Of a DNA stretch of 64,000 nucleotides, positions 1 through 64,000 are shown piece by piece. The notes under the pieces are model-generated. The model worked only from the letters and a program-made list of their open reading frames with translations, ran no database searches and had not been told where the DNA came from. The DNA comes from a virus. Within the stretch, counting starts at the first letter, position 1, and the number at the start of each line of letters is the position of its first letter. The translations under genes and the position numbers were made by a program. The stretch is taken from positions 1 through 64,000 of the IMG/VR virus record IMGVR_UViG_3300042988_000510. One strand, given 5' to 3'.

Positions 1-303
1 GTCGGCGGATGACATATAGCTCTCGACCTGGGCCGCATTTTCACTCGGCAGGAGGATGCGGTAGTTGCCCTTGGTCTGCGCCAGATACTTGCCCTCGCGG
101 AGCAAGATTTTCCTGACGTAATCCACCGCCGACAATTCTTGCATGCTCAGTTCCTGGAAGGTGACCATTGGGGCGACCTCCGGGACCTCGATACCGATCA
201 CGCTGCGGACGGCATCTGACGGGATGAATGCGCCATACTGATCCAGCTTATTGCGCCTGAAGTATTCCAGCAGTTCACGTGCTGGGTTCTTTTTGTCAGT
301 CAT
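1..303 (-). CDS. Hypothetical protein (3' truncated by window edge), coupled to the RAMP-like gene
   Basis: ATG at 303 overlaps the end of 296..895; the frame is open to base 1 (MTDKKNPARELLEYFRRNKLDQYGAFIPSDAVRSVIGIEVPEV...). It is missing from the ORF track because there is no stop in the window. Confidence 0.75.
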   Translation of the reverse strand, partial: MTDKKNPARELLEYFRRNKLDQYGAFIPSDAVRSVIGIEVPEVAPMVTFQELSMQELSAVDYVRKILLREGKYLAQTKGNYRILLPSENAAQVESYMSSAD

Positions 304-895
304 GCGTGATCTCCGCTTGTGCGCGGCCGAAGGTCGGGCGGAAATCTCCGAACCCGCCATACATCGCGGCATGCTTGGCAATGTCTGACAGAGATTCTGC
401 GTCGATCAGATTGTCGTCAAACTCGATGGCCGTTTTGAATGACCACTCATGAAATATCGGGGCCGCCTTGACCACGCGGACCTGGCCTTGCTTGAGGGTC
501 AGATTGATGCGGAAGTCAGGATTGCCGACGATATCCTCCGGAGTTTTGACCTTGTCTTTGTCACGGAACATGAGGGGGATTTTGTCCTCGGTGGCGAACA
601 CCGATCCACGCACATCAGCCTTGCTGACTTTGGCTTTCTTGAAGCTGGTCGCGGCAATGGCTGCCATCAGCCAACTGGAAGGCACGTAAATGCCGACACG
701 GTCATCCCAGAAAATCTTGGCTCTGACCTCTATATCCTGCAGGTCCCGGTAATCCTCATCGGTGCGCCGGGTTTTCTTGGCGTTGATCTTCGCCATGGCC
801 TTGGTAAAAGGGTTGAACCTGTCAACCGTCTGCGGATTGTTTTGCAGGAGCGGATTGATGCCGGTGACGGCGATGGTCATTTGTCGGATGGACAT
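296..895 (-). CDS. Stand-alone RAMP/Cas7-like RNA-binding protein (199 aa)
   Basis: RAMP-like motif order: N-terminal strand with 'GINPLL', then 'GIYVPSSWLMAAI' (cf. xIPGSSLKGxxR), 'APIFHEWSF', and a C-terminal glycine-rich loop 'GGFGDFRPTFGR'. Confidence 0.7.
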   Translation of the reverse strand: MSIRQMTIAVTGINPLLQNNPQTVDRFNPFTKAMAKINAKKTRRTDEDYRDLQDIEVRAKIFWDDRVGIYVPSSWLMAAIAATSFKKAKVSKADVRGSVFATEDKIPLMFRDKDKVKTPEDIVGNPDFRINLTLKQGQVRVVKAAPIFHEWSFKTAIEFDDNLIDAESLSDIAKHAAMYGGFGDFRPTFGRAQAEITHD

Positions 896-920
896 GATTG
901 GTTCCTATGGTGTGTTTATT

Positions 921-1328
921 AAACCCGCGTCGATTGTCGGCGCGAGAGTGTGAGGATTGACCCTCGGTTATCGCACTGATTGCCAATGCGATAACCGCGT
1001 TTCATTCAGATTCATTTCGGTGCTCCGCCTTACGTTTCGATGCGATGCGCCGCCTTACGCTGCGCTTGAGGACTGATCCTCGGCATTGCCCACTCAAAGA
1101 ATGAGCAACCCGCGATTCATTCCCATTCGTTGCTATGCTCTGCGATTTGTTGCTGCGCAGTGCGACGCCTTAACTTGCCGTTCCTTGCGATGCGATGCCA
1201 GTCGATGCACCTTGGGGACCGTTCCCCGGTATTACCCACTCGCAAGAATGGGTAACCCGCGTATCGGTCAGGATCGATGCTGTGCGTAGCACGGCATTCC
1301 ACTGATTTCCGGTGCGTTGCAATCCAGA
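921..1328 (-). ncRNA. Putative guide-RNA array: 5-nt-periodic tracts separated by conserved double hairpins
   Basis: Tracts at 996-1065, 1111-1210 and 1258-1327 contain 14, 20 and 14 pentamers. Double hairpins lie at 952-996, 1068-1110 and 1214-1257. Stem mismatches become G-U pairs only on the minus strand. Confidence 0.75.
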
Positions 1329-1334
1329 AAACAC

Positions 1335-1376
1335 ATTCTCTCACTGGCCGTGCCAGAAGTCAATAGCAATGCTATT
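1335..1376 (-). promoter_or_regulatory. Sigma70-like promoter for the array/RAMP operon, with overlapping palindromic operator
   Basis: Minus strand TTGACT(1363-1358)-17 nt-GAGAAT(1340-1335) with a TGn extension; palindrome AATAGCAATGCTATT at 1362-1376. Confidence 0.7.
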
Positions 1377-1378
1377 AC

Positions 1379-2881
1379 CTAAGCCGCTTTTTTATCCATC
1401 CCACCCCGAATTGCCGCCACAGCCTCGATGACCTTCAGTAGTTGGCTTTCGCTCAAGTCATCCAGTTCCGCGACGATCTGTGCGCGAAGTTTGGCTGCGA
1501 CGACGGATGCTTTGACTGGTGTCGGCGTGGTGGCCTCGACGATGCGTTGTTCTTCGTGCTTAACCGCTGCTTTTGCCAATGCGGCCTGTTCCTCTCGGAG
1601 TTTCTGCGCATCGATCCGTTGCTGCTCGGCTGCGACCCGCTGCGTGATCAGACCGGCAAGCGCGTCGGGGTCGTAATGGCAGACCCTGGCGAAGTCATGT
1701 TGGAACAAAAACCAGTTGTCCCCGATGGCTTTGCGGTTGGCCTCGATCCGATCCGCAAGCTCATTAGCCGCGATCTTTTGCTGGGCCAGTTCCGCGTCGA
1801 GCGCATCTCTGGAGCCCTTGATGGATTTCTTGCCTTTGATGACGTCACCGAATGGCACAGCAAGCACCCATGGTCCCCCAAGGCGCCTGTTTAGCGCGTC
1901 AACGTGCTGAGTTAGCTTGTCGTGATATTCGCGCACCAGATCGATCCGGATGCTGTCTTTGCGGGTCTTGACCAGCTTGTCCAGCGTCAGCCGTTTTTGT
2001 CGGGCTTCTTCGCGGATGTCGTCAATCGCCCGGAACAGTTCATCTATGCTGGCCGTCTGGCTCAGTGCATTCTGCTTGGCCGCCTCGAGTCGATCCTCGA
2101 CATCTCGGCACCATCTCACCGTGCGTTCCGCGTCGGCAAAATCCTCATCGGTTTCCAGATCGGTCTTAATGCCATCGAACACTGCCAGCGCGTGGGATTT
2201 AAAGGCATCCAGGTTCGATGCCGTGACCATCCCGGTGACCTCGATGTGCAAGGCCGGAAGTTGGTCGGGTGCGCGGCCGGCGACCGGAGTCGGGGTTTCC
2301 TGGTGCTGGTATTCGGCCAGGTCTTTGGCAAACTGCTTCCAGCCGGCGATGAGCTTTTTCCGCAGTTCCGGCACGCTTTCGTACCATGCGAACAGCATGT
2401 CATCGCGGTTGCCAGATGAAGCCATGAACAGGCACTTCTCAGCCCCTGAGAGGAGCAAAACCTGCTCAAGCTGAGGATGGTATTCCCCCGGGATGACGCC
2501 GCCCCTTAGCGCCTCTCTGAGCTTGTTGTTCAGTGATTTATGCTCGAAGGCGATGTTGCCCATGAGGGTCACGCCGTCGGTCGATGCCGAGAGCGGCATA
2601 CCGTCGATGTCCTTCGCGTGGGTGGCAGGGTAAAGTTCTTCGCCGATGATTTCCTCGGCCCACGGTCGGGCAATCGCCTCGTAGGCGTGGCCCCGATCAA
2701 AGATTTCTTGCTGGGCGTCAGAGACTTCCGGCGCGATGCCGGTAGCCTTCAGTTTTAGCAGGTCCGACCGTGACTTATGGGGGCTGATGTTCAGCATGGC
2801 CGATGCTTCGGAGGCGTTGTAGCTGCTGGCCCGATGCGCATGCCACTCGGGAGACCCTTGGATCAAGTTTTTTTCGCTCAT
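1379..2881 (-). CDS. YqaJ/lambda-exonuclease-family protein with long helical C-terminus
   Basis: 'QGSPEWHAHR', 'ASEAS', 'DRGHAYE', 'SASTDG', 'FEHK', 'YHPQLEQ'; adjacent to bet. Start taken at MSEKN. Confidence 0.85.
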   Translation of the reverse strand: MSEKNLIQGSPEWHAHRASSYNASEASAMLNISPHKSRSDLLKLKATGIAPEVSDAQQEIFDRGHAYEAIARPWAEEIIGEELYPATHAKDIDGMPLSASTDGVTLMGNIAFEHKSLNNKLREALRGGVIPGEYHPQLEQVLLLSGAEKCLFMASSGNRDDMLFAWYESVPELRKKLIAGWKQFAKDLAEYQHQETPTPVAGRAPDQLPALHIEVTGMVTASNLDAFKSHALAVFDGIKTDLETDEDFADAERTVRWCRDVEDRLEAAKQNALSQTASIDELFRAIDDIREEARQKRLTLDKLVKTRKDSIRIDLVREYHDKLTQHVDALNRRLGGPWVLAVPFGDVIKGKKSIKGSRDALDAELAQQKIAANELADRIEANRKAIGDNWFLFQHDFARVCHYDPDALAGLITQRVAAEQQRIDAQKLREEQAALAKAAVKHEEQRIVEATTPTPVKASVVAAKLRAQIVAELDDLSESQLLKVIEAVAAIRGGMDKKAA

Positions 2882-3741
2882 TGCGGTGCTCCGTTTTCGT
2901 AAGATGCAACCCACTCCTCGCTGGCCTGTTCGGCTGGAACCGCCATGGCGTGTATGGCCTCCTGCATGGCTCCGTCGACCACGTATTTGGTCGCCAGCTT
3001 TGCGATGATGCCATCAGCATTGCTGGTGCCGGCGGACAAGGCTTGAAGGATGCGTGGCTTCTGCTTCTCGAGGATTTCGGCGGTCAGTGTCGGCATCTCG
3101 GGTTTCTCGGGCTCTTTGCGGAACTGGCCCTCGATGACGTTATCCTCGCTCAGTGACTTGCCTTCCATTTCATCGGCTGTCGGCTGGGCTCCGACCTCGG
3201 GGAAGGCTTTTCTCAGTGCCTGGGCCTCCGCACATTTACTGACCTGGCCATACGGGCGCTTGGACCACATGGCGTTCGGGGCGATACTCCTTTCTTTGCC
3301 GCCTTTCACGGCGTAGTTCTCTTTCCAGCGTTCGATTGCAGAGAACTCGACGATTTCCCCACTGGGCAGCCGGCGCTTGACCGTCACCTTGCACCAGACC
3401 GGGTAGGTGATTTCCACCCCGCCGATGTTCTCCGTGACGTCGGGTCCGAACTCTGGTTCTGTGACGCCGGCATACTGGCCGGATCGGGCTGCCATCACCC
3501 GGTACGAGCCGACCCCAGGCATGATGACGTCACGCATGCGTCCGGCTTTTGAGTCCCACATGGGGACGATGTGAACCGGCTTTTGCATCGGGTCAAGGCT
3601 GGATGCCTTGCAGTACCCGATGACAAGTTTAATGCTTTCGGTGCTGGCTCCCGGGTAAAGGCTGGACTCCAGCACCGAGAGCAGTTCCTGCTCGCTCATG
3701 GCAAGCGCCGGAATGGCGTCCTGCTTTGTGGCTGCGCTCAT
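2878..3741 (-). CDS. bet: Phage recombination protein Bet/RecT (single-strand annealing)
   Basis: 'YCKASSLDPMQKPVHIVP', 'MWSKRPYGQVSKCAEAQALRKAFP', 'PTADEM'. Confidence 0.9.
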   Translation of the reverse strand: MSAATKQDAIPALAMSEQELLSVLESSLYPGASTESIKLVIGYCKASSLDPMQKPVHIVPMWDSKAGRMRDVIMPGVGSYRVMAARSGQYAGVTEPEFGPDVTENIGGVEITYPVWCKVTVKRRLPSGEIVEFSAIERWKENYAVKGGKERSIAPNAMWSKRPYGQVSKCAEAQALRKAFPEVGAQPTADEMEGKSLSEDNVIEGQFRKEPEKPEMPTLTAEILEKQKPRILQALSAGTSNADGIIAKLATKYVVDGAMQEAIHAMAVPAEQASEEWVASYENGAPQ

Positions 3742-3770
3742 GGCTTTATCTCCTGTTTTGTTGAGGTTTG

Positions 3771-3800
3771 ATTGTACCATAATCTAGTAGCTCTGCTATT
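3771..3800 (-). promoter_or_regulatory. Leftward promoter and operator upstream of bet
   Basis: Minus strand TGGTACAAT extended -10 (3779-3771); operator AGTAGCTCTGCTATT at 3786-3800. Confidence 0.6.
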
Positions 3801-4094
3801 TGCTTTCGGCTAGTTTTTTCCGTAGATCGAACACGGCGCTGGCCAAGGCTTCGGCCAGTTCTGCGTCATTGGCCGGCTGGCATTTCCGGCGGGTTTCCTC
3901 GATCACATGGCGGGTGCCACGGACCTGCTCCATCACATGCTCCTGTGCTGTCATGGCTTTTTCTCGTCTTTGTGGCTTTCGATTTCATCCCAGTCGATAT
4001 CCTCGATGTTGCTTGCCACAATAACCATCCCGATGAGGATGGTAAGGACAAACAGGATGCCGATGATTTGGGTTGCGGTTAGTTCGTGGCTCAC
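3796..4094 (-). CDS. Two small coupled hypothetical proteins (3951..4094, membrane-spanning; 3796..3954)
   Basis: Read by eye: VSHELTATQIIGILFVLTILIGMVIVASN... and MTAQEHVMEQVRGTRH...; overlapping stop/start codons. Confidence 0.5.
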
Positions 4095-4366
4095 GCTGCC
4101 TCCCTATCTTGGTATTCGTTGGCTGCATCCTCGGCAGCATCCTTCTCGCGCTTTTCCATCCAAGCCTCGGCCAGATATTCATCCAGCTTTTTCTTGGCCA
4201 GTTCCGGATGCGTCATCAGCGTGGTGAGCACTTCCTGGGTTTCTTCCTCGCCGATCAGTTTGGCGGTGTACTCGCCATCCAGCCAATCCTGATGCCCGTC
4301 ATCCTCGGATGTTCTCGGGTCTGCCGGATGGTTACGTGCGATCCCATAGTCTTCGTCGTAGCTCAT
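4091..4366 (-). CDS. Hypothetical acidic protein
   Basis: 91 aa, GGAG upstream, overlaps both neighbours, ends in 'EAA' like several phage early genes here. Confidence 0.65.
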   Translation of the reverse strand: MSYDEDYGIARNHPADPRTSEDDGHQDWLDGEYTAKLIGEEETQEVLTTLMTHPELAKKKLDEYLAEAWMEKREKDAAEDAANEYQDREAA

Positions 4367-4578
4367 GATTCCTCCGTCATTTCTTCAAGTCGTTCCGCGA
4401 CGATGCGCAGGGTGCTAATGATTCCTCGAATGAGGTTTTTGTTTACAGGAATCAGTCCCAACTGAGTTGATTTCAGGAATGATGCCGCGCTGTTGATTCG
4501 TGTGACCATGGCGCCAAGCTCCATTTGTCCGGCTATCCCGAGATTCACAGCCACCCCGCTGATCCCAGTACCGCGCAA
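4363..4578 (-). CDS. Hypothetical protein (start uncertain)
   Basis: Lies in the leftward operon; its stop overlaps the next start. Confidence 0.45.
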   Translation of the reverse strand: MRGTGISGVAVNLGIAGQMELGAMVTRINSAASFLKSTQLGLIPVNKNLIRGIISTLRIVAERLEEMTEES

Positions 4579-4718
4579 GCCATCAGCAGGCCGATGGCGG
4601 CGAAGGCCAGGCCGTGCAGGACGGCGCTGAAGATGATGCTGGCCAATGGTGGGATGAGCATTGCTTGTCTGTTCATGTGAGTCTCCAGCCTCCCAGGCGG
4701 GATGCCGGGGTTGGGTAC

Positions 4719-4760
4719 ATGCTATGCCTGCTGGCGGGTCATGTCAATAGCTCTGCTATT
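4719..4760 (-). promoter_or_regulatory. PL-like early promoter with operator
   Basis: TTGACA(4747-4742)-17 nt-TAGCAT(4724-4719); operator AATAGCTCTGCTATT at 4746-4760 overlaps the -35. Confidence 0.75.
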
Positions 4761-4781
4761 AGCTTTAGGCGAGGGCATCCA

Positions 4782-5312
4782 TCAGGATGCCTGGTCGATC
4801 AGTTCGTTCGGCTGGGTCATTTTCGTGAGAATGTTGACCTTGTGCGGGGCCATGCGGTCCAGCACGCTGACCATCGATTGGTAACGGTCGTTGACGGTTT
4901 TGGCGATCTCCTTCTGATCGTGAGGCGCCAAGTTGGTGTACTTGGAGATCATGTCGGCGATTTCCGGTGTCAGGCGGGCGATCAGGTCATGGTATTCGGG
5001 ACCATTGACCGAGGACGTGAGCTTGACCAGCATGGCCTTGAGCCTGGGCGAAAACTCGCCGATGTCGCAGCGCAGGTAGGAGACGAAGGGCAGGGCGGTT
5101 TCGAGGTTCAATGGTCGCTTGCCGTTCAGCAGTTGCTGGACGAAGCCTTGGGTGCCGACGTTGTATTTCTGCGCGAACTGTAACTGGGTCAGTGGGTGCC
5201 GGGTGTTGTGCGTGGCATCGTCCCACAATTTCCGCAGGCGCTTGGCTTCCTCCAGCCGGACGTCCTCGGGGACGTAGCTTTTTTTGGTGCTGATTGGCTT
5301 TTCTTCGGTCAT
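4782..5312 (-). CDS. CI-like XRE helix-turn-helix repressor (no S24 peptidase domain)
   Basis: 'LTQLQFAQKYNVGTQGFVQQLLNGKRPLNLETAL...DIGEFSPRL' parallels the lambda CI N-domain; divergent from the cro-like gene; AGGAGG RBS. Confidence 0.85.
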   Translation of the reverse strand: MTEEKPISTKKSYVPEDVRLEEAKRLRKLWDDATHNTRHPLTQLQFAQKYNVGTQGFVQQLLNGKRPLNLETALPFVSYLRCDIGEFSPRLKAMLVKLTSSVNGPEYHDLIARLTPEIADMISKYTNLAPHDQKEIAKTVNDRYQSMVSVLDRMAPHKVNILTKMTQPNELIDQAS

Positions 5313-5389
5313 GACTGACCTCCTTATGTGAAGGGCGTAAGCATAGCATTAAATAGCTACGCTTTTATCAAGCCCCAGCAAGCTCAGGA

Positions 5390-5446
5390 TTGGCGCGGCT
5401 TCCGTTGAGTGCTATGCTGTGTCATCCGTAACAAAGCATTGCTAGT
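5390..5446 (+). promoter_or_regulatory. PR-like promoter with downstream operator
   Basis: TTGGCG(5390-5395)-17 nt-TATGCT(5413-5418) with TGn; degenerate operator CAAAGCATTGCTAGT at 5432-5446. Confidence 0.55.
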
Positions 5447-5449
5447 GAT

Positions 5450-5698
5450 ATGCCACGAAAAACCTATGACAAGAATCTGATCCTGGAGCGAGCCTGCATG
5501 GATTATGGCGGGCAAGGCGAGGTAGCCAAGGCCCTGGGGGTCACGCAGGGCCTGGTCAATCAATGGGTCTTGGGCCGAACCCGGGTTACCGCTGAACGGG
5601 CGCTGGAACTGGTCAAGCTGTTCAAGTTCAAGATTCGGCCCGAGGACCTGTGCCAGGAGGCCGACTGGGCTGTTGCTCGAAAACTGCCGAAAAAATAA
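5450..5698 (+). CDS. Cro/YdaS-like regulator
   Basis: 'GGQGEVAKALGVTQGLVNQWVLG...RPEDL'; 82 aa, divergent from cI. Confidence 0.85.
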   Translation: MPRKTYDKNLILERACMDYGGQGEVAKALGVTQGLVNQWVLGRTRVTAERALELVKLFKFKIRPEDLCQEADWAVARKLPKK

Positions 5699-5810
5699 AG
5701 GGGTGCAACGATAGCGTTTGCTATCTAAGCAGACGCTAAGATATCCAGCTAGACTGTCTCTCAGGCCGGTATTAATCCGGTGTCAATCAACAAAAAAGCA
5801 AGGTTGACTT

Positions 5811-6305
5811 ATGTACATGCTATCCGTGCCTTTCAACGGCCACCATTTGATCGTGGTCGATCATCAAGGCGAGCCCTGGGCTCCCATCATCCCGCTCTGC
5901 AATGCCATGCAAGCCGATCCCGACAAGGTCAGTGCCTGGACGCAAAAGATGCAGTGCTTTCAGGCCAAGGTTTTGCAGATCCCCATCGTGGATAGGGTCC
6001 GCGAGTTTTTATGCGTCCCGCTGCGCAAGCTGTTCGGCTGGCTGACGCATCTCATGGAGGGTGAGAGGCTCGCTGGCGCCGACGATGTCTTGTATGAAGC
6101 CTGGGCCACCGCTCGGCCGGCGCAGATTCCGGCTGATGGCCGGGTGATGCTAACGATCCGCCAGGGCAAGGTCGATGTCGCGCAACAGGTCCCGGAGGAT
6201 TGGCTTGTGGCTCCGCTCGAGGGGTTCCATCATCTGTCGACCCGGGCCGGTTACCGCGTCACGTCCGATCTGCTGCACGATTTCCTGTATGCCCCTCGGG
6301 TCTGA
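5811..6305 (+). CDS. Antirepressor N-terminal-domain protein (P22 Ant N-like)
   Basis: 'VPFNGHHLIVVDHQGEPWAPIIPLCNAM' and 'CVPLRKLFGWL'. Confidence 0.7.
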   Translation: MYMLSVPFNGHHLIVVDHQGEPWAPIIPLCNAMQADPDKVSAWTQKMQCFQAKVLQIPIVDRVREFLCVPLRKLFGWLTHLMEGERLAGADDVLYEAWATARPAQIPADGRVMLTIRQGKVDVAQQVPEDWLVAPLEGFHHLSTRAGYRVTSDLLHDFLYAPRV

Positions 6306-6489
6306 CTGACCCACATCTTGTGCCTTCGCGCACCGAAAATCCCACATCTTGTGGGTCGTCGGAAGTAGCATTGCTGCTGTTGATTCTGATGAGCAGAAGG
6401 GAGTAATCTGCAGGCTCCAAAAGGACGAAAGGCCCGGGTGACTGAACCACCCGAGCCTCTCTTTCACCTACTGACCACATCTTTGGAGG

Positions 6490-6864
6490 ATGTCAGCGAT
6501 GACGACTGCGAATTCTAACACGGTGCCGTACAAGCACTGCTCCGCGTGCGGGCTGGTTAAACCCAACGACGCATTCCGCTACATCACGCGCAAGCGTGGC
6601 GGGTATCTCTATACCCATTGCCGGGAGTGCGAGCGCGAGTACAACCGCCGTCGAAATGCCGAGCGGAAATTCGGTAACAGCCTGGATGCGCTGATCGAGG
6701 CGGTCGGTACACCACCGTGCGACACGTGCTTCCGGCGTGATCGGTGCGCAAGGGACCCGGTGCCGTGCTGGCGGTTCGACGTGTATGTGGAGGGGGTATC
6801 CATACCCCAAACAAGCGAAAGCCCCGACAGGAGCGAACTGGCGGGGCGTTCTATCAACCTTTGA
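6490..6864 (+). CDS. Cys-rich (zinc-binding) hypothetical protein
   Basis: CSAC...CREC and CDTC...C...C motifs; GGAGG RBS. Confidence 0.65.
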   Translation: MSAMTTANSNTVPYKHCSACGLVKPNDAFRYITRKRGGYLYTHCRECEREYNRRRNAERKFGNSLDALIEAVGTPPCDTCFRRDRCARDPVPCWRFDVYVEGVSIPQTSESPDRSELAGRSINL

Positions 6865-6880
6865 TCGAGTGGAGATCAAG

Positions 6881-7162
6881 ATGACTGGTTCAAATTATAA
6901 CGACGGTGGCCCGCATCTGTATAGGGTCAATGAAAAGCAGTTTCTGCGCGGGTGTGGAATCAAAAAGACGCTGATTCTTTTTATGCACGATGGCGGCGCA
7001 TCGGTTACCCAGGAAAATCATTGGGGGAACGAAGAGGTTTTCCTTTCTCGGGACGACATATTGATGCTCCATGCCCTGGTTCGAACCAGAGAGCGGGCTG
7101 GGGTTTTTGAGGGTTTCTCACTGCCGCCTGTGGATTCATCGCATGCGGAGGGCGGGAGTTGA
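6881..7162 (+). CDS. Hypothetical protein
   Basis: GGAG RBS before ATG 6881; stop overlaps the start of the replication gene. Confidence 0.55.
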   Translation: MTGSNYNDGGPHLYRVNEKQFLRGCGIKKTLILFMHDGGASVTQENHWGNEEVFLSRDDILMLHALVRTRERAGVFEGFSLPPVDSSHAEGGS

Positions 7163-8106
7163 GCATCATCAGGACACACAGGAAGGAGGGCTTTACCGTC
7201 ATCCCGAACGACCTGATCAATGACGATGACCTGTCTGGTGATGAGCTTGGCATGTTGGTTTTCCTGCTGAGCAAACCAGCAGATTGGTGGGTGACCGTGG
7301 AGTCGCTCAAGTCAAGCAAGCGATTTGGCAGCACGACCAAGGTGGTCGGGGCTCTCAAACGGTTGCGTGATTTGGGCTATGCCAAGCTCACTCGGTTTCG
7401 GTCAGGCAAGACGGAGTGGCTGATCACTGATGAAAAGGGCCTGTTTGCTGGGCGAGAATCCCCAGACCTAGAGCCACATTCCCAAAATCAGAATATGGGA
7501 ATGCGCCCACATTCCGAAAACCCACATTCCGAAAACCCACATTTGGGTTTTGGGAACGCATTACAAAGAACTGAGTACAACAAAGAACTGAGAGAAGAAC
7601 AAAGAACTGAGGATACACCCCCCTACCCCCCAGAGGGCCACGCGACAGAAATGGAAAACAAGCAACCGGCGGGTGCATCCGCAGGTAGTCAAGGACGACA
7701 TGAGGGCGAGCAGGCCAAACCTGCTGAGCGTGACAAGAAGGCTGCGGTCAAGCACGCGATACCCAGTGACTGGGTACCTGACGAAAACTGCTGGTGCCTG
7801 ATCGACAAGGCGGGGATTGATCGTGACTTTGCGCTATCGATCATCGACGAGTTCAGGCTTTACTGGCAGGAGCGCGGCGACAAACGTGGTGGTTGGAATG
7901 CCACCTTTCTCAATCGCGTCAAGGACGAATGGAAGCGCGATCAAAAGTGGCCCAAGGGCGGAACAAATATCACTCCGCTTCGCCCCGGGCCTATCCATAA
8001 CGGACCCGCGAATTTTCGCACGCTTGGTGAGCTTCGTGCTGAGCGAAACATCCAGGTGGCGATGGAGTGGGTCAATGAAACTACCGAGAGGTGCGTAAAT
8101 GATTGA
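7159..8106 (+). CDS. Phage replication initiator (N-terminal winged helix, C-terminal DnaT-like domain)
   Basis: 'FTVIPNDLINDDDLS...LVFLLSKPADW' and 'IPSDWVPD...IDEFRLYW...WNATF'; contains internal iteron-like repeats. Confidence 0.8.
   Translation: MSIIRTHRKEGFTVIPNDLINDDDLSGDELGMLVFLLSKPADWWVTVESLKSSKRFGSTTKVVGALKRLRDLGYAKLTRFRSGKTEWLITDEKGLFAGRESPDLEPHSQNQNMGMRPHSENPHSENPHLGFGNALQRTEYNKELREEQRTEDTPPYPPEGHATEMENKQPAGASAGSQGRHEGEQAKPAERDKKAAVKHAIPSDWVPDENCWCLIDKAGIDRDFALSIIDEFRLYWQERGDKRGGWNATFLNRVKDEWKRDQKWPKGGTNITPLRPGPIHNGPANFRTLGELRAERNIQVAMEWVNETTERCVND
7474..7547 (+). repeat. Iteron-like repeats, probable replication origin
   Basis: CCCACATTCCGAAAA tandem x2 (7506-7535) plus partial copies at 7474 and 7536, followed by an A-rich stretch; located inside the initiator gene as in lambda O. 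Confidence 0.65.
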
Positions 8107-8857
8107 TCCTGACGAAAAACCCGCATTCGCGGAAATGCTTACGGCGTGCTGCATAAATTACGGACGTGACGCAGACAAGGGAGTCATGCGGCTCTGGTGG
8201 AACTTGCTGTCTGATTACAGTTTCCAGGATGTTGCCAAGGCGATGACCGCGCATATCCGGTCATCAAGCAAGATGCCGGCGATCAACGACATTCTCGGTC
8301 TGATCAATGCGGGTAATCCCGCCATGCAGCGCCCTGGTGCGGATGAGGCGTGGGCCATGATGCCGCGATCCGAAGATGACAGCGTGGTCTGGACCGATGA
8401 GATGGCGTATGCCTGGGGCATTGCCAGCAGCTTGGTCAATCCCAACCTGGTTGATCGACCAGACTGGGTGGCGGCTAGGATGGCGTTCAAGGATGCCTAC
8501 AGTCGGGCTGTGGACACGGCCAAGGCGCAGAGTCGTCCGGTGCAGTGGCGGTTGGTGCTGGGCCACACCAAGGACAATTTGCTGGACGTGGTGACCGAGG
8601 CGGTTCGGCTGGGGCGTATGTCGGATAACGATGCGCGGCCGTTGCTGGCTGAACTCGAGTACCGCAAGCCGCTGGTCGCTGGTCTGTTGGAGGGAACGGT
8701 GGGCACCGACAACCACGACAAGGCCAAGCAGGAATTGGCTCGAATCAAGTCCGGGTTATTCCAGTCTGCCGAGCCGGAGAACCTCGACGCCGTTCGGGCT
8801 GAGTGCGAATCCAGGGACCGTGAGCGCAAGTGGTCGCCGAGGGAGGACGCAGCATGA
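8099..8857 (+). CDS. Replication-associated protein (position of a P-like helicase loader)
   Basis: Directly follows the initiator; 'WWNLLSDYSFQDVAKAMTAHI...MPAINDI', 'RPGADEAW'. Confidence 0.6.
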   Translation: MIDPDEKPAFAEMLTACCINYGRDADKGVMRLWWNLLSDYSFQDVAKAMTAHIRSSSKMPAINDILGLINAGNPAMQRPGADEAWAMMPRSEDDSVVWTDEMAYAWGIASSLVNPNLVDRPDWVAARMAFKDAYSRAVDTAKAQSRPVQWRLVLGHTKDNLLDVVTEAVRLGRMSDNDARPLLAELEYRKPLVAGLLEGTVGTDNHDKAKQELARIKSGLFQSAEPENLDAVRAECESRDRERKWSPREDAA

Positions 8858-9371
8858 ACCATCTGACTGAAGCTGAGGTTCAGACTGCGCAAGCCTGGGC
8901 ATCCAGGATCGACGGCTGTACCTGTCGAACCGAGTTTGATGGCATGCGGTACGTCGTGGAAAGGCACACGTGCGACCACTGCCGCGAATGGGACCGCAAG
9001 CTGACCGAATTAGGTATCGGCGCCAAACCCATGCGTCCTGTCGAACAGAAGCGCCGGAGGAAGGCCGCATGAGGAATTTGACCAACACGATGCTGGCATG
9101 GACGCCATCTCGTCAAAACTACCTGGACGCTTTCCCGGGGACCTATGGCCGGGTGGCTCTTGTCACTCATCCGTGGCCCCGGCGGTGGGGACCATTTCCG
9201 TATGCCAAGGATTTTGGCGCCAGCCTGAGTTCGGTGCAGCAGGCCAGCCTGGACGAGCGCAAGGCGATGCTGGATCGCATCGTAAATAAAATCGTCGCTG
9301 ACGGCATCAGTCGGCACCACGTGCTGGACGTCATCCAGTGTCTCGAAGAAATGAACGGAGAAGCCGCATGA
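8854..9371 (+). CDS. Two small hypothetical proteins (8854..9072, 9069..9371)
   Basis: ATGA-coupled ORFs with RBS. Confidence 0.6.
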
Positions 9372-9619
9372 CCGAAAACCCCATCAATCTCGAAAAACTC
9401 CAGGAGTGCCTGCCCGAACTCGAGGCCCTGTACCAAGCTAAGGCCGATGCCGCGATGATGTACTCCTCCGGGCTGGACGCCGTGGCTGAGCAAACTGGCG
9501 TCGACCGCAAGGTGCTGGGCAAGGTCGTGGTGGCGCTGAAAAAGGACAAGGCCGAGGAGGCTAAAGCCGAGGCGCAAGAGGTTGCAGATTTGCTGGAAAG
9601 CATTGCAACGGGTAACTAG
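9368..9619 (+). CDS. Small helical DNA-binding protein, possibly T4 DsbA/GapR-like
   Basis: 'LDAVAEQTGVDRKVLGKVVVALKKD' pattern; 83 aa. Confidence 0.45.
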   Translation: MTENPINLEKLQECLPELEALYQAKADAAMMYSSGLDAVAEQTGVDRKVLGKVVVALKKDKAEEAKAEAQEVADLLESIATGN

Positions 9620-9654
9620 CAGTGCTATTCTAGTCCCGCATTCTTCCTCCTTAC

Positions 9655-9681
9655 CCGCCTCTCCCAAGGGGCGGTTTTTTT
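9655..9681 (+). terminator. Rho-independent terminator
   Basis: CCGCCTCT-ccca-AGGGGCGG followed by a T tract. Confidence 0.65.
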
Positions 9682-9691
9682 CGGATCAAGC

Positions 9692-10296
9692 ATGGACGAC
9701 ATCGCCAACCGCATCGAAATCATGCGCCAGTCTGCGGCGGAAAAGGCCCGTGCTGAGGCTGAGAGGTCCGTAGAGCGACGAAAAGAACAATGGGCGGCCA
9801 TCCAGCAGGAGCCAGAACTAGCAGTGCTCCTGAAGACTCTGAAGGCGTCCGGGATGGAACCAAAACCGATTTACGTCCTGATCAAGCAGGACAACCCGAC
9901 CACCAAGCCTGGTCGGTATCGCATCCGCCTTCCGGACGGCTCGCCGATGATGGTGACCGTGCCGGAGGGGTACCAGAGGATTTTGTGAGTCGCATCGAGT
10001 CTGATTTTCAGCAGTTCCACTCGGAAAACCCGGGCGTCTACCGGGATTTCTGCCGACTGGCGATTGAGGCTGTGAACCGGGGGTTTCCTCGGGTTTCGTC
10101 CGACTTCCTGCTGCACCAGATTCGCTGGGACTCGGATCGGAGGCTGAAGATCAACAACAATTTCAGCGCTTATTACGCTCGCATGTTTGTCCGCGAGTTC
10201 CCGCGCCACTCGCATCTGTTCGAGTTGCGGGTAACCCGTGGGGAGCGGGGGGCGGCGCCAAGCCCGCAGATGGATTTGTTTGGGGGTGTGGCGTGA
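9692..10296 (+). CDS. Two hypothetical proteins (9692..9988; GTG 9985..10296)
   Basis: Coupled ORFs; the second has 'FQQFHSENPGVY...KINNNFSAYYARMF', typical of phage hypothetical proteins. Confidence 0.6.
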
Positions 10297-10664
10297 TCAG
10301 TAAGTTCTACTTCCGGCTGGTTCATAAATCCGCCCGTGACCGCGCCATCGAGGCCATTCGCAATGCGCCGGACGGTTGGGTCTGCATCGTCCAGGAGCCG
10401 ACGCGGAGCCTGGATGCGAATGCCAAGCTGCATGCTTTGCTGCAGGAACTCAACGGCCAAGAGTGGGCCGGCAAGCCGCGCACGATGGAGCAGTGGAAGT
10501 TGCTGATGGTTTCCGCGCATGCGGTGGCTACCGGCCGTGGCGCCGACGTGGTGCCTGGCCTGGAGGGCGAGTTCGTGAACCTGCGGGAGTCGACCGCAAA
10601 GATGTCGGTGTCCCGGTGCTCGAGTTTGATCGAATATATCCAAGCGTGGGTGGCGCAACGGTGA
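10293..10664 (+). CDS. NinB/YbcN-family recombination protein
   Basis: 'TRSLDANAKLHALL', 'VVPGLEGEFVNLRESTAKMS...LIEYIQAW'. Confidence 0.8.
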   Translation: MISKFYFRLVHKSARDRAIEAIRNAPDGWVCIVQEPTRSLDANAKLHALLQELNGQEWAGKPRTMEQWKLLMVSAHAVATGRGADVVPGLEGEFVNLRESTAKMSVSRCSSLIEYIQAWVAQR

Positions 10665-10921
10665 GCGCGAAATCAAGACGCCATCTGTCCCGTGTCCATG
10701 ACATTCCTTGCGTCCTGTGTGGCTCGACCCCGGTTGAAGCCCATCACATCCGTGATGGTCAGGGGTTAAGCCAGCGGGCCAATGACTGGATGGTCGCATC
10801 CTTGTGTGCCGACTGTCATCGTGGACCACTGGGTATTCACGGGGACAGGACCATGCTGCGCATCCAGAAGGTTTCAGAGTTGGATTTGGTGGCCAGGACG
10901 CTTGAGGCGGTCTATGGCTGA
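10661..10921 (+). CDS. DUF968/Ref-like HNH zinc-finger protein
   Basis: 'PCVLCG...EAHHIR.GQG...LCADCHRG..GIHG'. Confidence 0.7.
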   Translation: MSAKSRRHLSRVHDIPCVLCGSTPVEAHHIRDGQGLSQRANDWMVASLCADCHRGPLGIHGDRTMLRIQKVSELDLVARTLEAVYG

Positions 10922-10956
10922 GGATTTTTTCATCAATACACCGTAGGAGAACTATT

Positions 10957-11421
10957 TTGGCTAATGATCATAATTCCTGCACATTCGTGGGCCGGTTGGG
11001 CGCTGACCCGGAGCCTAAAAGTCTGCCGTCTGGCGACACTGTGACGAACTTTCGCATCGCGGTTGGCTGGAAAACCAAGGACAAGGAGGGCGCTGAATGG
11101 ATTTCCATCGTGGCCTTCGGGAAGTTGGCTGAAATCTGTGGCCAGTACCTGAAAAAGGGTTCTCAGGTTCTCATTGAGGGTTATCTGCGCAGCCGGAAAT
11201 ACACCGACAAAAACGGCATTGAGAGATACGCCACCGAGATCGTCGCCAACAAGATGCAGATGCTCGGCTCGAAGAGTGACGGCCAGTCCAGTGACCGGGC
11301 GGCGAGTCAGGCTGAGGCGTATGGGCGGGGTAGTGCTGCGCCGGCTGATACCAGCAGTGCTGGTGGTGGGGGCGACTTCGACGATGACATACCCTTCATG
11401 CGCGTCATGGGTCCCTGGTAA
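10957..11421 (+). CDS. ssb: Single-stranded DNA-binding protein
   Basis: 'VGRLGADPE', 'YLKKGSQVLIEG', acidic tail 'DFDDDIPF'. Confidence 0.95.
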   Translation: MANDHNSCTFVGRLGADPEPKSLPSGDTVTNFRIAVGWKTKDKEGAEWISIVAFGKLAEICGQYLKKGSQVLIEGYLRSRKYTDKNGIERYATEIVANKMQMLGSKSDGQSSDRAASQAEAYGRGSAAPADTSSAGGGGDFDDDIPFMRVMGPW

Positions 11422-11427
11422 TTTGCC

Positions 11428-12231
11428 GTGAACGCAAAAGTAGCACAGCTATGCGACCAGGACATCAGCCAAGTCAAGCATCTGCTGTCGCTTGGCTACC
11501 GGCCCCTGGAAATCTCCGAGATTCTCGGCCTGAAGTCTGAACCGCAGATCCGGGCGATTGGCGAGATCAGCAACCAGCCTGGGTTCCGGAAATGGTCGCG
11601 GGGTACCGAGGTGCATGGCCAGGCCCGGCGGCGCGGGGGGATGTATACGCCGTGAAGGACGTCAACTTCTGCCGTGGGTGCCGCAGGCACGTGCTCTCGA
11701 CCGAAGGCAAGGTGGAAGTGGTTCGCTACGTGGCTAATGGCCAGCGGCGGACCATGACCCGTTTTGTGTGCCCTTCCTGTCAGGCAAAAAGGAAGGGGCG
11801 GCGATGAATCCGCATGTGGCGCAGAAGCTGTTTCAGGAGTTGACCAATGCCGAGTTGGCGCATCTCGAGACCGGCGTCCAGCACGCTGCGTTTCTGTCGA
11901 TGCGCCGGCATCGTTACAACGGTGAGGCTCGTCGTGAACTGGACAAGATCATAGCTCTGGGGTCCGGCTGCGGCCGGTTTGTCGGGGTTTTTTTGGCTGA
12001 ATTTGAGGGGGACTACTGATGGATTGGGTGAAGAAGGTTTTGGATCACGTTCCTGGTGTGAGCGTGATGGAGCGTAAGGAGGGTCTGGTGATCTTCGCCG
12101 AAGACTACAAACTGATCGTCGAGCGGATTGCCGGTATGTGGCGATTCCAGGAGTCGAAGTCGGACAAGCCGAACCGGGAGTGTCACTTTGATCTGCGTCG
12201 TCAAATTCACATGGTGCTGAATCATGGGTAG
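11428..12231 (+). CDS. Four small coupled hypothetical proteins (11428..11655, 11652..11807, 11804..12019, 12019..12231)
   Basis: Chain of overlapping stop/start codons. Confidence 0.5.
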
Positions 12232-12757
12232 CCCGCTTGATCCGCCTTACGGGCATCCCCCTCGTGAGCGTGTTACTGCCGTTGCTTCCCCAGCTCGGTT
12301 CCGGATTGGTCAGGCGGTGCGGGTGGTTGCTGGCGACTATGCGGGCGGTACCGGGATTGTGAGGTCCATCGATAAGGCAGGCGGATATCTGGTGGCGTTC
12401 AACGGTGACTCGGTGATTGCCGTATCCGAATGGATACACGGCGATCTGCTGTCGGAGAGTTTGGTGGGCGATGTGAAACCACAACCGCGTAAGCATTCCC
12501 ACTATTTCCGCGACGTATCTCGCTTGCGGGAGATTGACGTCTACCGCGTACTGGAACTGTTCGATGTGACCCATCCAAGTGCGCAGCACGCCATCAAAAA
12601 ATTGATGGTTTCCGGCAGGCGTGGCGCGAAAAACGTCGAGCAGGATGTCAGGGAAGCCGGCGACACGGTGAATCGCTGGCTGGAGATGATTGCCGAGGAT
12701 GGTAGTAGCGACCCCGCACCGGGCGGTTCCCGGCATTCAACTGAGAAATCACAATGA
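12224..12757 (+). CDS. Hypothetical protein, KOW-like N-part and DUF3310-like C-part
   Basis: 'FRIGQAVRVVAGDYAGGTGIV' and 'HSHY...IDVYRVL...QHAIKKL...G.RGAK'. Confidence 0.5.
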   Translation: MGSPLDPPYGHPPRERVTAVASPARFRIGQAVRVVAGDYAGGTGIVRSIDKAGGYLVAFNGDSVIAVSEWIHGDLLSESLVGDVKPQPRKHSHYFRDVSRLREIDVYRVLELFDVTHPSAQHAIKKLMVSGRRGAKNVEQDVREAGDTVNRWLEMIAEDGSSDPAPGGSRHSTEKSQ

Positions 12758-13029
12758 ACAAGGCCGAATTGATAACTGAAATCTCGCTTAGCGCCGGATT
12801 GAATAAAACCGATGCGGGGAAATCGCTGGAGGCCATGATTTATGCCGTGGCTGGGGCCTTATACAAGGGAGAGGACGTCACCCTGGTCGGTTTCGGCACG
12901 TTCCACGTGAAGGATCGGGCAGCCCGCAACTGTCGCAATCCGAAAACCGGGGAGACCATGTCGGTCCCTGCGACTCAGCGGGTTGTGTTCAAGCCCGGCA
13001 AGTTGCTCAAGGATGCGGTCAATGCCTAG
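12754..13029 (+). CDS. hup: HU-family histone-like DNA-binding protein
   Basis: 'MNKAELI', 'LVGFGTF', 'RNPKTGE', 'FKPGKLLKDAVN'. Confidence 0.95.
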   Translation: MNKAELITEISLSAGLNKTDAGKSLEAMIYAVAGALYKGEDVTLVGFGTFHVKDRAARNCRNPKTGETMSVPATQRVVFKPGKLLKDAVNA

Positions 13030-13483
13030 AACCCAGCGCGACCTGTTCCGCAAGCGATCCAAGCCGGTTCACGGGCAATCGGAGCATGTTGAGCAGGTCA
13101 TGTTTTGCCAGTGGATGCAGTTCCAGCATCCGCACATGGCCAAGCGACTGTTCGCGGTTCCCAACGGTGAGTACCGGACCATCAGCGCGGCGCGGCGGCT
13201 CAAGGACGAGGGTGTCCGGCGGGGTGTGTCCGATCTGATCATGCTGGTGCCCAACGAGCGGTACTTCGGGTTGTGCCTGGAGTTCAAGCGGGCAGAGGAG
13301 ACGTGGTCAGCGGTAAGCATGGATCAGCGGGACTTCCTCTACCAGGCCGAGAAGGATGGCTATGCCGCTGGGGTCGCTTTTGGTTTTGACCACGGGCGCT
13401 ACCTCATGACCCGCTATCTGAACGGGGAAGATGTGACGATGGATGATTGCAAATTTTACGCAAAGGAGAAGGGTAAACGATGA
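13022..13483 (+). CDS. VRR-NUC-domain nuclease
   Basis: 'EHVEQ', 'FAVPNG', 'GVRRGVSDL', 'LEFK'. Confidence 0.8.
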   Translation: MPRTQRDLFRKRSKPVHGQSEHVEQVMFCQWMQFQHPHMAKRLFAVPNGEYRTISAARRLKDEGVRRGVSDLIMLVPNERYFGLCLEFKRAEETWSAVSMDQRDFLYQAEKDGYAAGVAFGFDHGRYLMTRYLNGEDVTMDDCKFYAKEKGKR

Positions 13484-13947
13484 GCATAAATGATGTGGTC
13501 AGGAAATTCCTGGCGGTCGATATCCAGGTTGACGGTCGCGGTCAAGTCCCGGCCTATGCCCATCCGGGTGATGCCGGCTGTGATCTGTGCGCGGCATTGG
13601 ATCAGCCGGAAAAGCTGTGGCCTGGTGACATCAGGGCTATTCCAACCGGGCTGCGCGTGGCGGTTCCGATGGGGTTCGAGATGCAGATCCGCTCTCGCTC
13701 CGGGCTGTCGCTGAGAGGGATTGTCGTGGCTAATGCGCCAGGAACTATCGATGCCGGGTTCAGGGGAGAGGTGAAGGTGATCCTGCGCAATTCCGGCAAG
13801 ACCGAGGATGGTCCTTTCGTCATTGAACCCGGCATGCGGATCGCACAGGCGGTGTTTGCTCCGGTCATTCAGGCGTCATTTATTGTGGTCGACAGCCAAG
13901 ATGAGACGTCTCGCGGTGATGGCGGGTTTGGGAGCACCGGGGTATGA
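13480..13947 (+). CDS. dut: dUTPase
   Basis: 'AGCDL', 'RSGLS', 'GTIDAGFRGE', 'RIAQ', 'RGDGGFGSTG'. Confidence 0.95.
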   Translation: MSINDVVRKFLAVDIQVDGRGQVPAYAHPGDAGCDLCAALDQPEKLWPGDIRAIPTGLRVAVPMGFEMQIRSRSGLSLRGIVVANAPGTIDAGFRGEVKVILRNSGKTEDGPFVIEPGMRIAQAVFAPVIQASFIVVDSQDETSRGDGGFGSTGV

Positions 13948-14163
13948 AGACATGGCGCCGAGAAGCTCAGGGCCGGACGGCAAAGCGCAAGTGTAAGCAA
14001 TGGGCTGGAAGCTCTATGCGCAAGAAAGAGCACGTCAAGGAACTGAAGAGGTATTACCGAGGGTGGCTCGGTGCGCTTGATCACATTCAGCTTTTCTACA
14101 AAATATAGTAGCATTGCTTGTCATCCTACCTGACATCTGCAAAAATCGCGTCCCATCAAACAT

Positions 14164-14969
14164 TTGCATGGGACCGCGATGGATACCACAGTCGAACTGG
14201 TCGAGTGCCCGCCTTACCACATGCAGTTGATGCCGACGCGCTGCGCGTCCAACTGGGAGTCCGTCGCTGGCAAGCATCGGCACAAGCTCGAACGGCTGCA
14301 GCACTGCCTCGACTGTCCTCTGGGTGCGCAGCGGGCTGGCCGGCAAGCGGTGCCGACCCCGCTTCCGCGTTTCTGCTGTCGCTGCCTCAAGCTCTCGCCG
14401 CGTCTGATCGGCAAGCGTCTTTGCCCATCCTGCTACAACCGCCAGCGCGAACTGGAACTCGGCCGAAATGCCAGGGGTACGGCGCCGGTCAAGATCACCC
14501 CGGTGTTCACCGTCACCGCTCAGGTCCGTGACGCGGAAGTCGTCATGACCGCTGTCGACCGCATTGAGGTGGCCATGGTCACCCTGCGTCAGGACTCGAC
14601 TGCCACCATCGGTTGGGCTCATGCGGTCAAGGCGCCAGCGCAGTTCCAGACCATGTGGGGCGGTGTCTGAGCAATCCTGAACTATGGGCGCTCACCGAGC
14701 ACTGCTGCCGACGCTGTTTTGGCCGGGTGTTGCGGCGCTATGTGGGTGGTCGTCACCAGGCCCTGTGTGCCGAATGCGGCCTGCAGGTCGATGGCTACCC
14801 GCGAGCCCTGTGCTGCTGCGGCGTCAAGATGGCCGATGGCAAAGACGCCGGACTTCGTTGTGTCCCGAACGACGACATCACTCCTGAAACCCCGCACCGC
14901 GTGTTGGTTCGTCATATCAGCACGCTGCCGCATGATCCGCTGAAAAAGCATGAACCAACTCCGGATTGA
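14164..14969 (+). CDS. Two Cys-rich zinc-binding hypothetical proteins (14164..14670 and ~14660..14969)
   Basis: Multiple CxxC pairs; downstream of an operator at 14107-14121. Start of the second ORF is uncertain. Confidence 0.55.
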
Positions 14970-16116
14970 CTACCTGCCGCTGGATGGGCTGGTCCCGTAT
15001 GAGCGGAATGCCAAACTGCATCCGCAGGAGCAGGTTGAAAAAATTGCCAACTCGATCCGCGAGTTTGGCTTTAACGCCCCGATCATGCTGGATGACCGAA
15101 ACGGCATCATTGCGGGTCATGGGCGGGCGATGGCGGCAAAACTGCTGGGTATCAAGCAAGTGCCCTGCGTGTACCTGTCGCATCTCTCCGACGTCCAGAA
15201 GCGGGCCTACATTCTGGCCGACAATCGCACGGCGCAGTCGGATTGGTCGGTTGATCTGTTGTCGCTGGAACTGAAGGACCTCCAGTTCGAGGACTTTGAC
15301 CTGAGTCTCACAGGGTTTGACCCAGGCGAACTGGAAATGTACCTGACCGATCCGGAGCCGCCGGAGGAAGAAGGTGAGAAACCGTTTGACGAGCCCGAGG
15401 GTGAGCCGATCTCAATTCTCGGCGACATCTGGCAGTGCGGCCCGCATCGGATTGGCTGTGGTGATGCGGCCGATAGCACATTCATCGAAACGCTATTAGA
15501 CAGAAGTCCGGTTGATCTGGTTTATTGCGATCCGCCCTATGGGATCGGCGAGGCCGCCGGGCGTAACAAGAGCCGGGGCAAGATAGCCAAGGCCAAAGAC
15601 TACGGCAACGACGACTGGGATAACCAGATTCCCTATGCCGCGATCCAGACCGCGCTGAGCCTGTCCAAGAACGTCGTGCTGTGGGGCGGCAACTACTTCG
15701 CCGACAAACTGCCGCCATCGTCCTGCTGGCTGGTGTGGGATAAGGAAAACGGTGCCAATGATTTCGCCGATTGCGAGTTGGCCTGGACTTCGTACCCCAG
15801 TGCCGTGCGCATGTTCCGGTTCCGCTGGGCCGGCATGCTCCAGGGCGACATGAAGAACAAGGAGGATCGGGTTCACCCGACGCAAAAGCCGGTAGCTCTG
15901 CATAAGTGGGCCTTCGAGACATTGAAAGCGGGCGGGGTGGTGGTCGATCTCTTTGGAGGATCGGGAAGTAGTTTGATCGCCTGCGAGAAAACTGGCCGAG
16001 CGTGTTTCACGTGCGACATCACGCCAAAGTACGTCGACGCTATGGTGCGGCGCTGGCAGGACGTGGCGGGAACCCACGCGGTGCATGCGGAAACGGGGGA
16101 TGTGTTTCCGGGGTGA
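14950..16116 (+). CDS. ParB-N domain fused to N6/N4 DNA methyltransferase
   Basis: 'PYERNAKLH...SIREFGF...IIAGHGR...ILADN', then 'DPPY', 'HPTQKP', 'DLFGGSGS'. Confidence 0.9.
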   Translation: MNQLRIDYLPLDGLVPYERNAKLHPQEQVEKIANSIREFGFNAPIMLDDRNGIIAGHGRAMAAKLLGIKQVPCVYLSHLSDVQKRAYILADNRTAQSDWSVDLLSLELKDLQFEDFDLSLTGFDPGELEMYLTDPEPPEEEGEKPFDEPEGEPISILGDIWQCGPHRIGCGDAADSTFIETLLDRSPVDLVYCDPPYGIGEAAGRNKSRGKIAKAKDYGNDDWDNQIPYAAIQTALSLSKNVVLWGGNYFADKLPPSSCWLVWDKENGANDFADCELAWTSYPSAVRMFRFRWAGMLQGDMKNKEDRVHPTQKPVALHKWAFETLKAGGVVVDLFGGSGSSLIACEKTGRACFTCDITPKYVDAMVRRWQDVAGTHAVHAETGDVFPG

Positions 16117-16124
16117 CGCCCGCA

Positions 16125-16139
16125 TCGTGACAGCACAAT
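16125..16139 (+). promoter_or_regulatory. Putative late promoter motif TCGTGAY-N2-CA-N3-T (first of 9 copies)
   Basis: Other copies start at 32609, 35733, 39879, 40643, 43996, 48039, 59615 and 62218, all upstream of virion or lysis genes. Confidence 0.7.
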
Positions 16140-16166
16140 AAGGGTAATCTCCCCAAAGGTGCGCCC

Positions 16167-19100
16167 ATGTTCACACCCGCCGATCTCCGCTTTCCCCTCC
16201 TGCTGATCAAGTCCAAGAAGCTGTCTGATCAGCCTGGCATGGTCCTGATGGGTAATCCGCCCCGCTGGCACCAGATCAATCCTGGCGACGAGGCACCAAA
16301 GGACGTTCACCACGCCCTGTACAAGAAAGGCGAGATCGCATCCGCGAAAAAACTTTCCAAAGACCCGGAGTTCACCAAACTCCATCCAGACGAGCAGGTC
16401 AAGAAAGTCCAGGAGCACGCCAAGGCGGTTCAGGACAAGAACACAGCCAGTTCCAAGGCCGCCACGTTTATCAAGAAGGTGATAAGCGGTCAGCCGCCAC
16501 AGGCCGCCGAATGGAAGCACTGGATTGCGCAAAGCCGGGAAAAGCGTGCGGAGGATATTGCCAAGTTTGAGGCCGACCCGCAGGTCAAAGCCTACTGGGA
16601 TCAGGCGGTATCGACCTTCAAGGCCAAGGCGGCGGCCAACATCGAGCGGCATAAGGCCGAGGACAATCAGTCGGACAAACCGGAGCCGGTGAAAGCCGCT
16701 GAACCCCAGAAGGAGCGGGCAGTTGATGCGGACAAAAAGGCGGACACGGTTGAACCGGTCAAGGCAAAAGAGTCAGGGATCAAACCGCTGGATCACGGCG
16801 AACTGAATGTTCCCGGCAAGACCAACAAGATCAACGCGGAACTGGATAAGTACAAGGCGCAGCAGGCCAAGCAGGCCAAAGCCGACCAAAAGTCGGCGAC
16901 CGTTGACAAAAAAGCCAACAAGGCCAAGGCCAAGGAATTATTTGCCGAGCACGGTCAGGCCATGATCGACCGGTACAGCAAGAAGTTCGGTAAAAAAGAA
17001 ACGACCGACATGCTGGACGATCTGGTCAAGTGGCAGTCGACCAAGTTCATCCTCATGGTTGATAAGTACCTGAAGGAACTAGAGGCGGAAAAGGCTGAAT
17101 CAAAACAAGAGCCCGTTGCTGAGCCGGAAAAGGCCGAAGTCAAGCCAGAACCCGTCGCGGAATCCAAGCCGGCATCTGAGTCCGACGACGACTACGATGC
17201 CAAAATCCAGGAATACGCCACGGGCGCGACCTACAAGCAAAAAGCCTACAAGCTGCTATCGCAAGACCCCGAATGGCTAAAGCTGTCCGGCAAGCCCAAG
17301 TTCGACGTATTGCACGCCAAGTACCTGGAGTTGCAGTCAGCCGCATCCCTGTCCGGAGCTATGGCCAAGTTTAAAACGGCGCTGTTGTCCGGCAAGGCGC
17401 CAACCAAAGCACTGGTCGAGAAGTTCAACTCACTGAGTAAGGAAGACCAGGCCAAGGTGCTCAAGCCGGTGTTCGAGCAGAAGGACAAGGCCGAGATTGG
17501 GAATCTTCTGGAGCAGTCAGGGGCCAAGCCGGTGGAAAAACCCAAAGCGGACAAGCCCAAACACACCTTCAAGATCAAGCCGCATGAGGGCGGATTCAAG
17601 CTCGAAAGCGATAACGGTGGTGGCTTTGTCGCCAACAAACCCAAAGGGGGCATGAGCCTGTTTGGTTTGCCGCCCAAGGTGTTCAAGACCGAAGCCGATG
17701 CCCAAGCCTATCTCGACAAGAAGGGTATGACGATGGATGCGGGAGAAAGCCCCAAGGTCGACGACAGTCCCAAGGATGGCGATACCAAACAGGGCGCCGA
17801 TGGCCTGCTGGTGTTCAAGAATGGGCGCTGGCACAAGCAGGGTGAGCCGGAAAAGGCTGGCGGCGACAAGGTCTACCTCAATGTGCCGTTCCAGAAAAAG
17901 GACTTTGCCAAGCAGGCCGGCGCCAAGTGGGATTCCGTAAAAAAGCTGTGGTATGCGCCAGAAGCCAAGCAAGGCATGGCTACCGATTACGGGGTGAAGA
18001 TCAATCCCGGATTGACTCAGTTTATTCCCAAGGAAGTTGGACTGGTCAACCAAAAAGGCAACATCAACGCATCGGCGCTGGCGGAAAACCTGGCTATGTC
18101 CAGTGGCGAGCCGCATGAAATTCATGCAGCCAAAAACCCAAAGACCGGAGCCATGGGCTATTACGTAGCCAAGACAGATGGCACGCCGGCTGAAACCGGT
18201 TACGACGTGCTGGGCAACTGGGAAAAGCAGGGGCCTGTGGACGGGGACGGAATCAAGCAGTCAAAGGCTGAAACCAAAAAAACCGAGGGCGAGAAGTACA
18301 AGGACGAGTTGGTTAATGCGGCCAAGACGGGTGATGGTGCGATCCCGTTGCCAAAAGGCGTGCTGGCTAAAAAGCCGGTTGGGCTGAAGGGCATCGCTGG
18401 GGTTATGGTCGAACAGATCGAGAACGCCCACAGCGTGGGTGATCAGGATGCGCTTAAAAACATCAAAGCGAACCTGTTCACGCCGGCCGATTCCACTGGC
18501 AAGATCATTTATTCCGGCACCAATAAAAAGGCTGTCGAGGCGTATCTGGATGCGGCGATTGAGGACTTGAGCGGCGAGAAAAAGCTCACCAAAAAAGCCG
18601 TGGAGGCGTTGGCCTATGAGTTGGGTAAAAAGGCGCATGCGGCGGGCTATGCGGTGCCGGTTTTCGATCCGGAACTGATGAACCTGATCAAGCAACTACC
18701 CGAGTATGGGTCTGTATCCAAGGCGGCGTACAAGGCGTGGCAGAAGGGTAGGATTGAGGCCATGGCTGCCGCACCGATTCCTGGATGGTCCGAGGACGAG
18801 AATGCCGCCTTCCAGCAGGCTGTTAATGGCAAGCAACCGGCTGAGCCACAGACCGAAATCCACCACGGCGCGGCCTGGGTTGCGGCACTGGCTGAGGGCA
18901 AGAAGCCTGACAATGACACCGACAATGCGGTCGTCATAATGCCGGAGGAGCGGCAACAGGAACTGTTCACCAAAGCCGCTACCCTATGGGCCAAGGGCCA
19001 GAAACTGGATGCTGATGAGCACGGCGTGGCGTTGGGCAAGGTGGTGCTGAGCGATGTCATGAATGACCGCGAGCATCAGGAAGGCGACACCAAGACCGTC

Positions 19101-22100
19101 AACGGTGTCACCTATATCCTGCAAGGCGGTCGCTGGCATCGGCAGACCCCGAAAACCAAGGGTGAGGGTACGCCGGCACAGAAGTTGGCAGCTCTGCAGT
19201 CGCTGGATACGCAGGCGCTATTTCATAATATAACAAACGGTCAAGCTAGCCAGAAAACTGATCGTCACCTGGACGCTATGGGTCCGGACGCCAAGGCTAC
19301 TTTTTACAGCATGATGTCTGACTACGAAACAAAGTGGTCAGTAATTTACAAAAAAGGCGCTATCGCGGCAGCCGTTGGGCACCCGAATGAGGTTCTGACA
19401 AAAACAGGTCAATGGGTTCCGTTTGATCCTGATATGTCTGCGGCAGCAACACCTCCAGGTATAGTTTTCTGGCAAAAGGCGCTGGAGGAAGCCACTCTAG
19501 CCGCCAAAGATGAGCCCAGCAGTGGCCCGGAGAACCCCGACACGCCGCAATCGTTCGGGCATGGCACGGTGACCTTTACCGGGGCGCAAAAGCTCCACGA
19601 TTTACTGTCAAGCAAGGGCTGGGACGTGGCCGGCGGCCCGCATCACCAGATCAAATTTTTGAGTAGCAAATCCATTCAGGATTGGAGCGTGAGCCCGGCC
19701 GGCTGGATCGATGACAAGGCCGTCTGGCAAAAGAGCCAGTGGTACCTGAAGGACATGTTCCCGGCAGGCGCGGTTGTGGATGTTGCCGATACGAAGTGGG
19801 TCATCGAGCACAGCGCCAAAAGCCTGGATTTCGTCAATCAGCAGACCGGGCAGAAACAGTCGTTCAGCAAGAAGGAGCAGGTCGAGGATTTGCTGAACAC
19901 GCTTTGGCACAAGAACCCCACGATCATTCCGCCCGGGCATCCGGCCGGCAAGAAGATTCGCGACGAGGCGGCCGATCAGGTGGCGGTGGATTCTCCGACC
20001 ATTGAGCACAACGCCCTGTTGTTCAAAAAGGTGAATGGCGCTTGGAAATATAACTTCAACGACGCTGGACCCTGGTATGACATGCCGGACAGTTACCTGA
20101 GCGAGCACGGCAGCGCACTGGAATCCAAGCTGGCAGCGGCGCAGGGCACATCAACCGAACCCGCCGGACCCAAGATCATCTCCGGCAAGGAATTGATTGA
20201 TGAGTCCATGCCTGAGCAAACCAAGAATGCGCTCCTGACCGCTCAGTACAAGCAGGAGGATGGTCAGTGGTTTGTAATGAACTCCGGGTTTGCCGACTTT
20301 GGAAATTGGGTGCCTATTGATCCAAATGGCGCGTTCCTGAAACAGCACGGCGCAAAACTGAACAAGCTGGCGGGCATTATCGAGGAATCACCCGTCATCA
20401 CCTTAACCCTCCCGCATATTGGTGACGTCAACTACAAGAAGGTCGATGGCATCTGGATGACTGAAGACCAAAAGGGCAATCCCGACGCCGGCTGGCACAA
20501 GATCAACCAGGACGGGGTGATGGTCGCGGATTTGGAGCAAAAGCTCAAGGAAGTGCAGGGCGGCGGCTACGACCTGATGCAGCACCCGAAGGTCATGGGC
20601 TTTATCCAATCTATAGGTAATGGCATCAAGCCATCCGCTGGCGACAAGGCATTCGTTGACGCAGAGACCGTTGGCGAGTCCTACGACAAGGTGTTTACGG
20701 CTGCATCTGAGGCGTATGCCAAGAATCATGGTCTGGACCCGAGCGATGAGTCCGACAAGATGCTGGCTGAGGCGATTTCGCTTGATCTGTTGCTGAACCT
20801 TGGACACCCGCAAGAGGGCGACACCAAGACGGAAAACGGCATCACCTACCAGTTGATCAACGGTCGCTGGCATCGTGTGACGCCGAAGGATGAGGATGTC
20901 ATCACCGACTTGCCCGGCTACGAAGGAGCCAAGTTCAAGAAAAAAGGCGAAGAGTGGGTGTACCAGACAGCTAGTGGCGCTTGGGCGCCCGTCATAAACG
21001 GGAGCCAGATCGATAAGCTCGATGCCCACGCGGCCCCCAAGCCCAAGGCAAGCCCGATTGATGCGGTCAACATCGATGAGGGGTACAAGACCCACGCCAA
21101 AGCCGCAGACAAGATCGAGGCTGGCCTGAATGCGCTGAAGGAAAAGGCCAAAGCCGAGGGTATCAGCGCATGGAAGGGCGTCATCTCTATCAGCAAGGTC
21201 AAGGGCACCATCACGGTCAATTTGCCGGTCAGTGAGTACCAGATGCTGAAGCTGAAAATCATGCAGTACCATCTGGATGACCCGAGCACGACCAACAAGC
21301 CCTGGCTGGTCAATCTGGTCAAAGGCGTGATGGATATGAAAGTCGCCACCAAACTGGCATCCGGCAAAAAGCCCAAGAAACCAAAGAAGGTCGCGCCCAA
21401 GGAAACCAGCAGTGCTCCTGGGCTGTCGTCCAAGACCGAGTCGATTGACGACTGGAAGCAGATCGGCGGTCAGGGTGGTTACAACCCGGGCGGAACCTAT
21501 CGGGACGCCAACGGTGATGACTGGTATTGCAAGTTCCCTGATGGGGGTGAGCACAACGTCAAGAACGAGTTACTGGCGGTCAGTCTGTACAAGGCGGCCG
21601 GTCTGTTTGTGCCTGACGTCAAGTTGGTCACGCAAAACGGCAAGATCGGTTTGGCCAGCAAGATTGTCCAGGGAGCCAAGGAGGATAAGTCGTGGCTGAA
21701 AAACGGCGGTGGACCCGGTGTACTGGAAGGTTTCGCTATCGACGCCTGGCTGGCGAACTGGGACACGGTGGGCAATAACCCCGCCGAGGGTAAGGGGTTC
21801 GATAACATCCTCAAGATGCCCGACGGATCGGCGGTCAGAATCGATGCGGGCGGGGCCTTGCTGTATGGCGGGGCTGGCAGCCTCAAGGGCGAGAAGTTTG
21901 GGGATGTGGCCGACGAGATCGAGTCGCTTCGCAACCCAGGCACCAACCCGAATACCGCTCAGGTGTTTGGGAAGATGAGCGAGGCAGATATCAAGTCCAG
22001 CGTCATGACTCTTGCACAGCTTGATGACGGAAAAATCCAGGGACTGGTAATGCAGTATGGGCCTGGGGACTACTCCGAAAAGAAAAAACTCTATGAGAAG

Positions 22101-23234
22101 TTAGTTGCTCGCAAGAACAGCATTGTTAGCAAATTCCCGGATGTTCAATCAGAACTCCTGAAAAAGAAACTGGCCAAGTTTAATTGGAGCGGCATCAGCA
22201 CGCCACCCAACTTCCTAAACTGGGGTGATTCCGGAAAGCCGGGGCCGGCAACGTTACTGCAGAAGAATGAGGCAAATCAGGAGGGAGTCAACAAACTGTA
22301 CGAGGTTGCCAAGACCGGCAACATATCAGCCATCAGGAACCTGGATTTTCCGCTCTATGACAGTGGGGGGACCGTTACTGGTTACGCCAAAGCGTTGGAC
22401 CATCCGTCCCAGTACGTGAAGGGTTATGCCCAACAGGTCATCAACGAAATCAATTACCAGCTTAACCCGCCGGTCAAATTCAGGTTCACCGAAGGGCATC
22501 CGCTGGCGGCGCTGGACTCGGCGTTCCCGACAGCCAAGGTTGGAGAACATCCGCACAAGGTTGGCAAGTTCCTCGATTTGGGCGCACCGGGCGAGGTTGG
22601 TGTTGAAGATCTGGGACTGCCGGAAAAAGTCACTTACAAGGGCGGTAAACTCTCGACCTCAACGTATGCGTCGACGGCCAAGGCATTGGTCACCAAAATG
22701 CCCAAGTATCAGTTGCAGGCAGTGCAGTCTTATACCGGGTCGGGCTATCAGGAGATGAACAACGGCCTATGGAAAGGGAACCCCTCCGGTGCAGCCAAGA
22801 GTGCGGCCGAAGCACTACACACTTTGTCGCATGAGGTGACTCCAGGGACTATTCTGTCCAGAAAAATCGGCGTGCATGGCTCCGACCTTGAACAGCTTGT
22901 CGGGGCACTGGCAGGCGGCAAGGGCCAAGGCATGGTGGGTCATGTCCTGCAGGAGCCGGCCATCATGTCGACCAGTATCGACCCTGATGTCTGGAGCGGG
23001 AATGTTCACATTAAGATGAACATCGGCCCAGGCGTCAAAGGGCTTTATGTCGGGCCTGGGTCAGACCCAAACGGCGGCGCTGTCTCGTCACACGCCAGTG
23101 AAAAAGAACTGCTTTTGCCGCCAAACACCCGCATGATAGTGAACAAGATCAAAAAATCCGGCAGCGATGCGGATGGGTTTGGCCATGGGTCGGAGTACAT
23201 TATTGAGGTGACCGTCCTGCCGACGCAGGAATAG
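16167..23234 (+). CDS. Giant multidomain protein (2355 aa): DUF5710-like domain, repeats, PI3K/HipA-like kinase, C-terminal R-S-E ADP-ribosyltransferase
   Basis: 'YLNVPFQKKDFAKQAGAKWD..KKLWY'; kinase motifs 'GGYNPGG..YCKF..NELLA..DAWLANWD..RIDAGG'; ART motifs 'YTGSGYQEMN..L', 'SRK', 'MSTS', 'EKELLLPPN'. Confidence 0.8.
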   Translation: MFTPADLRFPLLLIKSKKLSDQPGMVLMGNPPRWHQINPGDEAPKDVHHALYKKGEIASAKKLSKDPEFTKLHPDEQVKKVQEHAKAVQDKNTASSKAATFIKKVISGQPPQAAEWKHWIAQSREKRAEDIAKFEADPQVKAYWDQAVSTFKAKAAANIERHKAEDNQSDKPEPVKAAEPQKERAVDADKKADTVEPVKAKESGIKPLDHGELNVPGKTNKINAELDKYKAQQAKQAKADQKSATVDKKANKAKAKELFAEHGQAMIDRYSKKFGKKETTDMLDDLVKWQSTKFILMVDKYLKELEAEKAESKQEPVAEPEKAEVKPEPVAESKPASESDDDYDAKIQEYATGATYKQKAYKLLSQDPEWLKLSGKPKFDVLHAKYLELQSAASLSGAMAKFKTALLSGKAPTKALVEKFNSLSKEDQAKVLKPVFEQKDKAEIGNLLEQSGAKPVEKPKADKPKHTFKIKPHEGGFKLESDNGGGFVANKPKGGMSLFGLPPKVFKTEADAQAYLDKKGMTMDAGESPKVDDSPKDGDTKQGADGLLVFKNGRWHKQGEPEKAGGDKVYLNVPFQKKDFAKQAGAKWDSVKKLWYAPEAKQGMATDYGVKINPGLTQFIPKEVGLVNQKGNINASALAENLAMSSGEPHEIHAAKNPKTGAMGYYVAKTDGTPAETGYDVLGNWEKQGPVDGDGIKQSKAETKKTEGEKYKDELVNAAKTGDGAIPLPKGVLAKKPVGLKGIAGVMVEQIENAHSVGDQDALKNIKANLFTPADSTGKIIYSGTNKKAVEAYLDAAIEDLSGEKKLTKKAVEALAYELGKKAHAAGYAVPVFDPELMNLIKQLPEYGSVSKAAYKAWQKGRIEAMAAAPIPGWSEDENAAFQQAVNGKQPAEPQTEIHHGAAWVAALAEGKKPDNDTDNAVVIMPEERQQELFTKAATLWAKGQKLDADEHGVALGKVVLSDVMNDREHQEGDTKTVNGVTYILQGGRWHRQTPKTKGEGTPAQKLAALQSLDTQALFHNITNGQASQKTDRHLDAMGPDAKATFYSMMSDYETKWSVIYKKGAIAAAVGHPNEVLTKTGQWVPFDPDMSAAATPPGIVFWQKALEEATLAAKDEPSSGPENPDTPQSFGHGTVTFTGAQKLHDLLSSKGWDVAGGPHHQIKFLSSKSIQDWSVSPAGWIDDKAVWQKSQWYLKDMFPAGAVVDVADTKWVIEHSAKSLDFVNQQTGQKQSFSKKEQVEDLLNTLWHKNPTIIPPGHPAGKKIRDEAADQVAVDSPTIEHNALLFKKVNGAWKYNFNDAGPWYDMPDSYLSEHGSALESKLAAAQGTSTEPAGPKIISGKELIDESMPEQTKNALLTAQYKQEDGQWFVMNSGFADFGNWVPIDPNGAFLKQHGAKLNKLAGIIEESPVITLTLPHIGDVNYKKVDGIWMTEDQKGNPDAGWHKINQDGVMVADLEQKLKEVQGGGYDLMQHPKVMGFIQSIGNGIKPSAGDKAFVDAETVGESYDKVFTAASEAYAKNHGLDPSDESDKMLAEAISLDLLLNLGHPQEGDTKTENGITYQLINGRWHRVTPKDEDVITDLPGYEGAKFKKKGEEWVYQTASGAWAPVINGSQIDKLDAHAAPKPKASPIDAVNIDEGYKTHAKAADKIEAGLNALKEKAKAEGISAWKGVISISKVKGTITVNLPVSEYQMLKLKIMQYHLDDPSTTNKPWLVNLVKGVMDMKVATKLASGKKPKKPKKVAPKETSSAPGLSSKTESIDDWKQIGGQGGYNPGGTYRDANGDDWYCKFPDGGEHNVKNELLAVSLYKAAGLFVPDVKLVTQNGKIGLASKIVQGAKEDKSWLKNGGGPGVLEGFAIDAWLANWDTVGNNPAEGKGFDNILKMPDGSAVRIDAGGALLYGGAGSLKGEKFGDVADEIESLRNPGTNPNTAQVFGKMSEADIKSSVMTLAQLDDGKIQGLVMQYGPGDYSEKKKLYEKLVARKNSIVSKFPDVQSELLKKKLAKFNWSGISTPPNFLNWGDSGKPGPATLLQKNEANQEGVNKLYEVAKTGNISAIRNLDFPLYDSGGTVTGYAKALDHPSQYVKGYAQQVINEINYQLNPPVKFRFTEGHPLAALDSAFPTAKVGEHPHKVGKFLDLGAPGEVGVEDLGLPEKVTYKGGKLSTSTYASTAKALVTKMPKYQLQAVQSYTGSGYQEMNNGLWKGNPSGAAKSAAEALHTLSHEVTPGTILSRKIGVHGSDLEQLVGALAGGKGQGMVGHVLQEPAIMSTSIDPDVWSGNVHIKMNIGPGVKGLYVGPGSDPNGGAVSSHASEKELLLPPNTRMIVNKIKKSGSDADGFGHGSEYIIEVTVLPTQE

Positions 23235-23268
23235 CTGTGCTATTATTGACATACAGAGGTTAGAGATC

Positions 23269-23808
23269 ATGGTCGACCAAAAATCAGATATTGCCAGCAA
23301 GCAGGGAAGCTCTGGCTGGCACATCGCGCTGGAAAAAGCGTCGGGAGCCAAGCCTTATCTTGGTGACACCGCCGTGGTGGATCGGCTGATCCGAGAATTT
23401 ATCAAGGGCGTCCTGGACCGGTTTGATGCGGTTCAGGAGGGCAAGATGCTGCCGGCTGAGGCCAGCGACATGGATAAGCAATCATGCGAAAGATACGGCA
23501 CCATCTTTGTGGGTGGTGACGGGCAATACGAAAGCATTGGCGCATGGAATAAAGATGGGTTGCCCTGCATGGTCGCAGCCAAATTTATCCAAGACATTCC
23601 GGCCATGGCTGACATGAATCAGTCCGGGGTTGTTATTCAGTTTTTCGCCATCTTGACGCACCTCGTCTATCAAGCCGAGAAACGGTACATGAAGTCGAGC
23701 AATGACGATGCGATGAAAAATGACATCGCCACTATCGTCCATTCTGCCGTTCTGGCTTTGGTTGGTGTTGAGTCTGGATTTGACAAGCTCTACGAGGTGG
23801 CCGAATGA
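23269..23808 (+). CDS. Hypothetical helical protein between the two effector genes
   Basis: 179 aa, preceded by an operator (23230-23244) and TTGACA; ATGA-coupled to the next gene. Confidence 0.7.
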   Translation: MVDQKSDIASKQGSSGWHIALEKASGAKPYLGDTAVVDRLIREFIKGVLDRFDAVQEGKMLPAEASDMDKQSCERYGTIFVGGDGQYESIGAWNKDGLPCMVAAKFIQDIPAMADMNQSGVVIQFFAILTHLVYQAEKRYMKSSNDDAMKNDIATIVHSAVLALVGVESGFDKLYEVAE

Positions 23809-26081
23809 CCGTTCTGCTTTTCAAAGCCCACAACAAGGGCTACACCCGGTCGGATGGCACGTATGTGGCTCCGTTTGACGACCGCAGGCAGCGCAAGGTG
23901 CTTCTGCATTCATCCAGCGGATCGATGACGGTAGACGGTAAGGTGTACAACGCGCCAAAAGGCAGGCAGATCGACCCTGACATGGGTATAGGGGATGCCA
24001 TGGCTCGATACGTTACGGGCACTCATGGCGACATGGACCTTCTGGTGTGGCATGGGACCAGCGCCGAGTATCTGGATTCTATCCTGTCCACAGGCATCCG
24101 CCCCAGCGAAAAGACCGAAGGCTTAGCCCGAAAAACGGACCACGGCAAGACGTTTGTCGCGGCCGACCGAAAGGATGCCCGGTCATTTGCTTACTCCGCG
24201 CTCAAGCATTTCCCTGGTTCGGATGCGGTGGTGTTGGCTATTCGCCTGCCGGCAGAAGCTAAGGACAAGTTTGACTACTTCCAGAACGGGATTGAGAGCT
24301 TTGCCGATATCCTCGGTGGAGTGCCGCCTGAATGGATTATTGGGTATCAGGTGATCAGCCTGAACGAGGATGGCACCTACGCTTATCACTACGAGCGGCT
24401 GGCCAAATCTGATGCCGTCGATGAAGGCGACTTCTATGTTGTCACTATCTGCGACAACGGCCATGTGCTGGCCAAGGCGCACAACAAGGGTTATACGCGC
24501 AAGGATGGAACCTACGTGGCGCCTTTCGACGATTCCCGCCAGAAAAAATACGTCTGGGTGTGGAAGAACGGCGTGGGCAAGAAAGTGCCCGCAGAGGCCG
24601 CAAACAAGCCCGTGGCAGCGCAAAAACCGAAAGGACAGGCGGATATGTTCGGGGGCGAGTCCAGTAAGCCCAAGACGATCCTGGGGTTCAAGCCACCTCC
24701 CAAGTACCCAGCCTATCACCCGAAGCTCAACGAGGACGGCAAGCCGCACGGCATCATGTACCCGTCGAAGGCATCCGCTCCGGAGACATGGCATGACCCG
24801 GAATCGGTGGCGACGTTTTTGCCCGGGGGCAAGTGCCCGCCTTCGCTGAACGGCATCCCCCTGAAAAAATGGGAGGACGCGCCAAAGACCGAGGCTGGCT
24901 GGAATTACGTCGAGGGTCAGGATCACAGCATCGAGGAGCCGGAACTGAAGGTGCCCAGCGGGGTGTCGGCAGGGTCCGGGGTGGTCGTCATTGAACCCGA
25001 TGGTCGGGTGTGGTTGGTTGACCCATCCAACCAGTTCGCCGGGTATCGCTCCACGTTCCCCAAAGGCCATCAGGATAAAGGTATCAACCTCCAGGCCAAT
25101 GCCATCAAGGAGTGTTTCGAGGAGTCAGGGATCAAGGTGGAAATCACCGGGTTCCTGGGTGACTTCATGCGCACCACCACCATGAGCCGGTATTACCTGG
25201 CTCGACGGGTGGCCGGGACACCAACCGATTGCGGCTGGGAGTCGCAGTCTGTCAAGTTAGCGCCCAAGGAGGACCTGCTGTCGGTCCTGAACCGCGAAAA
25301 CGATCAGGACATCGCCAAGGCCATCGAAGGCGTCAAAACCGGCCACGTGACCGAGGACGGCGTGGAATCAACCGAGGGCTGGAAAAAGGTCGGCCAGCAG
25401 CAGGGCTCCAATCCGGGTGGCAGTTTCGAGGATACGCACGGTCGCCAGTGGTACGTGAAATTTCCAGACACCCAAAAGCACGCGCATGCCGATGACCTTA
25501 TCAAGAACGAAATTCTGGCCGGCAAGCTCTATCAGGCGGCCGGTATCGAGGTGCCCGAGGCGAAGTTCGTCAAATACAAGGGGCAGCTTGGCATTGCCTC
25601 ACGCATGATGGACGGGCTGAAGATCGACAAAGGCAAGCTGAGCGCCAAGACCCCGGGTGTTGCCGATGGGTTTGCCGTGGACGCCTGGCTGGCAAATTAC
25701 GACGTGGCCGGGCTGGTTTACGACAATCTGCTGGTGTCTCCGGATGGGCGAGCCGTTCGTATCGATGCGGGTGGATCGTTGCTCTACCGGGCTCAGGGAG
25801 CGCCCAAAGGCGATAAATTCGGCGACACCGTGACCGAAACCGAGACCTACCTGAATGGCATCAACCCGCAGACCCTGCACGTGTTCGGTGGCATCACTCA
25901 AAAACAGAAGGAAGCCTCCGTGGCGAGGGTGGCTAGTATCGATGACGAGGCCATCAATACACTGGTGAACCGCTATGGTCCGGGCTCGAAAAAGGATCGT
26001 GCGGCACTGGCTGACAATCTGATCGCCCGCAAGCATGACCTGCTAAAACAATTTCCAGGGGCAAAAAAATTCATGGACTAG
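23805..26081 (+). CDS. Multidomain protein: HGT-type ART-like domain, Nudix hydrolase, PI3K/HipA-like kinase
   Basis: 'WHGTSAEYLDSILSTGI'; Nudix-like 'PKG...NAIKECFEESGI'; kinase motifs 'GSNPGG..YVKF..NEILA..DAWLANYD..RIDAGG'; duplicated 'KAHNKGYTRxDGTYVAPFDD'. Confidence 0.8.
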   Translation: MTVLLFKAHNKGYTRSDGTYVAPFDDRRQRKVLLHSSSGSMTVDGKVYNAPKGRQIDPDMGIGDAMARYVTGTHGDMDLLVWHGTSAEYLDSILSTGIRPSEKTEGLARKTDHGKTFVAADRKDARSFAYSALKHFPGSDAVVLAIRLPAEAKDKFDYFQNGIESFADILGGVPPEWIIGYQVISLNEDGTYAYHYERLAKSDAVDEGDFYVVTICDNGHVLAKAHNKGYTRKDGTYVAPFDDSRQKKYVWVWKNGVGKKVPAEAANKPVAAQKPKGQADMFGGESSKPKTILGFKPPPKYPAYHPKLNEDGKPHGIMYPSKASAPETWHDPESVATFLPGGKCPPSLNGIPLKKWEDAPKTEAGWNYVEGQDHSIEEPELKVPSGVSAGSGVVVIEPDGRVWLVDPSNQFAGYRSTFPKGHQDKGINLQANAIKECFEESGIKVEITGFLGDFMRTTTMSRYYLARRVAGTPTDCGWESQSVKLAPKEDLLSVLNRENDQDIAKAIEGVKTGHVTEDGVESTEGWKKVGQQQGSNPGGSFEDTHGRQWYVKFPDTQKHAHADDLIKNEILAGKLYQAAGIEVPEAKFVKYKGQLGIASRMMDGLKIDKGKLSAKTPGVADGFAVDAWLANYDVAGLVYDNLLVSPDGRAVRIDAGGSLLYRAQGAPKGDKFGDTVTETETYLNGINPQTLHVFGGITQKQKEASVARVASIDDEAINTLVNRYGPGSKKDRAALADNLIARKHDLLKQFPGAKKFMD

Positions 26082-26139
26082 GTTTTTCTATTCTTTCTGG
26101 TACAATAGCACTGCTAGTTAACTGGAAAGGAGATGAACT

Positions 26140-26475
26140 ATGTGGTTGTGCTTAAAAGAAGGATTTCTGTCGATTGTTGATAAGGATGTTGCCGAGGGTC
26201 AGTTGTTGGTTCGGTCGCGGGTCAAGGAGCACATCACCCGCTACTGGCCTGACGCCGATGTAAAGCGGACGCCTGGTACTCATCGGGACTACCTGTACCG
26301 GGCCAGTATCAGCCGAGATGATGTTGCCAAAGTGATTGCGGATTACGTCATGAACGACATCTCCGAGGGCAACTTCAAGGCGTCGGTCACGGATCGCAAG
26401 CTCCATAGGGTGCTCATGCGGGCTTGGGGCGTGTTTGCTGAACTGCAGGAGATACCTCCGTACTCTGACGGGTAA
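26140..26475 (+). CDS. Conserved-looking phage hypothetical protein
   Basis: AGGAG RBS; upstream TGGTACAAT -10 overlapped by an operator (26104-26118). Confidence 0.75.
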   Translation: MWLCLKEGFLSIVDKDVAEGQLLVRSRVKEHITRYWPDADVKRTPGTHRDYLYRASISRDDVAKVIADYVMNDISEGNFKASVTDRKLHRVLMRAWGVFAELQEIPPYSDG

Positions 26476-26547
26476 GACCTTGTGGCCAGTGCGGTTTCTG
26501 TGTTGGCCATCCTGTCTTGTGGTAAAATACCAGCAAAGCTATTCATC

Positions 26548-27651
26548 ATGATCATTACGGCAACACGCGAAACCCTGCTTGGCCCGCTGACGGCGGCCAT
26601 GCCGGCGGTCAAGAAATCGACCCTACCGATCCTCAGCAACATGCTGCTGGACGCGCAGGCCGATGGCTTGCACATAACGGCCACCGATCTGGACACGCAG
26701 ATTCGGTGCATGGTGGATGTCACCACTGAGCAACTGGGTGGTGTCACTCTGCCTGCTCGCAAGCTGCTGGACATCGTCAAACTGGCGCCAGCGGGCTCGA
26801 CCATCAAACTGGCTACTGCCGATCTGGGCAAGCTCCGGGTGCAGGCGGGACCGTCGCGGTACACGCTGGCCACGTTGCCAGTTGAGAACTTCCCATCGTT
26901 CGACCCGGGCGACATCATGCAGACGCTGGAGTTGCCGGCCGATGTCCTGTTGAAGGCGTTCAAGCGGGTGTCCTTCTGCGCGGCGGTCAACGACGTGCGC
27001 TACTTCCTCAACGGGGTGGCGATTCGGCTGTTGGCGCATGAACTCGAGACGGCGGCCAGTGACGGTCATCGGCTGGCCGTGATGCAAACCCCATTGGCCG
27101 AACCGCCGGATGTCCCGAGCGACAGGCACCGCATCCTGCCCCGTGATTCGGTGCTGGCCATGATGAAGTTCCTGGCTGATGCCAAGACGGGCGCGGTCAA
27201 GCTCCAGATCGGGGACCGCACTGCGAGTATCACCATCAGTGATCAGCAGTTCTCGACCCGGCTGGTTGAGGGCGCTTATCCCAACATTCAGCGGGTCATA
27301 CCCAAGGACACCACGACGCACTTCATCGTGCCTGTGGCCGATATGCTGGCGTCGATTGCCAGGGCCGGCGTCGTCAGGGAGGGCAAGGACAACCCCATCC
27401 AGGTAGCCATCGAGCAGGACTCCCTGACCATCGAGGCGGCCAATGCTGCAGGCGATGATGCGCGGGAGGTGCTGCCAATCAATCTGGATGGCACTCCACT
27501 GACGTTGGGCTTCAACGGCAGCTATCTGGCCGAGTCGCTGGGTCAAGTCGATGCCGATACCGCCGAGTTCAAACTGCGGGATAACTCCGGGCTGGTGCTG
27601 GACCCCAGTGAGCCGGGGTGGCTGTCGGTTGTCATGCCGATGCGGTTATGA
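26548..27651 (+). CDS. dnaN: DNA polymerase III beta sliding clamp
   Basis: 'TLPILSN', 'ATDLD', 'LPARKLLDI', 'DVRYFLNG', 'SDGHRLA', 'GFNGSYL', 'VVMPMRL'. Confidence 0.95.
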   Translation: MIITATRETLLGPLTAAMPAVKKSTLPILSNMLLDAQADGLHITATDLDTQIRCMVDVTTEQLGGVTLPARKLLDIVKLAPAGSTIKLATADLGKLRVQAGPSRYTLATLPVENFPSFDPGDIMQTLELPADVLLKAFKRVSFCAAVNDVRYFLNGVAIRLLAHELETAASDGHRLAVMQTPLAEPPDVPSDRHRILPRDSVLAMMKFLADAKTGAVKLQIGDRTASITISDQQFSTRLVEGAYPNIQRVIPKDTTTHFIVPVADMLASIARAGVVREGKDNPIQVAIEQDSLTIEAANAAGDDAREVLPINLDGTPLTLGFNGSYLAESLGQVDADTAEFKLRDNSGLVLDPSEPGWLSVVMPMRL

Positions 27652-27796
27652 CCATGAAAGTCTGGGAGCAACGGTCGTGGCTGGCCCTGGTGATTTCATC
27701 GATTGCCTATACGGGCCACCATCCTGGTATTGCGTTGTACTGGTCTGTGATGGCATTGCTCTGTTGGGTGTTGAGTATGCGCCTTGAGCGTGACCC

Positions 27797-28237
27797 ATGA
27801 ACCCTCTCAAGTTCATCCCTGTCGCCGAGGCTATGGCGGGTCTGTCCAAGGACCCGCGTACCAAGGTCGGCGCCATCGTGATTGATGACGACGGCAACAT
27901 CCTCTCGACCGGGTGGAACTCATTCCCGCGTGGGGTGGACGACGATCCTGTGCGGTACGCTGATCGAGAGGTTAAGAACCGGTTGGTTTCCCATGCGGAA
28001 TCCAACTGTGTATCGCAGGCTGCCCGCAACGGTGTCCGGCTGAAAGGCTCCAGCATCATCGTGACCGAGTTATTCCCCTGCTCCAACTGCGCCAAGCTGA
28101 TCATTCAAGCCGGCATCCGCCGGGTGTATGCCCCGGTCATGAAGTCACATCACAGTGACCAGTGGTTCGAGGAAAAGGCGATCTCCGATCTGATGTTCGG
28201 TGAGGCTGGGGTTGAGGTGGTGGAGTACGCGCAATGA
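27797..28237 (+). CDS. dCMP deaminase-family protein
   Basis: 'SKDPRTKVGA', 'GWNSFPRG', 'HAESN', 'PCSNC'. Confidence 0.9.
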   Translation: MNPLKFIPVAEAMAGLSKDPRTKVGAIVIDDDGNILSTGWNSFPRGVDDDPVRYADREVKNRLVSHAESNCVSQAARNGVRLKGSSIIVTELFPCSNCAKLIIQAGIRRVYAPVMKSHHSDQWFEEKAISDLMFGEAGVEVVEYAQ

Positions 28238-28449
28238 CGAGTGCAGTCAAGGCAGGTGAAAAAACACCCGTTAGGGTGATCTGGAGAACTGGTGACCTAG
28301 ACCAGTGGGAATACTTCTGGCTGATTGAGGCCGGCGAACACTGGGTCACGCTCCAGGGGCGCGATACGCCAGATGGCTTTAAGCATGTTGGGGACACCAT
28401 TATCGTTCCTGCGCGGGATATCCGTGACATGGTTGTGTGCAGCCAATGA
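28234..28449 (+). CDS. Hypothetical protein
   Basis: ATGA-coupled on both sides. Confidence 0.6.
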   Translation: MTSAVKAGEKTPVRVIWRTGDLDQWEYFWLIEAGEHWVTLQGRDTPDGFKHVGDTIIVPARDIRDMVVCSQ

Positions 28450-29060
28450 CCAAGAAAGCCAGTGAGTTGCGAGCCGATGCCGTCAAGGCAGGGAAGAAGA
28501 CTTACACTGGCAGTCCGTGTCGGAGGCATCCTGAGAACCGGGAGCGTCTGGCCAGCAACAACAATTGCATCATCTGCTCGAAGGAGAACTCTCGGGCGCG
28601 TCGGGCCGGTGGTCCAATCAAGGAGGGCGGCCGGCCTTCACTGTTGACCGACGAACTGACCATGCAATTGTGCCAAGCCATCGCGGCTGGCAACTACCTT
28701 GAGACGGCGTGCCAGTTTGCCGGGGTGCGTGTGGGCACGGTTCGGGAGTGGATTTTCATGGGCGTGAGGGCCGAGGACCCAACTGATCCGTATGCCGTGT
28801 TTGCCACCGCCATAAAAAAAGCCGAGGCTCAGGCCGAGATTCAGGGGGTCATGCGAATCCGCAAGGCATCCGAGGAAAGCTGGCAGGCCATGGCCTGGTG
28901 GCTGGAGCGGGCACGCAAGCCGAGGTGGTCACAGCATGTGCAAATTGACGTGAGGCAAATGTCTGATGAGGAACTCGCCGAGCTTATCCTTGGTGGACTT
29001 GGTGGCGGAGGCGCGGAGGCGGGGGATGTCCTTGCCTCCGGCGGTGGAGGCTCAACTTAG
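28446..29060 (+). CDS. Probable terminase small subunit with N-terminal zinc finger
   Basis: 'YTGSPCRRH..CIIC', 'GRPSLLT', HTH, 'WQAMAWWLER'; directly upstream of terL. Confidence 0.7.
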   Translation: MTKKASELRADAVKAGKKTYTGSPCRRHPENRERLASNNNCIICSKENSRARRAGGPIKEGGRPSLLTDELTMQLCQAIAAGNYLETACQFAGVRVGTVREWIFMGVRAEDPTDPYAVFATAIKKAEAQAEIQGVMRIRKASEESWQAMAWWLERARKPRWSQHVQIDVRQMSDEELAELILGGLGGGGAEAGDVLASGGGGST

Positions 29061-31029
29061 GCAGGAGGCCAGCCGGCGCAGCATGTCCCTGGGTGGCGAC
29101 CAAGCCATCCTGATTCCGGAGGACATGACTTTTCGGGAGTGGTGCGAGACACTGGGCCAGCAGGGGCTTAAGGTCGATGGTCATGCGTTCACCCTGGCGA
29201 ATCGTCGGTCCCTGTGGGAAATCTACGACCACATCCCGACTCACGCCGAGGACGCTTTCGGCAAGACCCTGGTGCTGCAGAAGGGCGCACAGATGGGCCT
29301 GACGGTGTTCGAGATTCTGGCGAACCTCTACATGGCCATCAAGTTCGCCCCGTGCAAGGTGCTGATGTACCTCCCGGATCGCTCGATGGCGGCTTACAAA
29401 TCCTCGCAGCGGTTCATGCCGATCTTGCGGTCGGCGCCGAGCATCTACCCGCTGATCGCCACGGACGGGCGCAACGAGGGCAACACCCTGACCCGGGTCA
29501 TGCCGGGCCTGGGGTCGAATTTCCTGTTCCTGTGGACCTCTGGGCGCGACGGTGGCGTGACCGAGTCATTCCCGGGTGACGTCCTGTCGCTCGATGAATG
29601 CCAGGGCATGACGCTGGAGCAGATAGACCGGGTGCGGGAGCGATTGTCGGCTTCGCGCATCCGCTTCACGCTCATGCTCTCGACGCCGATGTACCCCGAG
29701 ATGGACGTCAATGCCCATTTTCTCAGGGGTACCCAGCACCGGTTCCACACGCGGTGCGGGTGTGACGATGGCGTAGTGCTCACTGACGTGTTTTTGCGGG
29801 CAGCCATCTCCAGTGCCGGCTCGCTGCCGATCAAGTACAACCGGGACCAGTATGACGGGGCGCCCGAGGATTTCGTCTACTTCTGCCCGACCTGTGATGC
29901 CTGGATACCCGATCCGCAGGCGGGTGAGTGGCGGCCGACGCAGCCCGAGGCGACGGCAATCAGCTACCACATGAGCCAGATTCTCAGCCCGACCGTGACG
30001 CCACGGGAAATGATGGAGGCATGGGGCGGGGCCAGGACCATCCCGCAGAAGGAGTCGTTCTTCCGGCGTAAGCTGGGCACTCCCTACATCGACCCCAGCC
30101 AGGCGCCGATCTCGCTGGATTTGCTGCGACGTTGCGTGCAGGAGGGTTTGCGACTGGGTGTTGGGTGGAAGAAGTCCGGCAAGCGCACGGTTATGGGTGT
30201 CGATCAGATGGGCTCGTTCTCCTGCGTCACCATTGCTGAGCGGCTGGATTGCGGCAAGATCGCGGTGATCCATGTGGAGGCAGTGTACGCGCTGGACCCC
30301 TGGTCGCGGCTGGACGAGTTGATGGTGGCCTATGGTGTGCAGATTTGCGTGGCCGAGCAGCTTCCAAGCATCGATTCGGCGCGGCAGTTCGCCAAGCGAT
30401 GGGAGGGGCGGGTGTTTCTCATCACGTCCTATGGTGACATGGAGGATATGGTGGTCTGGGGCGATACCGCGTGGTCCAAGACCGAGGTCAAGACCGACGA
30501 GGCGTTCCGCGACCGGCACACAGTCAGGGCCGATCAGTACCGGGTTATGTCCTGGGCGTTTGCCAGGTTGGCCGAGCAGTTCATCGTGTTCCCCGATCCG
30601 GCCGGCTTGCAGCAGGAGATACTTGAAGCTGGCATGGGTAAGGTCGGGCCGATCCTGGATATGGCATTCCTGCACTACACCAAGACCGGGTTGGTCATTG
30701 ATCAGGACGACGAGGAGCGCAAGACTCGGCGGCGTGTCATCAAGCTCGGCATGGACCCACACTTCAGTTTCGCGCTGATGGCCCTGTGCATCGGCTGGTT
30801 CCGGGCGCATGGCACCGCCACGTTCATCCTGCCGACCGAACCCACGGCTGCCCGGCTGGATATGCCGGGTCTGCCTGAGCACGTCGTCAGCGCGATTGAG
30901 GACGCTACGCAGCCGGGTACGTGCGGGGCTTGTGTCTCATTCGACGCGGCGCGGGGCTGGTGTACCGAGCGGAATCTTTTGGTCCGCAATATCGATCCGG
31001 CATGCGGGTTATTTGATTCCGGTGTATAA
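28966..31029 (+). CDS. Terminase large subunit (lambda gpA-like)
   Basis: Walker A-like 'QKGAQMGLT', Walker B 'LSLDE', 'LSTP', Cys clusters, nuclease 'MGVDQ'. Start uncertain. Confidence 0.85.
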   Translation: MRNSPSLSLVDLVAEARRRGMSLPPAVEAQLRQEASRRSMSLGGDQAILIPEDMTFREWCETLGQQGLKVDGHAFTLANRRSLWEIYDHIPTHAEDAFGKTLVLQKGAQMGLTVFEILANLYMAIKFAPCKVLMYLPDRSMAAYKSSQRFMPILRSAPSIYPLIATDGRNEGNTLTRVMPGLGSNFLFLWTSGRDGGVTESFPGDVLSLDECQGMTLEQIDRVRERLSASRIRFTLMLSTPMYPEMDVNAHFLRGTQHRFHTRCGCDDGVVLTDVFLRAAISSAGSLPIKYNRDQYDGAPEDFVYFCPTCDAWIPDPQAGEWRPTQPEATAISYHMSQILSPTVTPREMMEAWGGARTIPQKESFFRRKLGTPYIDPSQAPISLDLLRRCVQEGLRLGVGWKKSGKRTVMGVDQMGSFSCVTIAERLDCGKIAVIHVEAVYALDPWSRLDELMVAYGVQICVAEQLPSIDSARQFAKRWEGRVFLITSYGDMEDMVVWGDTAWSKTEVKTDEAFRDRHTVRADQYRVMSWAFARLAEQFIVFPDPAGLQQEILEAGMGKVGPILDMAFLHYTKTGLVIDQDDEERKTRRRVIKLGMDPHFSFALMALCIGWFRAHGTATFILPTEPTAARLDMPGLPEHVVSAIEDATQPGTCGACVSFDAARGWCTERNLLVRNIDPACGLFDSGV

Positions 31030-31196
31030 TAGCAATGCTCGCGTTATTCCGATTAGCAACTGTGGCAACTGCCAGCGGTTCGATCCGAAGAAGCTGGGCG
31101 CTTGCTGGGGGTATTGCCGGTTCCCCTTTCCGAAAAGCAAGCACACGGGGTTGACCATGAACACCGACACATGCCGGCACTGGACAAGGAGAGAAC

Positions 31197-31568
31197 GTGA
31201 ACTTCACAGATGACAATGAGATATCGGTGCCTCCGGCCGAATTTTCCCTGCAAGTGATTGAGCATCTGGACCTGGAGGCGCTCCAGGCAGTGGCAGCCAA
31301 GGCGGCCGAGCGGCTGGATAAGGTGCTCGAGGAGACCAGGGTGCACGAACTGGCGATGCTGGACTCGCTGGCCAAGAAGTACGGCGCGACCGTAACTTGG
31401 CCCAAGACCAAGAAGTCCGTGCGTCCGCGTCCGCGCAAGCCGGCGCCGGTACGGTTCATCGATCCGGCCAATCCGGAGAAGACCTGGACCGGCCGTGGTC
31501 GACAGCCGAAGTGGCTGCAGTCGTATGTGGGTCAGGGCCGGGCTCCGAGTGAGTTTCTGGTGTCATGA
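31197..31568 (+). CDS. H-NS-family nucleoid protein
   Basis: H-NS signature 'RFIDPANPEKTWTGRGRQPKWL'. Confidence 0.85.
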   Translation: MNFTDDNEISVPPAEFSLQVIEHLDLEALQAVAAKAAERLDKVLEETRVHELAMLDSLAKKYGATVTWPKTKKSVRPRPRKPAPVRFIDPANPEKTWTGRGRQPKWLQSYVGQGRAPSEFLVS

Positions 31569-32261
31569 TGGGTGAGCGTGCGGCCCAACACCTAATACAG
31601 AATCGCCTGCTTGATTATTTGCGATATCACCATGACGTGACGCCGGCTTCGGCCGCAAAGTCGCTGGGCCTTGATCGGCGTCAGGTGCAGGGCGAACTAT
31701 CGATTCTGGTTGGCCTGGGCCAGGTGTCGTCATCTGTGAACAGTCTCGGTGTGACCAGTTACAGGCTTGTGGAGGCAGTAGTGGAAACCAAACCAGAGCC
31801 CAGGCCGCGCAGTAAGCCGTTCTCGGCGACACGGGTGACTGGGGCTTACGTGAAAAATGGCAACCTGACCATTACGGTCAACCGACGGCTGAACGCCAGG
31901 AGCTTCACGATCAGCAAAAAGGATTTCGACGTGCTGGCGCAAATCTACGGGAAGTCGGGTGTGTTCGGTGATAGCTGAAATGACTCTGGCCCTGGCGGTG
32001 ACATCCTGCGGCTGGGGCCAGCAGCCGATGCTGGATGCGTATGGCAATTCGACCTGCGTCCAGGCGCAGACCGGTGAGTCCCGCAAGGTTGATGGCAGCC
32101 TGGCGGATTGCCCTACCGGCATGATCCCGCTGCTTACCCAGTATGGTCCTGCTTGTGTGCAGAAGGACACGGCGCAACCCTACTTCAACCAGACCGGCAG
32201 TTGCCCGAACGGCACGGCGCGGGGGCTGGATCGGTATGGGAATCGGGCGTGTTTGAAGTAA
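31565..32261 (+). CDS. HTH-containing hypothetical (31565..31978) and small Cys-paired, possibly exported protein (~31968..32261)
   Basis: Coupled ORFs; the second has three 'D/QxYGxxCV'-like repeats. Confidence 0.55.
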
Positions 32262-32529
32262 CTGAATGACTCAGGCCGACCGGGAGCCACAGACTCAATC
32301 CCGGTACCAATTACGATGCGGAGTAGGTTGGGGGTTCCTGGCCGTTGCCGGGGGAACCCGGCCCGCATCACTTATTTGGGCTGGCAGTTGAGACCGGTCA
32401 TTGGGCCAATGGACGGAAAGCCACTCGCGGGGGAGCTACCGACAAGCCCTTAATCCCGGGGCGCTGCGCGGGTCGCCACCGCAAGCAGCCCGAATCGACC
32501 GCCGGAGCGTATCTCCGGCAACCAATGCC

Positions 32530-32605
32530 GCCGGGCTCGTTCAAACGGTAGGACGTCGCATCCGTAATGCGAATGTTGGGGGTTCGACTCCCTCGCCTGG
32601 CTCCA
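32530..32605 (+). tRNA. tRNA-Thr (anticodon CGT)
   Basis: Cloverleaf: acceptor GCCGGGC/GCCTGGC, D-stem GTTC/GGAC, anticodon arm TCGCA-TCCGTAA-TGCGA, T-arm GGGGG-TTCGACT-CCCTC, encoded CCA; 76 nt. Confidence 0.85.
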
Positions 32606-32648
32606 ACTTCGTGACGACATACTGACCAAAACACCATAGGGTCATCCC

Positions 32649-34355
32649 ATGTCCGACGCACTCCAGACCGCATTCGACTTTCAGGCTCCAGCCGACGAAC
32701 GCCAGCAGGCGCACACCGAGGCGACCCAGGACGCACTGAACAAGGGGCTGTCCAGCCTTATCCCGCCTGCCGACCTGATGCCGGTCATTGACTGGATCAA
32801 TCAGGACCTGGAGGATCAGGCCATGGCCAAGGCGATGAACAACGTCGTGCAGTTCCCTGGTGGCCGCCAGCGTGACAAGAAAGCCGGCATGAAGTCGGTG
32901 CATCTGGATGATCTGCAACTGTTGATCCGGGGCGAGTGGTATGAGAAGCCTGGCTTCCTGTCACCCGAGGCGATGCGGACCATGATCCAGCAGACGCCGA
33001 TCCTGTCGGCGATTGTCGGCACTCGCATCCGCCAGGTGACACGCTTCTGCCGACCGCAGGAGAGCGGGCGCGGGCCGGGGTTCGAGATTCGCCATGTCGA
33101 CCGCGACCGCGAACTGACTGAATCCGAGCGCGAGTCCGTTATCGTCATGCAGAAGTTTTTCTCGAACTGCGGCATGGAGTTTGATGCACGGCGGCGGCGG
33201 GCGCTCAAGCGCGACAACCTCACCGCGTTCATGTCCAAGCTGGTCCGGGACTCATTGACCATGGACATGACCGCCATCGAAACCGAGATGAAGCGGGACC
33301 GATCCAAGGGTATCGACGGGCTGTATGCCATCGACGGCGCCACGATTCGCCTGTGCGACGAAGACGGCTACCATGGGGATGATTCCATCGTGGCCCTGCA
33401 AGTCGTCAACGGCGCGGTCAGGACGGCTTACACGCCGTTCGATATCATCACCGAGGTGCGCAACCCGCGATCCGACATCGTCATCGGTGGTTATGGGCTG
33501 AGCGAGACGGAGTTGCTGATCAAGGTCACCACTGGTCTGCTCAACGTCCTGAACCTCAACGCCGACTATTTCAACAAGAACTCGATCCCTCCTGGCGTGC
33601 TGCATCTGCATGGCAACTATGCCCAGGAGGACCTGAGCGCATTCCGACGCTACTGGCGAGCGATGATTACCGGTGGCGGCGGCCCTGGCTCCAGCCGGTT
33701 CAGCATGCCGGTGCTGGTGTCCAAGGACCAGGAGTCCAAGGCATCATTCGAGAAGTTCGGGGTGGACGTCGACGACATGCTGTTCGGCAAGTTTGTCACC
33801 TTCCTGACCTCGATTGCCTGCTCGATCTATGCGATGGACCCGAGCGAGATTTCCTTCGAGTCGTTCACCGCCGGCCGGGCGCCGCTGTCTGGTAGCGACA
33901 CCACCGAGAAACTGGCGTCCAGTGTCGACAAGGGGCTGCGGCCGTTGCTGACCTATTTCGAGGACGTGTTCTCGGATTACGTCGTGTCGACCTTCGACAG
34001 CAACTACTGCTTCAGGTGGACCGGGTTGGACGAGGACGACCGGCAGGTGACCGAGGAGCGGGCGCGGCTGGTGCTCACTGTCAATGAGCTACGGGCTCAG
34101 GAGGGGTATGAGAAGCTGGAGGGTCCGTTGGGTGACGCCCCGCTGAATCCTTCCCTGGTTGGGCCTTGGATGCAAATGGCCCAGGCCGGGATGGGTGAGG
34201 ATGTTCCCGGCACCACCGAGGGCGAGGATGGGCAGGAAGGGCAAGCATCACCCGAGGCCGAGGCGCAACTGAATGAGATCGACAGCCTGGCCAGTCAGGT
34301 GGGTGAGGACTTCTGGAAGTCCATGACCGGCGCGACGGTGTTTAAGTTGGGTTAG
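32649..34355 (+). CDS. Portal protein
   Basis: 'LVRDSLTMD', 'YAIDGATIR', 'NPRSD...GYGLSETE', 'PPGVL', 'GLRPLL', 'TVNELR'; downstream of terL. Confidence 0.9.
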   Translation: MSDALQTAFDFQAPADERQQAHTEATQDALNKGLSSLIPPADLMPVIDWINQDLEDQAMAKAMNNVVQFPGGRQRDKKAGMKSVHLDDLQLLIRGEWYEKPGFLSPEAMRTMIQQTPILSAIVGTRIRQVTRFCRPQESGRGPGFEIRHVDRDRELTESERESVIVMQKFFSNCGMEFDARRRRALKRDNLTAFMSKLVRDSLTMDMTAIETEMKRDRSKGIDGLYAIDGATIRLCDEDGYHGDDSIVALQVVNGAVRTAYTPFDIITEVRNPRSDIVIGGYGLSETELLIKVTTGLLNVLNLNADYFNKNSIPPGVLHLHGNYAQEDLSAFRRYWRAMITGGGGPGSSRFSMPVLVSKDQESKASFEKFGVDVDDMLFGKFVTFLTSIACSIYAMDPSEISFESFTAGRAPLSGSDTTEKLASSVDKGLRPLLTYFEDVFSDYVVSTFDSNYCFRWTGLDEDDRQVTEERARLVLTVNELRAQEGYEKLEGPLGDAPLNPSLVGPWMQMAQAGMGEDVPGTTEGEDGQEGQASPEAEAQLNEIDSLASQVGEDFWKSMTGATVFKLG

Positions 34356-35658
34356 GCTTGTCCAAGAACGGCTGGATTTCTTCCTCGTAGACCTGTTCCC
34401 AGTCGCCGCCGAGCATTTCCTGTGCGGCGGCTTTGAGGAATTCCTCGCGGGACAGGCCGGTATCGTAGAGGGTTTCCTGGTTCAGGAATTGGGGCTCGAG
34501 CCCGCGATTGTCGGCCAAGTTGCGCAGGTAGACCCGAGGGAATACCCGGGAGTCCGGTTCTGAGTCCGGGTAGATGGCTGCGGCCATGGCCGTGAGTTCG
34601 GCTTGCAGTATCAGGATGTCATCACTTTTCTCGGGGGCATCCGGCAGCACGTCATAGAGCAGGGCGGCGGCCTCATGCGGGGCGAAATGGGTCAGGGTTC
34701 GGAAGTAGGTCATATCCATGGCTGTTTCTCAGGTTTTCTGCCCGGGCAGGGCTTGTGCGGCGTACTGTAGCACCTCGACAAAGTGTCCGAGCGACCCGAC
34801 GTGGCCCCAGGTGACATCGTCTGGGCTGGAGCCGTAGTGGTCGTCGTGGGACTCGTGGATGCGGTTCAGGAGTTCCTCTGCCTCCGCATATAGGACCATG
34901 TACCTGTCGAGGGGTTGGATGGAGTTGGGCGATGGCTGTTGCTTTTCGGTTTGCAGCAGTTCCAGCAGACGGATGAGTTCGTTCTCGCAGCATCCGTCCA
35001 AGCCGGGACCACTGATGAAGCCATCAATGATGTCGAACCCGGCTTGCTCTGCGAGTTGGTGGAGGGTTTGGTGTTTCATGGGGTTTCTCCGGTGGCGGCG
35101 GCTATGGCTGCGCGAATCTTGTCGGCGGCAAGGACCTGTCGCGCATATTTGCTTGCACCTCCCTCGTTGGCTGATGTTTGGGGAACAATGCCGCAGTCAA
35201 CTGCCTCAATCAGTGCCTCAAGCATCTCAGGCGCGGCGGCCATTAGCTTGGCGTTTGCCATTTCAGTATGCCGGTCCAGGCGTCGCCACAACTCGGCGAT
35301 TGCCATTTTTCCGGCAAATACCTCAAGCGATGTCGGCGTGCGATCTTCGACTATGTGCCATGGTCCCGGCGTATGCTTACTCATTGGTTTCTCCTGTGGC
35401 CCTAGCTATGGCTGCACGGGCTTGGTCGTAGCATCCATCTGCGCCTCCGCCAGGGTAGCTTGACAACCAATTAAGCGACCGCTGAAGAACCGCAAGAAGC
35501 TCAGGCGCGGCCGCGAACAATTTCGCATTCGCAGCGCAGGTTTCCTCTGGGCTGTAGTCGACCCGGATCATGAAGTCACCGATGATCTTGTCATTGGCGT
35601 CCAGCACGGTGATCTGGTACGGGCCGACGATCTTGAATGGGGCGGGGCTGTGGGGCAT
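34342..35658 (-). CDS. Inverted four-gene accessory operon (35377..35658, 35076..35384, 34729..35079, 34342..34719)
   Basis: Coupled ORFs; the first two are paralogous ('HTPGPW/HSPAPF...ANAKL.AAAPE.L...RAAIA.ATG'). Confidence 0.7.
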
Positions 35659-35685
35659 GGTTTCCTCCTGTGATTTCTTGTGGCC

Positions 35686-35713
35686 AGAATAGCACTGCTA
35701 TTCGGCCTGTCAA
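35686..35713 (-). promoter_or_regulatory. Promoter of the inverted operon, with operator in the spacer
   Basis: TTGACA(35713-35708)-16 nt-TATTCT; AATAGCACTGCTATT at 35688-35702. Confidence 0.7.
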
Positions 35714-35753
35714 GCGCAATCACTCGGTTTTGTCGTGATGCCATCATGATTCC

Positions 35754-36896
35754 ATGACCCTTCTACTCGATATCACCGACCTTCCGGCCCAGTACGCTAA
35801 CTCGGGGCTGGACCTCATGCACAAGGCCATGGCCGAGGGCGCTGACGGCTTTGTGCCGCACGAAAACCCGTACCTGACCCAGTTGGTCGAGGTGTTCCAT
35901 CAACGCGGCGTGACGCAGCTTGACGCGATGTGGGGCGAGTTACTGGACATCCTGCACGGCAGGCATCCGTTCGACCCGAACGCGGCGCATGGCCGCCTGA
36001 CGCAGGCGGAACTATCGCTTCTGGAGCAGTTGCTGAAAATGGGCGACCCAGATCAGTACACAGTCAACGACTGGATGTTGCTGGTCGACTACTGGCTGGA
36101 GCGGTATCTGCCTCCGACCTTCGCGGTCACCCAGGCGACCTGGCTGACGACACGGGCTGTTTTTATGGGGCGGCTGCAGGCGGTTATGGCCAAGCCAGCC
36201 GATATTGATCAGGCTCTGTCCCTGGCTCCGGCCCAGCCGATGACGGCGCCGATTGCTAAGGTCATCGAGTTCGGTCAGGCGCACGCTACCGAGAGCATCG
36301 TGTCCCTGGGTGATGCCGCCAAGCACAAGGTCAAGAACGCCATCATCAACCATCTCGAGGAGCAGTCCCTGGCGGGGAAGCAGTTCACGACCGGGCTGGA
36401 AGGTTTGCAGTCCAAGCTGTTCGATCAGTTTGGCGACATGAACAAGGATTGGCGCCGGATCGCCATCACCGAGACCGGCGAGATGGCCAATCAGGCGTTT
36501 GTGGCCGGGCAGCCGCCGGGCGCCAAGCTCAAGCGCATCGAGATGTACCGCGATGCCTGCCCGTTCTGCACCAAGATCAACGGGCTGATTGTCACCGTGG
36601 TTCCGCCGGATCAGCGGTTCAAAAATCCGTGGACGCATGTTTGGGTTGGCAAGACCAACATAGGCCGGTCGTCCAGCCCTATGAAGAAGGTGGGCGACAA
36701 GCTGGTCCCGCGTTCGCCCGATGAAATGTGGTGGCCTGCTGCCGGTTTGCAACACCCGAACTGCAGGGGCTCATGGGTGCCAGAACTGGTGGTTCAGCCT
36801 GGGGATGATCCAGAGTTCCACGACTATCTCAAAAACTTATGGCAATCTGCGGATAGCCAACCCACAACGGAGACCGAAGATGCTGCTGTTCTTTAA
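35754..36896 (+). CDS. Head morphogenesis protein (MuF/SPP1 gp7-like)
   Basis: 'RRIAITETGE', 'ACPFC', 'HPNCRGSW'; follows the portal. Confidence 0.75.
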   Translation: MTLLLDITDLPAQYANSGLDLMHKAMAEGADGFVPHENPYLTQLVEVFHQRGVTQLDAMWGELLDILHGRHPFDPNAAHGRLTQAELSLLEQLLKMGDPDQYTVNDWMLLVDYWLERYLPPTFAVTQATWLTTRAVFMGRLQAVMAKPADIDQALSLAPAQPMTAPIAKVIEFGQAHATESIVSLGDAAKHKVKNAIINHLEEQSLAGKQFTTGLEGLQSKLFDQFGDMNKDWRRIAITETGEMANQAFVAGQPPGAKLKRIEMYRDACPFCTKINGLIVTVVPPDQRFKNPWTHVWVGKTNIGRSSSPMKKVGDKLVPRSPDEMWWPAAGLQHPNCRGSWVPELVVQPGDDPEFHDYLKNLWQSADSQPTTETEDAAVL

Positions 36897-37601
36897 AGCC
36901 CACGTCAAAACCTACACCCGCAAGGACGGGACCGTCGTCAAGGAGCACGATGATAAACGCCATGCTGCCGGAGCGAAGCCTTCGACTTCGCCCAAGGGTG
37001 GCGCCAAGAAGTTACCCGGTCATTGGATGGATGCGCATGACCACGCAGTCGAAGCGTCGTATGCTGCGTGGAATCACGGGGAGCCGCATGAGGATGCGAT
37101 CAAGTCGCTCAAGAACAGCATCAAGCACCACAGGGCTGCGGCCAAGGCCGCAGTGGATGCCGGGGACGATGATGCTGCGCAACTGCATCTAGGCAAGGTC
37201 AAAAATCACCAGCGGTCGATTCAGCAGCATGAGGACCATATGAAAAGATCGAAGGGGGATGGGTGATGTTGCTGCTGTTCAAATCACGCACACCCGAGAC
37301 CCGTGCCGAACTGGCCAAGGAGCACAAGCGACTGGTGGCCGTGCTCCGCTCCCCCTCGCACAAGGACGACCTGGAGGAGGCTGATAAGCAGGAGGAAGAG
37401 CTTGAGGAGTACGACCTGGCCAAGGCCATCACCCGCAGTCGGGCCGACTCGGCGCTCAACTACCGGCTGCAGATGATCGATGCGCAGTTGGGTCCGTTGG
37501 CGGCGGCGTCCAATGTCGACCCGGCGTCCCGGGCACGCTATGAGTCCCTCGTTCAGGAACGCTATACCATCATGGTCGCATTGGGGGATGCGAGTATTTA
37601 G
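36880..37601 (+). CDS. Two small putative internal head proteins (36880..37266, 37263..37601)
   Basis: N-termini 'MLLFFKAHVKTYTRKDGT' and 'MLLLFKSR' match the cargo motif of 23805..26081. Confidence 0.6.
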
Positions 37602-37604
37602 TTC

Positions 37605-37632
37605 TTGCTTCTGTGAATAGCATTGCTATTAT
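37605..37632 (+). promoter_or_regulatory. Promoter and operator of an accessory operon
   Basis: TTGCTT-16 nt-TATTAT; AATAGCATTGCTATT at 37616-37630. Confidence 0.65.
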
Positions 37633-37665
37633 GTGCGCGTGTTCAATTCAACCAAGAGACGCGCC

Positions 37666-38289
37666 ATGACTGACCTTCAATCCCAACTCAACCAGTTCAC
37701 TGGAACCGAGACCTACCACCGTCACTTTATCAGCCGCCGGCTGCAGTGGACCGATGGTGTCGAGTTCTTCGCCAAGCATGCTAAGGCGTACTGGCTGATC
37801 GATGCCATTGCCATATGTGTGAACGGCCGTAATGGGCCGGTGCCCGATGCCGTTCCCTGTAAGGGTCCTTTCGGCATCGTCGTGCTTGATGTTGTCGAAA
37901 ACGACAGTAGTCGCTTTGCCATGCTGCAGGTTCTGTCCGACTACGACGAAAACGACGAAAGCGTCGGCGATCAGCTTTGGTCGGCGATTATCGGGGGTAC
38001 CGACTGCCTGGTCGGTCGGTGGCTTTTCTATCTTGTGGCCAACGACCAGCACGTCGTCATGATGCTGCCAAAGGAGTATTGAGCCATGAAAACCCTGCAA
38101 ACCGTGAACGGGCACCAAGTGGTGATCCACGATATGAACGGCACTGGGTCATTCCCGATCAAGGGTACGATCATGAAAAAGCCACCGCATGACGGGAATC
38201 CGCTCAGGTATGAGATTTGGCAGGCCAATGGGCGCGTCAGTGTGTTCAACCCGTCTGGGTGGGATTTGGTCATGGAGGCACGGTCATGA
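37666..38289 (+). CDS. DUF6876-like protein (37666..38082) and small hypothetical (38086..38289)
   Basis: 'LNQFTGTETYHRH...TDGV...AYWLIDAI...MLPKEY'. Confidence 0.6.
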
Positions 38290-39815
38290 GCGAGTTGGTC
38301 GAGTCTTTCGAGTTTTTCGCGCCCGTGTCCACCGGCATGATCGAGGGCATGGTGGCAGGCTATCAGGCCATGCGCCACAAGATCGAACAGGTGGCTGCCC
38401 TGTTCCAGGGTGACAGGGCCAAGGTGGTCGACTACTTCATTGACGGCAATCGCCGGATGGATAATTCGCGCTATTCCAGCCTATCGGCCGAGCAGATATT
38501 CCGGCTTGACGGCGCTGTGGCATCGCTCAATGCCGAGTATTGGCGCCGGGCCATGGCGGCTACCGACGTCTGGGATTACATGCCACAGGCGCGGCGGGAC
38601 GAGTGGAACAAATCCATCCTGGATATGACCTGCCCCGACTTCGAGGAAGAAACGGTGCGGGCCACGCTCCAAACCCTGATCCACAGCCGCGCCAAGTTCT
38701 TCGCTGAGCGGGTCGACGGCATCTTTCGGGCGCTGTCGCATGAGCATGTCACCAACAACCCGATGGGGTTCGGCAAGCGCATGATCATCAACTACGCCAT
38801 GGATGGCTTTGGCTCGATCAACAGCAGCCGGGCCGGGTATGTGAACGACTTGCGGTGTGTCATCGCCAAATTCATGGGCCGGGATGAACCGGGCTGGGGG
38901 GCGTCCACCCACATGGTCCGCGACCTGAAGTCGTGCTTTGGCGAGTGGCGGCCGGTCGATGGCAATGCCTTCCGCATCCGGCTGTACAAGAAGGGCACGG
39001 TGCATCTGGAGGTGCATCCGGATATGGCTTGGCGCCTGAACGCGGTGCTGGCCAGTCTGTACCCGGCTGCGATCCCTTCGCAGTTCCGCACACCACCGAA
39101 GACCAAGCCCAAGGACTTTGTCCTGATGGACCGGCCGTTACCGTTTGCCGTGATCGAGGCGCTCTATAACTCGCGGGAGTTCCCGGGCAACAAGATTTCC
39201 TGCTACATCAGCGATAAGCATCTGCGGGCTGAGGTCGGGCATGTGCTGGAGGCGATTGGCGGGGTGCATGTGGGGCTGGGCGATTACCAGTTCGACTTCA
39301 ATCCCAAGGAAGTGATTCAGGAGATCGCCCGCACTGGCTGCATTCCGGACTCGCGCAGCTATCAGTTCTACCCGACGCCGGCCGATCTGGCCGAGAAGGC
39401 GGTGGAGTTGGCTGACATTGGTCCCGAGCACGCCTGCCTGGAGCCCAGCGCCGGCAATGGTGGGCTGGCGGATTTCATGCCCAAGGACCGCACGACCTGT
39501 ATCGAACTTAACGACCTGCGCTGCAAGGTGCTGGATGCCAAAGGCCACAGATGGATGCAGGCCGATTTCCTCGCGCTCGATCTGAACGAGCGATATGACC
39601 GCATCGTCATGAACCCGCCATTTGCTGATAACCGCTGGTGGCGGCACACTGAGAAAGCCGTGAGCCTGCTGAAACCCGGCGGCCGGCTGGTGGCCATCTT
39701 GCCGGAGTCTGCCAAAAAGTCCGACCTGCTACCCGGCGTGGTTAAGCACTGGCACGGTCCATGGTCATTCCCGGGCACGTCCATATCGGTGGTGATGCTG
39801 GTGGTTTTCACTTAA
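38286..39815 (+). CDS. DUF4942-like domain fused to an adenine DNA methyltransferase
   Basis: 'QFYPTP', 'LEPSAGNG', 'MNPPF', 'LKPGGRLVAILP'; N-part 'RIRLYKKGTVHL'. Confidence 0.8.
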   Translation: MSELVESFEFFAPVSTGMIEGMVAGYQAMRHKIEQVAALFQGDRAKVVDYFIDGNRRMDNSRYSSLSAEQIFRLDGAVASLNAEYWRRAMAATDVWDYMPQARRDEWNKSILDMTCPDFEEETVRATLQTLIHSRAKFFAERVDGIFRALSHEHVTNNPMGFGKRMIINYAMDGFGSINSSRAGYVNDLRCVIAKFMGRDEPGWGASTHMVRDLKSCFGEWRPVDGNAFRIRLYKKGTVHLEVHPDMAWRLNAVLASLYPAAIPSQFRTPPKTKPKDFVLMDRPLPFAVIEALYNSREFPGNKISCYISDKHLRAEVGHVLEAIGGVHVGLGDYQFDFNPKEVIQEIARTGCIPDSRSYQFYPTPADLAEKAVELADIGPEHACLEPSAGNGGLADFMPKDRTTCIELNDLRCKVLDAKGHRWMQADFLALDLNERYDRIVMNPPFADNRWWRHTEKAVSLLKPGGRLVAILPESAKKSDLLPGVVKHWHGPWSFPGTSISVVMLVVFT

Positions 39816-39839
39816 CGCTTTTCCTGTGAGGCGATCCTT

Positions 39840-39865
39840 GCCCGGCTTCGGTCGGGCTTTTTTTT
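39840..39865 (+). terminator. Rho-independent terminator
   Basis: GCCCGGC-ttcg-GTCGGGC followed by T8. Confidence 0.85.
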
Positions 39866-39899
39866 GCCCGGTGGAAAATCGTGACGCCACCATGGCGGC

Positions 39900-40799
39900 A
39901 TGAATGATGAAGCCTTGCTTGCGCACATCCCTGAGCACTTTGCGTTTAACGCACTACTGAAGGCCACGCCTCATGAGGAGAATGGCGGCCGGTTCATTTA
40001 CGTCGAGGCCAGCAAGGAATCCCGCGACCAGCAGGGCGAGATTGTCCTGGCTAAGGCGCTGCAGGAGTCGGTCGACGTATTTATGAAGTTTGGTGTGGTC
40101 GATCTTGACCACAAGTCCATGCCATCCGTGGCCAGGCAGTACGGCATCGAGCATCCGGACGAATGGATCATCGGGCAGCCGAAGCAGGTTAGTTTCGATG
40201 GTGGCACCACCTTCGTCAAGGCGCAGCTACGGCAGGGTGAATCCGTGCTCGCTAACCGCGCCAACCGAGTTTGGGAAGGGCTCACCAAGCTCAACCCGCC
40301 AGACCGCTATTACGCATCCGTTGGTGGATCGGTACTGGCGAAAAGCGTGGAGATTGATCCACTCACGAAAGCCAGGACCCCGGTCATCACCAAGACTCGC
40401 TGGGACAACCTGGCGCTGTCGCTTTCTCCTGTGCATCCGGACCTGAGCCCGGCAACCACCATCCCTGTCGGCACGTTCGCCAAGTCGCTTGGCGGCTTTG
40501 TGCTCTCGAAAACCCTGACGGCTGGTTATGGCACCGACTCGGCTGTATTGGCCGGTGGCGCTGCTCTCCGGCTGCAATCCCTGCACGGATCACCCCTCTC
40601 CTATCTCGACTTTCATCGTGAGCTATCTACCGCGCTGAAAAGTCGTGACAGCAAGCTAGACGGCAACGAGCACCCGCTCAAATCTCGACTTGTCGGTTGG
40701 GCAGAGTCCATCGGCGTGGAGGGTAATCAGGCGGTGTCATGGGTGCATCGGTTTTTGTTCGACGCGGCCAAAGATTTGAAAACTCGGAGATCACGATGA
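39900..40799 (+). CDS. Prohead maturation protease
   Basis: 'EASKESRDQQGEIV', 'DLDH', 'IIG.P', 'ASVGG' (herpes/HK97-type His and Ser motifs); upstream of scaffold and capsid genes. Confidence 0.75.
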   Translation: MNDEALLAHIPEHFAFNALLKATPHEENGGRFIYVEASKESRDQQGEIVLAKALQESVDVFMKFGVVDLDHKSMPSVARQYGIEHPDEWIIGQPKQVSFDGGTTFVKAQLRQGESVLANRANRVWEGLTKLNPPDRYYASVGGSVLAKSVEIDPLTKARTPVITKTRWDNLALSLSPVHPDLSPATTIPVGTFAKSLGGFVLSKTLTAGYGTDSAVLAGGAALRLQSLHGSPLSYLDFHRELSTALKSRDSKLDGNEHPLKSRLVGWAESIGVEGNQAVSWVHRFLFDAAKDLKTRRSR

Positions 40800-41386
40800 G
40801 TGTTTATGACGAACTACTGACCGAACTGGAAACCCTGGCCAAAGCCATGCCCGAGGCCGATGAGAACCTCGAGGAAGAGGGTAAGGCCCATGCTGAGCCG
40901 GACGCCGATGATGAAGGCGGCCCCTCGGATGGTGACGAGGACAACGAGGACAAGCCCATGGCCAAGTCCATGAGTGTCACGCTGCCCGATGGCACCGAGG
41001 CTGAGGCTGTTGATGGTATGGAGTTGATTAAGTCACTCCAAACCCAGTTTCAGTCCCAGATGGACGTGATGACCGAAGGTTCTGGAAAGGTCCTGAAGGT
41101 CATGTCCGTTCACCTCAAGGAACAAGCAGAGCTTATCAAGTCCCTGAAAAGCGACATTGACAGCCTGCGCTCCGAAGGCCGCGGCCGCAAGACCGTGGTC
41201 ACCATGGCCGGCGCCGATCCCGAACCGATGGCCAAGTCCATGGCCGTCACCCCGAGCGAGGTCCTGAGCAAGTGCCTGGACGCACAGAAGGCCGGCAAGT
41301 TGACCGCGCTGGATGTGTCGATGGCCGAGGGCTACCTGAATCGCGGCATGCAGATCCCTGACCGCATCGTCAGTGCCATTTCCTAA
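40796..41386 (+). CDS. Probable scaffold protein
   Basis: Acidic, coiled-coil, five [LM]xK[SA] sites; between protease and capsid. Confidence 0.65.
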   Translation: MSVYDELLTELETLAKAMPEADENLEEEGKAHAEPDADDEGGPSDGDEDNEDKPMAKSMSVTLPDGTEAEAVDGMELIKSLQTQFQSQMDVMTEGSGKVLKVMSVHLKEQAELIKSLKSDIDSLRSEGRGRKTVVTMAGADPEPMAKSMAVTPSEVLSKCLDAQKAGKLTALDVSMAEGYLNRGMQIPDRIVSAIS

Positions 41387-41412
41387 CCCCTGAAATCAAG
41401 AGGAAACCCCAA

Positions 41413-42861
41413 ATGTTGAACCCTAACGCACTCCCCGCGATTTCTGGCGGACAGAGCATCACTGGCGAAATGGCCATGAACGATGTCGCCGATCTGCGCA
41501 AAGCTCTCGAGGCCGGTTACGGCACCGACGTTGCTGCCCTGACCGGTGGCGGCGCCCTGCGTATCCAGTCCCTGGAAAAGACGCTGATGTCTACCATCCA
41601 GGAGAACAAGCACTTCGCCCTGTTCAATGCCCTGGCCAAGAGCAACGCGACCGCGACCGTTGACGAATGGACTGAGCAGTCCGGTGTCGGCGGCTTCCTG
41701 GGTGGCTCGACCAACAGCGAAACCGGCAACATTGCCGCAGCTACTGGCGCGTATGCCCGCAGGACCGGTCAGGTCAAGTACCTGATGACCCGTCGTGAGG
41801 TGTCGTTCGTGGCTACCCTGCAGAACGCCATTGTCGAGGCTGAGGCGGTCGAGCAGCAGAACGGCGCTCTCCAGCTTCTGACCGACGCCGAGTTCCTGGC
41901 ATTCGAGGGTGATTCCACCGTCGTGCCGACCGAGTTCGACGGCATCAAGGCGCTGATCACCGGCCTGGGCTCGTCCGACCACGTTCTGGACGCTCAGGCT
42001 TCTACCCTGGCATCCATCAACCTGGTCAACACCGCTGCCAAGACCATCACCGGCTACGGCAACTTCGGCACACCGACCCATCTGTTCATGTCGCAGGCGG
42101 TTCAGGCTGACTTCGACAACGGTCTGGACCCGGCTTTCCGCGTCCCGCTGACCGACGTGCCGAATGGCGGTCTGATGCTGGGTTCTCCGGTGGTCGGTAT
42201 CCGTACCTCCTGGGGCAACATCGCCACCGTACCGGATGTGTTCATCCGCGACGAGCAGCAGCAGAAGGCGTTTGAGATTGACTTCGCCAGCATCGCGGCT
42301 GCCAACACCTTTGCGCCTGCCAGCGTCACCGTTGCCGCTGCCACTGATGACGCATCCAGCCAGTTCACCAGCGCACGCGCCGGCAACTACTACTGGTACG
42401 TCACGGGCGTCAACGCCAAGGGCCAGTCGGTGGGTGTCAAGACCTCGCAGACCGCAGTTGCGGCCGGCAAGAAAGCGGTCCTGACCATCACTGCCTCCGT
42501 CACGGGTGAGGAAACCGGCTACGCGATCTACCGCAGCCGTCAGAATGGCACCAATGCCACCGCTGACTTCCGTCTGATGGCGCGTGTTGCGAAGGCAGGT
42601 GCTACCACGACCTACACCGACCTGAACCGGGAGATTCCAGGCACCAGCACGGCGTACATCCTCAACATGAGCCCGGGCGCTCAGGCCATCAATTGGCGTC
42701 AGTTCCTGCCGATGCTCAAGTTCCCGCTGTACCCGACTGTGTCCGCGACCGTGCCTTGGGCGCAGTTGCTGTTCGGTTATCTCCGGATCGGCAAGCGCAA
42801 GCACCACGTGGTCATCAAGAACGTGCTCCCCAACAGCGCAGTCTGGCGCCCGTTCGCGTAA
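41413..42861 (+). CDS. Major capsid protein
   Basis: 482 aa; 'KALEAGYGTD...GGALRIQSLE' and 'F.GDS...EFDG' resemble SPO1/Twort/A511-type capsids; strong codon bias. Confidence 0.85.
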   Translation: MLNPNALPAISGGQSITGEMAMNDVADLRKALEAGYGTDVAALTGGGALRIQSLEKTLMSTIQENKHFALFNALAKSNATATVDEWTEQSGVGGFLGGSTNSETGNIAAATGAYARRTGQVKYLMTRREVSFVATLQNAIVEAEAVEQQNGALQLLTDAEFLAFEGDSTVVPTEFDGIKALITGLGSSDHVLDAQASTLASINLVNTAAKTITGYGNFGTPTHLFMSQAVQADFDNGLDPAFRVPLTDVPNGGLMLGSPVVGIRTSWGNIATVPDVFIRDEQQQKAFEIDFASIAAANTFAPASVTVAAATDDASSQFTSARAGNYYWYVTGVNAKGQSVGVKTSQTAVAAGKKAVLTITASVTGEETGYAIYRSRQNGTNATADFRLMARVAKAGATTTYTDLNREIPGTSTAYILNMSPGAQAINWRQFLPMLKFPLYPTVSATVPWAQLLFGYLRIGKRKHHVVIKNVLPNSAVWRPFA

Positions 42862-42939
42862 CCGGTTCCTACCTGGGGCTGAAGCCTGTGAGGGCGGCGT
42901 GACTTAACCCTGCCGCCTTCACTTTTTTGAGGGTACTTT

Positions 42940-43949
42940 ATGTTCAAGATCAAGTGTTTTCTCCCCAACGCCAGCGACAGCATCAACGGCATTGCCTTCT
43001 CGCCCTGCGAGGATGGTGGTGTTGAGTCTGTCGATGCCGTATCGGAGGAGGACGCCAGGCAGTTTGAGGGCATCCAGGGTTATGCCCTGATCCCGTCCGA
43101 ACCCACCAAGGCCCGCAAGGGCAAAGCCAAAGAGGAATAAATCATGGCACGCGATGTAGTAGACGAACTCAACCGGGCTATGCCCGCCAATGCCCGGGTC
43201 AAGCTGGGTCAGGTCATGGCCGACATCATTCAGTCCCTGAACGGTGTCAATGAGGCACCGGCCGCGCTGGTGACCTACATCGATGATCTGGCTGGCATGA
43301 TCGATGAAATGGCGACTCGTTTTGACACGCTGTCCACGGCGGTCAATGGTGTTGCTGTTGCGGCCAACACCTTGGCGACTCGACTGGACACCACCAACAC
43401 CGCTGTCAAGGGTCTGGGCACCAAGCTGGACCTGGATGGTGGCGTCACCGACACCAACTATGCCGCCACCGTGACGGGTTCTTTGGTCACCACGATTCAG
43501 GCTGATCTGAACATGGACGTGGTATCGGTCGTCACTGACACGCAGGCTGATCTGAACGCGGATGATGTTGATGCGGCTGGCGATGTCAGTATCGATGCCG
43601 TCACCCCGGTCAAGACGCTTTCTGAGCGTGCTGCCGAGATTGGTGGCTGATTATGACTGAGACCGTCATTCTCAATCTGATTTCTGCTTTGGTGCATGTG
43701 CTACTGCCCAGCTATACCTGGGACCGGATGCGGGCTGCAGTGGGGCGCTGGGATGACAAGTTCGACGCCACCGGCAAGAAGTTGCCCGGCACCGAAAAAA
43801 AGCAGGGCGTTCTCGACGAACTTGAGTTTCTCGGCATTCGCGGTGCTCAGTGGCTTGTCGGCGCTTTGATCGATCTCGCGGTCATGAAGCTCCGCATCGA
43901 CCAGGGCAAGCCGCTCGATATCGAAGTCAAGAAGCCCGAGGAATCCTGA
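42940..43949 (+). CDS. Three small head-associated or hypothetical proteins (42940..43140, 43144..43650, 43653..43949)
   Basis: Closely packed ORFs after the capsid gene, followed by a terminator. Confidence 0.65.
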
Positions 43950-43967
43950 CCCGCCATCACCTCGCAA

Positions 43968-43993
43968 AAGCCCGGCACTGACCGGGCTTTTTT
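43968..43993 (+). terminator. Rho-independent terminator
   Basis: AAGCCCGG-cactga-CCGGGCTT followed by a T tract. Confidence 0.8.
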
Positions 43994-44037
43994 AATCGTG
44001 ACGGCAAACTGAAGCCATCGAAACAGCGGAGTCGCAC

Positions 44038-44337
44038 ATGAGCAAACTGCAGCAAATCAAAGCGAACTACGGGCTGAGTTCCGACAAGGCGGGCGACCTC
44101 AAGTCGAACGTCTACAACTGGGCCATTGTCGCCGTGATCCTGGATAAGGTCGCCGACCACATCATTGGCATGCAGGCCGGCTGGATTCAGACCGCACTGT
44201 TGATCCTGTTCCTGGCTGCGCTGTCCTACATCTCCAAACTGACTGTGGGCAACATCCCGCCGGCCAATGCGGAGATCATCAATCGCAAGATCGAGGAAAT
44301 GGATGCCGAGGAACTGTTGAGGGCAGGGAGGGAGTGA
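44038..44337 (+). CDS. Probable holin
   Basis: 99 aa, two hydrophobic segments, charged C-terminus, directly before the endolysin. Confidence 0.55.
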   Translation: MSKLQQIKANYGLSSDKAGDLKSNVYNWAIVAVILDKVADHIIGMQAGWIQTALLILFLAALSYISKLTVGNIPPANAEIINRKIEEMDAEELLRAGRE

Positions 44338-45044
44338 TGGGAATCTTCGATTGGTTTCGGCGCAAGGGCCATATTGCTGACGGCAGCAAAATGGTTCAAC
44401 CACTACCCGCGCAGCCGCTGATTGAAAAGCCTGCGGCTCCGGTTGCGCCTGTAGTCAAAGTCCCCAACCCCATAAGCCCAAAAGCCCCGACGCTGATCAC
44501 GCTGGATCAACTCCGGCGCGGCATGGGCATCAGCCGGGAGCGGGCCGACTATTGGGATGACTGGCTGAATGAAGCCATGAGCCTCTACGGCATCAACACG
44601 CCGAAGCGCATTGCCGCATTTTTGGCGCAAGTCGGGCATGAGTCGACGCGGCTCAAAGATACCAGCGAAATCTGGGGGCCAACACGCGCACAGCGGCGCT
44701 ACGAGGGCCGGCGCGACCTCGGCAACATCTACAAGGGAGACGGCTCCCGCTTTCGCGGCCATGGCCTTATCCAGACCACTGGCCGTTTTAACCACCGCAG
44801 GGTCACGCAAAGACTCCGGGCGCGATTCCCGAACTTGGGCGTTCCCGACTTCGAGGCCGAACCAAACAAACTGACCCTGCCGCGATGGGCGGCGCTGAGT
44901 GCGGCTGACTACTGGGACATGAAAAACCTCAACCCAAAAGCCGACGCGGGGCAGCTCAAGGCGATCACCAAGGCGATCAATGGCGGATATAACGGGTTGG
45001 CAGACCGGCTGAAGCTATGGGACCAGTTCAAGCAAGTCCTATGA
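44334..45044 (+). CDS. Endolysin, glycoside hydrolase family 19
   Basis: 'AAFLAQVGHES', 'FRGHGLIQTTGRFN', 'ITKAINGGYNGLADR'. Confidence 0.9.
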   Translation: MMGIFDWFRRKGHIADGSKMVQPLPAQPLIEKPAAPVAPVVKVPNPISPKAPTLITLDQLRRGMGISRERADYWDDWLNEAMSLYGINTPKRIAAFLAQVGHESTRLKDTSEIWGPTRAQRRYEGRRDLGNIYKGDGSRFRGHGLIQTTGRFNHRRVTQRLRARFPNLGVPDFEAEPNKLTLPRWAALSAADYWDMKNLNPKADAGQLKAITKAINGGYNGLADRLKLWDQFKQVL

Positions 45045-45487
45045 CGCTATCAATCCGCCCATGCACTCTCAAACAGGCCAATGACTTTGTGCGTGAGATG
45101 CACCGGCACCATAAGCCGACCGTTGGACACAAGTTCAGCATTGCGCTGTATGACGATGAACGGATGGTGGGCGTGGTGATTGTCGGTAGGCCAGTTGCGC
45201 GTCGCTTTGACGATGGGCTGACAGCCGAAGTTAATCGATGCTGCACAGACGGCACCGCTAACGCCTGTTCGATGCTGTATGGCGCTGCCCGTCGGGCGGC
45301 AGCCGCCATGGGCTACAAGCGACTGATTACCTACACCCTACCAGATGAAGGCGGTGCGTCATTGCGCGGCGCTGGCTGGCGTCATGTCGGGCTTGCTGGC
45401 GGCGGCAACTGGAACGTGCCATCCAGGCCAAGGCAGGACACGATTGAAACGCTGTCAGTCAAAAAATGGCTGTGGGAAGCAGCATGA
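45041..45487 (+). CDS. XF1762-family (Mom-like GNAT-fold) protein
   Basis: 'ANDFV..HRHHKP..GHKFSI', 'GV.IVGRPVAR', 'EVNRCCTDGTANACSMLY', 'ITYTL..E.GASLR.AGW'. Confidence 0.75.
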   Translation: MTLSIRPCTLKQANDFVREMHRHHKPTVGHKFSIALYDDERMVGVVIVGRPVARRFDDGLTAEVNRCCTDGTANACSMLYGAARRAAAAMGYKRLITYTLPDEGGASLRGAGWRHVGLAGGGNWNVPSRPRQDTIETLSVKKWLWEAA

Positions 45488-47732
45488 CCACGCCACCCCT
45501 AACCGGCTGTCACGGCATCCTCTGGCACCAAGATACGGTTTGGAAGCGATGCCCGAAAGCGGATGAGTGCAAGCGATACCGAGACCGATATGGCAGTAGC
45601 CCGGTGAGCCGCATGTGCCAAACCGTCGAATTTGAGCATTTTGTGAGGGCGAAATGAACTGGCGATGGCCAGCTAAGCCGGGAAATGGATTGGTGCCTTG
45701 GTATGTTTTCATGCGTCGCGTGGCATGCCTTCCCGGGTTTCATCTTGCCTGTGCTGTCGCCTGGTTGTTTATTTTTCTGGGGTATGGCTACCGTGACGCT
45801 AAGCGATGGTGGAGAGATTCCGCATGAACCACAAGCGCGGCAAGCCGAAAAACGCGCGGGCGGGCTGCCTGATGTGCAAGCCAAACAAGATGAACGGCTG
45901 GCCGGATAACAGGCTAGGGCATGCCGGGTTTGGCAAATTGCGCCGGGCTGTTCATGCTGCAAGCGACATGAGGGTGTGCCATGACTGAACGCTGCCTGGC
46001 CTGTGGCTCCAGCCAACTGACCGATCACGTTGAGCAGCGGCCGTCTGTTTGGGAGGGCCGCACGGGCACTGTTCCGCTGCGATTCTCGACATGCAATGCC
46101 TGCGGTTGCCAGCTGGTCAACGCGCAGCAGGCTAGTGCCAACAGAAGTGAGATTCTGAAGTTCAGGGAGGAGAAGTAGGTGCTGTGATTGCCACGGTTGA
46201 ATACCTGAAGCGCAGAGGCACTACCGCCAGGGGCGTCGTCATCGAGAGAACCGACACGACGGCCTACACCTGGGACCCCTTCAGCACCGCTGACACAGAC
46301 TACCGGCCCGTCTCCCGTTATGTCGACAACGGCAACCGCCATGAGCGGCGGAAGAAGGCAGCCTTGCTGCGGAGGAAATCATGAGCGGCTCCATCGACAT
46401 CCTCATCCTGGTCCTGACCGGGATCATCATCTTGGATGAACTGGTGAAGCGCCGGCCTATGTCCCTCATCTATGTGCCGGTGCTGGTGTGGTTGGTGACG
46501 GGGATAATCGCGGAGAGGTGGGTATGAAGGCTCCAGACGACCTTGAGTTCATCGTCCTGTTGGTCGCGCTGGCTATAGCCGTGACCATCTTGCGCGGCCA
46601 GATGCCTGGCCCACTGGATCGGGACAGGCTGAATCAACTGCAGATCGATGGGAGTTATGCGAGGTGACATGAAGTACGGATTCGTTCTTCTTCTGTTGGC
46701 TGGCTGCACTCCGGCCGTTCAGGTCAATCACGAAGTTCCGCAGTTGGACGCGCTCAGTCAGGGTGTCAAGAGGCTGGTGGTCGAGAACTGCAAGCCAAAA
46801 CCTCGGCCGACGCTGGCCATGCCCGCCATTCCGCAAGATGTCGTCATCGACATTCACGGCGACAAGATCGTCGTCAATGAGGGCGGGAGGATCGTGTTGG
46901 AGAATTTCGTCAAGGCGCGTGAGCTTTTGAAATGAGTTTGAACCATGTTCTCAGTTAGGCAGAAGAGGGAAATAGCGGATGCCGTTCAGAGGGTTCTGCG
47001 CGAGACAGGCCATCCAGAACTACCCGAAGGCGAGATTCAATTCAGCCTTCACGTAGACGGCGCGGAATCTTGGAGTTGGGCCGACATCCGAAACAACGGG
47101 GCCATCGCCGCGCCAGGAGTCAATCCCTGGAGTGAACCGCAGGATCAGGCAAGGGAGTTGCTCAAGCCATGATTGCCGTCAGTCTGGCCGCATCGATGCT
47201 TTACGGGGTGTTCATGCTTGTCATGATCGTGGCCATCCTTTCGCGTGGGAGGGAGGACGATTGAACGTGTTCTGGTTGTTGTTTTGGTTGTTGCCATGAC
47301 CGGTTGTCAACCGATTCGCTCATGGTCCCGTCAGTGCGAGCTTAGGCCGCGCATGGAGGGCGAGGTCATGCTCAACAACACCGAGAGCACTGAAGAGGCT
47401 GGAATGCAGAAGTTCCGAATGTACCTGACGTGCCCGATTTAACCACTGACTGTGCAATGGCTGACATGAGTGACTGGGACGGAAAAGAGCGCCGAGAACT
47501 ACCTCACAGGTATGAGGTGCTGGAGGTCTTACGTGATGAGATGGACGCTCGGGATGCTCGGCTAATTTCCCGGCTAGACAAGATCGCCGATAACCAATTT
47601 GAAATGAAAAGCAAAATCCAATCATGGGAAACAGGTGCCGCGATTGTCCGCTGGCTGGCCATCTCAACCGTCGCTGCTGTCTCTGGCGGTATGGCCCTGT
47701 ACGAAAAATTCCGGACCCACTGGCAGCCATGA
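45484..47732 (+). CDS. Cluster of small ORFs, including lipoprotein/spanin-like 46669..46935 and membrane protein 47457..47732
   Basis: Lipobox 'VLLLLAGC' with a Pro-rich body; several short hydrophobic ORFs. Individual boundaries uncertain. Confidence 0.45.
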
Positions 47733-48082
47733 GCTTCAGCGTCAAGTTTTCTCTGGGTGTCCTTGGCATCATGATGGGTGTCATGACTGTTTTTGCGGCT
47801 GACATGCTGATGAATAACGGGCGGATGATTGCTCATTCCCTCCATGCCCGAACGCCGGAGTGCTCTGGATCATGTCATGGCTGAGAAACATGACGCTGCG
47901 CGAGCCTCTCCCGGGCTGGCATTGTCGCGTCTGTAAGCAACCAATCGACTCCGCGCAACTGCGGGTTGATCCTGGTGCCCAGCTTTGCTGGCATTGCCAG
48001 TGGCAGCTAAAGGACGCAGTCGAAGGCCGGCGCTGATGTCGTGACGGCAGACTGATGGCGTCACCTCTCTGGAGCATGCCTG

Positions 48083-49408
48083 ATGTCCCGCACCGATAAC
48101 GAAGGCCGCGCCTATGTCGCCACCGATCCTGATGTACCGCTCAATGTCGAACTAGAGAACGAGGTCGGCGGCCCGCTGGATGTCAGTGTTGTTGGCGGGA
48201 TGAATCTGGGGTCCGTGTCGATTGACTCGCTGCCTCACGCTAACATGGGAGCGTTTGGTGATCTGGAAACGATGGCGCTGACTCCGGTCCTGCAGTTGTC
48301 GTTCGCTACCGGACTCCGCGACCAGCTGATCACGTCAGCGACTGCCAATAGCGGCACTGTGGACAGCGACACGGGCCGGCTGCGGCTGCAGACGGGTACT
48401 AACGCGGCGGGCTCCGCGATTGCCTCCAGCGTCCGTCCTGTGGCCTATCGGCCAGGGCAGGGTGTCACCGCCCGATTCACCCCCATCTGGACCACGGCGG
48501 CTGCAAGTTCCCGGCAAATCGCCGGCATGGGTACGCCGACTGACGGCTATTTTGTCGGCTACAACGGCGTCGATTTCGGCATCTGCCACCGCCTAGCTGG
48601 CGTCGATGCTTGGGTGACTCAGGCCAACTGGAACGGCGACAAGTGCAACGGCTCTGGCGCATCTGGCCTGACCTTGGACCATACCAAGGGCAACGTCTGG
48701 CAAATCAAATATCCGTATCTGGGTCACGGGAACATCCGCGTTTACGTGCTCGACCCGACCACGTCGTTGTGGATTCTGGCTCACACCATCCGCTACGCCA
48801 ATGCCAGTGCTCTGCCGCAGTTGACCAACCCGATGCTGAGTTTCCGGGCTGAGGCGGTCAACACGGGGAACACCTCGAACCTCATTAGTTATGTCACTTG
48901 CGCTGCCGCTTTCATCGATGGCGTGCGCGAGTACCTGGGGCCGGCGTTTGGCTGGGATTCGGGTAAGTCATCGATCACAGCCGAAACCAACCTGCTGTCG
49001 ATTCGCAACGCGACCACAGTCAATGGCGTGCCGAATCGCGGCTTGATCCGGCTACGGCAGATCAGCTACTCGTCGGACGCCAACTCTGGCTATGCCACGA
49101 TCCGCATCCGGCGCGGCGCGACTGTAGGTGGAACCCCATCATTTGCTGCGGTGTCCGGCACGATTGCGGGCGGCGGCGCCACCCTGACCAACGCCCAATC
49201 CACCGCCAGTGTCGACACGGCTGGCACTACAGCCACAGGGGGAACAGTCCAATGGAACGCGGTCTGCTTCAATGACTCGGCTGGCGTCATCGACCTGACG
49301 CCGTTCAACATCTTTATCAGCCCCGGCGAGACGATCACCATCTCCGGTGCGGCCACGAATTCCAGCACGCAGGCTGTTGCGGTCAACTGGAACGAGGACG
49401 TGCAGTGA
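48083..49408 (+). CDS. Virion structural protein, beta-rich
   Basis: 441 aa, Gly/Thr/Ala-rich; preceded by the late motif and a GGAG RBS. Confidence 0.6.
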   Translation: MSRTDNEGRAYVATDPDVPLNVELENEVGGPLDVSVVGGMNLGSVSIDSLPHANMGAFGDLETMALTPVLQLSFATGLRDQLITSATANSGTVDSDTGRLRLQTGTNAAGSAIASSVRPVAYRPGQGVTARFTPIWTTAAASSRQIAGMGTPTDGYFVGYNGVDFGICHRLAGVDAWVTQANWNGDKCNGSGASGLTLDHTKGNVWQIKYPYLGHGNIRVYVLDPTTSLWILAHTIRYANASALPQLTNPMLSFRAEAVNTGNTSNLISYVTCAAAFIDGVREYLGPAFGWDSGKSSITAETNLLSIRNATTVNGVPNRGLIRLRQISYSSDANSGYATIRIRRGATVGGTPSFAAVSGTIAGGGATLTNAQSTASVDTAGTTATGGTVQWNAVCFNDSAGVIDLTPFNIFISPGETITISGAATNSSTQAVAVNWNEDVQ

Positions 49409-52171
49409 CAAACTGCACAGCAACAGTTGGCGTCTACGCCAAGGGGCCAAAGGGAGACGTAGGCCCTATCGGTGATGTCACGCCGGAAGCCGAGGCGGCG
49501 CGTGACGCGGCCATCTTCGCGCAAACCGCTGCGGCCACATCGCTCATCGAGGCGCAAAAAGCCGCTATTGTGGCGCTCAATTACGAAGAGATCGTACTTG
49601 ACTCGGCCTCGGTAGCGTCGGCGAGCGCCGCAAGCGCCACTACTGCCGCAAGTACGGTTCTGGGCCAGATATCACTCGCCACCACCAGTGCGCAAGAGGC
49701 GGCCGCATCAGAATCGGTGGCCACGGCTGCGGCATCCACCGCGCTATCTCATCGCAATACCGCAGGTGCCAGCGCCGATTCTGCCGGTGCCTCTGCCTTG
49801 GCGGCTCAGACTAGTGCCTCCAGCGCCCAGTCAAGCGCCTCCAGTGCCCAGTCAAGCTCACAAACTGCGTCCACCAAGGCCGGTGAGGCGGCTGAATCCG
49901 CCACCACAGCCCTGACGGGCACAACCACCGCGCTGCTTGAAGCCCAGTCGTCTGCACTGCTGGCAAGCAACGCCAAGGACACCTCGGTATCGGCCAAGGA
50001 CGTGTCCGTGTCTCAGTCAGAGCTTGCCGTCGCAGCTGCGGCTACGGCAGTCGCCAAGGCTGACGAGGCATCACAGAGTGCCGCCTTAGCTGCCCAGGCC
50101 GACGCTGTTTGGCAAAACATTGAAGCCCAGGTAACCACACCGTTGGTGCAAGTGGCGACCAACCTAATTACCACGCAAGCCATCGTGGCCCAGGCGATTG
50201 CCGAACCGGTCGACACCGTTTTTGACCTTCGCCATGATTTTGACGCGCCGTACTCCTACTGCGGCAAAGCGGCAGACGGTTCGCTTGACTCTGCCGAGGT
50301 CTGGACTATCACCCGTATCGAACTCGCCACCGATGGCACGACTACCGTTACCCATGCCTACGGGGCGTGGACCGACCGATTAACCGCCACCTACACATAG
50401 CCATGCCTGTACTCACTCAAGCCCCACAATCCGTTCTTGACCCAGCCACCGCCTATGAGCGGCTCGCCTTTCGTTTTTCGCTGACTGCCACCCTTACCGA
50501 TGGTGAAGTCACTGATGGCAATCTGAGCATTCACGCCACTAAATACCGAAAGGTCGATGGCCAAGTCGATGTGCATGGTGTTCAGCAGCAGGCCGAGAAA
50601 GGGGCTAGCCTGAACTGGGGGCAGAATTCTGACGATGATGCCTTGATGCGGGAGATGGCCGAGACTGTGGCGGTATTTGCCAACAAGACCCAAGGAAATC
50701 TGACGCTGAATGTCGCATGGCGCGAACAGGCCGGCGATATTGTTGGCATGGTGCATGCTGCGATAGGCGATTGGACGTATGCCACCGGCAACAGCAACGA
50801 CGCCGAAGCATCTGACCCAGCCTTTGCCGAGGCATTTCAGGGTGTGCTGACATCGCTCGCCATCTGGTGCGCTAACCGGGGCTGGTAATGGCTGTTTATT
50901 ACGCACAGAACGGCAGCGTCAATATCAATTCCGCGAACCAGTGGAACACTGCGGCCAATGGCTCAGGATCATTCCTGACGTGGCCACCGGCGTCGAATGA
51001 TGTGCTGATGGCGAATGGCAAAACGTCTATAACGATCAACGTCAACACGACTGTTTCTCAGATCCGCAATGATGCGGCGAACGGGGCAGCGGCAGGTGGA
51101 ACATTTCTGCTCGCAGACGGCATCACTACAACGGCAAACGGCCACGCTGGTACCGCCAATTTATTTACATTTTCGGGCGCTGGCGGGACCAATACCTACA
51201 TTATAGGTACAGTATATGGTGGATCATCTTCTGGCATAAACGGTCTTCGCCATACCGGAGTTGGCACTATCCATGTCACTGGCGGTGTAACGGGTGGCAC
51301 CGCCTCTGATACCTATGGATACTATTCGACTGTCGCTGGAACGCTCAACGTCACGGGTCCGGTAAGTTGTGGAACAGCCTCAACCGCTGTCGGTATTCTT
51401 GCCGCTGGTGGAGGGGTTTTATCCGTTACGGGCAATGTTGCTGCTGGACCATATACGGCTGGAAACGGCATAAACATACTGACCGCAACTATTCAAGCAA
51501 CCATCACTGGCGATTGCACAGCATCAACAACGGTTCCGGCTATCAGTTGTGCGGCGCTATCATCTACAGTCAAAATAAACGGATCGCTGATAAGTGCCTC
51601 AAACGGCATCTTCCCAGTAGCCGGGCCATTTTTGTTGAATAGCGGATCGACGAATACCGTACGCGTTCGTGATTATGCGTCTGCTGAACAAACATATCTT
51701 CCAGTTGCTTACGCCACGACTTACGGCATGCCAGCAACTACGGATGTCAGGTACAACACCACCTATAACCTCGGCACTCTGACCGGCACACTGCGAGTCC
51801 CGTCTGCGTCTAGCGTCGTATCCGGCGTTCTTGTGGATAACACCACCGGCACCGCTAATTTACTGACAGCGGCGGATGTCCGCGCTGCGCTCGGCCTTGC
51901 ATCCGCGAATCTCGACACGCAACTGGACGCAATACCGACAGCGGCGGAAATCTGGGGCTATACCACTCGCGAACTAACAACTAGCGCGGGCGGGGCCACG
52001 GCTCAGGACGTGTGGGAGTACGCGACTCGCTCACTCACAGAAGCGCCTGACGTGCCAACCGTGGAAGAAATAGCGGCAGAAGTGCGAACCGAACTGACAC
52101 CAGAACTCTCCCGTGTGGCGAATTGCGCCACCGTCGAATCAACGGGCGACCAACTGGCGGGGCTGTTGTAA
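49405..52171 (+). CDS. Three fibre-associated proteins (49405..50400 Ala/Ser-rich; 50403..50888; 50888..52171 Gly/Thr-rich beta-solenoid-like)
   Basis: Short collagen-like 'GPKGDVGP', Ala/Ser coiled segment, 'TGxVxGG' repeats; coupled genes. Confidence 0.6.
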
Positions 52172-52232
52172 GCATGACGCATCACCGCATCGTTAGCCCT
52201 TATTGCCAATCACTTTTCTCCGTGAGGAATCC

Positions 52233-55184
52233 ATGAGCCTCGAAACCGAAGTCGCGTCTTTAACCACAGCCACCACCAATCTGCTGAATGCAGTCACCAC
52301 CAGCAAAGACACGCTGGATCAGGCTGTGGCGACTGCCCAAGCCAAAGCGATTCTGGCGCAGGATGCCGCTGATACCGCCACGGGTCAGGCCAATAGCACG
52401 TTCTCGTCGGCGCTTACTGCTCAGACCGCAGCAGCCAATGCCGTGGCCGTGACCACGGGCGGCACTGCGTCACTGACGTCATCCGCAGGGAGAATCCCGA
52501 TTGCCGATGCCGCTGGCAAGATCGATCCTGGGTATGTAGACCTGCTGGCGGGCGGGGTGCTGCCGCTGCATCGATCCCCCAATGCCATTACGGCGATGTT
52601 CATCTATGACACCAGCAAGGACTCGGATGGGGGCGCCTGGACTGAGCGGTGCCAACATCTGTCCTGGTATCAGGAAAGCATCAATGGCAAATGGCTTGGG
52701 GCTCACCCCAGCGAGTTGTCGGCCCGGTGCCACAATGCGGTACTCGGCACCGAGAAGGTTTCCAACGGTGACTTCACCACCGATTTGACGGGATGGACCG
52801 CCTCGGCTGGTGCATCAGTGGTATCCAGCGCGCTCAATCTGGTCACCAGCAGTGCCACAGATGAGACATGCAAGCAGACGCTCACCACGGTTGCTTCGAC
52901 TAATTATGTTCTGACGTTCACCAAGGTTAGTGCCCCGGGAAACGCGACCGATCTCAGTATCACTGTCGGCACCAGTGACGGCGGCAGCCAGTTGTTGAAT
53001 CTGGCCAGCATCGGTGCGCTTGGTGCTGGGACTTACTCTTATGCGTTCACCGCCACGACGGCCACCAGCTTCCTGCGGTTCACCAATGCCACCGATACGG
53101 CGGCGACGGTCATCATCGATAGTGTGACTGTCAAGCCGGTAACGACTCAAGTATCCACGACCGGTGACTACTTTCAACTCACGACAGATGGCAAGTTTTA
53201 CTCGTTGAATGCCGGTTCTGGCACGACTCAGGTTTACCGGGGCAACAAGCGGGCGTTCCCTAAGTTGGCGGCGATTGTCGCTGAGGCAACCAATCTCACG
53301 ATCTACGACCTGACGGAAGCGGGCAGGCCGATGTGGATGCGGTTTTTTGGGCAGAGTGGTATATCCATGGTGATATACAGTGCTGCCTCTTGTGTGTCGG
53401 CGCTAAACGGCATCATGCTGGTCGGTGACTCTACGTTCGACTTGAACAGGATAGATTTCTTGCGGGATAACGGAAACAGGTTTGGCAATACGAATGTAAG
53501 TGCCCCGTACAAGGGCAACATCGCATCACGGAATGCCTTATTGGGTTGGTCTGCGGTTGATTCTAGTCTGGGCTGGATTGCATCCCGAGCTATCAACGCG
53601 GTCGCCATGACGGTCCTACCCGATGCTCCAACCCATCCGGCGACTGGACTGAAAATCCCTACCATTGCCGTAGCCACGGGGGGCGGGATCAGTATCATTC
53701 AGAATTCTGGAGTAGTCAGGAGTTCATCCAGCACGTCCGCCTTTACCCAGGTCACCCTCACGCCTCAGTTTCTATCTGCGGGTCGCGCTGATGCGGTTTG
53801 GTATTACGCGGCATCCCCTGGTGCCTTGGGTGCCTCGTTTGCCTTATCCACCAAAAACGCGAGTACCGCCACCGATTTCAACGTCGGTAACACGACGCTG
53901 CTGAGGGCCAGAGACCGTTCGACTCTGACTCGCACATCAAGTGCCATTGTGCAGATGCTGCGCAACAATGAAGGCGCTATCGGCAAAGGCATCGCGGCGA
54001 CAGTCTCCGATACTTACAACACCGGTTGGATGGTTGGCGATATTCGGCGGGCGTATCTAGCTAACTCAAAAACCGCTGATCGCAGTTACAAGGGGGCGAC
54101 GGCAACTGAGACCGGTACGGTAACCAGCGCGGTCGCCAACACCTCCACCGACCTTCTGGCCTACTCTGGGTTTAGTGGGTCGAACTATATCCGGGAAGCG
54201 TACTCGGCTGACTTGGACTTCGGCACTGGCGAGTGGACGTGCAGCGCGTGGGTGAATATCCCCACCGGAAATGCGGCTGCGGGGACGATTGTTTGCCGAG
54301 AGCACAGTTCGGGGGCTTACATTCGGCTGGGCATCAACGCCACGAATAAGCTGGTTGCCACGGTTTACGATGGCACTACTACCCGCACTGCCACCACATC
54401 GATGAGCTACAACTCGGCCACATGGGTTAAGGCCCGCGCCAACTACACCACTGACGGCAGGGTTGCCATCGCGGTGAACGGGGTTGAGGTCGTGGCTACT
54501 ACGGGCGCGGCGCTCCTCACCCTGAACAATGGCAGTGCGGTGCTGACTATGGGCAACTCCTACGCCCTCGATGCACCGTTCCCTGGCTCCATCACTCTGT
54601 TGAAGTTTTCGGCATCGGTACCCAGTGCAGAGCAGGCCCTGTTCATGTACGAGCAGGAGAAGCATCTGTTCAGCGCGTCGGCTAAGTGTGTGCTCCCGGC
54701 AAGCACAAACGTCCTGGACATGGCTTACGACGATGAAACCGATACGTGGGCTACGTTGCAGGCTACGCATGAGTCCACATGGTCTGGTCTGGTTCGTGCC
54801 TCAACGCAAACCCCGAGCGCAGGGTCATTCGCAAAAACCGCAGCGGGCGCTGGCAACAAGTTGCTGTCACGCACAACGGTCAGTCCGGGTGTTGACGTGC
54901 AAATGCCTTCTCGCGTGCTGAGACGAGAGCTTCGCCGCCGGCGAGAGGCCGCGAGCCAGGACCTTGTGGCGTTCGATTTTGATGCCGTGACTTCGCAGAC
55001 CGATTTCGTGTTGCCCGTAGGGTATGTCGCACGGGTGGTGTACTCGGCTGGGGCGCAGAAACGCATCGGTAGCACCAAGGATTATGTGCTCGTCAGTGAT
55101 GGGTTCCGTGAAACCGTCCGCTTTGCCGTCGCTCCGGGGAACACTGTCTGGGTCCAAATTCACGCAGTCCGCGAGGTGGCGTAA
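52233..55184 (+). CDS. Fibre/receptor-binding protein with carbohydrate-binding-like and LamG-like domains
   Basis: 'NGDFTTDLTGW...IDSVTVK' CBM-like domain; 'DLDFGTGEWTCSAWVN...AVNG...MGNS' LamG-like domain. Confidence 0.7.
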   Translation: MSLETEVASLTTATTNLLNAVTTSKDTLDQAVATAQAKAILAQDAADTATGQANSTFSSALTAQTAAANAVAVTTGGTASLTSSAGRIPIADAAGKIDPGYVDLLAGGVLPLHRSPNAITAMFIYDTSKDSDGGAWTERCQHLSWYQESINGKWLGAHPSELSARCHNAVLGTEKVSNGDFTTDLTGWTASAGASVVSSALNLVTSSATDETCKQTLTTVASTNYVLTFTKVSAPGNATDLSITVGTSDGGSQLLNLASIGALGAGTYSYAFTATTATSFLRFTNATDTAATVIIDSVTVKPVTTQVSTTGDYFQLTTDGKFYSLNAGSGTTQVYRGNKRAFPKLAAIVAEATNLTIYDLTEAGRPMWMRFFGQSGISMVIYSAASCVSALNGIMLVGDSTFDLNRIDFLRDNGNRFGNTNVSAPYKGNIASRNALLGWSAVDSSLGWIASRAINAVAMTVLPDAPTHPATGLKIPTIAVATGGGISIIQNSGVVRSSSSTSAFTQVTLTPQFLSAGRADAVWYYAASPGALGASFALSTKNASTATDFNVGNTTLLRARDRSTLTRTSSAIVQMLRNNEGAIGKGIAATVSDTYNTGWMVGDIRRAYLANSKTADRSYKGATATETGTVTSAVANTSTDLLAYSGFSGSNYIREAYSADLDFGTGEWTCSAWVNIPTGNAAAGTIVCREHSSGAYIRLGINATNKLVATVYDGTTTRTATTSMSYNSATWVKARANYTTDGRVAIAVNGVEVVATTGAALLTLNNGSAVLTMGNSYALDAPFPGSITLLKFSASVPSAEQALFMYEQEKHLFSASAKCVLPASTNVLDMAYDDETDTWATLQATHESTWSGLVRASTQTPSAGSFAKTAAGAGNKLLSRTTVSPGVDVQMPSRVLRRELRRRREAASQDLVAFDFDAVTSQTDFVLPVGYVARVVYSAGAQKRIGSTKDYVLVSDGFRETVRFAVAPGNTVWVQIHAVREVA

Positions 55185-55630
55185 TGAGTTCCTTCATCAA
55201 TATGTTGGCAAACGATATTTGGTCCGAGCAGGACATCACTAACCGCACCGAAGCCATGGTCCGCGCTGTCATGCCCCTGCAAGATGAGTTGGTCCTGAAC
55301 CGCAAGGTCCAAGGCGCGGCGCTGGGCCAGTACGAACTGACCGCACAGGATCAGACCGACATGGGGCGACTGGCGCAAGCCGGGTTTAGCGCCCAGCAGG
55401 AAGGGATCGCCGCTCGGGCTGACATGACCCTGTTGCTTCATGTCTTTGAGGTGGAGGCTGCGATAACGCGGCTGGACCGGCCGGAGGTTGCTCCCGAGGA
55501 CGAGACCTATGAGGCCGATCAGGCTGAAAGGACCGAGGCGATGGGGGTAGTCAGTGGGGCATCGGAAGAAGTGTTGATCTGGGTCGAAGCCAGAAGACCA
55601 CCCGTTGAGTCCATTCAAGACGCGGAGTAA
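55184..55630 (+). CDS. Probable fibre assembly chaperone
   Basis: 148 aa acidic helical protein coupled to the fibre gene. Confidence 0.45.
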   Translation: MSSFINMLANDIWSEQDITNRTEAMVRAVMPLQDELVLNRKVQGAALGQYELTAQDQTDMGRLAQAGFSAQQEGIAARADMTLLLHVFEVEAAITRLDRPEVAPEDETYEADQAERTEAMGVVSGASEEVLIWVEARRPPVESIQDAE

Positions 55631-55633
55631 TTC

Positions 55634-58600
55634 ATGTCCCTCGACAGCGAAGTCCAAGCCCTGACGAGTGCCGCAATCGATCTGTTTGATGCGGTCACCG
55701 ACACGAAGGCTATAGCAGAAGAGGCAGTCTCCCAGGCGACATCCCAGGCGGTATTGGCAGACCAAAGCGCGGAAGCCGCCCTTGCAGTCAAGCAAGACCT
55801 GGAGGCAAACTGGTCTGACAAGCTGCTACAGGCAGCAAGTGAGGCGGCCCTGGCGACGCAAAAGGCTTCTGAAGCTCAAGGCTTTGCTGCTACCGCAGAG
55901 GCCAGTGCCGCGCTTGCGATGACCGTGGCGACTCCCACGGCGGATACCGTCAGTGCTCTCAGGGAGTTAGCTGACCCGCTTGCTGTTCGGGTCATAACGG
56001 TTTTTGGGTTCGGCGCTTCGGGTGATGGTGGCGGTGGCTTCTGGCGCTACGATCCGGCGTCCAGTGACGCGGACAATGGCGGCACGGTAGTCAAGCCGAC
56101 AGCGATAGCCAGTAACGATCCTGGCCGATGGCTCAGGGTTTTCAGCGGCAATGTCGATTTGGCGTGGTTCGGTGCCGTTCGTGACGGGGTGACGGACGAT
56201 TACGCGGCATGGGTAGCGGCCAACTCAGCCGCGTCTGATCTTGGGGTTGGTATTGCGCTGACTTCGGGTGACAGTGCCATAAAGCAGGCGATCACCCTGA
56301 CCGTGCCCGTACATTTCACTGAGGGCGCCAAGATCGTGCCTTACCCGACGTGGGATGTGTCTGGGGCAACCACGTGGTCGGATACTGTAACCTATGCCAA
56401 GGACGACATTGTTCTTTACCGGGGCGAATACTACAAATCGGTAATCAATAACAATTTATCCACCATCACGGATTTGATCCCGCGCAGGTCAAATATAAGC
56501 CCGGAAGGTGGTAATACGGCATACTGGACTCGCCATGTGACGCTGACCCTATCTGCTGGGTACTATGCCGGCGACTATCAGCACGTATTCAATACCACCA
56601 CCGGTGGCGGGATAGTTATAACCACAGGCAGGTTTTCTGATAGTAGCGTACTATCCCCTGCTCACTGGGGTGCGAAGGTTGGTGGGCTTGTCGATTGCAC
56701 ACTGGCCTTGCAGTCGTGTTTTAACTCGGTCAAATATGCTTCAGAGCAGGCGTTCAATCCGGTCACGGTAGCCGGCATGTCGAACATGGGGGGTAATGTA
56801 TTTATTCCCCAGGGCGTGTGGCGGATGACCGCAGGCGCCGTGATGTGGTCTGGCACTGTGGTGAATGGCGTCGGGAAGGGGTCCGTATTAAGGCTGGATG
56901 ATAACGTCGATGACGTTATTATGCTGCAGATGGGGTGTGGCACTTTCGTTGGGGGAAACACCTCCGCTAACTACAGTGTCTTTACTAGCGTAAATCGCCT
57001 TGCATTTGTGGGGCTGGGCGCCAGGACTCAAGCGGTTGGCCTGCATCCGCAGACCGGACTGTTTGGTGGCGTGTATAAGGACCTGTATTTCTGCACGCGG
57101 TACGGGTTCAGAATGGTGAATGTCCAGTACACGCAATCTTCTGTTTTCGATAACATCCAGACGTTCGGTAACTTAACCAACCAAAATATAGGTTATGTCG
57201 ACCAGATTTTACGGCTGCAAGGCAATACCAACGTAATCAAAAATCTTGCCAAGGAAATTGGCACCGGCAATTCGTTCGATCCGTATGTGTTGGTGACCGG
57301 TCCTTCGGTGGGCGTGGTGCATACCACGTCTGACGGCACGCTTGGGACGTGGAAGCAGAACGACGAACTGAGCCACATGCACATGTTCGGCGGGGCTTAC
57401 GGGAACGGCAAACGGGTGTTGGTGGGTGATGCCGGGATGTGCCGGGTCAGTGAGGATTCGGAGGTCACCGAGTATCTCAAGGACGCTCACACGTCGGCGC
57501 TCTGGTCTGTTGCGTACAACGGGACCGATACATGGGTCGCCGTGGGTGAACAAGGGGCCATGGCGTATTGCCGTGACTCTGCGCTGGCGCCCGATGTATA
57601 CCGGTCAGGCGGATTCATGGGGTATATCGCCGGTACGACATTGACAGTGACGCGAGCGGGTGTCGCTTTAATCGTGGCGGGTCATAGTTTGTTCCCTGAT
57701 CACGGAATTCTTCCTGGCACTTACATCGTGAGCCAGCTAGGCGGCACCGCCGGCGGGGTCGGCACTTATGAGGTCAGCCGGTCGCAGACGGTCGGTGCGT
57801 CTGGCAGTGTGTACTATATGACGGCCGATTCTTGGGTGCCCCTGCCGTATCTCACAAAATCGAAACTCAAAAGCGTTTGTTATGGCGGTGGGTTGTGGGT
57901 CGCAGTCGGGTTCCGCTACTCCCCGACCGGGAATTACACGGAAATCCTCACAAGTCCTGACGGCGCGACGTGGACGGACGTTGCCAACACCCTGACGTTC
58001 AATGCTCGGGGCGCCTGTTATGGCAACGGATTGTTCGTCATCGTGGGTGATAGCGGGAAAATCGCCACTTCTACGGACGGTGCAACCTGGACACTGCAAA
58101 CGTCAGGGGTATCAACCAAACTCAACGGCGTGGCCTATCACGACAATACCTATATGGCGGTTGGCGCCTCGGGTGCGGTGCTGGCATCCACGGACGGAAT
58201 AACATGGACGGCTCGCACATCCAACACTACGGCGGAACTGTACGACGCCACCTACTCCGGTTCGCTCTGGCTGGTTTGCGGGTATCCAAACAAAATCACC
58301 ATCAGCCCGGACGGGGTAACATGGACAGCTTATGACGGTGGCGCTGGTTACGTGCCCTTGGGTCCCAGCGTGTTCTACACGGTCGTGTGGGACGGCGCAC
58401 AATTTGTGCTTGGCTCATCCGCAAACGGTGATCCAGTACCAAACGATGTTATTAACACGACTATATCGGGAGCAGGCGGCAATCAGTTTGAGCATATTTT
58501 GTTTGAGCAGGTTTGCAGTCGCAATAAAAGCCTATTGACCCTGGAATATGCTCGCAAGACTCGCATCAAGGGTATTTGGTTTGAAGCGGCGGGTGTATCC

Positions 58601-59596
58601 AGGTATTTTGAGTTGCTAAGCACCACTAGCGTGGACGTGGACCAGTTCAATACTGTGATCGGCACGGCTTCCAGGACTCTCAAGATCAGCGGCCTCAGCA
58701 GTCTGTACGTGAATGGTTCGGTTGATCTGATTTTTGATAAGGTCAATAAAGACCCCTCGGCAGAAATGGGGGCGCTGGAGACCACATCCGGTGACCTTTT
58801 TGCCGATACATATCCCAACGGGCGCAGTGGTGAGAGCATCACTACCTTGCGGTCGCCCACACTTCAGGGAAGTACGCAGTACCGGGCCTTGACGAGGCAG
58901 GAGAACCAGCGGAACGGCGGGCAGATCATGGTCAACACCAATTTCGCCCATAATGGCTGGGGTTGGAATATAACCGGGACACAACCGACTCCGGTTTATT
59001 CTGCTTCATCGCAAGGCGCTGGTAAGGTGATGTCGCTTGTGTGGGAAACTGGCGGGGGCGTTACCTGGCGTCAGCGCATTACCGTAGGCGCAGAGATGGT
59101 GGGTACGCCGGTCACTGTGCAGGTTTCCGGCAACATTCTCGACTACCAGTTGGCCAGCACTGCGGCGGCAATAATCCCTTACATCAATGGGGCCGGCATA
59201 TCGTCCACAAACAACGTCAGCCAAATCACAGGCAAGCGGGGCTGGTGTACCAACAGCCTGACCGCATATATCGGAGCAGCGGGGACGTTGGACGTTGGCT
59301 TTGTCATCTTCGGAAGTGCCGGAGTGACCACCCTGATATCAGATTGCACCGCGTCTTTTGGCAATGCCGCTGCCACAGCTTCACCGATAGTGGGGTGCCT
59401 GGAACTCTCCAGCGTAAATCCAGCCACCGGAATACTCACGCTCAACTCCGCCTCGATTCTGGCTGGGTCGGGATCGCCCGAGGGTGTGGTGACGGCGCCT
59501 GCGGGGTCCTTGTACCTTTGCACGGACGGGGGTGTGGGTGGCTCGATTTTCGTGAAGGAGTCTGGGACCGGCAACACGGGCTGGACAGCGAAGTAG
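55634..59596 (+). CDS. Tail spike/fibre with pectate-lyase-like beta-helix and BNR/propeller repeats
   Basis: 'DGGGGFW', 'WFGAVRDGVTDD', 'VFIPQGVWR', repeated 'TSxDGxTWT', C-terminal 'GSPEGVVTAPAGSLY...KESGTGNTGW'. Confidence 0.75.
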   Translation: MSLDSEVQALTSAAIDLFDAVTDTKAIAEEAVSQATSQAVLADQSAEAALAVKQDLEANWSDKLLQAASEAALATQKASEAQGFAATAEASAALAMTVATPTADTVSALRELADPLAVRVITVFGFGASGDGGGGFWRYDPASSDADNGGTVVKPTAIASNDPGRWLRVFSGNVDLAWFGAVRDGVTDDYAAWVAANSAASDLGVGIALTSGDSAIKQAITLTVPVHFTEGAKIVPYPTWDVSGATTWSDTVTYAKDDIVLYRGEYYKSVINNNLSTITDLIPRRSNISPEGGNTAYWTRHVTLTLSAGYYAGDYQHVFNTTTGGGIVITTGRFSDSSVLSPAHWGAKVGGLVDCTLALQSCFNSVKYASEQAFNPVTVAGMSNMGGNVFIPQGVWRMTAGAVMWSGTVVNGVGKGSVLRLDDNVDDVIMLQMGCGTFVGGNTSANYSVFTSVNRLAFVGLGARTQAVGLHPQTGLFGGVYKDLYFCTRYGFRMVNVQYTQSSVFDNIQTFGNLTNQNIGYVDQILRLQGNTNVIKNLAKEIGTGNSFDPYVLVTGPSVGVVHTTSDGTLGTWKQNDELSHMHMFGGAYGNGKRVLVGDAGMCRVSEDSEVTEYLKDAHTSALWSVAYNGTDTWVAVGEQGAMAYCRDSALAPDVYRSGGFMGYIAGTTLTVTRAGVALIVAGHSLFPDHGILPGTYIVSQLGGTAGGVGTYEVSRSQTVGASGSVYYMTADSWVPLPYLTKSKLKSVCYGGGLWVAVGFRYSPTGNYTEILTSPDGATWTDVANTLTFNARGACYGNGLFVIVGDSGKIATSTDGATWTLQTSGVSTKLNGVAYHDNTYMAVGASGAVLASTDGITWTARTSNTTAELYDATYSGSLWLVCGYPNKITISPDGVTWTAYDGGAGYVPLGPSVFYTVVWDGAQFVLGSSANGDPVPNDVINTTISGAGGNQFEHILFEQVCSRNKSLLTLEYARKTRIKGIWFEAAGVSRYFELLSTTSVDVDQFNTVIGTASRTLKISGLSSLYVNGSVDLIFDKVNKDPSAEMGALETTSGDLFADTYPNGRSGESITTLRSPTLQGSTQYRALTRQENQRNGGQIMVNTNFAHNGWGWNITGTQPTPVYSASSQGAGKVMSLVWETGGGVTWRQRITVGAEMVGTPVTVQVSGNILDYQLASTAAAIIPYINGAGISSTNNVSQITGKRGWCTNSLTAYIGAAGTLDVGFVIFGSAGVTTLISDCTASFGNAAATASPIVGCLELSSVNPATGILTLNSASILAGSGSPEGVVTAPAGSLYLCTDGGVGGSIFVKESGTGNTGWTAK

Positions 59597-59655
59597 GGGC
59601 GCGATTGATCTAAGTCGTGACCTCACAATGGGGTCATTCCATCTGAGGATGACCC

Positions 59656-60723
59656 ATGTCTTTTCTTTACCCCGCCACCGATAACCTCATTACCGTCACG
59701 CTGGAGCGTGATGGCGCGGCCTATCCGATTCCATCTGGCGCTGCCGTGACCGCAGCGTTTTACAGTTTGGATGGTGTGCAGTTGCTGACCGACCTGGTTG
59801 CTGGCACGTCAACGACCAACCAGGCCGACTGGCCTCATGGCGTGGCTGCATTCGAGTTCGGCGCCGACCAGACATCCGGCATAACTGCAACCAACGTCCA
59901 GCTTCGTGTGTTCGTGCTCGTCAACGGACAAGAAGAGGAATGGACGGTCCTGTTTGAGTTGGCGCAGCCCGGGACCGAGAGCGCCCTGTTCCCTGAGCGA
60001 CTGACGGCGGTAGCCAGCCTGCAGGCGCAGCTTGCTGGCATGGGGTACACGGTGTCGGAGTCGGATGTCTGGTCGGCCATCAAGGCGGCCGAGGCTGATG
60101 CTCAACACAGGCTCCGCGTGTTTCTGCGACCGACATACGTCCTGCCGTTCCCGGTGCCATCTACCGATCTGGCGGCGGTCCCGGATGGTACGCCATGGGT
60201 TGAGGAGCCTGGCTACGATTACGAGCCCGACCTGTTTCAGGGTGAGGGCTGGGGGTATTTGGTCACCCGGCACAAGCCGATCCTGTCGGTCGACTACATC
60301 CAGTTCGCCTATCCGCAGCCGTTAAGCACTGTCTGGAACCTGCCCATGGAGTGGGTGCGGCTGGACAAGAAGTACGGCCACATCCGTATCGTGCCTGCGG
60401 GAACGTCCTACAGCGCCCCGTTCAGTGCTTGGATGATGCAGGTTCTCGGCGGTGGGCGGAACATTCCGCAGATGATTCGGGTGCGTTACCGGGCCGGGCT
60501 GGAAAATGCCGCTATGCAATATCCCGATCTGGTGGATGCCGTCAAGAAAATGGCGATCCTGCGCATGGTTGAGACGCAGATGCCGGGCACGTCCGAGTCC
60601 ATCTCAGCAGATGGCTTGAGCCAGTCGAAGTCTTTGGACCTCAATCAGTACCGGGATGCTATCAAGTCCAAGCTCGACGCGGTGTCCGAGTCCATCCATG
60701 GCATCAAACTGATGGTGATGTGA
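59656..60723 (+). CDS. Head-tail adaptor/neck protein with N-terminal Ig-like domain
   Basis: 'PQMIRVRYRAG', 'SISADGLSQS'; first gene of the neck block. Confidence 0.65.
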   Translation: MSFLYPATDNLITVTLERDGAAYPIPSGAAVTAAFYSLDGVQLLTDLVAGTSTTNQADWPHGVAAFEFGADQTSGITATNVQLRVFVLVNGQEEEWTVLFELAQPGTESALFPERLTAVASLQAQLAGMGYTVSESDVWSAIKAAEADAQHRLRVFLRPTYVLPFPVPSTDLAAVPDGTPWVEEPGYDYEPDLFQGEGWGYLVTRHKPILSVDYIQFAYPQPLSTVWNLPMEWVRLDKKYGHIRIVPAGTSYSAPFSAWMMQVLGGGRNIPQMIRVRYRAGLENAAMQYPDLVDAVKKMAILRMVETQMPGTSESISADGLSQSKSLDLNQYRDAIKSKLDAVSESIHGIKLMVM

Positions 60724-61373
60724 TGCAGTTGGAGCCGGCCAAGTTCAACAGGTTGTTGAATGACCTGGGGCAGTCGTTCTCGCTGCGTCGGGCATCCGCG
60801 TGTCCGTGCATTGAGCTTGAGACCAATGCGCCGAAACCCAACTGCCCGCACTGTAAGGGTATCGGTTGGCTTTGGGGTGTGGCGGTCACTGGCACGTCCG
60901 GGATTGCCGCGCAGAAGATCCAGCGCGAGTGGGCCAACTTCGGGCTATGGCAGTCGGGTGATGTCGTGCTGACCATCCCCTCTGATTCACCCCTGTACGC
61001 CATGGGTCCGTATGACCGGGTGGTCATGCTTGACTCGACCGAGGCTTTCAGCTTCGTGCGGCGCCGGGGCATCGATGACACGCAACCGGTGGCCTGGGCC
61101 AGTCTGGAGCGCGTCTACTGGCTCGATGAAGACGAGGAGCAGGTGACCAGTACCTTGCCGGGCATTTCCGGTTCGACGCTGACCTGGGGCGATCCGGAGG
61201 TCGATGACGCGATTCCGGCCGCCGGCCAGCAATACTCTATCACCGGCCGCAAGCATCCCGAGTTCTACATGCTGCAGGAACTGACTCAGGACCGATCTCA
61301 TCATCACGGCCGGGACCTGCCTCGCCGAGTGGTGCTGCGCAAGCTCGATTTGTTGGGGCGGCGCGATGGCTGA
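60720..61373 (+). CDS. Neck/head-closure protein
   Basis: 'ACPC...CPHCKGIGW' motif as in SPO1/Twort-type neck proteins. Confidence 0.6.
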   Translation: MMQLEPAKFNRLLNDLGQSFSLRRASACPCIELETNAPKPNCPHCKGIGWLWGVAVTGTSGIAAQKIQREWANFGLWQSGDVVLTIPSDSPLYAMGPYDRVVMLDSTEAFSFVRRRGIDDTQPVAWASLERVYWLDEDEEQVTSTLPGISGSTLTWGDPEVDDAIPAAGQQYSITGRKHPEFYMLQELTQDRSHHHGRDLPRRVVLRKLDLLGRRDG

Positions 61374-62205
61374 TTATCTGATCAAGGTCGATATGGGTGA
61401 CCTGGCTGCTGCGGGTCCCATCGATAAGACTGTGTTCCCGCATCTAAACCAGGCGGTGCAGTTCTACGTCAACCAGGCGCACGCCAGTTGGGTCGAGTCG
61501 ATCCGCACGGCACAGGGCGTCTGGAAAGGTGACAAGGAGCGCTACGAGGACAGCCTGCAATCGGTGATGCTCTCCGACTTTGCCGGGGAAGTCTGGACCG
61601 ATCTCAATCTGGCCGAGGACATTGACACCGGGCGGCCCGAGCGCGATCTCAAGAAGATGCTCGACACCTCGCTCAAGGTGCGGGTCAGTCAGAAAGGGTA
61701 TCGGTACCTGATCATTCCGTTCCGGCACAACATCCCGGGGAATGCCGCATGGAATCAGGCCATGCCCGGCAAGATTTACCTCATGGCCAAGAAGATGTCA
61801 CAGTCCAAGGTGACGGGTCAGATCATGCGGCCGACCGGGCAGGGCTCCAAGGGTCCGTTCCTGTCTGATCCCAAGACCAAGGGGCCGATGATGGTGCCCG
61901 GTCATTCCTACCAATGGGGCGACCGGCTGCCGGCTGGGTTGGCTCCGAAGCTGAAGGCATTTCATGCCACCGATCCGTTTGCCGGTATGGTGCGGATGGC
62001 GGCCAATTCCCCCAAGGCAAAGTCATCATCCTACATGACCTTCCGCGTCATGTCGGAAGCCCCGCAACAAGCCCGCAAGTGGCTGGTCGCACCTAAGCCC
62101 GGGCTGTTCCTGGCCAAGCAAATCGCGGCCAAGATCGAGAAACTGGCCGAGCAATCGTTTCAGTACGCAATCGAACAGGATTTCAAGCAGGCCGGGCTCG
62201 AGTAG
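61366..62205 (+). CDS. Neck/tail-completion protein
   Basis: 'YLIIPFRH', 'YMTFRVMS...W'; position before the sheath gene. Confidence 0.6.
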   Translation: MADYLIKVDMGDLAAAGPIDKTVFPHLNQAVQFYVNQAHASWVESIRTAQGVWKGDKERYEDSLQSVMLSDFAGEVWTDLNLAEDIDTGRPERDLKKMLDTSLKVRVSQKGYRYLIIPFRHNIPGNAAWNQAMPGKIYLMAKKMSQSKVTGQIMRPTGQGSKGPFLSDPKTKGPMMVPGHSYQWGDRLPAGLAPKLKAFHATDPFAGMVRMAANSPKAKSSSYMTFRVMSEAPQQARKWLVAPKPGLFLAKQIAAKIEKLAEQSFQYAIEQDFKQAGLE

Positions 62206-62238
62206 CCATCCAAATCGTCGTGACATCACCATGATGTC

Positions 62239-63099
62239 ATGATTCAGTTCCTTCATGCTCTGCCCTGCGGCAATGCCGTCAGTATCACCCTGGACCCGCA
62301 CGGCGTCCCGTGGGTGCTGCTGCGTCGTACCGATGACGAGTTTGTCGGCTATCCAGATGGCGAGGCGGTTCTGGTGCGGGCCGGCGACGGCACTGAGACC
62401 AGTCACACGGTCATCGACTACTCCGGCTTGGTCAATGGCGAGACCGTCTGGTACCAGATGTTCTTCCAGTCCGACGATGGCTGGTACACCGTCGAGGACC
62501 CGGAAAGCGTCACCCCGACTTACGAGACTCAGCCCGGTTTCCAGATACCCGATCCCGTCACGCTGGTCCGCAGTCGTCTTGACCTGGGTGTCCAGTCGGA
62601 AGTCGCGGCCGGCAACTTGACGCATCCTCGCGGCAAGATCGACATCCTCCGCTCCCCTCCGATCATCGACAACGTGGTGTTCCCCTGCATCACGGTGCTG
62701 CTCGAGAGTACGACACCGGAAGAGCGGGGCATCGGCGACATCGTTCAGCCCGATTGGTTTGATCCCGATGCGGATCGCTGGGAGTCCTACACCGGCTGGC
62801 TGGACCGCACACGCATCCAGATTGGCGTCTGGAGTCTCAATGCCGAGGAGCGCGACGACGTGCGGAGGGCGGTGCAGAAAATCCTGACCACGAACCTGCC
62901 CATCTTCGACGATGCCGGCCTGCTGCTGATCGAGTTCCCACCGTCTGAATCCTTTGATCCGGCCAGCTTTGGCGTGCCGGTCTACCAGTCCGTCTTTGCC
63001 TTCTCCTGTCTGCATCCCAGTCTGGTGCGCGACCGGTATCTCCCCATCCATTCCATCGAGGTTAACACCAATGGCGAAAGAACCAATCCCAATGAATGA
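62239..63099 (+). CDS. Probable tail terminator protein
   Basis: 'FPCITV', 'WSLNAEERDD'; acidic; position. Confidence 0.5.
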   Translation: MIQFLHALPCGNAVSITLDPHGVPWVLLRRTDDEFVGYPDGEAVLVRAGDGTETSHTVIDYSGLVNGETVWYQMFFQSDDGWYTVEDPESVTPTYETQPGFQIPDPVTLVRSRLDLGVQSEVAAGNLTHPRGKIDILRSPPIIDNVVFPCITVLLESTTPEERGIGDIVQPDWFDPDADRWESYTGWLDRTRIQIGVWSLNAEERDDVRRAVQKILTTNLPIFDDAGLLLIEFPPSESFDPASFGVPVYQSVFAFSCLHPSLVRDRYLPIHSIEVNTNGERTNPNE

Positions 63100-63304
63100 G
63101 CTTGAGCCCATTGCCGATTCTGCCCCTATCGAGAACCAGGACATCGCACTGGATGACTGGGCATCGGCCAAGTCTCGGTCGCTGGGTAAACGCGTCGAAG
63201 CCCTGGCGGCCTTCTACAAGCTGTGCCAGCAGAAGGGTGTGGGCCGGGCCACCCCGGAAAAGTTCGAGGCTGACTTCCAGGTCTTTCTGAAATCCCCTGC
63301 ATAA
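63092..63304 (+). CDS. Small hypothetical protein
   Basis: MNELEP... ORF between the terminator-like gene and the sheath gene. Confidence 0.55.
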   Translation: MNELEPIADSAPIENQDIALDDWASAKSRSLGKRVEALAAFYKLCQQKGVGRATPEKFEADFQVFLKSPA

Positions 63305-63316
63305 CGGAGAACTATC

Positions 63317-64000
63317 ATGTCGGTATTTTTCAATGGGCGCTTGCTGGTCACCCCGACCGTCGAGAGCGCCATCTACGATCAGGGGATGGCGACCGCGTTC
63401 CCGGGCCGGGCTGGTAATGTCCTGGCGATTCTCGGCACGTCCGAGGGCGGCGCTCCCAAGACCCCGCTGTTTTTCGATTCTCCGGTTACCGCTCGCCGCA
63501 CACTGATTGGCGGCGATCTGATCCGTGCCGTCGAGTACGCATTCAACCCCTCTGCCGAGACAGGTTCGCCGTCACGGGTGGCGGTGGTGCGGGTTGAGGC
63601 GGCGGTTCAATCCTCGCTGATGCTCAAGGATGGCTCGAGCAACAACGTCATCGAGTTGAAGTCCGCCAACTACGGCGCCTTCACAAATGGCATCAAGGCC
63701 ACCATCGAGTCTGGCACCAGTTCTGGCAAGAAGGCGACGGTGCAATGGGAGTCGATGTACTTCTCGAAAGACAACATCGCTCGCACGCCCTTCACTGTTC
63801 GCTACTCCGGCGCCAATGCCACCGCGACGGTCACCGTCACCGCGACCACGCTGGTCCTGACTGCCGCAGCCACAGTCACGCTGACCCTTGCTAACTACCG
63901 ATCCGTTCGGGAACTGTGTGACGCCATCAATGCCCAGTCTGGCTACTCGGCGATTGCCTCCATGCCCAGCATTGCCGTGATTGGCACGCTGGACGGCATG
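63317..64000 (+). CDS. Tail sheath protein (truncated by window end)
   Basis: GGAG RBS; MSVFFNGRLLVTPTVES...'LAILGTSEGGAP'...'S.NYG'; open to the window end. Confidence 0.75.
   Translation, partial: MSVFFNGRLLVTPTVESAIYDQGMATAFPGRAGNVLAILGTSEGGAPKTPLFFDSPVTARRTLIGGDLIRAVEYAFNPSAETGSPSRVAVVRVEAAVQSSLMLKDGSSNNVIELKSANYGAFTNGIKATIESGTSSGKKATVQWESMYFSKDNIARTPFTVRYSGANATATVTVTATTLVLTAAATVTLTLANYRSVRELCDAINAQSGYSAIASMPSIAVIGTLDGM

Follow-up and report, generated by a model that had tools for sequence, protein, structure and literature searches.

The question raised by the first 1.4 kb of this sequence is what kind of system is formed by a gene for a RAMP-like protein that stands beside an array of 5-nt periodicity, with neither cas genes nor CRISPR repeats in its neighbourhood. 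The window, that is, the whole stretch of 64,000 nt analysed here, is a part of the full record of 89,962 bp, derived from a freshwater phage of approximately 90 kb. Five sequencing runs in which the stretch is found are DNA runs from freshwater metagenomes, two of which may be the source sample; none is an RNA run. The original prediction regarded the locus as a candidate for a new RNA-guided system and pointed to a resemblance to 'VIPR'. That resemblance was confirmed: the locus encodes a full-length homologue of the SUSP1 Vipr protein, and the VIPR (Viral Interference Programmable Repeat) family is described in bioRxiv 10.64898/2026.04.26.720920 and 10.64898/2026.04.26.720927 (structures, PDB 36pp). 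The claim of novelty must be withdrawn, because the family is already in print (2026) and the locus is a member of it, not a new kind of system. Very probably, this member is the VIPR system by which the freshwater phage silences genes of other phages.

The operator, promoter, tracts and open reading frames were all found on the minus strand where they had been predicted. The operator, a palindrome of 15 bp (AATAGCA-N-TGCTATT; 1362..1376), abuts the -35 hexamer of a sigma-70-like promoter (TTGACT-17-GAGAAT with an upstream TG; 1335..1363, minus strand), which was the sole such site detected by the promoter scan within 1-1600, a count that carries little weight by itself because shuffled sequence averages 1.0 site. 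This promoter is presumed to be the start of the vrRNA-vipr-vap transcript, and we infer it to be functional. No terminator-like site was found on the minus strand within 1-1600. The operator core is present in four exact copies per record, at 1363, 35689, 37617 and 89219, in addition to four near copies, and the copy at 89219 marks the far end of the VIPR locus, just before the next operon.

Three guide units (vrRNAs) follow on the minus strand, each with an in-register tract that closes with GCGG(G) and then two hairpins as a tail: U1 (1214..1325, with a presumed 5' end; 13 pentamers at 1325-1261 and the tail at 1260-1214), U2 (1068..1208; 19 pentamers at 1208-1114 and the tail at 1113-1068), and U3 (952..1067; 13 pentamers at 1063-999 and the tail at 998-952). 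A degenerate fourth tract (924..948, minus strand), composed of four pentamers and GCGGG without hairpins, is probably a remnant. This remnant extends as far as the ribosome-binding region in front of vipr. The vipr gene itself (296..895, minus strand) codes for a RAMP protein of 199 aa, and its stop codon is overlapped by the ATG, at 303, of the vap gene, of which the first 101 codons (1..303, minus strand) are included in the window. Because the window starts inside the locus, the end of this accessory gene and four guides lie outside: vap, with a total of 167 aa, crosses the record start, and is followed beyond the window edge by four further vrRNAs (D1-D4) and one tail-less tract. Three guides had been predicted, and these three were confirmed upstream of vipr, but the total is seven, with four downstream of vap. 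The operator, the promoter, three vrRNAs with the degenerate tract, vipr, vap, and four vrRNAs with the tail-less tract would then constitute a single minus-strand operon.

The relationship of the vipr product to known proteins was examined by sequence search and structure prediction. By phmmer against PDB sequences, its residues 5-197 were aligned to residues 3-190 of SUSP1 Vipr (36pp_D) with an E-value of 2.7e-23; it also matched phrog_4652 (E 6.4e-59), and the Vipr of the SUSP1-like phage wV8 was aligned to the profile of the clade over 191 columns (hhalign 99.8%, 29% identity). No Pfam family was matched by the Vipr protein. The AlphaFold2 model (pLDDT 89.7, pTM 0.82) gave 58 Foldseek matches at E <= 1e-3, and all those listed were CRISPR RAMPs, with type VII Cas7 and type III Csm3 as the top matches (probability 1.00, TM about 0.5, E 1.4e-5 to 1e-3). 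On this model, Vipr is predicted to be a Cas7/Csm3-type RAMP fold with a single RRM core and a G-loop (GGFGDFRPTFGR, residues 180-191), in agreement with the RAMP-like nature first proposed from its motifs. The thumb is putative, its position being derived solely by aligning the protein with residues 125-140 of SUSP1 Vipr.

In Cas7 assemblies, one subunit occupies each fixed step of the guide RNA, and by homology the same would hold for Vipr, which shares with type VII Cas7 and type III Csm3 the RRM-based RAMP fold and the glycine-rich loop. The system differs from class 1 CRISPR RAMPs in having no match at the sequence level, no CRISPR repeats and no genes for adaptation or nuclease, in a VIPR step of 5 nt with three bases hidden instead of 6 nt with one base flipped, and in a guide that is encoded ready-made instead of being acquired as a spacer. 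Neither Cas1, Cas2 nor Pfam RAMPs gave a match across the whole 90-kb record; Rfam search of the window detected one tRNA only and no CRISPR repeat family, and the search of 1-3000 at E <= 1 detected nothing, as expected from the predicted absence of cas genes and CRISPR repeats. With no CRISPR array accompanied by cas genes, and with an array of its own that has a period of 5 nt, the locus falls outside CRISPR-Cas class 1.

The predicted periodicity was evident within 896-1400, where identity reached 0.32-0.35 at lags 5, 10, 15 and 20 and stayed within 0.195-0.253 at the remaining lags through 20. When all 89,962 bp were scanned for a G recurring with a spacing of 5 nt in no fewer than 10 of 12 successive steps, the minus strand gave 993-1087, 1108-1217 and 1260-1334, together with the second array, outside the window, and three solitary stretches of 60-65 nt; the G periodicity is thus specific to one strand, that of vipr. 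Among the 100 pentamers of this phage, position 1 is G (0.89), position 2 is C (0.52) or A (0.28), and position 3 is A (0.66), with an information content of 1.39, 0.37 and 0.57 bits, respectively, against 0.04 and 0.03 bits at positions 4 and 5. The same pattern was sharper in the 18 homologous loci compared, which supplied 798 pentamers (G 0.94, C 0.69, A 0.74; 1.56, 0.68 and 0.77 bits at positions 1-3, and 0.06 and 0.03 bits at positions 4-5). The fixed triplet of the phage studied here is therefore G-C/A-A, and that of its clade as a whole, to which Vibrio phage 1.266.O and Listonella phage phiHSIC belong, is GCA. As a control of the method, one and the same script recovered GGY/NN in wV8 and GCA/NN in both Vibrio phage 1.266.O and phiHSIC; GGY was recovered in wV8 only, and is not the triplet of the present locus. 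The proposal of a variant with a triplet other than GGY was thus correct. Since the definition of VIPR admits 'a related consensus' besides GGY (bioRxiv 10.64898/2026.04.26.720920), the GCA triplet excludes the canonical form but not the VIPR family. The linkage of array and gene, which the original prediction had named as a check, was found throughout the family: at least one tract is located upstream of vipr in all 71 homologous loci for which at least 300 nt upstream of vipr were available.

Among the characterized systems, those of SUSP1 and a P. fulva prophage are designated 'type II' VIPR (bioRxiv 10.64898/2026.04.26.720920). The present locus resembles that of SUSP1 in that the Vipr proteins are homologous and of equal length, a homologous accessory gene follows immediately downstream, arrays flank both genes, pentamers consist of a triplet plus NN, the guide carries a 3' tail predicted to be structured, the system is phage-encoded without cas genes or a CRISPR array, and in silico targets are found in other phages with a one-base skip at the wobble position. 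It differs in that protein identity is only about 29%, the triplet is GCA (G-C/A-A) instead of GGY, three upstream and four downstream units are present instead of one and three, the tails form two sequence classes of two hairpins each, with pseudoknot pairing as in the SUSP1 clade not supported, and the apparent target is the Sak4-type recombination module of prophages instead of a satellite. Non-canonical VIPR arrays are reported in bioRxiv 10.64898/2026.10.21.760802 as 21 period-5 clusters, for example GAC/NN, CAC/NN, WGT/NN and TGH/NN, and are like the present one in their period of 5, their non-GGY trinucleotide and their position adjoining a Vipr-like fold. GCA occurs 0 times in the main texts of the four VIPR preprints; the clade or the motif may still appear in the supplements (for 720920, Figs S16-S17 and data S4; for 760802, Fig. 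S10).

The difference in triplet can be compared with the residues that contact it in SUSP1 Vipr. The Asp in contact with G1 (D177, here D184) and the Arg of the G-loop (R179, here R186) are kept, whereas the contacts to G2 and Y3 are replaced: R138 by A145 (variable and non-basic in the clade), W178 by F185, E71 by S74, M72 by W75 (invariant in the clade), and C173 by G180. Both solved proteins of the GGY type retain the Arg and the Cys, and the GCA clade loses them. Judging from these alignments, the switch from GGY to GCA may have required few changes in the pocket, namely, the loss of the thumb Arg, the replacement of the G-loop Cys by Gly, and the replacement of the helix-1 Met by the invariant Trp.

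The 3' tails were folded individually, without a covariance model, since MAFFT misaligned the stems. All seven tails of this locus fold as a CGG-stem-CCG hairpin together with another hairpin, and no two of them have the same inner stem. Their z-scores against shuffled sequences lie at -2.8 to -4.8, and the three upstream tails have folding energies of -24.5 kcal/mol (U1, z -4.0), -20.1 kcal/mol (U2, z -2.8) and -24.7 kcal/mol (U3, z -4.8). Among the relatives, 163 of 254 distinct units from 70 loci fold as two hairpins, and the median z-score was -2.31 compared with -0.85 for controls from the tracts. Within the present locus, the tails fall into two sequence classes, upstream and downstream, each with two hairpins, and these may represent two guide sets that are separately processed or timed. 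Pairing between the last repeat and the distal tail, as a pseudoknot or an outer helix, was not supported, because the difference between cognate (-6.87 kcal/mol) and non-cognate (-6.60 kcal/mol) pairs was not significant (p 0.077).

The coupled open reading frame, noted at the outset as present downstream of vipr and confirmed to start at 303, could further be identified. A vap homologue directly follows vipr in 76 of 76 loci with complete vipr, and hhalign relates the Vap family to the gene that wV8 carries in the Vap1 position (91%, E 1.1e-6); from these alignments it appears to be a conserved Vap1-like accessory gene. Vap matched no Pfam family, and its PHROG matches were weak. The best Foldseek matches were winged-helix proteins such as ScpB and PurR (E 0.039-0.09), and a wide search by VIA-align matched the C-terminal helices and nothing else, so that the model hints weakly at a winged-helix-like fold. 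A DNA-binding role of Vap is therefore a putative one, adopted from the VIPR papers.

By analogy with the solved SUSP1 complex, the operon would be transcribed and processed into vrRNAs of 13-19 pentamers with a two-hairpin 3' tail, each pentamer being a fixed triplet plus a free dinucleotide. One Vipr protomer would then assemble on each pentamer and sequester its triplet, which is the arrangement that had been proposed, one subunit per pentamer with the triplet gripped and the dinucleotide presented, and which agrees by homology with SUSP1 Vipr. The exposed dinucleotides of the filament would be matched to double-stranded DNA in the pattern NN-x-NN-x, in which a single base of the target is passed over after every dinucleotide, and the Vipr filament on DNA would block transcription of the bound gene. 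The targets would be other phages, with D1 aimed at a gene of resident prophages beside a Sak4-like gene.

Targets were searched for in IMG/VR with exact seeds of 8-10 units, the dinucleotides being read as NN-x. The 8-unit seed of D1 gave 70 matches, against 5-19 for five other 8-unit seeds, and 68 of the 70 fall in a single gene family, phrog_2300. Units 2-12 of D1, 11 units in total, match 22 of 22 bases in nine contigs in which the skipped bases vary. The target gene adjoins a gene for a Sak4-like annealing protein in prophages of Burkholderiales and relatives. Beyond the seed, D1 matches 7 of 8 variable bases, for which the estimated chance probability, over some 25 independent seed families, is no better than about 0.01, and the D1 statistics are partly circular in that the 70 loci were chosen by the seed of D1 itself. 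When 187 guides of other loci were compared with these 70 loci, the best scores at skip 1 were 0.96 (25 of 26), 0.85, 0.83 and 0.83, while no score above 0.82 was obtained at skip 0, at skip 2 or with either of two shuffles. The neighbouring Sak4-like gene contains the 0.96 match and both 0.83 matches, all on the strand that carries the D1 site; guides from three other loci thus match the neighbour of the D1 target. The skipped base coincides with the third (wobble) position of the codon in each of the four putative target sites. In silico, then, D1 fits a conserved site in a prophage gene under the one-base-skip rule, and the suggestion that the guides might be directed against competing phages is supported for this one guide, the other six being without a target.

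The 10-unit seed of U2 gave 0 matches in IMG/VR. The 8-unit seeds gave 6 (U1), 10 (U3), 5 (D2), 6 (D3) and 19 matches (a second U2 seed), and the best extensions were all within chance (U1, 5 of 10; U3, 5 of 10; D2, 4 of 12; D3, 3 of 10; second U2 seed, 10 of 22 bases). Such misses for U1, U2, U3, D2 and D3 are expected, because the seeds were exact over 8-10 units and a single collection was searched. The six other guides (U1-U3, D2-D4) had no match in the 70 D1 target loci or in four whole target records; convergence of guides on targets is reported for SUSP1, whereas these six do not converge on the targets of D1. Runs of 10 units of U1 in L096 and of U3 in L102 (21/26) were taken as chance, because the compositions of the contigs were very different. 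An all-against-all comparison of 194 guides on VIPR loci at a score of at least 0.8 gave 11, 12 and 10 matches at skip 0, 1 and 2, respectively, against 5 for shuffles, without excess at skip 1. Two control registers of this search were uninformative because of low complexity. Self-targeting was also considered and rejected, since no site in the phage's own genome exceeded shuffled guides at skip 0, 1 or 2, and skip 3 found the arrays only.

The failure of six among seven guides to find a target raises the idea that the locus is decaying, the protein being intact while the arrays erode and most or all guides are inactive. The repeats are indeed less regular than those of the relatives (C at position 2 in 0.52 against 0.69), and the upstream and downstream arrays end in a degenerate and a tail-less tract, respectively. 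We consider decay improbable, however, because vipr and vap are both complete, overlap as in the relatives and show no change at any of the clade's invariant residues, all seven tails retain two hairpins through compensating stem changes, D1 agrees with its site in all 22 bases read by 11 units, and the misses of the other guides are those expected of exact 8-10-unit seeds in a single collection.

A true member of the VIPR family might also have another output, such as RNA binding or cleavage, or regulation of the phage's own genes, instead of silencing of foreign DNA. At each of the four putative sites, it is the sense strand of a coding gene to which the guide pairs, as would be seen also with an mRNA target, and the operator of the operon is common to other early promoters of the phage. 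Against this, the lack of own-genome sites above shuffled guides at skip 0, 1 or 2 argues against self-regulation, the locus has no nuclease-like accessory gene (Vap belongs to no Pfam family and is closest to the gene at the Vap1 position), and the characterized Vipr takes double-stranded DNA as its target and silences irrespective of strand (bioRxiv 10.64898/2026.04.26.720920). Such an output is accordingly held to be very unlikely. That the tracts act as DNA and not as RNA guides, for instance as iterons or binding sites for proteins that serve the recombination or replication genes nearby, is hardly credible even though they sit directly downstream of RecE-like and RecT genes, because they accompany vipr in 71 of 71 loci irrespective of the neighbouring genes, their G periodicity is confined to the vipr strand, the pairing within the tails is kept despite changes on both sides of the stems, which is a constraint on RNA, and four guides have dinucleotides that match genuine coding sites once a single base is passed over after each.

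As a probable VIPR system for silencing between phages, the present locus extends the published picture of the family and leaves that picture unchanged. VIPR is a discovery only months old, of an RNA-guided recognition of DNA by a non-contiguous code that is proposed to be older than CRISPR, and the locus provides a well-resolved natural example of a different fixed triplet, in a clade that has two cultured Vibrio phages. The one-base-skip rule gains from it independent in silico support outside the systems of the GGY type, and the candidate natural target, a conserved site in a recombination module of prophages, is consistent with inter-phage conflict. We tentatively propose, as a possibility somewhat short of an even expectation, that the GCA clade forms a separate VIPR branch, orthogonal to the GGY type, in which GCA/NN is read and not GGY/NN, with guides that are not cross-loaded, and that it silences the Sak4-type recombination module of prophages resident in freshwater Burkholderiales. 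The residues suggested above for triplet specificity bear on the design of orthogonal guide systems, and if the branch is truly orthogonal, the GCA and GGY codes would not interfere with each other and would be usable side by side by phages as well as by engineers.

The locus is a genuine VIPR (Viral Interference Programmable Repeat) system, and the layout originally described for the minus strand of positions 1-1400 was borne out by the sequence. Identity within the upstream tracts was 0.32-0.35 at lags of 5, 10, 15 and 20 versus 0.195-0.253 at other lags, and by scanning the whole 90-kb record for G at each fifth base, the three upstream tracts and few other windows stood out. With the register anchored on the GCGG closing each tract, these guides (U1-U3) consist of 13, 19 and 13 pentamers, each followed by a two-hairpin tail, and four further pentamers without a tail lie at 948-924 (minus strand). 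The 199-aa ORF (vipr, 895-296, minus strand) is located 3' of the tracts, and its stop is overlapped by a second ORF on the same strand (vap, ATG at 303), which is 167 aa long when read across the record junction. A second array of predicted guide RNAs (vrRNAs) was identified behind vap at record positions 89215-89765 (minus strand), outside the window, including four tracts (D1-D4) of 13-15 pentamers on the same strand as vap. Since arrays lie on both sides of vipr and vap, the complete guides number seven in total; the three originally claimed stand as the upstream set, but four more lie beyond the window.

The downstream tracts close with GGAAA-GCAAA-GCGGG (GGAAA-GCACA in D4), followed by a variable stem-loop and then by a hairpin of the form GGTGG...CCACC. 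The tails of the downstream and upstream arrays fall into two classes by sequence and share one architecture: each of the seven forms a CGG-stem-CCG and a second hairpin (-20.1 to -28.8 kcal/mol, z -2.8 to -4.8), and their inner stems carry seven different sequences. A fifth downstream tract is without a tail, and its pentamers extend into an operator copy and into the -35 element belonging to the following operon, a P-loop helicase-like gene.

A sigma-70-like promoter, TTGACT-17-GAGAAT (1363-1335, minus strand), is the sole such site within 1-1600, a segment whose minus strand yielded no terminator on scanning. The promoter is abutted by a 15-bp palindrome, AATAGCA-N-TGCTATT (1362-1376), with exact copies at 35688-35702, 37616-37630 and record 89218-89232 (four in the whole record) and near copies at about 9617, 26106, 31031 and 65049. 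The VIPR locus is flanked on both sides by palindrome copies, and the palindrome looks like the operator of one phage repressor governing early operons. The record is an IMG/VR virus entry of 90,100 bp, of which the window covers the initial 64 kb; the record's first 138 bases (1-138) are repeated at its end (89963-90100) with 99% identity, suggesting either a terminal repeat or an assembly that closes into a circle, though the record is labelled linear. No Rfam family other than one tRNA gene (32530-32602, plus strand) reached its gathering score within the window.

The resemblance first suggested to phage RAMP systems named 'VIPR' was correct as judged from four 2026 preprints, and the mechanism first proposed is the published one. 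Phage-encoded Vipr RAMPs are described with an accessory vap gene and with vrRNAs built of 9-16 pentamers (GGY plus a hypervariable NN) and a conserved 3' tail; the NN dinucleotides read double-stranded DNA with one target base passed over between them, and competing mobile elements are silenced (10.64898/2026.04.26.720920). The same source reports seven VIPR types with a repeat of GGY 'or a related consensus'. The structural account assigns one protomer to each repeat, with H17 and D177 holding G1, R138 and W178 holding G2, and a Y3 pocket of E71, M72, R179, C173 and T175 that excludes purines (10.64898/2026.04.26.720927). The contest of SUSP1, an Escherichia phage with a GGY-type system, against its satellite is the subject of a further report (10.64898/2026.10.15.759431), and 21 period-5 clusters with non-GGY triplets adjoining Vipr-like folds are described in another (10.64898/2026.10.21.760802). 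Non-GGY triplets are already described there in general terms; the GCA triplet is not named in the main texts of the four preprints, though some of their figures may show it.

No Pfam family was found for the 199-aa protein, which matches phrog_4652 (E 6.4e-59) and, among sequences of solved structures, has one full-length match, 36pp chain D 'SUSP1 Vipr protein' (E 2.7e-23). The AlphaFold2 model with 28 homologues was confident (pLDDT 89.7, pTM 0.82), and Foldseek recovered from it the suspected Cas7/Csm3 RAMP fold, the best matches being type VII Cas7 and type III-A Csm3 of CRISPR complexes (probability 1.00, TM about 0.5). A total of 58 matches were obtained at E <= 1e-3 with a library older than the Vipr structure entry, and among the matches listed all were CRISPR RAMPs. 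By sequence comparison the Vipr family is large: 886 of 957 candidates from a word-indexed search match at E <= 1e-3, and an exhaustive search of 50%-identity clusters gave 1,631 at E <= 1e-3, 678 at 1e-10 and 21 at 1e-30. Homologues also occur in an Azonexus chromosome and on two genome contigs assigned to MAGs of Saccharimonadales and Isosphaeraceae; both MAG assignments may be binning errors of phage contigs.

An ORF of about 135-160 aa homologous to vap follows vipr in all 76 loci with a complete vipr (76/76). No Pfam family was found for vap; its family profile matches, over 90 columns (hhalign 91%, E 1.1e-6), a gene of the SUSP1-like phage wV8 at the vap1 position of SUSP1, which we infer from synteny to be vap1. 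The vap model (pLDDT 90.7) gave weak structural matches to winged-helix proteins.

The 100 in-register pentamers of the seven tracts carry G at position 1 (0.89), C (0.52) or A (0.28) at position 2 and A at position 3 (0.66), with 0.04 and 0.03 bits at positions 4 and 5. At positions 1 to 3, the 798 pentamers from 18 IMG/VR loci have G 0.94, C 0.69 and A 0.74; the information content of their positions 4 and 5 is 0.06 and 0.03 bits. The plan is a fixed triplet plus a free dinucleotide, and the triplet is GCA, as the suspicion of a non-GGY variant had anticipated. As a control, the script was applied unchanged to cultured phages: it returned GGT/GGC pentamers around vipr of the Felixounavirus wV8, whereas the pentamers of Vibrio phage 1.266.O and Listonella phage phiHSIC, with Vipr identities of 54% and 49.5%, were cleanly GCA. 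Guide tracts of the latter two lie between vipr and the next gene, with upstream tracts also in 1.266.O; all their VIPR-locus genes are annotated as hypothetical proteins.

Homologue flanks carry the periodic arrays: at least one tract was present upstream in 71/71 loci with at least 300 nt of upstream sequence, the linkage of gene and array being complete on this side, and behind vap in 17/41 loci with at least 1,500 nt downstream; the whole set of loci counts some records twice (IMG/VR and metagenome copies). By folding prediction, structured tails are a family-wide feature: of the 254 different units taken from 70 loci, two hairpins form in 163, and z lies below -2 in 147 (median -2.31 versus -0.85 for the tracts themselves).

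SUSP1 residues were mapped by two agreeing alignments at 29% identity. For G1, D177 corresponds to D184 and H17 to N19, both clade-invariant. For G2, R138 corresponds to A145 (A, V, C, T, I or F in the clade, never basic, n=28) and the stacking W178 to F185. In the Y3 pocket, E71 is replaced by S74, M72 by clade-invariant W75, C173 by G180 and residue 175 by F182, while R179 is kept as R186. Compared with SUSP1, the G1 contacts and the base G are retained; the two bases that differ are those whose contacts (G2 and Y3) have been substituted. The Arg and Cys are present in both solved GGY-type proteins, unlike in the GCA-type Vipr here. Such a pattern is consistent with G1 as the conserved G and with positions 4-5 as the free dinucleotide.

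No match to any of the seven guides was found in the phage's own genome. IMG/VR was scanned for exact seeds of six guides (U1-U3 and D1-D3) written as NN-x, with one base skipped. The five 8-unit seeds other than D1 gave 5-19 hits with extensions at chance level, and one 10-unit seed gave none. Matches of U1 (L096:129-158) and U3 (L102:141-170), each with ten consecutive units (20/20 bases, 21/26 overall) in frame with an ORF, were judged to be chance, one contig being very GC-rich and the other AT-rich. With the D1 seed, 70 hits were obtained, 68 of them in one gene family, phrog_2300 (E 6.2e-48), which is without a Pfam family and absent from the phage itself. Units 2-12 match 22/22 bases in nine contigs, among which the skipped bases vary; the two unmatched 3' units, GGAAA-GCAAA, are common to three of the four downstream guides (D4: GGAAA-GCACA). 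Translated from the opposite strand, the site reads QGWTGGYATRS, and the skipped base falls at the wobble position.

Because these 70 loci were picked by D1's own seed, independent evidence was sought from 187 guides of other VIPR loci of the clade, run against the same 570 kb. With skip 1 the best fractions were 0.96 (25/26), 0.85 (17/20) and two of 0.83 (25/30), while no fraction above 0.82 was seen with skip 0, with skip 2 or with either of two shuffled sets; by our arithmetic, a 25/26 match is expected about 4e-6 times in this search. In 52 locus-strands the 25/26 guide matches at 80% or better, and together with the two 25/30 guides it matches a Sak4-like AAA_24 gene directly upstream of phrog_2300, downstream of which lies a helicase gene. 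The D1 site and the three Sak4-like gene sites are on one strand, with the skipped base always at codon position 3. Two points count against the target reading: the six other guides show no convergence on these elements (70 loci and four whole records), and for D1's own extension we arrive at an estimate of only about 0.01.

Three of the four whole target records are classed as proviruses. In bacterial genomes the 10-unit D1 motif occurs in 16 stretches on 15 contigs, against about one expected by our arithmetic. The carriers are two Limnohabitans, three Burkholderiales or Burkholderiaceae MAGs, Ramlibacter, Rhodoferax, a Bordetella MAG, Acetobacteraceae with four stretches (two Roseococcus, one Sediminicoccus, one Humitalea), two alphaproteobacterial MAGs and one Prosthecobacter MAG; one Sediminicoccus chromosome holds two stretches. 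The phage itself comes from a freshwater metagenome. Directly upstream of its VIPR operon (1379-3780, minus strand) it encodes a 511-aa RecE-like exonuclease that contains a YqaJ domain, and a 300-aa RecT annealing protein; its own recombination module is of RecET type, and the candidate D1 target is a Sak4-type module of other phages.

To the published system are added here the full locus anatomy, including the part beyond the window, and in-silico support for the one-base-skip rule within the GCA clade. The cultured Vibrio phages 1.266.O and phiHSIC, as GCA-type carriers, would be practical bench models. The GCA triplet is clade-wide with matching pocket changes, and the recombination module of resident prophages may contain a target of such guides.

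What the first reader, a model, noticed from the sequence alone, without database searches (positions are those of the whole stretch)
996..1327. Pentamer tracts may spell a gapped dinucleotide code, possibly skipping codon wobble positions
Seen (+ strand). 996-1065: cgcGT ttcAT tcaGA ttcAT ttcGG tgcTC cgcCT tacGT ttcGA tgcGA tgcGC cgcCT tacGC tgcGC. 1111-1210: cgcGA ttcAT tccCA ttcGT tgcTA tgcTC tgcGA tttGT tgcTG cgcAG tgcGA cgcCT taaCT tgcCG ttcCT tgcGA tgcGA tgcCA gtcGA tgcAC. 1258-1327: cgcGT atcGG tcaGG atcGA tgcTG tgcGT agcAC ggcAT tccAC tgaTT tccGG tgcGT tgcAA tccAG. Position 3 is C in 43 of 48 units and 27 of 48 triplets are xGC, with no indel breaking the phase, while positions 4-5 vary. 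Inference: read as NNx codons these give V[IM][DE][IM]GSLV[DE][DE]ALAA, [DE][IM][HQ]VYS[DE]V[WC][RS][DE]LLRL[DE][DE][HQ][DE]T and VGG[DE][WC]VT[IM]T[FL]GV[KN][RS]. Also, 24 of 48 dinucleotides start with G, like codon position 1. Targeting that ignores third positions would resist synonymous escape. Caveats: any dinucleotide maps to some residue, and the G excess could just be a partly conserved fourth scaffold base. I found no match among this window's proteins by eye.
Basis: partly seen in the sequence, partly recalled or inferred. Interest (0 to 1): 0.85.

Follow-up and report, generated by a model that had tools for sequence, protein, structure and literature searches.

The report
Phage VIPR guide-RNA array, GCA type

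Summary
All counts reproduce, and the three tracts are the only places in the 64-kb window with 12 or more of 14 period-5 C.

The tracts lie on the minus strand, where they read (NN-GCA)n. Each ends in a conserved handle and a covarying hairpin. They sit between a promoter and a 199-aa gene.

That protein is a homologue of the SUSP1 Vipr protein (PDB 36pp, E 2.7e-23; family profile E 1.7e-65). VIPR preprints of 2026 show that the NN dinucleotides pair with DNA while every third target base, usually the codon wobble, is skipped.

Tested here:
- Across 67 related tracts, NN carries 0.01-0.04 bits and GCA 1.0-1.6 bits.
- Contigs of a near-identical freshwater relative keep the hairpins but change the NN.
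- A guide from related phages gave 23 exact one-base-skip hits, 23 of 23 in codon frame in one satellite helicase gene. Two control patterns gave 0 hits.

No target was found for this phage's own guides.

The locus is a new member of a known kind, with GCA in place of GGY. This scan has found VIPR arrays on other DNA before, including GCA-type ones.

The parts
1335..1376 (-). Promoter-like site (TTGACT, 17 nt, GAGAAT with TG before it; 1363 to 1335). It is overlapped by a 15-nt palindrome (1376 to 1362) that recurs at 37616 and 89218 of the genome.
   Evidence: the only promoter-like site in 250-1500; shuffles give a mean of 0.8, so this is a consensus match only; three copies of the palindrome in the 90-kb genome.
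1258..1327 (-). vrRNA A repeat tract, 14 pentamers. It starts about 7 nt after the -10 hexamer. About 10 variable units are followed by handle units ending in ACGCG.
1211..1257 (-). Tail of vrRNA A: a conserved hairpin plus a second short hairpin that ends where the next tract begins.
   Evidence: z -3.2; 0 of 200 shuffles fold as well. (15 pairs, 11 with compensatory changes in 18 tails).
1111..1210 (-). vrRNA B repeat tract, 20 pentamers (about 16 variable units plus handle).
1066..1110 (-). Tail of vrRNA B (two hairpins).
996..1065 (-). vrRNA C repeat tract, 14 pentamers (about 10 variable units plus handle).
945..995 (-). Tail of vrRNA C (two hairpins), followed by the leader of vipr.
296..895 (-). 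vipr gene: 199-aa Vipr protein (a RAMP/Cas7-like protein that polymerises on the repeat RNA).
   Evidence: E 2.7e-23 to PDB 36pp_D 'SUSP1 Vipr protein', residues 5-197 against 3-190; family profile E 1.7e-65; phrog_4652; no Pfam family.
1..303 (-). First 101 codons of the accessory gene (vap candidate). It overlaps the end of vipr and runs over the circular junction of the contig to genome position 89762.
   Evidence: weak similarity to the gene after vipr in Felix O1-like phage wV8 (E 0.001, 24% over 84 aa); the Vibrio phage counterpart hits the same PHROG (phrog_5926, 2.2e-5).

Best explanation
The tracts are three guide-RNA (vrRNA) genes of a VIPR system carried by a freshwater phage of about 90 kb.

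Layout. A phage promoter drives transcription of the minus strand through three units, then through vipr and an accessory gene. Each unit is a run of NN-GCA pentamers, then a conserved handle ending in ACGCG, then a hairpin tail. A second array of four guides follows the accessory gene, just outside the window.

Mechanism, by homology with the SUSP1 system. One Vipr protomer binds each pentamer, hides the fixed GCA and presents the two variable bases. These bases pair with double-stranded DNA that carries the complementary dinucleotides separated by one skipped base. The skipped base usually falls on the codon wobble position, so synonymous mutations do not escape. Binding silences transcription of the target, which is most likely a gene of a competing satellite or phage.

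What is shown here: family membership; the anatomy; hypervariable NN against a fixed scaffold; the structured tail; and the one-base-skip, wobble-phased rule for guides of related GCA-type phages.

What is inferred: expression and processing of these RNAs, filament formation, DNA silencing by this particular system, and what its seven guides are aimed at.
For: 1. Protein.
- The 199-aa product aligns end to end with the solved SUSP1 Vipr protein (E 2.7e-23). A profile of 94 homologues hits it at E 1.7e-65.
- The G-loop residues D177 and R179 of SUSP1 are kept in 24 of 24 GCA-type relatives.

2. Association.
- Homologues occur in 130 phage records and 1,631 cluster representatives.
- In 23 of 27 sources examined, my filter found 69 NN-GCA tracts on the gene's strand beside the gene. 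L004-L006 have more degenerate period-5 tracts, and L003 has GGY-like tracts.

3. Information content.
- In 67 unique tracts (737 units), positions 1-5 carry 0.04, 0.01, 1.59, 0.97 and 1.45 bits.

4. Hypervariable guides.
- Twenty vrRNA pairs from 7 locus pairs (Vipr 80-92% identical) share 141 of 426 NN bases and 509 of 639 scaffold bases.
- A freshwater-metagenome contig matches 803-1007 with 4 differences, then runs on unlike the window. It keeps C at every fifth base with six other dinucleotides. The same happens at 1123 (tables 7 and 8).

5. Code.
- The guide shared by L004/L005 and L009, written with one-base gaps, hit 23 viral contigs. 23 of 23 hits lie in frame 0 on one motif of an AAA_25 helicase gene, with varying wobble bases.
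- Reversed order gave 0 hits and a two-base gap gave 0 hits.
- Other guides of L009/L010 hit the same elements only at skip 1: 25 of 26 bases over 13 units, and 19 of 20 bases.

6. RNA strand and tail.
- The tail hairpin has 15 pairs, 11 with compensatory changes. A U-G pair is present in 18 of 18 tails and would be a C-A mismatch on the other strand.
- A promoter-like site lies on the minus strand.

7. Literature.
- The mechanism was shown for SUSP1 and P. fulva VIPR.
Against: No target was found for any of this phage's own guides:
- Own genome: nothing above shuffles at skips 0-2.
- Exact one-base-skip patterns from guides A, B and C gave 0 hits in viral contigs.
- An 8-unit piece of B gave 30 hits, all chance: at most 2 of the 12 preceding units matched.
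- A 12-unit piece of B gave 0 hits in metagenome contigs.
- The 10-unit guide C gave 9 metagenome hits in about 6 unrelated contexts, with no second guide converging on them.
- The four downstream guides have no local match.

Other weaknesses:
- These searches need exact matches or cover small samples, so they are weak tests. But the code is undemonstrated for these particular tracts.
- The scaffold is GCA, not the GGY on which all experiments were done. Only 18 of 36 presumed guide units of A, B and C are exactly GCA, counted by eye from the minus-strand units printed. Guide A looks eroded.
- There are no expression data.
Confidence: 0.9

Rival explanations
1. The tracts are a protein-binding scaffold or sponge RNA. 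A multimer reads the GCA triplets, as TRAP of Bacillus reads spaced GAG/UAG triplets, and the two bases between triplets are neutral spacers with no coding role.
For: This was my first reading: fixed triplets with 2-nt spacers beside a conserved small protein. No target was found for this phage's guides. The description of TRAP is recalled and comes from no call.
Against: A related GCA-type guide spells one gene motif in 23 of 23 hits, in codon phase, while two controls give 0. Further guides of the same arrays converge on the same elements only at skip 1. The homologous SUSP1 system was reprogrammed by changing NN alone.
Confidence: 0.03
2. It is a VIPR system, but in this GCA class the physiological target is messenger RNA, not double-stranded DNA.
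For: In the 23 exact hits the guide is complementary to the coding strand, so it could also pair with the mRNA. The cryo-EM preprint reports that SUSP1 VIPR can form a guide-RNA duplex with single-stranded RNA.
Against: The same preprint finds mostly incomplete filaments on RNA and a DNA-dependent triplex. The residues that clamp DNA in SUSP1 (K33, R39) are K in 22 of 24 and K/R in 22 of 24 GCA-type proteins. The published type II targets lie on both strands. Only one target site here has an unambiguous strand.
Confidence: 0.06
3. The array is partly decayed or serves as a decoy. Some guides, above all A with 4 of 10 GCA units, no longer direct silencing. Alternatively they redirect a rival's Vipr, as published for satellite-borne solo guides.
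For: The scaffold of A and C is degenerate. No targets were found. Orphan guides exist: L022/L023 keep two tracts beside a vipr truncated after about 40 codons. Solo guides that act as decoys are reported in 10.64898/2026.10.15.759431 (abstract).
Against: vipr and the accessory gene are intact. G at scaffold position 1 is kept in 43 of 48 units. The hairpin tails are intact and covary.
Confidence: 0.1

Closest known systems
Type II VIPR system of Escherichia phage SUSP1 (Vipr, vap1, vrRNAs; bioRxiv 10.64898/2026.04.26.720920, .720927 and 10.64898/2026.10.15.759431; PDB 36pp)
   Same: - Homologous Vipr protein over its full length.
- Pentamer repeats with three fixed and two hypervariable bases, and a structured 3' tail.
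- Arrays on both sides of vipr-vap, as in the published SUSP1 locus.
- An accessory gene weakly similar to the gene after vipr in the SUSP1-like phage wV8.
- Phage-borne.
- Related guides follow the one-base-skip, wobble-phased rule and hit a satellite.
   Different: - The fixed triplet is G-C/A-A, not G-G-pyrimidine.
- The protein is about 29% identical.
- The SUSP1 residues that read G2 and Y3 are replaced in all GCA-type proteins examined: H17 to N in 24 of 24, E71 position to W in 24 of 24, R138 to A/V/F in 24 of 24, W178 to F in 22 of 24.
- The tail is a hairpin pair. The pseudoknot of SUSP1 was not tested.
- One tract has 20 units, against the published 9-16.
- The two arrays use different handles.
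Non-canonical VIPR repeats listed in print (NNNGG, YNNNG, NNNNG in 10.64898/2026.04.26.720920 Methods; GAC/NN, CAC/NN, WGT/NN, TGH/NN in 10.64898/2026.10.21.760802)
   Same: A 5-nt period with a Vipr-like protein nearby and a fixed part other than GGY.
   Different: GCA/NN is not named in the text of either preprint: the word GCA occurs 0 times in each. It may be shown in figures or supplements that I could not see. G-C-A-N-N would fit the published 'YNNNG' class.
Class 1 CRISPR effector backbones (Cas7 filaments on crRNA)
   Same: A RAMP protein polymerises along a guide and flips out bases at a fixed period. The array alternates variable parts with structured constant parts. This is as stated in the VIPR preprints.
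   Different: - Period 5 with three guide bases hidden, against period 6 with one.
- The target is read 2 bases in 3.
- The guide part itself has a sequence constraint.
- I did not scan the window for cas genes or for an adaptation module.
TRAP-type RNA-binding multimers (Bacillus trp attenuation protein; recalled, from no call)
   Same: Spaced triplets with 2-3 nt spacers, bound one per subunit.
   Different: Here the spacers carry the information, and the protein is a RAMP homologue. Rejected as an explanation.

Membership tests
VIPR system | A Vipr protein: a small (about 20 kDa) RAMP homologue related to characterised Vipr proteins | tested here: met
   phmmer E 2.7e-23 to PDB 36pp_D SUSP1 Vipr over residues 5-197. 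Profile E 1.7e-65.
VIPR system | G-loop and RNA-contact residues of Vipr | tested here: met
   D177 and R179 equivalents are invariant in 24 of 24. The residues that read G2 and Y3 are replaced, in step with the changed triplet (residue roles).
VIPR system | vrRNA genes made of tandem pentamers with a conserved trinucleotide and a hypervariable NN | tested here: met
   Information is 0.04 and 0.01 bits at NN against 1.59, 0.97 and 1.45 bits at GCA in 737 units. NN differ in near relatives. The triplet is GCA, not canonical GGY.
VIPR system | A conserved structured 3' tail after the repeat tract | tested here: met
   Hairpin of 15 pairs, 11 with compensatory changes across 18 tails. Each of the three window stretches folded (tail plus adjoining tract units) folds better than all 200 shuffles. 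A pseudoknot was not tested.
VIPR system | An adjacent accessory (vap) gene | tested here: inconclusive
   A gene overlaps the end of vipr. Its similarity to the wV8 gene after vipr is weak (E 0.001). No Pfam or PHROG hit of its own.
VIPR system | Guides match natural DNA targets with one skipped base per two read, usually on the codon wobble | tested here: inconclusive
   Met for guides of related GCA-type phages: 23 hits against 0 and 0, with 23 of 23 in frame. Further guides hit at 25 of 26 and 19 of 20 bases. No target was found for the window's own guides.
VIPR system | vrRNAs are expressed and co-purify with Vipr; the complex silences matching DNA | not testable with these tools
   No run listed for this DNA is on record as RNA. 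This needs bench work.
CRISPR-Cas | A repeat-spacer array of identical direct repeats with unconstrained spacers, plus cas genes including adaptation genes | not tested
   The variable parts here are themselves 5-nt periodic. The genes next to the array are a YqaJ-type exonuclease and RecT. The rest of the window was not scanned for cas genes.

The most novel reading that the evidence does not exclude
The GCA/NN systems may be a natural, orthogonal scaffold class of VIPR. Four coordinated substitutions in Vipr would re-wire recognition of the hidden triplet from G-G-Y to G-C-A while keeping the one-base-skip code. In the window protein these are N19; W75 (or S74, one residue apart in the alignment); A145; and F185. 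They stand in place of SUSP1 H17, E71, R138 and W178.

In this phage, one protein would then serve two arrays with different 3' handles: three guides upstream and four downstream. The class would be used by temperate-type freshwater and marine phages mainly against capsid-forming satellite islands, by silencing their replicative helicase at an invariant motif.
Probability: 0.35. Interest if true: 0.55.

Novelty: new member of a known kind. Interest (0 to 1): 0.35.

Why it matters
The finding shows that a reader working from raw sequence recovered the logic of a newly described RNA-guided system. That logic is a gapped two-in-three code that ignores wobble bases.

For the field, the locus adds three things:
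- A well-populated scaffold variant (GCA in place of GGY) with matching changes in the base-reading residues. This could give orthogonal guide scaffolds for multiplexed use.
- Natural evidence that the one-base-skip rule holds outside the GGY systems tested at the bench.
- A second kind of satellite as a target. Elements of about 10-16 kb, with capsid-forming-island gene content in the one annotated, are hit in their replication helicase.

It does not open a new question, because the system and its code are already in print.

Tried and rejected
Known RNA families and DNA similarity
- Rfam with permissive thresholds on 850-1450: 0 matches.
- blastn of 900-1400 against phage records: no match.
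- Tandem Repeats Finder does not report the tracts.

My first idea
- A TRAP-like RNA-binding multimer with neutral spacers. Dropped.

Target searches for the window's own guides, all without a credible hit
- Own 90-kb genome, all 5 registers and gaps 0-3: nothing above shuffled order except the locus itself at gap 3.
This string includes handle units, so it was a poor test.
- Viral contigs: 12 units of B, 10 units of C, 10 units of A: 0 each.
- Viral contigs: 8 units of B gave 30 hits, none with more than 2 of 12 further units matching.
- Metagenome contigs: 12 units of B gave 0.
- Metagenome contigs: 10 units of C gave 9 hits in about 6 unrelated sequence contexts, with no convergence of A or B. 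I read these as chance.
- Window guides against the 23 satellite-like loci: best 15 of 20, 21 of 32 and 17 of 20, no better than control loci.
- The four downstream guides against all local sequence: nothing.
- All-against-all of 69 tracts on the first 26 loci plus the genome: nothing beyond duplicates.

Sequencing runs
- No RNA holder is listed for this DNA.
- Parts of the stretch without contig cover in runs X3-X5 (table 2) are not used as evidence. Only the contigs that run on unlike the window are used.

- Structure prediction. No model and no fold search were made. The PDB sequence searches stand in.
- The look-up of encoding contigs. The closest relatives (77-91% identical proteins) could not be fetched. 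Read laying gave a view of a near relative instead.

Not visible to me
The type assignment of this clade, the logos of types I and III-VII (fig. S17), the target tables (data S3) and fig. S10 of the language-model preprint may already show GCA/NN arrays and their targets.

Codon-like base composition of NN over all tracts is weak and fits a mixture of strands. I draw no conclusion from it.

Full report
Observation. Among 63,930 sliding 70-nt windows of the 64-kb window, only 14 have 12 or more of 14 C at period 5. All 14 lie in these tracts, and the best window elsewhere has 11. The signal is real and confined to this spot.

Anatomy. The tracts fill the gap between a YqaJ/RecE-type exonuclease gene (1379-2914) and a 199-aa ORF (296-895). 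Both genes are on the minus strand, and RecT lies further upstream. Read on the minus strand, each unit is NN-G-C/A-A. Each tract ends in units of the type nnGAA followed by ACGCG. A hairpin of 13-15 pairs follows, then a second short hairpin that stops where the next tract begins. The only promoter-like site in 250-1500 lies on the minus strand at 1363-1335, about 7 nt before the first pentamer. It is overlapped by a palindrome that recurs twice in the genome. The genome is one contig of 90,100 bases whose first 139 bases recur at its end, so it is circular or terminally redundant, with 58% G+C. The runs that hold it are freshwater metagenomes.

Identity. The 199-aa protein has no Pfam family and belongs to PHROG 4652, of unknown function. 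It matches one solved protein, chain 36pp_D 'SUSP1 Vipr protein', at E 2.7e-23 over residues 5-197. A profile of 94 homologues matches that chain at E 1.7e-65. A full-text search for pentanucleotide repeats in phage noncoding RNA led to the preprint that defines VIPR systems.

What the preprints say. I read the Introduction, Results, Discussion and two Methods parts of 10.64898/2026.04.26.720920.
- Vipr is a RAMP protein of about 20 kDa.
- vrRNAs are 9-16 pentamers in which GGY alternates with hypervariable NN, followed by a structured tail.
- The NN pair with double-stranded DNA under a one-base-skip rule, and the skipped base mostly falls on the codon wobble.
- The natural targets are satellites and prophages.
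The cryo-EM preprint (.720927, first part of Results) shows one protomer per repeat and names the residues that hold G1, G2 and Y3. A third preprint (10.64898/2026.10.15.759431, abstract and first part of Results) shows that SUSP1 needs VIPR to grow on satellite-bearing cells.

Conservation. tblastn finds the protein in 130 phage records, among them Felix O1-like phages, Vibrio phage 1.266.O and Listonella phage phiHSIC. HMMER finds 1,631 cluster representatives. I fetched 3 annotated records, 20 IMG/VR loci and 3 genome loci.
- In 23 of 27 sources my filter found 69 NN-GCA tracts on the strand of the gene and next to it.
- L004-L006 carry more degenerate period-5 tracts, and the Felix O1-like locus carries GGY-like tracts.
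- Over 67 unique tracts, the two variable positions hold 0.04 and 0.01 bits, and G, C and A hold 1.59, 0.97 and 1.45 bits.
- The tail hairpin has 15 predicted pairs, 11 of them with compensatory changes. It also has a U-G pair in 18 of 18 tails, which fixes the RNA strand.

Are the dinucleotides programmable or structural? I compared 20 vrRNA pairs from 7 locus pairs whose Vipr proteins are 80-92% identical. NN identity is 141 of 426 and scaffold identity is 509 of 639. Tails reach 39 of 40 identical bases.

A closer relative appears in another freshwater metagenome. A 302-nt contig matches 803-1007 with 4 differences and then runs on unlike the window. It still has C at every fifth base, but with six other dinucleotides. 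A second contig does the same from 1123 (tables 7 and 8). So the guides turn over while the protein, handle and hairpins stay.

Testing the code. For the window's own guides I found nothing credible: not in the genome itself, nor with six exact gapped patterns in the viral and metagenome collections, nor in 401 genomes with a pattern that I now think was badly chosen.

I then took a guide that is shared, at 8 of 9 dinucleotides, by L004/L005 and L009. Written with one-base gaps, it hit 23 viral contigs. In 23 of 23 the match lies in frame 0 of an open frame on the motif KSNIGPD[DGE]GGF, and the gap bases vary between hits. The same dinucleotides in reversed order gave 0 hits, and with two-base gaps 0 hits.

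In the one hit element I annotated, the gene is an AAA_25 replicative-helicase-type gene. That element is 11.4 kb and also carries integrase, a primase zinc finger, capsid, prohead protease, portal, HNH, and small and large terminase. That is the gene set given for capsid-forming PICI satellites (PMC10085698, passages). Absence of tail genes was not tested beyond the contig's size.

Other guides of L009 and L010 match the same set of contigs only at a gap of one base. One matches 25 of 26 bases over the first 13 units of a 17-unit guide. Another matches 19 of 20. Control loci give at most 22 of 34 and 16 of 20. The one-base-skip, wobble-phased rule therefore holds for GCA-type guides, and at least this sub-clade aims at a satellite.

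The scaffold variant. I aligned 24 GCA-type proteins with the Felix O1-like Vipr (residue roles).
- The SUSP1 residue that contacts G1 through the G-loop (D177) and R179 are invariant.
- H17 is N in 24 of 24.
- The E71 pocket position is W in 24 of 24. The two alignments place it one residue apart.
- R138 is A, V or F in 24 of 24.
- W178 is F in 22 of 24.
G1 is the base that stays G in the GCA unit, and the two changed bases are the ones whose readers changed. This fit is an inference from alignment.

The text of the two preprints that list non-canonical repeats does not name GCA. Figures and supplements were not visible to me.

Rest of the locus. The gene after vipr overlaps its end and runs over the contig junction. 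It has no family hit and only weak similarity to the gene after vipr in phage wV8. Behind it, at genome 89,760-89,290 and outside the window, lie four more period-5 tracts. They have a different handle (nnGGA AAGCA A/CAGCG), each with its own hairpin pair. The phage thus has seven guides in two arrays.

Verdict. The locus is a genuine VIPR system of a GCA-scaffold clade. It is a new member of a kind that has been in print since April 2026 and that this scan has met many times, GCA-type arrays included. What its guides silence remains open.

Noticed in passing
genome G000 89,290-89,760 (locus L089 1290-1760), minus strand; outside the window, across the contig junction: A second array of four period-5 guide tracts lies downstream of the accessory gene. 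It has its own handle (nnGGA AAGCA A/CAGCG), a hairpin, and a conserved CCGGTGGGTTTTCACC-like second hairpin. A fifth tract without a handle runs into the next promoter.
   Followed up: partly
window 1362-1376, window 37616-37630, genome 89218-89232: The 15-nt palindrome AATAGC(A/T)(A/T)TGCTATT occurs three times in the 90-kb genome. Two of the copies abut a TTGACT hexamer. It is a likely operator of a phage repressor.
   Followed up: partly
L022 and L023, 2269-2432 and 2501-2626: Two IMG/VR contigs keep two NN-GCA guide tracts, but the vipr reading frame is homologous for only about 40 codons and then diverges. This looks like orphan guides beside a truncated vipr.
   Followed up: partly
L057-L079 (23 IMG/VR loci, most from contigs of 5-17 kb): A family of elements, of which the one annotated (L058) has capsid-forming-satellite gene content: integrase, primase, AAA_25 helicase, capsid, protease, portal, HNH and terminases. 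At least three or four guides of phages L009, L010 and L004 target the family.
   Followed up: partly
L002 3614-3895 (Listonella phage phiHSIC ORF21) and L003 2762-2819, 4155-4212 (wV8 repeat DR_4): The annotated ORF21 of phiHSIC lies on the opposite strand over three guide tracts and is probably spurious. The DR_4 repeats annotated in wV8 coincide with vrRNA tails.
   Followed up: no
genome G000 1-139 and 89962-90100: The contig's first 139 bases recur at its end. The genome is circular or terminally redundant, about 89,961 bp.
   Followed up: yes
window 11573-11640: A short run with G at period 5 (11 or more of 14). It has no fixed triplet and lies in GC-rich sequence, so it is probably chance.
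   Followed up: partly
L008 1330-1544: A 15-nt periodic DNA repeat (CTGGC CGGCG CCnAT)n lies upstream of the VIPR locus. It probably codes for a pentapeptide-repeat protein and is unrelated to the guides.
   Followed up: no

What the first reader, a model, noticed from the sequence alone, without database searches (positions are those of the whole stretch)
952..1257. Covarying double-hairpin separator fixes the RNA strand and suggests processing into single guides
Seen: three copies of a 4-bp stem with 6-nt loop (GAGG-attgac-CCTC 952-965; GAGG-actgat-CCTC 1068-1081; GGGG-accgtt-CCCC 1214-1227). Each sits beside a 10-bp stem (966-975/987-996; 1086-1095/1099-1108; 1232-1241/1246-1255), followed by AACC(C)GCG. 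The copies differ by compensatory changes (GAGG/CCTC vs GGGG/CCCC; TTGC/GCAA vs TTAC/GTAA). The apparent C-A mismatches are all G-U pairs on the minus strand, the strand of the RAMP gene. Inference: structure is selected at the RNA level and acts as a handle, cap or cleavage site; no Cas6 is visible, so processing would need a host RNase or the partner ORF.
Basis: partly seen in the sequence, partly recalled or inferred. Interest (0 to 1): 0.7.

Follow-up and report, generated by a model that had tools for sequence, protein, structure and literature searches.

The report
VIPR guide-RNA 3' tails (double hairpin)
The three repeated double hairpins are the structured 3' ends of three guide RNAs of a phage VIPR system, a CRISPR-related RNA-guided DNA silencer first described in 2026, so the finding is real but belongs to a known kind.

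Summary
Three copies of a long hairpin plus a short hairpin lie at 952-1260 on the minus strand. The structure is selected at the RNA level: related phages keep the pairs through compensatory changes, and G-U pairs mark the strand.

The 199-aa gene next to it (895..296, minus) is a Vipr protein. A family profile matches PDB 36pp, 'SUSP1 Vipr protein', at E 1.4e-64. Each unit is a run of five-base repeats followed by the double hairpin. That is the layout of a published VIPR guide RNA (vrRNA): variable tract plus conserved 3' tail (bioRxiv 10.64898/2026.04.26.720920).

Processing into single guides remains inferred, because no RNA data exist for this phage.

This clade differs from the studied SUSP1 type in three ways:
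- The repeat is GCA/NN, not GGY/NN.
- The tail is two hairpins with an invariant U-G pair, not a pseudoknot.
- The Vipr residues that contact the second G and the Y in SUSP1 are replaced.

The genome holds four more such units beyond the window. This scan has met VIPR loci many times on other DNA (161 notes). It is a new member of a known kind.

The parts
1335..1363 (-). Promoter-like site (TTGACT, 17 nt, GAGAAT with TG) that would start the transcript just before the first repeat tract
   Evidence: the only promoter-like match on the minus strand in 700-1600 (1 found, 0.6 expected from shuffles). This is a consensus match only.
1261..1325 (-). vrRNA1 variable tract, 13 five-base repeats (degenerate GCA/NN)
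   Evidence: repeats read in the register fixed by the tail.
1214..1260 (-). Tail 1: 13-pair hairpin with one bulge and a 4-nt loop, then a 5-pair hairpin with a 4-nt loop
   Evidence: -25.7 kcal/mol, the MFE equals the model structure; model hits at 1208-1264.
1114..1208 (-). vrRNA2 variable tract, 19 five-base repeats
1068..1113 (-). Tail 2: same double hairpin, with compensatory differences from tail 1
   Evidence: hit at 1062-1117.
999..1063 (-). vrRNA3 variable tract, 13 five-base repeats
952..998 (-). Tail 3: 13-pair hairpin without a bulge (5-nt loop beginning GCAA), then a short hairpin
   Evidence: -25.9 kcal/mol, z -6.47; hit at 946-1002, E 7.3e-17.
924..946 (-). Small leader hairpin between the last tail and the vipr ribosome-binding site
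   Evidence: -10.9 kcal/mol, z -1.93: weak. Related loci carry a hairpin at the same place, some followed by a T-run.
296..895 (-). vipr gene (199 aa, P0001), a RAMP-type RNA-binding protein
   Evidence: profile against PDB 36pp_D, E 1.4e-64; phmmer 2.7e-23; phrog_4652, E 6.4e-59.
1..303 (-). N-terminal 101 codons of the accessory gene (vap-like). The gene continues across the contig junction.
   Evidence: 138-nt terminal overlap, 1 mismatch; 33% and 30% identity to the Vibrio phage partner, which hits phrog_5926.

Best explanation
The three double hairpins are the conserved 3' tails of three VIPR guide RNAs (vrRNAs).

Shown here:
- The locus reads, on the minus strand: promoter-like site, then three units, then vipr, then a vap-like gene.
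- Each unit is a tract of 13, 19 or 13 five-base repeats followed by the double hairpin.
- In each repeat a conserved triplet (G, C, A) alternates with two free bases.
- The repeat register runs unbroken into the base of the long hairpin.

Inferred from the published SUSP1 system:
- Vipr protomers polymerise along the tract, one per repeat. They hold the triplet and present the two free bases for gapped pairing with DNA.
- The folded tail marks and caps the 3' end, sets the register, and is where ordered assembly is seen first.

Inferred without data:
- The three guides and vipr are made as one transcript.
- Host nucleases cut or trim this transcript in the 4-5 nt linker after the short hairpin. 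Bound Vipr and the hairpins protect the rest. The products would be about 115, 146 and 116 nt.
For: Protein:
- P0001 matches 'SUSP1 Vipr protein' (PDB 36pp_D), profile E 1.4e-64 and single sequence E 2.7e-23 over residues 5-197.
- The G-loop motif is kept.

RNA layout:
- The preprint describes vrRNAs as 9-16 five-base repeats followed by an invariant structured 3' tail (Results read).
- In 36 tracts lying between model-defined tails, 445 repeats read in the tail's register give G 80%, C 67% and A 78% at positions 1-3. Positions 4 and 5 carry 0.05 and 0.02 bits.

Structure:
- 57 of 57 model hits lie on the gene strand, in 18 of 25 sources.
- 92.6% of cells are paired and 17 of 18 pairs change on both sides. 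The covariation score is 0.700, against at most 0.158 when partners are slid.
- MAFFT plus RNAalifold, run independently of the model on 27 of the 57 tails, gives the same two helices. 15 of 16 pairs have compensatory changes.

Strand:
- Of 825 cells, 646 are Watson-Crick, 122 G-U and 8 A-C. That is 93.1% paired on this strand against 79.3% on the other.

Place:
- The model finds nothing elsewhere in the 90-kb genome.

Accessory gene:
- The partner ORF is related to the partner in a Vibrio phage, which falls in phrog_5926 together with the gene next to vipr in a Felix O1-like phage.
Against: - No RNA data exist for this phage. Transcription, the ends of the RNAs and Vipr binding are therefore all untested here.
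- The triplet is GCA, not the published GGY, and the tail is not the published pseudoknot. The working details are carried over from a relative with about 29% protein identity (tblastn to Felix O1-like phages).
- No target was found. Scanning the phage's own genome and the fetched loci with skip rules 0 to 3 gave nothing above order-shuffled guides.
- The pair counts come from alignments fitted to the model, which lean towards the structure.
- The promoter is only a consensus match.
Confidence: 0.9

Rival explanations
1. The separator is mainly a cleavage element: a small self-cleaving RNA of an undescribed kind, or a site cut by Vipr or the vap-like protein in the manner of Cas6. It would not be only a passive cap.
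For: - The units lie head to tail with 4-5 nt linkers and only one promoter-like site, so some cut is needed.
- One U-G pair is invariant (52 of 52), and the flanks are conserved.
- The preprint reports hammerhead-interspersed and 'staggered' processed arrays in other VIPR types (passages).
Against: - No Rfam ribozyme matches at E <= 10 in 1-4000 or in the downstream array.
- Two plain hairpins have no evident catalytic core.
- The text I read reports no nuclease activity for Vipr.
Confidence: 0.1
2. The hairpins are transcription attenuators or terminators that set the ratio of guide RNA to vipr mRNA.
For: - Some related loci have a hairpin plus T-run just before the vipr ribosome-binding site (L012 and L013).
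- One downstream unit scores as terminator-like.
Against: - None of the three window tails is followed by a T-run.
- The terminator scan finds none on the minus strand in 700-1600.
- The T-run hairpins in relatives are a separate element that follows the last tail.
Confidence: 0.05
3. The repeats act as DNA: iterons, operator sites or recombination sites beside the RecE/RecT genes.
For: - The array lies next to a RecE-like exonuclease and RecT.
- Both strands can fold.
Against: - G-U against A-C asymmetry is 122 to 8.
- 57 of 57 hits lie on one strand.
- GNRA-type loops cap many copies.
- The array travels with vipr, not with RecET, in other phages.
Confidence: 0.02
4. It is a CRISPR-like array whose repeats are cut by a Cas6-type enzyme.
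For: Repeats with a hairpin alternate with variable stretches, and a RAMP-family gene is adjacent.
Against: - The variable stretches have a 5-nt period with three fixed bases, unlike spacers.
- The four flanking ORFs have no Cas match in Pfam or PADLOC.
- Only those four ORFs were tested.
Confidence: 0.01

Closest known systems
3' tail of type II VIPR vrRNAs (Escherichia phage SUSP1 clade; bioRxiv 10.64898/2026.04.26.720920 and .720927; PDB 36pp)
   Same: - A conserved, structured element directly 3' of a five-base repeat tract.
- Repeated once per guide.
- Next to vipr and a small accessory gene in a phage.
- On the gene's strand.
   Different: - Two hairpins here, against a hairpin plus pseudoknot there.
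- The tail model finds nothing in 13 GGY-type loci.
- The triplet is GCA rather than GGY.
- The tracts have 13, 19 and 13 repeats, against 9-16.
- The guides lie head to tail under one promoter-like site upstream of vipr.
Hammerhead-interspersed and 'staggered' vrRNA arrays of other VIPR types (same preprint, legends of figs S18 and S19)
   Same: Several guides lie in one array and must be separated.
   Different: No hammerhead or other Rfam ribozyme is found here. I could not see those figures.
CRISPR repeat hairpin as Cas6 or Cas5 handle
   Same: A repeated hairpin bounds each guide, and a RAMP-family protein binds the RNA.
   Different: - No cas genes were found among the four flanking ORFs.
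- The guide part is periodic with fixed triplets.
- The tail is 3' of the guide and about 47 nt long with two helices.
ToxI/ToxN type III toxin-antitoxin arrays (recalled, not tested beyond family scans)
   Same: Tandem structured RNA repeats lie upstream of the protein gene. In some relatives a terminator-like hairpin sits between them.
   Different: The protein is a Vipr with no PADLOC or Pfam toxin match. The units are 115-147 nt and internally 5-nt periodic.
TRAP binding site of the Bacillus trp leader (recalled)
   Same: A triplet plus a two-base spacer is read by repeated protein subunits.
   Different: That is a ring of small subunits with a regulatory role. There is no homology and no guide function.

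Membership tests
VIPR system | Vipr protein (RAMP with RRM core, G-loop and thumb) | tested here: met
   By sequence only: PDB 36pp_D; G-loop columns nearly invariant.
VIPR system | vrRNA tract of tandem five-base repeats with a conserved triplet and two hypervariable bases | tested here: met
   G 80%, C 67%, A 78%, then 0.05 and 0.02 bits, over 445 repeats. The triplet is GCA, not GGY. The preprint allows 'a related consensus' and names NNNGG, YNNNG and NNNNG.
VIPR system | Conserved structured 3' tail after each tract | tested here: met
   The shape differs from the SUSP1 pseudoknot.
VIPR system | Adjacent small accessory gene (vap) | tested here: inconclusive
   A partner ORF is present and is 30-33% identical to the Vibrio phage partner. 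That partner hits phrog_5926 at E 2.2e-5. The window's own pieces hit no family. That phrog_5926 is vap1 is my inference from gene order.
VIPR system | vrRNAs expressed and bound by Vipr | not testable with these tools
   No RNA holder is listed.
VIPR system | Gapped recognition of DNA targets (two bases read, one skipped) | tested here: inconclusive
   no match above shuffled guides in the phage's own genome and the fetched loci (210,644 bases). Public collections were not scanned.
Type II VIPR (SUSP1 / P. fulva) | GGY/NN repeats read by H17, R138 and W178, with a pseudoknot tail in the SUSP1 clade | tested here: not met
   N, A and F at these sites, with GCA repeats; the tail model has no hit in GGY-type loci. 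I could not see the paper's type tree (supplements closed).
CRISPR array | Repeats separated by aperiodic unique spacers, with cas genes | tested here: not met
   periodic tracts; no Cas family in the four flanking ORFs.
Hammerhead or other known self-cleaving ribozyme | Match to an Rfam ribozyme model | tested here: not met
   no such match at E <= 10.

The most novel reading that the evidence does not exclude
This clade may speak a separate VIPR 'dialect' that is orthogonal to the GGY type.
- Its Vipr reads GCA instead of GGY, through replaced contact residues. SUSP1 H17, E71, R138 and W178 become N, W, A/F/V and mostly F. D177 and R179, which contact G1 and help form the Y3 pocket in SUSP1, are kept.
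- Its guides carry their own double-hairpin tail with an invariant U-G pair.
- If so, guides of one dialect could not be loaded by, or hijack, the Vipr of the other. That would matter in the guide-stealing conflicts described for SUSP1 satellites, and for multiplexed tools.
Probability: 0.45. Interest if true: 0.6.

Novelty: new member of a known kind. Interest (0 to 1): 0.38.

Why it matters
- It adds a well-supported structure model for the guide tail of a VIPR clade other than the one studied. The model rests on 57 copies from 18 sources.
- It links a change of the fixed triplet (GGY to GCA) to changes at the protein residues that hold that triplet. This is a testable specificity code.
- Two cultured phages carry this type and could serve as test systems: Listonella phage phiHSIC and Vibrio phage 1.266.O.
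- How head-to-tail arrays without ribozymes are cut into guides remains open.

Tried and rejected
Searches and tests that gave nothing:
- Rfam found nothing relevant.
- blastn of the gap against phage records found no match.
- Pfam and PADLOC on Vipr found nothing.
- The first paper search, on pentanucleotide repeats, was irrelevant.
- I considered TRAP-like, type III toxin-antitoxin-like and gp32-like readings. I dropped them once the PDB match named the family.
- No RNA holder is listed for this DNA, so I did not use read laying.
- The local target scan with skip rules 0-3 gave nothing above shuffled guides.
- The search for related loci with P0130 found no relative.

Model limits:
- The tail model misses L009, L022, L023 and L025, although by eye they show two hairpins after each tract.
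- It finds only 2 of the 4 downstream units in this genome.

Rows left out:
- L008 and L026 were left out of all counts. Their upstream stretch is near-identical (L008) or identical (L026) to that of L007 and L025.
- L025 was left out because its protein match is partial.
- L032, L040 and L041 were left out (near-duplicate or partial matches).
- One search used 27 of the 57 tails, at least one from each source.

Supplements of the three preprints are closed. Figs S9 and S16-S19 and data S4 may already show this clade's repeat consensus, tail and type.

Full report
**What is there.**
- The window is the first 64 kb of a 90.1-kb viral record.
- The 483-nt gap at 896-1378 lies between a 199-aa ORF (895..296, minus) and a RecE/YqaJ-like exonuclease followed by RecT.
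- As RNA on the minus strand, each copy forms a 13-pair hairpin next to a short hairpin (5 pairs in two copies, 4 in the third). Energies are -25.7, -22.3 and -25.9 kcal/mol.
- The plus strand folds less well in all three: -20.6, -13.7 and -22.0 kcal/mol.
- One promoter-like site lies on the minus strand at 1363..1335. No terminator-like site lies on that strand.

**What the gene is.**
- Pfam and PADLOC give nothing for the 199-aa protein, and PHROGs gives phrog_4652 of unknown function.
- The family is large: 886 proteins at E <= 0.001 among 957 candidates, and 1,631 cluster representatives at E <= 0.001.
- A profile of 120 of the 150 listed representatives matches one solved structure, PDB 36pp chain D, 'SUSP1 Vipr protein', at E 1.4e-64. 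The single sequence matches at E 2.7e-23.

**What is in print.** That name led to three 2026 preprints.
- Discovery paper, bioRxiv 10.64898/2026.04.26.720920. I read the Results, the Discussion and Methods sections 20 and 25, plus passages.
- Cryo-EM paper.720927, and the competition paper, 10.64898/2026.10.15.759431. I saw the abstract, the outline and passages only.
- They describe VIPR systems. A phage-borne RAMP protein (Vipr) polymerises on a vrRNA made of 9-16 five-base repeats (GGY/NN) followed by an invariant structured 3' tail.
- The NN bases read DNA with one base skipped.
- A small accessory gene (vap) sits alongside.

**The finding in that frame.** On the minus strand the gap reads: promoter-like site, tract of 13 repeats, double hairpin, tract of 19, double hairpin, tract of 13, double hairpin, small leader hairpin, vipr. 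The double hairpin is therefore the vrRNA tail.

**Comparative test.**
- I fetched loci around Vipr homologues from named phages and from IMG/VR.
- Nearly all show the same unit on the gene's strand.
- I grew a covariance model in three rounds, from 2, then 10, then 41 copies.
- The last round finds 57 matches at E <= 3.5e-5 in 210,745 bases. All are on the gene's strand, in 18 of 25 sources.
- It finds none elsewhere in this phage's genome and none in a Felix O1-like locus.
- On that alignment 92.6% of 975 cells pair, against 64.4% in shuffles and at most 54.7% with slid partners. 17 of 18 pairs change on both sides. One U-G pair near the top of the long hairpin is invariant, 52 of 52.
- These alignments are fitted to the model. 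I therefore also ran MAFFT plus RNAalifold on 27 of the 57 tails. It gave the same two helices, with 15 of 16 pairs showing compensatory change.
- On the second-round alignment there are 122 G-U cells against 8 A-C cells. Pairing would fall from 93.1% to 79.3% on the other strand.
- Many long hairpins end in GNRA-type loops.
- This settles the strand and the RNA-level selection.

**How this clade differs from the studied type.**
- Read in the register fixed by the tail alone, 445 repeats from 36 tracts give G 80%, C 67% and A 78% at positions 1-3, and almost no information at positions 4 and 5.
- The register runs straight into the base of the long hairpin.
- In SUSP1 the contacts are H17 and D177 to G1, R138 and W178 to G2, and a pocket of E71, M72 and R179 for Y3 (passages).
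- All 20 loci of this clade have N, W, a non-Arg residue (A, V or F), D, mostly F, and R at H17, E71, R138, D177, W178 and R179.
- 18 of those 20 have GCA as the top periodic triplet upstream. L002 has its arrays downstream, and L009 shows GAA.
- In contrast, 11 further loci with R138 and W178 all show GGC arrays, and the Felix O1-like locus shows GGT.
- The tail model finds nothing in 13 such loci, 50,936 bases.
- The protein and RNA changes fit each other, but that they cause the change of triplet is inference. The preprint lists alternative repeats (NNNGG, YNNNG, NNNNG). This clade may be its YNNNG class in a shifted register, which I could not check because the supplements are closed.

**Beyond the window.**
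- The contig ends overlap by 138 nt with one mismatch, so the partner gene runs across the junction.
- After its stop lie four more tract-plus-double-hairpin units with a variant tail, and then a tail-less tract.
- The partner is 30-33% identical to the Vibrio phage partner. That partner falls in phrog_5926 together with the gene next to vipr in the Felix O1-like phage.

**What is not shown.**
- Expression, RNA ends and Vipr binding are untested, because no RNA run holds this DNA.
- With one promoter-like site and 4-5 nt linkers, the guides probably come from one precursor that host nucleases cut or trim. This is inference.
- No known ribozyme is present.
- No target was found in the sequences I held.

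**Standing.** The system is in print, and this scan has met it often: 161 notes in at least 138 genomes, some on tails. It is a new member of a known kind, with a distinct tail and triplet.

Noticed in passing
window 1-138 and L006 3964-4101 (record bases 89963-90100): The two ends of the 90.1-kb record overlap by 138 nt with one mismatch. The genome is therefore circular or terminally redundant in the assembly, and the vap-like gene spans the junction.
   Followed up: yes
L006 about 3290-3760, minus strand (record bases about 89,290-89,760): A second array lies downstream of the vap-like gene. It has four tract-plus-double-hairpin units with a variant tail, then a tail-less tract. The tail model finds only two of the four.
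   Followed up: partly
window about 1358-1376 and L006 about 3215-3240, minus strand: The same palindrome overlapping a TTGACT hexamer stands before vrRNA1 and again before a UvrD-like helicase gene (L006 3215..1605). It looks like a shared operator-promoter.
   Followed up: no
L002 (Listonella phage phiHSIC) 4585-4841; L001 (Vibrio phage 1.266.O) 3890-3944 and 4590-4748: Two cultured, named phages carry this GCA-type system, with tails downstream of vipr. They could serve as laboratory models.
   Followed up: partly
L012 and L013, last about 60 nt before the vipr start: A terminator-like hairpin with a T-run sits between the last tail and the vipr ribosome-binding site. This would favour guide RNA over vipr mRNA.
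   Followed up: no
L009, 600 nt upstream of vipr: This locus has the clade's protein signature, but its periodic triplet is GAA rather than GCA. Its double hairpins are not found by the model.
   Followed up: no
alignment A8, columns 17 and 34 (window tails: near the top of the long hairpin): A U-G wobble pair is invariant in 52 of 52 copies and is flanked by conserved A-U and U-A pairs. It may be a protein contact.
   Followed up: no
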